Positions 1-12,992 of a DNA stretch of 12,992 bases are shown one piece after another. Source of the DNA: Promethearchaeota archaeon (GTDB lineage Archaea; Asgardarchaeota; Thorarchaeia; Thorarchaeales; Thorarchaeaceae); the NCBI GenBank assembly GCA_027031765.1, contig JALVPN010000097.1, positions 1 through 12,992 of the forward strand, read 5' to 3'. How positions within the stretch are numbered: position 1 is the first letter of the stretch; the number at the start of each line of letters is the position of its first letter. The notes beneath the pieces were generated by a model that made no database searches, was not told the origin of the DNA, and saw only the letters and a list, made by a program, of their open reading frames with translations. The translations under genes and the position numbers were made by a program.

Positions 1-83
1 GTCTACATGCCGCCGCTGTCATGAGCAGTGCTGGACCCGCAGGTCAGCAGTCAGAGGGCGGAGAAAAGGGCAGACCAAGTACT

Positions 84-103
84 CCACCCCACCCCACCCC
101 ACC
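84..103. repeat. Short (CCCCA)n C-tract repeat; G-rich on the minus strand (GG-T-GGGG-T-GGGG-T-GGGG-T-GG)
   Basis: Read directly: ccacccc accccacccc acc at 84-103, 8-27 nt past the stop of the 111..1115 gene. Confidence 0.8.
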
Positions 104-110
104 GGCGGGC

Positions 111-1115
111 CTATCCACTGGTTTCCAGCAGGTAGATGTTCCGTCCAACGGCCTGCACTATGTGTGTAACGCCTGTCCCAGTGATGTCCCCGGTGGCCAC
201 GAGAGACTCGACGGACTTCTTGGCCGTCTTGATGCTGGTGAGCTCCACAATACGGTTGCTCACAGAGGCCAGTAGGGCGAGCAGGGAGTTGTCATGGCTG
301 GCAAGGATCTGCATCTCGGGCCCACTGCCGGCTACGAACGGGCCGACAGCCAAGGATGTGATGGCACTGGGAGCCCGGACAGAGTCGAGCCGTTCAAGCT
401 CAGAGTGTCTGAACCTCCAGTAACTCAGGTTCCGGCCATCGGACACCACAAGTACGTCGTCAGTATGACCGCCCGATAGACGGCCCGTAGCAACATGCTG
501 TACCTCACCTTTGACCTTGGCGCGTGCGACCTCATGGAGCCGGTCATCAGCATACTGGAACACGTACACATGTTCAGAGTCGTCCCCAAACACCACACGC
601 CCATATGGGATACTATCAGCGTATAGTGCCTGCATAGAAAAGACAGGGCGGTCAACGACCTTGTGTGCCAGCTTGTCGAGGGCAATGTCGAACCAGCTGT
701 AGCACCGGAGCGCGTGGTCGTCTGTGGCGACAATCACTTCGGCTGCAGGGCTACCTGACACGTTCACCACACAGACCGCTGTCGGCAGGGTGCCCAGTGG
801 GAGCTCCCCGTGCGTCGTGATTGCGCCGTCCTTGTAACCCAGTATCCGTAGGGCATTGTCCTGACAGCCCACGACTATCTGATTTGAGCCAGAACCAATC
901 ACATCACCTGTGTCCATCGCCGACACCGGCGGGAACTCGCTGACCCGGGCTACCTCCACCAGCTCGGGGCCGCTCTCACAGGCCAGCAGGATGACCTCAC
1001 CGTTCATGGTGGCGACCACTATGTTGTCCTTCCCATCATTGGTGAGGTCAGCTAGGCCAACTGAGGCAACAACATCGGTAAGGGAATCCTCTGCAACAAC
1101 TTGGAGCTGTGTCAT
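111..1115 (-). CDS. Seven-bladed beta-propeller protein with FG-GAP/VCBS-like repeats, no signal peptide
   Basis: 334 aa with seven ~45-aa repeats: ADLTNDGKDNIVVAT, GDVIGSGSNQIVVGC, VNVSGSPAAEVIVAT, LYADSIPYGRVVFGD, GRLSGGHTDDVLVVS, GPFVAGSGPEMQILAS, GDITGTGVTHIVQAV. The pattern matches GDxxGDGxx-hhh blades. Confidence 0.75.
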   Translation of the reverse strand: MTQLQVVAEDSLTDVVASVGLADLTNDGKDNIVVATMNGEVILLACESGPELVEVARVSEFPPVSAMDTGDVIGSGSNQIVVGCQDNALRILGYKDGAITTHGELPLGTLPTAVCVVNVSGSPAAEVIVATDDHALRCYSWFDIALDKLAHKVVDRPVFSMQALYADSIPYGRVVFGDDSEHVYVFQYADDRLHEVARAKVKGEVQHVATGRLSGGHTDDVLVVSDGRNLSYWRFRHSELERLDSVRAPSAITSLAVGPFVAGSGPEMQILASHDNSLLALLASVSNRIVELTSIKTAKKSVESLVATGDITGTGVTHIVQAVGRNIYLLETSG

Positions 1116-1165
1116 GTGGCCGGCCTCAAGCAGGGACTAAGGCAACAGAGCAGGACAGTGAGTGT

Positions 1166-1173
1166 AATTTAAG
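1166..1173 (-). promoter_or_regulatory. Putative TATA box (CTTAAATT) for the beta-propeller gene
   Basis: AT island in GC-rich DNA, about 50 nt upstream of the ATG at 1115. Confidence 0.4.
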
Positions 1174-1303
1174 ACTTGTCTTGACGGGGCGGACGGCAAC
1201 GGTCCGGACTGACTGGAGAACCGCTGGTCAGGGCCAAATGTCAGCCCGGCTGCACAGCTGCCGTATAGCGGTGGCCGGGCGGTCATGAAGAACAGGGGGT
1301 GCG

Positions 1304-1310
1304 TTTAAGA
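1304..1310 (+). promoter_or_regulatory. Putative TATA box (TTTAAGA) for 1346..1888
   Basis: About 35 nt upstream of the TTG start; same motif as other candidate promoters in the window. Confidence 0.4.
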
Positions 1311-1345
1311 CAGTGTGCATACAATAGAGTTGGGTGTGAGACCTG

Positions 1346-1888
1346 TTGCCGACACCTGGATCGCCACAGTCGCCCGGCCTTGCGAGCGGGGACTGGAATG
1401 CGACCGCGGAGGAAATAGCCCGTGAACTGCGGGACTTCATCGTGGAGTTTGGTTCGTTCAACCCCGACTGGTTTGTCGACGTGAAGTTCCACCTCCTACG
1501 TACCCTTGCGTTCAGTCGACAGGCCCGTGACGAGCTATGCAGCCTTGCGATTGACGGTGGCCTTTGCATGGACTGCGACCTGCGCTATGCAGCTAAGAAG
1601 TGCCTGCTGTGGTACCGGCTCTTCAAGGATATCAGCTGGTCGATTGTGAGGAGAGCGCCGCCATGCATCAGGATTGCCTTTGTGAAGCGGCGGATTAAGT
1701 GGGTAGCTGACTACCTCGTCGCCGCAGGGGTGATAGATCTCCCTTTCTATACTGGCGCACACGCCCCATCATGCAAGAGCATGCAGAGGTGGGGGTACTG
1801 CAGCCCTGACAGGTACTGTTCCGCAATGACACGTCAGAACACACTGTCATACGTGCCGGCACGGGACAGGGTCAAGATGACACGCTGA
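1346..1888 (+). CDS. Hypothetical protein resembling the C-terminal Fe-S domain of primase large subunit (PriL-CTD-like), stand-alone
   Basis: 180 aa, TTG start, in-frame TGA at 1337-1339 upstream. Contains PPC-x35-C(PSC)-x8-C-x5-C plus terminal NTLSY, resembling archaeal PriL PPC...PSC..M...G.C....C...PL.Y. Also has an extra CMDC. Confidence 0.55.
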   Translation: MPTPGSPQSPGLASGDWNATAEEIARELRDFIVEFGSFNPDWFVDVKFHLLRTLAFSRQARDELCSLAIDGGLCMDCDLRYAAKKCLLWYRLFKDISWSIVRRAPPCIRIAFVKRRIKWVADYLVAAGVIDLPFYTGAHAPSCKSMQRWGYCSPDRYCSAMTRQNTLSYVPARDRVKMTR

Positions 1889-1922
1889 CAGACCGGGGCC
1901 TGTGTGACCGCGCCCTCAGGAC

Positions 1923-2630
1923 TCAGGGGTCGCTGCTGGCTTCCGCACACTCCACGAGGTGTGAGACCGCCGGCATGACCGCCGGCAGCCCCAGCTCAAG
2001 ATAGACTATACCGAAGACCGCCTCCACGAGGGTGCCCTTGATGTGCTCGACCTCCGAACGGCAGGGAGCTGGTGGGTCGAAGTGAATCCTGTATTCGAAC
2101 AGGCGCCACCTGTCACACAGACGCGCAAGGTTGTGGTTGCTGACGATGCGGGCCCGTTGAACAGTCAGGTGACCGACCTCTGCTGGCCGTGGGCTCCAGA
2201 GCAGGTGTACGACCGCCATTGATATTGCTGCGTCACCTACGAGGGCCAGTGCTCTTGCTGCCTCGCTGAGCCATACCATGTCGCTCAGACGGCGGCCGAA
2301 CAGCTCAGCCCAAGGGCCATCATGGTGGGCCTCAAGCTCCAAGAAGAGGTTCTTTGTGCTCGGTTGGAACATCGCGACCACGAGCAGTTCCTTGTCATGC
2401 AGGTGGAGCCCCAAGACGCGTTCAAGGGACGGGACAAGCTCCGAGTACACCCGCTGGACCCCATCGCGGACAGCCCCGAGCTGGTGGACCCACCGCCTCA
2501 TCTTTGCGTGGAGGCGCTTGTGGCTGGCAGGGACTGATAGCAGCTGCCTGCGCACCGCGTCTATGAGCCCTGTGACGAGCTGGTCAATGCCTATTGGAGC
2601 CCACATGAGTGTCCGAGTGCTCGGGTCCAT
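1923..2630 (-). CDS. Ribonuclease III-family protein, Mini-III-like signature, no dsRBD, N-terminal helical extension
   Basis: LERVLGLHLHDKELLVVAM resembles RNase III LE..LGY.F.D..LL..AL. ALALVGDAAI is signature 1. LTVQRARIVSNHNLA resembles LT..RA.LV....LA. KGTLVEAVFGIVYLELG is signature 2. The protein ends shortly after, leaving no room for a dsRBD. Confidence 0.8.
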   Translation of the reverse strand: MDPSTRTLMWAPIGIDQLVTGLIDAVRRQLLSVPASHKRLHAKMRRWVHQLGAVRDGVQRVYSELVPSLERVLGLHLHDKELLVVAMFQPSTKNLFLELEAHHDGPWAELFGRRLSDMVWLSEAARALALVGDAAISMAVVHLLWSPRPAEVGHLTVQRARIVSNHNLARLCDRWRLFEYRIHFDPPAPCRSEVEHIKGTLVEAVFGIVYLELGLPAVMPAVSHLVECAEASSDP

Positions 2631-3425
2631 CTACACACCACCACCCCGTGGGAGGACGACTACAATGTCCGGACGGTCGCCGGTAAGGCCCTCAAGGAAT
2701 ACGGCAGTAAGGGAGTAGTCCAGAGCGACAAGTGCGAGGGCCATTGTTATGAGCGGGGGGCCATACGTGAGGTTGACCACCACCTCATGGTCGTGGAGGG
2801 CGTCCAGTACCAGACGCTCGATTTCAGAGTAGGTCGCAGAGAGGTCCCCATGCGAGGCCCCCACACCACGCCCCACAATGTCGTCTGGCAGCTCGTGCCA
2901 GTGGCCCTCCCAACGCTGCGACCGGTCATCCGGGACGTAGCGTTCTAGGTTCTTGGCAACACCTTTTGAGAACCTGTGCCCCTCGACCACCACATGAATC
3001 ACTCGCGGGGCGAAGCGACTGTCACGGAACACCCAACGCATCAGTCGCCGCTGGTCCTCGGGGCCTCCGAGAGAGGTGACCATACACTTTGGTCGCTCGA
3101 TTCCTAGGACTCGACGCACCGCCTGTACCACATGCGGATTCAGACTGAATATCCTCTGCTGCGAACGCTTCACACTGGTAATGATACCGAGAGACTCAAG
3201 GTGTCTGGTGTTGAAGTACAGCTTCGGGTCTGAGACCCGGAACTCATCAGGCCGTACCCTCTTACCACGGGTGCGCACAGTCTGGGCCATCATGTCTTTC
3301 CTGATGCTCTCACGCAACTCGCTGCCGGACTTCGGGCCACCCTCGAGCTGGTCAAGTATGACGCGTCTGGCCCTTACACTCTCGACCTCGCGGCGTATTA
3401 TGTCATCAGCAGACTGACCGAACAT
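2631..3425 (-). CDS. Winged-helix (ArsR-like) DNA-binding domain fused to a C-terminal CARF-like Rossmann domain
   Basis: N-term RARRVILDQLEGGPKSGSEL...SDPKLYFNTRHLESLGIITSVKRSQQRIFSLN is a wHTH. C-term CMVTSLG (CARF strand 1), PRVIHVVV and VVVNLTYGPPLITMALALVALDYSLTAVFL resemble the CARF vdlTgGxK..s.al..aa motif. ATG at 3425 preferred over GTG at 3428. Confidence 0.65.
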   Translation of the reverse strand: MFGQSADDIIRREVESVRARRVILDQLEGGPKSGSELRESIRKDMMAQTVRTRGKRVRPDEFRVSDPKLYFNTRHLESLGIITSVKRSQQRIFSLNPHVVQAVRRVLGIERPKCMVTSLGGPEDQRRLMRWVFRDSRFAPRVIHVVVEGHRFSKGVAKNLERYVPDDRSQRWEGHWHELPDDIVGRGVGASHGDLSATYSEIERLVLDALHDHEVVVNLTYGPPLITMALALVALDYSLTAVFLEGLTGDRPDIVVVLPRGGGV

Positions 3426-3449
3426 CACGCCCTGCAGCTATATACGGCA

Positions 3450-3459
3450 TATATATAAT
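3450..3459 (-). promoter_or_regulatory. Putative TATA box (ATTATATATA) for the wHTH-CARF/RNase III unit, probably leaderless
   Basis: Strong AT island about 25 nt upstream of the ATG at 3425, the canonical archaeal TATA-to-start distance. Confidence 0.55.
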
Positions 3460-3694
3460 GTGTAGATATCCCAGGTCTACGGGGCCTGGGCCGGGCACAC
3501 AGGGGCCAATACCCACGGCACATATGAGTGTGCAGCTATGTTCCCCACAGCCGTTAGAGAGAGTCCGTAGGCCGGTCTCTGGCGGAGAGGCCCACACAGT
3601 GGTGGTGAGACCGAACCCGGCCACCCCGGAACGCCTACAATATACACATATATCAAGTAGGTATTAGTGGTATTGGCGAGTAATCCAGACAAGG

Positions 3695-3702
3695 CTTAAA
3701 TA
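3695..3702 (+). promoter_or_regulatory. Putative TATA box (CTTAAATA) of the actin gene
   Basis: Purine-rich BRE-like AGACAAGG immediately upstream; implies a 5' UTR of roughly 80-85 nt before the ATG at 3810. Confidence 0.5.
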
Positions 3703-3809
3703 CATCGGAAATGGATATCCTAGCGGTCTGAGTCTGGATGCTTCTTTTGGTGTGTCAAGGGAAGCAGATGGGCTATGGTCAAGAACAAGAATGAAGAGGA
3801 CCGAGAAAA

Positions 3810-4949
3810 ATGGCTGAAGACGAGTTCCTTGGAGCCAAGCCGGTCGTCATTGACAATGGCACCGGCCTGACGAAGAACGGGTATGCAGGTGAAGACCAGC
3901 CACGGAGCGTATGGCCGACGTTGATAGGCTATCCACGCTACGAGCACGTCATGACGGACGTAGACCACTACACGCGGGACTACTACATTGGCGATGAGGC
4001 AATCAACCTCCGTGGTGTGCTACGCCTGATATACCCGATAACACACGGCAAGATTGAGGACTGGGACGCCATCGAGAAGATATGGAGCTACACGTTCTTC
4101 AACGACCTCAAGGTCGACCCGAGTGAGAACCCCGTGCTCCTGACAGAGGCACCATTCAACCCCCGCGAGAACAGGGAACGCATGGCATCTGTGATGTTCG
4201 ACAACTTTGGAGTCCCAGCGGTGTACATTGCCACACAGGCGCTCCTCTCACTGTATGCATCAGGTCGCACGACAGGGCTGGTTGTCGACTCGGGTGATGG
4301 TGTGACTCACATTGTGCCTATTTACGAGGGCTTCTCAATCAACCACGCCATCAAGAGGATTGACCTTGCAGGCAGAGACATAACGGAGTACCTGCGTCGA
4401 CTCCTCCGCCAGGCCGGGTACTCGTTCGTTAGCGGTGCAGAGAAGGAGATTGTCCGCGACATCAAGGAGAAGCTCTGCTATGTGGCCCTGGACCCTGAGA
4501 GAGAACAGACCGTCGCTGACAAGGCTGGTGTCGACAAGCCGTACATGCTGCCGGACGGCGATGTGATCACTATCGGTGCTGAGAGGTTCCAGGCACCTGA
4601 GCTGTTCTTCAACCCGAGCAACATCGGCCTGGACACCAAGCCACTGGACGAGCAGATAGTCGACTCGATCAAGGAGTGCGACGTGGACCTCAGACGCGAC
4701 CTCTACGCCAACATCGTCCTCTCAGGAGGCTCCACAATGTTCCCGGGCCTGAAGGAGCGGCTCCACAAGGAGATCACAGAGCTTGTCCCGGAGAACGTCG
4801 AGGTACGCATCATTGCCCCGCCCGAGCGGCAGTACTCAGTCTGGATTGGCGGTTCCATCCTTGCTTCACTGAAGACATTCCAGAAGATGTGGGTGAGCCG
4901 CAAGGAGTTCGAGGAGCAGGGGCCAGAGGTCATCCACAGGTGCATCTAA
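3810..4949 (+). CDS. act: Asgard actin (Lokiactin-type, eukaryote-like actin)
   Basis: 379 aa with actin signatures: [115 protein letters not shown]-term IHRCI. Confidence 0.98.
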
Positions 4950-4982
4950 GCACCACCCAGTCCACATCACCACACAGGTCAA

Positions 4983-5017
4983 GGTGGGTCGCAAGGCCCA
5001 CCAAACCCTTTTTCTTT
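4983..5017 (+). terminator. Hairpin with GCAA tetraloop followed by a T-rich tract, downstream of actin
   Basis: GGTGGGTC-GCAA-GGCCCACC (4983-5002; 8-bp stem with one G-U), then TTTTTCTTT (5009-5017), starting 34 nt after the actin stop. Confidence 0.65.
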
Positions 5018-5214
5018 GGAATGTACAGGTACCGGCACCCCTCTTGTGCGCTATGTTGGCGACCCGGTCACCTCTGCCCCACCACCACGCACGGCCGTTT
5101 ATTCTTCACTGCAGATAGATGGTCTCATGGCTGCCCCCAGATGTCCGGTGCAGGTGGTCTTGCAACACTACCACAACTGTTGGCCGACCACAGCTTGGAG
5201 CACACTGTGAAGGG

Positions 5215-5220
5215 TTTAAG
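5215..5220 (+). promoter_or_regulatory. Putative TATA box (TTTAAG) for 5275..6711
   Basis: About 55 nt upstream of the ATG at 5275; same motif as 1304-1309. Confidence 0.4.
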
Positions 5221-5274
5221 GGGTACCAGTAGGACAGAGGCACAGCAGTGCTACTGGGATGTGTGTAGGGAACA

Positions 5275-6711
5275 ATGGACCACGCAGTCAGACTCGTGAG
5301 CAAGTACAGCAGGACAGGGGACAGGCTTGCGGACACATCTGCACCGAGTGATGTCTTTGACCGCGAGTTTGGGGCACAGATGACCGCGTGGGAGCTCCAG
5401 TGCATCAGGAGGTTCAGGGAACATCTCAGTGGCCGCAGGTACGTCTACCGTGGGTTCGTACACCACACGCGTGTATCAACACAAGTCCTGCTGAGTCCCA
5501 GCCCATGGATACTCGACGGCGTCATTGCGCTCCTCCCGGAAGGTGTCGGACCACCACCGGAGGCAGAGATGGTAGAGGTTGTAGGCCGCCGCGTCGCTGT
5601 GCCGGGTGTCACCCGCAAAGACATGGTGGCAGCAGTGATGGTCGAGGACATACGTGTCCTTGGCGACAGACCACTGGCAGGGGTCAGAGCACCACTCGGC
5701 ATGCCTGAAATCTCAGAGATGCTGTTCGAGCATGTGGGCATGCCGGAGAACAGTAAACAGGTCTTCACAAGACTGTTCATATCAAGCCCACCATACCTTG
5801 ACAGCATCGGGGGGCTAGCTACAGGGATACAGGCACTTGCAGCACGGCGCAATGTGAAACGGCTCCTCACGTTCATAAGACGTGTCCTCCCACATGCGAT
5901 TACGAGGGGTGTCAGCGAATACAGGCGGGTGAGGGGCGTACAGGTGCGCACCCCGCGTCTCTGGCGTATGAGAGTGGGCAATGTGGGTCGAAAAGAGATC
6001 CGTCGGTTGTGTGTGGAACGCAAAGACCCCCTTGGTTACAGGGAGGTGTCTGTCAGTACGATGGCAGACGGGAACACTGCTCCAATGCTGGACGTGCCGA
6101 TTGCGGTGAGCTACGATGACTTCTGGGTCGAACACCCAGACCCGAGGCTCCTCCAACTACCGGTTGTCAAGGCCGCAATCACATTCCACATGATGACGCC
6201 CAGAGTCGCGGCGCGCAGCATAGAGGCTGCAACGAAACATATCATTGCGCGGCTGGAACACCTCAGGGATGTGTTCGGGCTCCCGGACACGGCGCTGTCA
6301 CGTGGTCACGTACTCGATGCGGACCTGCTGGGACGGCCCATGAGCACGGTCCGGCTGGCCCGGTCTGCTGCAAGGGGGCTCTGGCGCGACAGGGTCACTG
6401 CAAAAGACCTGAAACACGAGTGGGACAGGGTGCTTGAACCAGCCCTGAGAGAGTTCATAGAGGTCGGAGAGCTGCAGATGACGACCGAGGAGATAGTCCG
6501 GGCAGGCGACACGGTGGAGCGACATGACACGTGTGTATGGCGGGCACTGCAGAGACTCGACACGGGGCAGCGTGGTAGCACCGGGCCGACAGTCGAGGAG
6601 ATTGCGCGGGAGGCGGGCGTTCATGTCAGCACAGCGGAACGGGCACTGGAGAGGATGAAGCGCGACTCCATGGTATACGAGCCACGCCCTGGTCACTACC
6701 GGATGGTGTAG
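5275..6711 (+). CDS. Divergent MCM-like protein (OB-like / degenerate AAA+ / C-terminal winged helix), predicted ATPase-inactive
   Basis: PPEAEMVEVVG resembles the MCM OB PGDRVxVTG. LLTFIRRVLPHAI resembles the segment after MCM Walker A. VVKAAITFHMMTPRV resembles LRKYIAYAR...P.L. GRPMSTVRLARSAARGLWRDRVTAKDL resembles TPRQLESLIRLSEA.AR..L...VT.ED. C-term ALERMKRDSMVYEPRPGHYRMV resembles the archaeal MCM WH tail. No Walker A, Walker B or SRFD motif. Confidence 0.6.
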   Translation: MDHAVRLVSKYSRTGDRLADTSAPSDVFDREFGAQMTAWELQCIRRFREHLSGRRYVYRGFVHHTRVSTQVLLSPSPWILDGVIALLPEGVGPPPEAEMVEVVGRRVAVPGVTRKDMVAAVMVEDIRVLGDRPLAGVRAPLGMPEISEMLFEHVGMPENSKQVFTRLFISSPPYLDSIGGLATGIQALAARRNVKRLLTFIRRVLPHAITRGVSEYRRVRGVQVRTPRLWRMRVGNVGRKEIRRLCVERKDPLGYREVSVSTMADGNTAPMLDVPIAVSYDDFWVEHPDPRLLQLPVVKAAITFHMMTPRVAARSIEAATKHIIARLEHLRDVFGLPDTALSRGHVLDADLLGRPMSTVRLARSAARGLWRDRVTAKDLKHEWDRVLEPALREFIEVGELQMTTEEIVRAGDTVERHDTCVWRALQRLDTGQRGSTGPTVEEIAREAGVHVSTAERALERMKRDSMVYEPRPGHYRMV

Positions 6712-6729
6712 CGGGTCTGCACGGAGCAC

Positions 6730-7326
6730 CTACTTGAAATACTCCATGAACTCGGGCGGTTCCTCACCCTCTTCAACAAGGACAATCTGCTGGACACCGA
6801 CACGTTCTGCGTCATAGCGTCGTGCGAGGATTGTCGCGTCGAACTTCTCTCGTGCAGAGGCCTCGCGGCCGCGCCAGACCCAGATATGGTCCCACGCGTC
6901 GAGGAGAAAGACATCATCTGAGCGCAGTGAGTCGCGGCTCAATGGCACCTCTGCAAAGTAGGTGTCATCACCCTCTCGATGTATCCGGAACAACTTGTGC
7001 TCATGGGTCTCGAACTGCACTTTCCTGAGGATGCCCTCAGTGTCCTCCTCTGTGAGCCTGAAGTCATCGAACAGCGCTCTGAACTCGGGGGGCTCGTTGC
7101 CACCCTCAATCCGGTCGATGTCAGCTTCGCCCTTCCTGGCAGTGTCTTTCAGGACTGCAGCAGCTGCCGTCAGGAACTTCTCGTCCACCGACGAGCGTGG
7201 GCCAATCCACAGGTAGATCTTTGGCCCTGCATCTACAAGGTAGCAGTCGCCAAGGCCAAATGAGCCGGGATCCGGTACACGGACAAGACGACCCTTCTGG
7301 ATGTGATAGACAACTGGCTCGGTCAT
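6730..7326 (-). CDS. Two-domain gelsolin (Asgard 2DGel-type actin regulator)
   Basis: Two gelsolin repeats: GDCYLVDAGPKIYLWIG..SS.DEK...EGGNEPPEF and SDDVFLLD..DHIWVWRG..AS.REK...EEGEEPPEF, with linker EGILRKV. ATG at 7326 preferred over 7389 (198 aa; TATA 26 nt upstream). Confidence 0.92.
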   Translation of the reverse strand: MTEPVVYHIQKGRLVRVPDPGSFGLGDCYLVDAGPKIYLWIGPRSSVDEKFLTAAAAVLKDTARKGEADIDRIEGGNEPPEFRALFDDFRLTEEDTEGILRKVQFETHEHKLFRIHREGDDTYFAEVPLSRDSLRSDDVFLLDAWDHIWVWRGREASAREKFDATILARRYDAERVGVQQIVLVEEGEEPPEFMEYFK

Positions 7327-7351
7327 GAAGGAGAGTATTGTCAGGGGGGGC

Positions 7352-7358
7352 CTTAAGT
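7352..7358 (-). promoter_or_regulatory. Putative TATA box (ACTTAAG) for the gelsolin gene, leaderless
   Basis: 26 nt upstream of the ATG at 7326, and lies inside the longer ORF-caller extension, which supports the shorter start. Confidence 0.5.
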
Positions 7359-7556
7359 GATATGTGTACGGACGGCCAGTAGTCAGCACATCGGGGGAGG
7401 GGAGAGCAGAGGGCCACCCCCCTCCGACCCCACCCTTTCGACATCACGGTGGTACCGTGGGGGACATGCCTTGGGAGGACACGTGTGAGCGACACAACAC
7501 TAATGAGCGTGCTGGCACTCCTAGGATGTCACTGCGTTAAGGAGATGCACGGTGTC

Positions 7557-8735
7557 ATGGACAAGTGGGAAGAAACATTCCTTGCTGAGATTGTCGGGCT
7601 CGACACCAACAGCGAGGAAAAGAAGAACTATGTTGAGTGTGCCGAGATAGTCCAGAAGTACTGTGAGGAGGCCGGACTTTCAGTCGAAGTCTTCGACTCG
7701 AAGCACGGCGGCATGCCCCAGCCAAATGTCGTGGCCACGATGGATGTCGGGGCGGATGTGACAGTCCTCCTGTGCACGCACTACGACGTCGTCCCGGCTG
7801 GGGACACTGGCGCATGGACGCGACCGCCCTTCAGTCTTACCCGGGAGGGCGACCGGTTGTATGGGAGAGGTGTCACTGACAACAAGGGCAATATTGTTGC
7901 CACTGTCGGCGCGGCAAGGGAGCTCATCAGGCGTGGGTCGTCACACGTGAACTGGAAAATCCTTTGCAGTCCGAATGAGGAGATAGGTGGTGCGTGGGGC
8001 ATCGACTACCTAATCAACGGGCCCCCCAATATAAGGGGTGACTTTGGGATTGTTGTCGACTCCGGGCCAACCTATGTCAGTATTGGAGCGAGCGGCATCG
8101 TGAATGGGACAATCACCGTGTACGGGACGCAGGGACATGCAGGCTACCCGTTTGCCTTCAACAATGCAATCCATCTCTCACTCCCACTCCTTGAGCGGAT
8201 GCTCGACTATGTGGACATCCGTCGAAAGGTCGAGTCCCAGTACCCTGCACCGCCCGGCTCGCCCCATGCGACCTTGTGGGGCCGGTTCTCGCTGACCGTG
8301 TTCAGGGCTGGCAGCAAGACCAACATAATCCCGGGCAGGGCCGATGTGTCCTTTGACTGCAGACTCATCCCGGAGGAGGACCCGGAGGAAGTGGCAGCGG
8401 GACTTGAGGAGTTCTTCCAGACTGCAAGGGACGAGACCGGTGTCGAGGCCACGCTCGACATAATGACAAAGGTGAGTGGCTGGGGCACTGACCCAGACAA
8501 CAGATATGTCAGGTTGTTCCACGAGGCCGTGAAGCGTGCGGTCAGCACCGACATCCCAATCGCGGCGGACCTTGGTGGGAACGATGGGCACTACTTCATA
8601 GGTGTGGGCATACCGACCGTGTGCTATGGCACAATAGCTGAGGACTCCCATTTCCACGGGATTGACGAGTTCTTGCGGGTCGACGACTTTGAGAAGGTCA
8701 AACGGGCCCTGGTAGAGTTTGCGGAATCGTGTTGA
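7557..8735 (+). CDS. M20 family metallo-hydrolase (ArgE/DapE-like deacylase/peptidase)
   Basis: HYDVVP, LYGRGVTDNKG, NEEIGG, GTQGHAGYP, GSKTNIIPG, GGNDG, HFHGIDEF. Start uncertain; ATG 7557 chosen because the upstream ORF extension looks non-coding. Confidence 0.93.
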   Translation: MDKWEETFLAEIVGLDTNSEEKKNYVECAEIVQKYCEEAGLSVEVFDSKHGGMPQPNVVATMDVGADVTVLLCTHYDVVPAGDTGAWTRPPFSLTREGDRLYGRGVTDNKGNIVATVGAARELIRRGSSHVNWKILCSPNEEIGGAWGIDYLINGPPNIRGDFGIVVDSGPTYVSIGASGIVNGTITVYGTQGHAGYPFAFNNAIHLSLPLLERMLDYVDIRRKVESQYPAPPGSPHATLWGRFSLTVFRAGSKTNIIPGRADVSFDCRLIPEEDPEEVAAGLEEFFQTARDETGVEATLDIMTKVSGWGTDPDNRYVRLFHEAVKRAVSTDIPIAADLGGNDGHYFIGVGIPTVCYGTIAEDSHFHGIDEFLRVDDFEKVKRALVEFAESC

Positions 8736-8737
8736 GG

Positions 8738-9862
8738 ATGGGACTCGAAGGACTGGAGATTGGTGCGCCAGGCCCCTTTCTCCCACCGTTTGACAGCGTG
8801 GTCAGGAACGCGAGGACAGTGGACAGACTGGGATATGCAAGCATGGCGTTCCCAGACCACTTTGCAGGGTTCATACCGGAGAGCCTCTGGACACCAGACA
8901 TCACGCCGCTCGCACGGCTCCAGCGGTCACCACATACATACTACGAGATGTCCACCATCATGGCAGCGTGCGCCATGGCGACTGAACGCGTGGCCTTGGT
9001 GTCAGCAGTCACTGAGCCGATACGGCGCCATCCAGTCCTCCTAGCACAGACCTTCCTGACCCTTGACCACATATCGAGGGGGCGGGTAGTGCTCGGGATT
9101 GGCGCGGGGGAGCGCGAGAACGTGGAGCCCTATGGACTTGACTACTCACACCAGGTGGGGAGGCTCAGAGAAGCACTCGCGATAATAAGGACGGTGTGGC
9201 AGACCCATGAGCCGTTCGACTTCGAGGGGCGCTTCTGGCGGCTACGTGGAGCAGTGATGTCACTGCGCCCCTTCGTGCCCGACAGGCCACCCCCAATATG
9301 GGTCGCAGCACATGGCCCGAAGATGCTCAGGATAGCAGCCGAGTATGGGGACGGGTGGATCCCCACACTGCTCTCGCCCAAGGACTACGGGGACAGGCTG
9401 AGGGCCATATTCCGCTACAGAGAGGAGGCTGGGGTGACACGTCCCTTCACAGCTGCGCTGTGGAACTGGTGCATACTGAACAGGGAGCCGGACGTGTGCT
9501 GGGACTTGGCAAGACACCCTATTGCCAGGGCGTTCGCACTGCTATGTCCTGCGAGCGAGTGGGAACGACTGGGACATTCACACCCCTTTGGGCCGCAGTT
9601 CAATGCACTGACGGACTACGTGCCAATGGGGCTGTCCCGTAGGGCCATCACGGACGCGATAGACCGTGTCCCTGACACCATACTGTCCAAGTTCTACATG
9701 CTAGGGGACGCCGATGACATCATCAAGGGACTTGAGGAGTACGTGAAACATGGGCTCCAGCACATCATCCTCTGGAACCTCACGGGCATGCTCGACCCCA
9801 GCCTGACGCGCGAGTCATTCGCTGTGATGCGGCGCGTCCTCGAGTATGTGCGGGACTCCTAG
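8738..9862 (+). CDS. LLM-class (luciferase-like) oxidoreductase, probably F420-dependent
   Basis: LGYASMAFPDH, LAQTFLTLDHISRGRVVLGIGAGE, GRLREALAIIR, PPIWVAAHGPKMLRIAAEYGDGW. Starts 2 nt after the M20 stop (alternative TTG 8732 / GTG 8729). Confidence 0.92.
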   Translation: MGLEGLEIGAPGPFLPPFDSVVRNARTVDRLGYASMAFPDHFAGFIPESLWTPDITPLARLQRSPHTYYEMSTIMAACAMATERVALVSAVTEPIRRHPVLLAQTFLTLDHISRGRVVLGIGAGERENVEPYGLDYSHQVGRLREALAIIRTVWQTHEPFDFEGRFWRLRGAVMSLRPFVPDRPPPIWVAAHGPKMLRIAAEYGDGWIPTLLSPKDYGDRLRAIFRYREEAGVTRPFTAALWNWCILNREPDVCWDLARHPIARAFALLCPASEWERLGHSHPFGPQFNALTDYVPMGLSRRAITDAIDRVPDTILSKFYMLGDADDIIKGLEEYVKHGLQHIILWNLTGMLDPSLTRESFAVMRRVLEYVRDS

Positions 9863-10143
9863 GAAACGCCGGGGCCCATATCAGGAGGGGTCACGAGGTC
9901 GAGGACTCCTAGACAGGCGGACACCCATGAGAGATACGAGTTCATGGCCGCCCTAAGAGCGGCCAGGTCGGATGCAGAGATGTCAATCACCAGCTCATCA
10001 GCCTCACATCTCAGGGAGGCTACAGCACGGTCTGACGGGGCAGACCAGGTCTCAGGGAGGAGTGCACGGTATACTGTTGATACCACTCGTTGGTCGTCCA
10101 TGGGTACACGGACGCAGACGCTTGCACTCTGTAGCTCGGACAT
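9859..10143 (-). CDS. pcc1: KEOPS complex subunit Pcc1
   Basis: 94 aa; ALLPE, LVIDISASDLAALRAAMNSYLSW match Pcc1; expected position after brix in the exosome superoperon. Confidence 0.88.
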   Translation of the reverse strand: MSELQSASVCVRVPMDDQRVVSTVYRALLPETWSAPSDRAVASLRCEADELVIDISASDLAALRAAMNSYLSWVSACLGVLDLVTPPDMGPGVS

Positions 10144-10232
10144 TCCAAGTACGCTCCGGTCAAGGACACTCGTTTCACGCCATGCAGAAAAGCACTTCGT
10201 AGTAGAGTGGCGGGACAGCTGGCGGGCACCAC

Positions 10233-10826
10233 TCAGGGCGGGCCGGAGATGGCACGCACCCGTATCCGGGGTCCCACCTCAGTACCGTCACGTGCACTGT
10301 AGTGCGTCCACAGCGTGCGCTCACCACGCAGGTCCTGGAACCACATCACGACAGCACCCGCTGGGGCCCCCGGGTCTACGGGCACCCGTTCGGAACGCAC
10401 TGCCGGCCAGTCCAGGAGGGTACCAACCAGTTCACCAAGGCGCTGCGTCATGCCCGACGAGCCATACTTGACGGCCAGCGCAGAAAGACCACTGACTTCC
10501 TGTTTCAAGCCCCGGCAGACCTCTCGACGCAGGACGGCCGCCTCCAGATAGATGATGAAACGGTCTTCTCCAGATGGCATGACCACATGAATACGTCCCG
10601 GGTTGCCCTTGTACATGGTGACAACGAGAGCAGCCCGTGCGCCGCTGGACTTGATACGGGCCACCAGTTCGCTCCGGCTCGTCCCACCCCGGTTGAAACG
10701 CTCACTGTCAGGGAGTACGACTGAGAGGTCACGGATGAAGGAGCGGATCCTGTTTGATGTGCGGCGCGAGGTCGTGATGAGGACTGAGGCCACACGACCC
10801 CACCCCTCAGTTACTTGTACGCTCAC
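10233..10826 (-). CDS. Brix-domain ribosome biogenesis protein (archaeal Imp4-like)
   Basis: VLITTSRRTSNRIRSFIRDL..V.P...RFNRG, MYKGNPGRI, GPRIRVR. GTG start overlaps the rpl37ae TGA (GTGA). Confidence 0.88.
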   Translation of the reverse strand: MSVQVTEGWGRVASVLITTSRRTSNRIRSFIRDLSVVLPDSERFNRGGTSRSELVARIKSSGARAALVVTMYKGNPGRIHVVMPSGEDRFIIYLEAAVLRREVCRGLKQEVSGLSALAVKYGSSGMTQRLGELVGTLLDWPAVRSERVPVDPGAPAGAVVMWFQDLRGERTLWTHYSARDGTEVGPRIRVRAISGPP

Positions 10827-11239
10827 AGTTCGTCCACAGGGTGGTCATCAAGGCCCCCCATCTCGTCGGGGGTGTCGAGGCCTGGGCCGGGCATGGCGGG
10901 TGCAGGCTCCACCGGCGCTACAGGCTCTGGCACGGGGGACTCCCCGGTCTCCTCACGGAGGGAGAGCAGTTCGTCCGAGACCCTCTGTGCAATGGCACGT
11001 GCAGCGGCCCTACCAGCATCAGTGAACGGGACATACGCGCCACCTGCGAAGACCAAGTCGCATTTCCTGCACTTCCACACGCCAGCAGCAATCCGTTTGA
11101 GGGAGCCCTTTGTGGCACAGGACGGACACCTGTGGGGCTCGTGACGCCTCCGCTCCACATCAAGGACTCTGCGGCGTAGTTTGGCGCCATACCTTGGCCC
11201 AAACCGCCCTGTACTGCCAACCTTCTTTGTCCGTGCCAT
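10823..11239 (-). CDS. rpl37ae: Ribosomal protein eL43 (L37ae) with long acidic Pro-rich C-terminal extension
   Basis: MARTKKVGSTGRFGPRYGAKLRRRV, CPSC...GVWKCRKC zinc ribbon, FAGGAY. ATG 11239 preceded by GGAG. Confidence 0.97.
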   Translation of the reverse strand: MARTKKVGSTGRFGPRYGAKLRRRVLDVERRRHEPHRCPSCATKGSLKRIAAGVWKCRKCDLVFAGGAYVPFTDAGRAAARAIAQRVSDELLSLREETGESPVPEPVAPVEPAPAMPGPGLDTPDEMGGLDDHPVDEL

Positions 11240-11373
11240 TGCAGTCGTCTCCAACAGACTGGTAGGTACTTACACTGATGTCCAGACCCCTAGCTGTGAA
11301 GGGTCAGGGAGTCGCCCGACGGCTCCGCTTATTAGGGTTGTGGCAGGGCCCACGACGGCCCTGACTCTGCCGT

Positions 11374-12219
11374 TCACTCGGGGCCCTCAGACTCGTGCAC
11401 CGCATCGAGCAGGAGCTTCCGGATGTCTTTCGACCGCTCAAGGGCCATGTCCATCGCAGCGTCAATCTGATCAAGGGACATGGGACCGACGCCACCGCCC
11501 TTCTGTAGTGCTGTGAAGTTGTCGTCCTCGTCCACGGCCATGGTCAACCGGCAGTCCTGTACCATCTCCTCGCGGAGCGTGGGGTCAATGATAAGGTGCT
11601 TACCGATGCGTGCAACAGTGCACTCGATTGCCAGGTTCCTGATAGGGACTGCAATCTCCTTGCCCGTGGGTACTGCCTGGTCGTCTTCCCAGCGCATCTC
11701 GGGGAACCTCGTGCGCAGGAGTGCTGCATTGGCGGCCAGCGACGAGGCGTCGATGAGGTTGCCGTCGTACTCCAGCGGGTAGATGTCACAGAACACCATA
11801 TAGACGCTCTTCCCGGGTTCGATGCAGAGGCGTTTGACATCGACGGTCTCGGACTCACGTACCCCACGGTCCACAACACGTGCGAGTTCGATGGCGTCCT
11901 CCTTTGGAGGACCGAGCTCGAACAGTGGTGACGCAATGGGGGGCATCTCTGCAGTGACCATCGTGACCCCCTCGTCAGGCGTGTCCGGGTACGGCTCACC
12001 TATGAGGACCTTTACGCCTGCAACGACTGTCGTGTTGCCGATGTGGACTATTGCGGAGCCCTCTGCCTTTGCCGGTACCACATCGAGTTCGATGCTGATG
12101 TCCCGGTACTCGTCGAAGGCCCGGCCGTCTTGGCGCTCCCCCTGGTCAAGGAGGTCGTTTATGAAGTGACGGTCAATCACACTGATTGTTTCACCACTGA
12201 AATCGCCCACCGCTATCAC
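11374..12219 (-). CDS. rrp42: Exosome complex component Rrp42
   Basis: RQDGRAFDEYR, AEGSAIVHIGNTTVVAGVK, PYPDTPDEG, FELGPP, ELARVVDRGVRE, DIYPLEYDGNLIDA, ALQKGG. GTG start overlaps the rrp41 TGA, preceded by GGAGGA. Confidence 0.97.
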   Translation of the reverse strand: MIAVGDFSGETISVIDRHFINDLLDQGERQDGRAFDEYRDISIELDVVPAKAEGSAIVHIGNTTVVAGVKVLIGEPYPDTPDEGVTMVTAEMPPIASPLFELGPPKEDAIELARVVDRGVRESETVDVKRLCIEPGKSVYMVFCDIYPLEYDGNLIDASSLAANAALLRTRFPEMRWEDDQAVPTGKEIAVPIRNLAIECTVARIGKHLIIDPTLREEMVQDCRLTMAVDEDDNFTALQKGGGVGPMSLDQIDAAMDMALERSKDIRKLLLDAVHESEGPE

Positions 12220-12992
12220 TCCTCCATCAGGTCAGCCTCACCGAGGTCGGGCTCCATGTCGTCATCATATTCCTCGTCCTCGTCCTCATCACGTGGTATG
12301 CGTTGCACATAAGCACGTTTCAGGGCTTCTTTCTGTAGCTCGTGGATATACTTACAGGCATTGATCCCCATCTGGATTGCCTCCAGCAGCTCCTCCTTTG
12401 TGAACGAGCCGTCCTGCTGGAGGAGCACCAGTTCTTCAGTGTTGGGCAGGATTGCCATTGGGACGTCGCCCTGTCCGTACTTGTCCTCTTCATCAGCCAG
12501 GTCGACTATGAGCACACCGTCCGCCTTCCCGACCGCCACCGCGGGCACGAGACTGCGCATTGGAATCCCAGCGTCGGCCAGCGCCAAGGATGCAGCATTG
12601 ATGGCAGCACACCGCGTACCGCCATCTGCCTGGATCACCTGTATGTATACGTCCACAACCGCCCGTGGGAACTCCTCAAGGAACAGCGCAGGCTGTAGCG
12701 CATTCGAGATTACCATTGAAATCTCACGCTCACGCCTTGATGGAGCGGGCTTCTTCCGGTCTGGGACAGAGAAGGTCGCCATCCGGTAGACGCACCGCAG
12801 GTATGCACGGTCGTTCAGTGTCAGGTGTCTTGGGTGGAGCTCCCGCGGACCGTACACAGCAGCCAGGATGTATGTTTTCCCCTGCTTGATTGACGCTGAA
12901 CCATCAGCCTGTTTCAGTACGCCGACCTTTAGCTCAATTGGGCGGAGCTCGTCAGGACGACGTCCGTCAACCCTGAGCCCCTCAGGACTGAT
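12216..12992 (-). CDS. rrp41: Exosome complex exonuclease Rrp41 (5' end outside the window)
   Basis: The frame is open to the window edge (ISPEGLRVDGRRPDELRPIELKVGVLKQADGSA...), so the ORF-caller start at 12857 is internal. Motifs: VYGPRE, RREREIS, QADGGTRCAAINAA, DLADEEDKYGQGDVP (phosphorolytic site intact). Confidence 0.98.
   Translation of the reverse strand: MSPEGLRVDGRRPDELRPIELKVGVLKQADGSASIKQGKTYILAAVYGPRELHPRHLTLNDRAYLRCVYRMATFSVPDRKKPAPSRREREISMVISNALQPALFLEEFPRAVVDVYIQVIQADGGTRCAAINAASLALADAGIPMRSLVPAVAVGKADGVLIVDLADEEDKYGQGDVPMAILPNTEELVLLQQDGSFTKEELLEAIQMGINACKYIHELQKEALKRAYVQRIPRDEDEDEEYDDDMEPDLGEADLMEE

What the first reader, a model, noticed from the sequence alone, without database searches (positions are those of the whole stretch)
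1923..3459. Candidate undescribed system: coupled wHTH-CARF regulator + RNase III operon, divergent from actin
Seen: the regulator's TAG (2631-2633) directly abuts the RNase III ATG (2628-2630), and one strong TATA box precedes both, so they appear to form a two-gene unit. Established: CARF domains sense cyclic oligoadenylates or RNA ends, and CARF-HTH factors (Csa3, RtcR) control defence and RNA-repair genes. No cas genes or CRISPR array lie in this window. Inference: a nucleotide- or RNA-signal-responsive switch controlling a dsRNA nuclease (antiviral dsRNA defence or RNA-damage response), possibly co-regulating actin through the shared intergenic region.
Basis: partly seen in the sequence, partly recalled or inferred. 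Interest (0 to 1): 0.8.

Follow-up and report, generated by a model that had tools for sequence, protein, structure and literature searches.

The report
Actin-linked CARF regulator with RNase III
A Thorarchaeon carries a tightly coupled two-gene operon, a DNA-binding protein with a CRISPR-type (CARF) sensor fold followed by a stripped-down RNase III, that sits head-to-head with the actin gene in essentially every Thorarchaeon; it looks like a core housekeeping locus tied to actin, not an antiviral system.

Summary
The regulator's TAG (2633-2631) abuts the RNase III ATG (2630-2628). One TATA-like box (3449-3458) lies 24 nt upstream of the regulator's ATG (3425).

Gene 1 is a winged-helix protein with a C-terminal CARF fold; it matches the PADLOC profile CARF_m5. 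Gene 2 has a genuine RNase III nuclease-domain fold. It has no dsRBD, and only two of the four canonical acidic residues remain (A129/D133/T200/E203).

In every Thorarchaeal locus with enough upstream DNA, the order actin <-> regulator-RNase III is conserved, with a gene gap of -14 to +19 nt.

The defence reading is not supported:
- The pair is single-copy, near-universal and fixed in place.
- Cas10 occurs in only 11 of 81 genomes of the family.
- All Thor proteins have lost the phosphate-binding Arg of CARF motif 2 (G-x-R became G-P-P).

Distant homologues of the regulator that keep G-x-R/K lie next to actin in at least nine other Asgard families. Those families lack the RNase III. So regulator-actin is the old core, and the RNase III is a Thor-lineage addition.

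This scan has noted the same arrangement before on other genomes. Function is inferred from synteny and folds only.

The parts
2631..3425 (-). Gene 1: wHTH-CARF regulator, 264 aa (P0001). ATG at 3425, TAG at 2631-2633.
   Evidence: Translation; 58 homologues, all from Asgard MAGs; AF2 model with pLDDT 87; PADLOC CARF_m5 at E 1.3e-21.
3105..3425 (-). N-terminal winged helix-turn-helix domain (residues 1-107). It includes the near-invariant recognition segment DPKLYFNT.HLE (3195-3230) and a Thor-specific basic insertion (residues 44-62, 3240-3296).
   Evidence: Secondary structure; invariant columns; Foldseek also matches ArsR-type SqrR; weak ArsR/SdpR NCBIfam hits.
2652..3089 (-). C-terminal CARF-fold Rossmann-like domain (residues 113-258).
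   Evidence: Foldseek against PDB: Cam1, Csm6, Card1, Cdn1, VC1899, Csa3 and ring nucleases, E 2e-5 to 1e-3, probability 1.00.
2754..2774 (-). CARF motif 2 (beta4-alpha4 loop), NLTYGPP. The Gly is kept; the basic residue two positions later is replaced by Pro.
   Evidence: Alignments A1 and A3. Non-Thor homologues read D-h-[ST]-x-G-x-[RK]. In Csa3a, Gly96 and Arg98 of this loop bind the cA4 phosphates (PMC8699464).
2847..2942 (-). Thor-specific insertion in the CARF domain (residues 162-193, with invariant W176). It is absent from the RNase III-less homologues.
   Evidence: Alignment A3; invariant W176 in A1.
1923..2630 (-). Gene 2: RNase III-domain protein without dsRBD, 235 aa (P0002). ATG at 2630-2628.
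   Evidence: Pfam Ribonuclease_3 at E 2.6e-12, above cut-off; AF2 pLDDT 90.7; VIA-align Z 14.8, rmsd 2.5 over 141 residues, to C. jejuni RNase III nuclease domain; it is the only RIIID gene in the genome.
2448..2630 (-). N-terminal helical extension of the RNase III protein (about residues 1-61; helices 15-32 and 38-73). It is conserved in the family and has no counterpart in bacterial RNase III.
   Evidence: Model secondary structure; family alignment A2; most VIA matches to bacterial nuclease domains start at residue 58-65.
2229..2252 (-). RNase III signature ALALVGDA. D133 (equivalent to E. coli D45) is kept; A129 replaces E41.
   Evidence: Invariant A129, G132 and D133 in A2; column equivalence from the profile alignment to Drosha LEFLGDA.
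2010..2039 (-). Second catalytic segment KGTLVEAVFG. E203 (equivalent to E. coli E117) is kept; T200 replaces D114.
   Evidence: Invariant K198, G199, T200, L201, E203 and G207 in A2; aligned to the ...FEALIGA segment of Drosha and T. maritima RNase III.
3438..3458 (-). Promoter of the operon: TATA-like TTATATATAT (3449-3458) plus a second AT-rich element (3438-3445), 13-24 nt upstream of the ATG. This implies a leaderless or very short-leader mRNA.
   Evidence: Sequence; ATATAT is present upstream of the regulator in 55 of 58 Thor intergenic regions.
3426..3809 (.). Shared 384-bp intergenic region between the regulator operon and actin (246-504 bp in relatives).
3695..3702 (+). Actin TATA box CTTAAATA, 108 nt upstream of the actin ATG.
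   Evidence: The core (ATTTAAG on the opposite strand) is present in 56 of 58 Thor intergenic regions, 75-130 nt from the actin ATG.
3796..3802 (+). Actin Shine-Dalgarno-like GAGGACC, 8 nt before the ATG.
   Evidence: GGTCCTC on the opposite strand is present in 55 of 58 Thor loci, 5-9 nt from the start.
3810..4949 (+). Actin gene (379 aa), divergently transcribed. It is the conserved partner of the regulator across Asgard families.
   Evidence: Pfam Actin at E 4e-134; adjacency.

Best explanation
This is a vertically inherited, core two-gene operon of Thorarchaeia, not a defence island.

Gene 1 is an Asgard-specific transcription factor of the CARF_m5 kind: an N-terminal winged helix and a C-terminal CARF fold, the reverse of the Csa3 order. 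Its ancient, conserved neighbour is the divergently transcribed actin gene.

Gene 2 is a dsRBD-less RNase III-domain protein with a reduced active site (D133 and E203 kept; A129 and T200 in place of the other two acidic residues). It was added downstream of the regulator in the Thor lineage. The same lineage lost the phosphate-binding Arg of CARF motif 2 and gained insertions in both regulator domains.

Inferred mechanism: the regulator, as a dimer, binds the shared intergenic region (3426-3809). It controls its own leaderless operon, and so the dose of the cell's only RNase III-type enzyme, and probably the actin promoter as well. The RNase III protein probably acts as a homodimer on structured or double-stranded cellular RNA, in the manner of dsRBD-less Mini-III, perhaps with a protein cofactor. 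The input sensed by the CARF domain is unknown. In Thorarchaeia it is unlikely to be a type III CRISPR cyclic oligoadenylate.

Shown: the folds, the operon, the conservation, the distributions and the motif states. Inferred: DNA binding at this region, control of actin, RNase activity and its substrate.
For: Operon and coupling:
- The stop and start codons abut.
- The gap is -14 to +19 nt in 61 Thor loci.

Folds:
- CARF.
- CARF_m5 profile at E 1.3e-21; an Odin-like homologue scores 2.4e-80 over the full profile.
- RNase III nuclease domain at Z 14.8 and Pfam above cut-off.

Core, fixed locus:
- Regulator in 72/76 and RNase III in 74/76 genomes of the family. Two of the four regulator misses have the RNase III at a contig edge.
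- One copy of each in this genome.
- The triad with actin is present in every Thor locus that has upstream DNA.
- Thor RNase III sequences form one group in the tree (support 87/95).
- Neighbours are housekeeping or cytoskeletal genes: actin, gelsolin, exosome subunits.
- No relatives on viral contigs.

Regulator-actin is the older pair:
- In 12 of 16 loci from nine other Asgard families the homologue is head-to-head with actin, and in one more it is co-directional. None of these has the RNase III.
- Those families scored 0 for the RNase III family.

Independence from type III signalling:
- Cas10 in 11/81 family genomes, including none in two closed genomes.
- Cas10 in 4/10 non-Thor carriers.

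Motif change:
- G-x-R/K in non-Thor homologues against G-P-P in Thor, read against Csa3a Gly96/Arg98 (PMC8699464).

Other points:
- Conserved promoter architecture on both sides of the intergenic region.
- dsRBD-less Mini-III is active as a homodimer and needs protein L3 for efficient pre-rRNA cleavage; its E106Q mutant is dead (PMC5141509).
Against: - No experiment or expression data bears on any step.
- The regulator-actin adjacency is embedded in a wider conserved block (Sua5, an NTP-transferase, a CDP-alcohol phosphatidyltransferase, ComB). Part of the synteny may therefore be inheritance without a regulatory link.
- No operator shared by all Thor loci was found. A TTCGAA-type palindrome sits at a fixed place upstream of the actin TATA in only 26 of 58 loci, and not in this window.
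- Two of the four canonical metal-binding acidic residues are missing, so nuclease activity is not assured. RNase III-fold proteins without activity exist: mitoribosomal chains score Z 14.5.
- This particular genome does carry two type III loci with GGDD Cas10 and a Csm6-like effector, so cOA sensing cannot be excluded here.
- Outside Thorarchaeia the RNase III family has no consistent neighbour that would hint at a substrate.
Confidence: 0.6

Rival explanations
1. First reader's reading. The CARF domain senses a cyclic oligoadenylate or a 2',3'-cyclic-phosphate RNA end, switches on the operon, and releases a dsRNA nuclease as an antiviral or RNA-damage response.
For: - CARF fold.
- This genome has two type III loci with GGDD-bearing Cas10 and a CARF-HEPN Csm6-like gene.
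- PADLOC lists CARF_m5 among candidate defence-related profiles.
- Csa3 and RtcR are precedents for CARF-linked transcription control (established knowledge; Csa3 in PMC8699464).
Against: - Cas10 is in only 11/81 family genomes, while the pair is in about 95%.
- No SMODS cyclase in this genome.
- The motif 2 Arg that binds the cA4 phosphates is lost in all Thor members.
- The locus is single-copy, fixed and vertically inherited, beside actin and housekeeping genes, unlike patchy defence islands.
- No PADLOC hit for the RNase.
- None on viral contigs.
- An RNA-end sensor of the RtcR type is not excluded by these data.
Confidence: 0.1
2. The two proteins work as one complex. In Thorarchaeia the wHTH-CARF protein was re-purposed as the substrate-recognition or gating partner of the dsRBD-less RNase III, as DGCR8 serves Drosha or L3 serves Mini-III. 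The control would then be post-transcriptional rather than, or as well as, transcriptional.
For: - Tight coupling, which suits equimolar synthesis.
- The RNase lacks any RNA-binding domain.
- The Thor regulator differs from its RNase-less relatives by a basic insertion in the wHTH, a 32-residue insertion with invariant W176 in the CARF domain, and loss of the motif 2 Arg. All of these coincide with the gain of the RNase.
- The sister family of the same order (locus L098) has neither the insertions nor the RNase.
- Mini-III depends on a protein cofactor (PMC5141509).
Against: - No direct evidence of contact.
- The RNase III family works without this regulator in Methanomicrobiales and some other Asgard lineages.
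- The wHTH recognition segment stays almost invariant between Thor and non-Thor homologues, which argues for a retained DNA target.
Confidence: 0.2
3. The RNase III-domain protein is catalytically dead. It serves as an RNA-binding or structural protein, as the RNase III-fold proteins of mitochondrial ribosomes do.
For: - A129 and T200 replace two of the four canonical acidic residues, and this is invariant across the family.
- Mitoribosomal RNase III-fold chains are among the best structural matches (Z 13.4-14.5).
Against: - D133 and E203 are invariant. They correspond to the two residues generally regarded as indispensable (my recollection of E. coli mutagenesis; the Mini-III E106Q mutant is dead, PMC5141509).
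- There is strong conservation around both catalytic segments.
- By my recollection, and by an earlier scan note, Mini-III has the same reduced set and is active. This was not verified here.
Confidence: 0.15
4. The neighbourhood with actin is inherited gene order with no regulatory meaning. The regulator controls only its own operon or distant targets.
For: - The adjacency lies in a wider syntenic block shared by several Asgard families.
- In three loci from two further families (f7 and f28) the homologue is kept but actin is elsewhere.
- No universal operator was found.
Against: - Regulator-actin is the most widely kept adjacency of the block: 10 families, against 8 or fewer for the others.
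- It is always immediate and almost always head-to-head.
- Gene order between archaeal classes rarely survives outside functional units (established knowledge).
Confidence: 0.2

Closest known systems
CARF_m5 (PADLOC-DB profile PDLC01987, 'CARF_m5--CARF'; the name follows the CARF classification of Makarova et al. 2020, which I could not read here)
   Same: P0001 matches at E 1.3e-21 (residues 63-244 against profile positions 29-186 of 195). Its RNase-less, actin-linked homologues match the whole profile at E 2e-80 to 2e-34. The architecture is the same: wHTH then CARF.
   Different: The Thor branch is divergent. It carries two insertions, lacks the basic residue of motif 2, and has an RNase III gene coupled downstream. 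The papers I could search mention neither the actin link nor the RNase link.
Csa3 (CARF-wHTH transcription factor of type I-A/III CRISPR loci; PDB 2wte, 6wxq)
   Same: A CARF domain fused to a winged helix; structural match at E 2.6e-4; a motif 2 Gly-containing loop after strand 4.
   Different: The domain order is reversed; there is no CRISPR association; the Arg98 equivalent is Pro.
HFX_2341 of Haloferax mediterranei (Pfam PF19810 plus a winged helix; a global repressor that also represses cas genes; PMC11434293)
   Same: An archaeal regulator with a Csa3-like Rossmann domain, conserved in species without CRISPR. P0001 has a weak match to PF19810 (E 0.075, residues 193-235). Atlas neighbours carry PF19810.
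   Different: The match is far below the Pfam cut-off, and the domain order is opposite (HFX_2341_N is N-terminal).
RtcR (bacterial CARF-AAA+-HTH activator of the rtcBA RNA-repair operon)
   Same: A CARF-containing transcription factor that controls RNA-metabolism genes independently of CRISPR (established knowledge).
   Different: There is no AAA+ sigma-54 activator domain and no rtcBA genes at this locus. Homology beyond the CARF fold was not tested.
Mini-III (MrnC; class 4 RNase III; PDB 4oun, 6tnn)
   Same: A single RNase III domain with no dsRBD. Mini-III acts as a homodimer, matures 23S rRNA and needs protein L3 for efficient cleavage (PMC5141509, PMC8708148). An earlier scan note (e1-705126) and my recollection say that it shares the reduced acidic set.
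   Different: Sequence similarity is only marginal (4oun at E 0.44 against the family profile). The Asgard protein is about 90 residues longer and has a conserved N-terminal helical hairpin. I could not align the active-site columns to Mini-III directly.
Asgard Rnc next to Argonaute (rnc-asAgo-helicase clusters; bioRxiv 10.1101/2023.12.14.571608)
   Same: An RNase III-domain gene in Asgard archaea. [quoted passage not shown]
   Different: Those Rnc proteins carry a dsRBD and flank Argonaute. This one has no dsRBD and flanks a CARF regulator and actin. The genome's single Piwi-domain gene lies on another contig.

Membership tests
CARF domain superfamily | Rossmann-like alpha/beta fold that superposes on solved CARF domains | tested here: met
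   AF2 model with pLDDT 87. The 37 best Foldseek matches in PDB are all CARF proteins, E 2.4e-5 to 1e-3, probability 1.00.
CARF domain superfamily | Sequence-profile match to a curated CARF family | tested here: met
   PADLOC CARF_m5 at E 1.3e-21 and CARF1 at E 3.6e-5. No Pfam family is above its cut-off.
CARF domain superfamily | Motif 2 after strand 4: [DN]-x-[ST]-x-G-x-[RK], whose Gly and Arg bind the ligand phosphates in Csa3a | tested here: not met
   The window protein reads N-L-T-Y-G-P-P, and none of the 34 aligned Thor sequences has R or K at that place. The RNase-less homologues mostly do, except L098. Reference contacts are from PMC8699464.
CARF domain superfamily | Binds a cyclic oligoadenylate or other nucleotide ligand at the dimer interface | not testable with these tools
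   Needs ITC, thermal shift or a structure.
Csa3 family | CARF N-terminal and wHTH C-terminal | tested here: not met
   The model has the wHTH at residues 1-107 and the CARF domain at 113-258.
Csa3 family | Encoded in or beside CRISPR-cas loci | tested here: not met
   No cas gene in the window. The type III loci lie on other contigs. Cas10 is in 11/81 family genomes.
RNase III superfamily | RNase III nuclease-domain fold and Pfam PF00636 above its gathering score | tested here: met
   PF00636 at 47.9 bits against a cut-off of 27. VIA Z 14.8, rmsd 2.5 over 141 residues, to 3n3w.
RNase III superfamily | Four conserved acidic metal-binding residues (E. coli E41, D45, D114, E117) | tested here: not met
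   A129, D133, T200 and E203 are each invariant in 32 family members. Column equivalence comes from the alignments to Drosha and T. maritima RNase III. Two of the four are kept.
Bacterial class 1 RNase III (Rnc; TIGR02191) | Nuclease domain plus a C-terminal dsRBD; equivalog score | tested here: not met
   TIGR02191 scores 31.1 bits against a cut-off of 166. There is no dsrm hit, and the model is all-helical to its end at residue 235.
Mini-III (class 4 RNase III) | Consists solely of the catalytic domain | tested here: inconclusive
   There is no dsRBD (met), but a conserved helical extension of about 60 residues precedes the domain. Sequence match to 4oun is only E 0.44. Mini-III chains did not appear among the 50 entries listed by VIA.
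Anti-phage defence system (any PADLOC system) | Component profiles of a known system; patchy, mobile distribution | tested here: not met
   The RNase has no PADLOC hit; the regulator hits only stand-alone CARF profiles. Distribution is near-universal and fixed within the family. None on viral contigs.

The most novel reading that the evidence does not exclude
CARF_m5 is an ancestral, ligand-gated transcription factor of the Asgard actin gene: a small-molecule or RNA signal sets cytoskeleton expression in the closest prokaryotic relatives of eukaryotes. In Thorarchaeia this sensor was rewired. It lost the nucleotide-phosphate clamp, gained new surfaces, and captured the cell's only RNase III, so that control of the actin locus is coupled to double-stranded-RNA processing, possibly through a regulator-RNase complex.
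Probability: 0.25. Interest if true: 0.85.

Novelty: new variant of a known kind. Interest (0 to 1): 0.6.

Why it matters
How Asgard archaea regulate their eukaryote-like cytoskeleton is unknown. A sensor-type transcription factor kept head-to-head with actin in at least ten Asgard families, Thorarchaeia included, is a concrete and cheap lead: EMSA, ligand screens and DAP-seq on recombinant proteins would test it.

The locus also shows a CARF domain living outside CRISPR signalling and changing its ligand loop at the point in evolution where it gains an RNase partner.

It adds a near-universal RNase III-type enzyme to an archaeal class. [quoted passage not shown]

The same RNase family is present in cultured Methanoculleus species, so its activity can be studied in a cultured organism. 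I did not check how genetically tractable Methanoculleus is.

Tried and rejected
- Complex prediction on regulator plus RNase III: no verdict (score 0.11 against a mark of 0.32). This is not evidence either way.
- The look-up of sequencing runs, kind rna: no RNA holder was listed, so co-transcription could not be checked.
- Rfam scan of the window at E up to 1: no match.
- Folding of the GC-rich middle of the intergenic region on both strands: z-scores -1.2 and -0.6, so no sign of a structured RNA. GC there is about the same as the genome.
- Operator search. An AT-rich palindrome-like element overlaps the regulator's TATA in several loci, but its information content is too low to call. TTCGAA or CGA-W(3-6)-TCG lies at -21 to -32 of the actin TATA in 26 of 58 Thor loci (28 have it anywhere in the intergenic region, against a shuffled mean of 6.6 anywhere), but not in this window, and kin are not independent.
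- A special affinity of the RNase to Drosha. The low E-value (2.7e-11) is the sum over two domains. Per domain it scores 23 bits, about the same as the whole-sequence score of 25 bits for bacterial RNase III. Rejected.
- Direct residue alignment to Mini-III. 4oun and 6tnn never ranked high enough to be printed, so the 'Mini-III-type active site' stays unverified here.
- Makarova et al. 2020 (CARF classification) is not held in the library, so what its authors said about CARF_m5 is unknown to me.
- Gene neighbours of the RNase III family in Methanoculleus and in an MK-D1-like genome (geranylgeranyl reductase, MatE, radical-SAM activase, AAA ATPase): no recurring partner.
- Viral contigs: no relatives of either protein in a pattern-based scan.
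Full report
**The observation**

On the minus strand an ORF runs from the ATG at 3425 to the TAG at 2633-2631. The next triplet, 2630-2628, is the ATG of a second ORF that ends at 1923. A TATA-like TTATATATAT lies at 3449-3458, 24 nt upstream of the first ATG, which suggests a leaderless or short-leader mRNA. Nothing TATA-like precedes the second gene. The description is therefore correct.

It is also not a chance juxtaposition. In 61 related loci the distance between the two genes is -14 to +19 nt (starts are inferred and so approximate).

**Gene 1**

The 264-residue product has no Pfam family above cut-off. All 58 of its close homologues come from Thorarchaeota-type Asgard MAGs.

An AlphaFold2 model built on 34 of them (pLDDT 87) shows a winged helix (residues 1-107) followed by a Rossmann-like domain (113-258). 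Foldseek against the PDB returns only CARF proteins in the first 37 places: Cam1, Csm6, Card1, Cdn1, VC1899, Csa3 and ring nucleases.

The PADLOC profile 'CARF_m5--CARF' matches at E 1.3e-21. The family already has a name in a defence-oriented profile library.

**Gene 2**

The 235-residue product scores above the Pfam cut-off for Ribonuclease_3. Its model (pLDDT 90.7) superposes on bacterial RNase III nuclease domains at Z 14.8, rmsd 2.5 over 141 residues.

It has no dsRBD, and it fails the bacterial Rnc equivalog (31 bits against a cut-off of 166). A conserved helical hairpin of about 60 residues precedes the domain.

In the family alignment the positions of the four canonical acidic residues read A129, D133, T200 and E203, each invariant. 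Two of the four are kept. E203 corresponds to the residue whose E106Q change kills Mini-III (PMC5141509).

I could not align Mini-III itself, so the 'Mini-III-type site' proposed by an earlier scan note remains a lead. This is the only RNase III-domain gene in the genome.

**Conservation of the pair**

A scan of one genome per species returned 80 loci.
- In every Thorarchaeal locus with enough upstream DNA the order is actin (opposite strand), regulator, RNase III.
- In a sample of 300 genomes of the phylum, the regulator is in 72 of 76 genomes of the window's family and the RNase III in 74 of 76.
- Two of the four genomes that 'lack' the regulator have the RNase III at a contig edge.
- The Thor RNase III sequences form one group in a maximum-likelihood tree (support 87/95). 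The nearest group is a Methanomicrobiales clade, with weak support.

**What is older: regulator with actin**

The same profile search found distant homologues (220-250 aa, E 1e-15 to 1e-27) in other Asgard families, among them genomes of 1.4 Mb that look like Odinarchaeia.

I fetched 16 such loci.
- In 12 the homologue lies head-to-head with actin.
- In one it lies directly upstream of actin on the same strand.
- In three, actin is elsewhere.
- None has the RNase III, and these families scored 0 for the RNase III family.

Conversely, the RNase III family occurs sporadically in other Asgard families and in Methanomicrobiales without the regulator. The two genes thus coincide only in the Thor family. 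There the RNase III was inserted behind a regulator that was already paired with actin.

The adjacency is part of a wider conserved block (Sua5, an NTP-transferase, a CDP-alcohol phosphatidyltransferase, ComB). It is the most widely kept link of that block.

**The sensor changed when the RNase arrived**

The RNase-less homologues mostly carry D-h-[ST]-x-G-x-[RK] after strand 4; L098 is the exception (see below). This is the classical CARF motif 2. In Csa3a its Gly96 and Arg98 hold the cA4 phosphates (PMC8699464).

All 34 aligned Thor proteins keep the Gly or Ala position but never the basic residue; the usual reading is G-P-P. Relative to the RNase-less homologues, the Thor proteins also have a basic insertion in the winged helix and a 32-residue insertion with an invariant Trp in the CARF domain.

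The one homologue from the sister family of the same order (L098) has neither the insertions nor the RNase III. It too lacks the basic residue.

The recognition segment of the winged helix stays almost invariant across all groups, which suggests a retained nucleic-acid target.

**Defence or housekeeping**

This genome does hold two type III loci with GGDD Cas10 and a Csm6-like CARF-HEPN gene. No SMODS cyclase was found.

However:
- Cas10 is found in only 11 of 81 genomes of the family, and in neither of two closed ones.
- Cas10 is found in 4 of 10 non-Thor carriers of the regulator.
- The locus is single-copy and fixed in place.
- It is flanked by actin, gelsolin and exosome genes.
- Neither protein has relatives on viral contigs.

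These features fit a core cellular function. They do not fit a cOA-triggered antiviral switch.

**The intergenic region**

Thor loci share a fixed architecture.
- On the actin side: a CTTAAATA TATA box 75-130 nt upstream of the ATG, a conserved segment near the expected transcription start, and a GAGGACC ribosome-binding site 5-9 nt from the ATG.
- On the regulator side: an ATATAT box about 25 nt from the start.

A TTCGAA-type palindrome sits 21-32 nt upstream of the actin TATA in 26 of 58 loci, but not in this window. I could not define a universal operator. The middle of the window's spacer shows no RNA-structure signal and no Rfam match.

**Mechanism proposed**

*Shown:*
- a conserved bicistronic operon of a wHTH-CARF protein and a reduced RNase III-domain protein;
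- its fixed pairing with actin;
- its independence from Cas10;
- the lineage-specific change of the ligand loop.

*Inferred:*
- the regulator binds the shared spacer as a dimer;
- it sets transcription of its own operon and probably of actin;
- the RNase III protein cleaves structured cellular RNA as a homodimer, perhaps helped by a protein partner.

Whether that partner is the regulator itself is open. The one complex prediction allowed gave no verdict.

**Literature and earlier scan notes**

[quoted passage not shown] A 2023 preprint reports dsRBD-bearing Rnc genes beside Asgard Argonautes (10.1101/2023.12.14.571608), which is a different arrangement. Full-text searches found nothing that links CARF, actin and RNase III in Asgard archaea.

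This scan has met the same arrangement on other genomes. Two follow-ups reached similar readings (e1-705126, e1-5237489). I found the actin link independently (before). The CARF_m5 lead came from the second note, and I confirmed it.

**Verdict**

This is a new variant of known kinds (CARF-HTH regulators; dsRBD-less RNase III) with an unusual and deeply conserved link to Asgard actin. Interest 0.6.

Noticed in passing
Own genome, contig C139:25870-27816 and neighbours (locus L088), and contig C69:262-9329 (locus L089): Two type III CRISPR-Cas loci. One is a Cmr-type locus (Cmr2/Cas10 with GGDD, Cmr3, RAMPs). The other has an 846-aa Cas10-like protein with GGDD, RAMP fusions and a 577-aa CARF-HEPN (Csm6-like) gene.
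   Followed up: partly
Own genome, contig C6:19418-20191 (locus L122): A single Piwi-domain Argonaute-like ORF (697 aa open frame), on a contig other than the one carrying the RNase III gene.
   Followed up: no
window 3695-3809 and the matching part of loci L002-L081: The actin promoter and 5' leader are strikingly conserved across Thorarchaeia: an invariant CTTAAATA, a conserved AG.ACAGAGTT-like segment about 30 nt downstream of it, and GAGGACC 5-9 nt before the ATG. This implies a leader of roughly 50-100 nt, which is unusual for archaea.
   Followed up: partly
loci L005, L006, L008, L009, L033, L050, L058 and others, 21-32 nt upstream of the actin TATA: A palindromic TTCGAA or CGA-W(3-6)-TCG element at a fixed position in 26 of 58 Thor loci. 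It is a candidate operator, and it is absent from this window.
   Followed up: partly
loci L068-L080: Full-length homologues of the RNase III-domain protein (35-42% identity) occur in Methanomicrobiales, including cultured Methanoculleus species, without the regulator or actin. In the tree they group next to the Thor sequences, with weak support, which hints at transfer between the two lineages.
   Followed up: partly
loci L091, L092, L094-L096, L101, L103 and Thor loci L002, L020, L029, L047: A wider syntenic block around the regulator is shared by several Asgard families: Sua5/YrdC, an NTP-transferase with a hexapeptide-repeat tail, a CDP-alcohol phosphatidyltransferase, ComB (2-phosphosulfolactate phosphatase) and, in some, CGI-121.
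   Followed up: partly
window 5275-6711 (+), 6730-7389 (-), 111-1115 (-), 11374-12992 (-): The window also holds a 478-aa protein with only a weak DUF5817_CT hit, a two-domain gelsolin, an FG-GAP/BBS-like beta-propeller, and the exosome subunits Rrp41 and Rrp42. The surroundings are therefore rich in eukaryote-like genes and not defence-related.
   Followed up: no
protein atlas neighbours of P0001: The second-nearest Atlas cluster (score 0.91; 157 members, 240 aa) is labelled mostly Bathyarchaeota. The wHTH-CARF kind may therefore reach beyond Asgard archaea.
   Followed up: no
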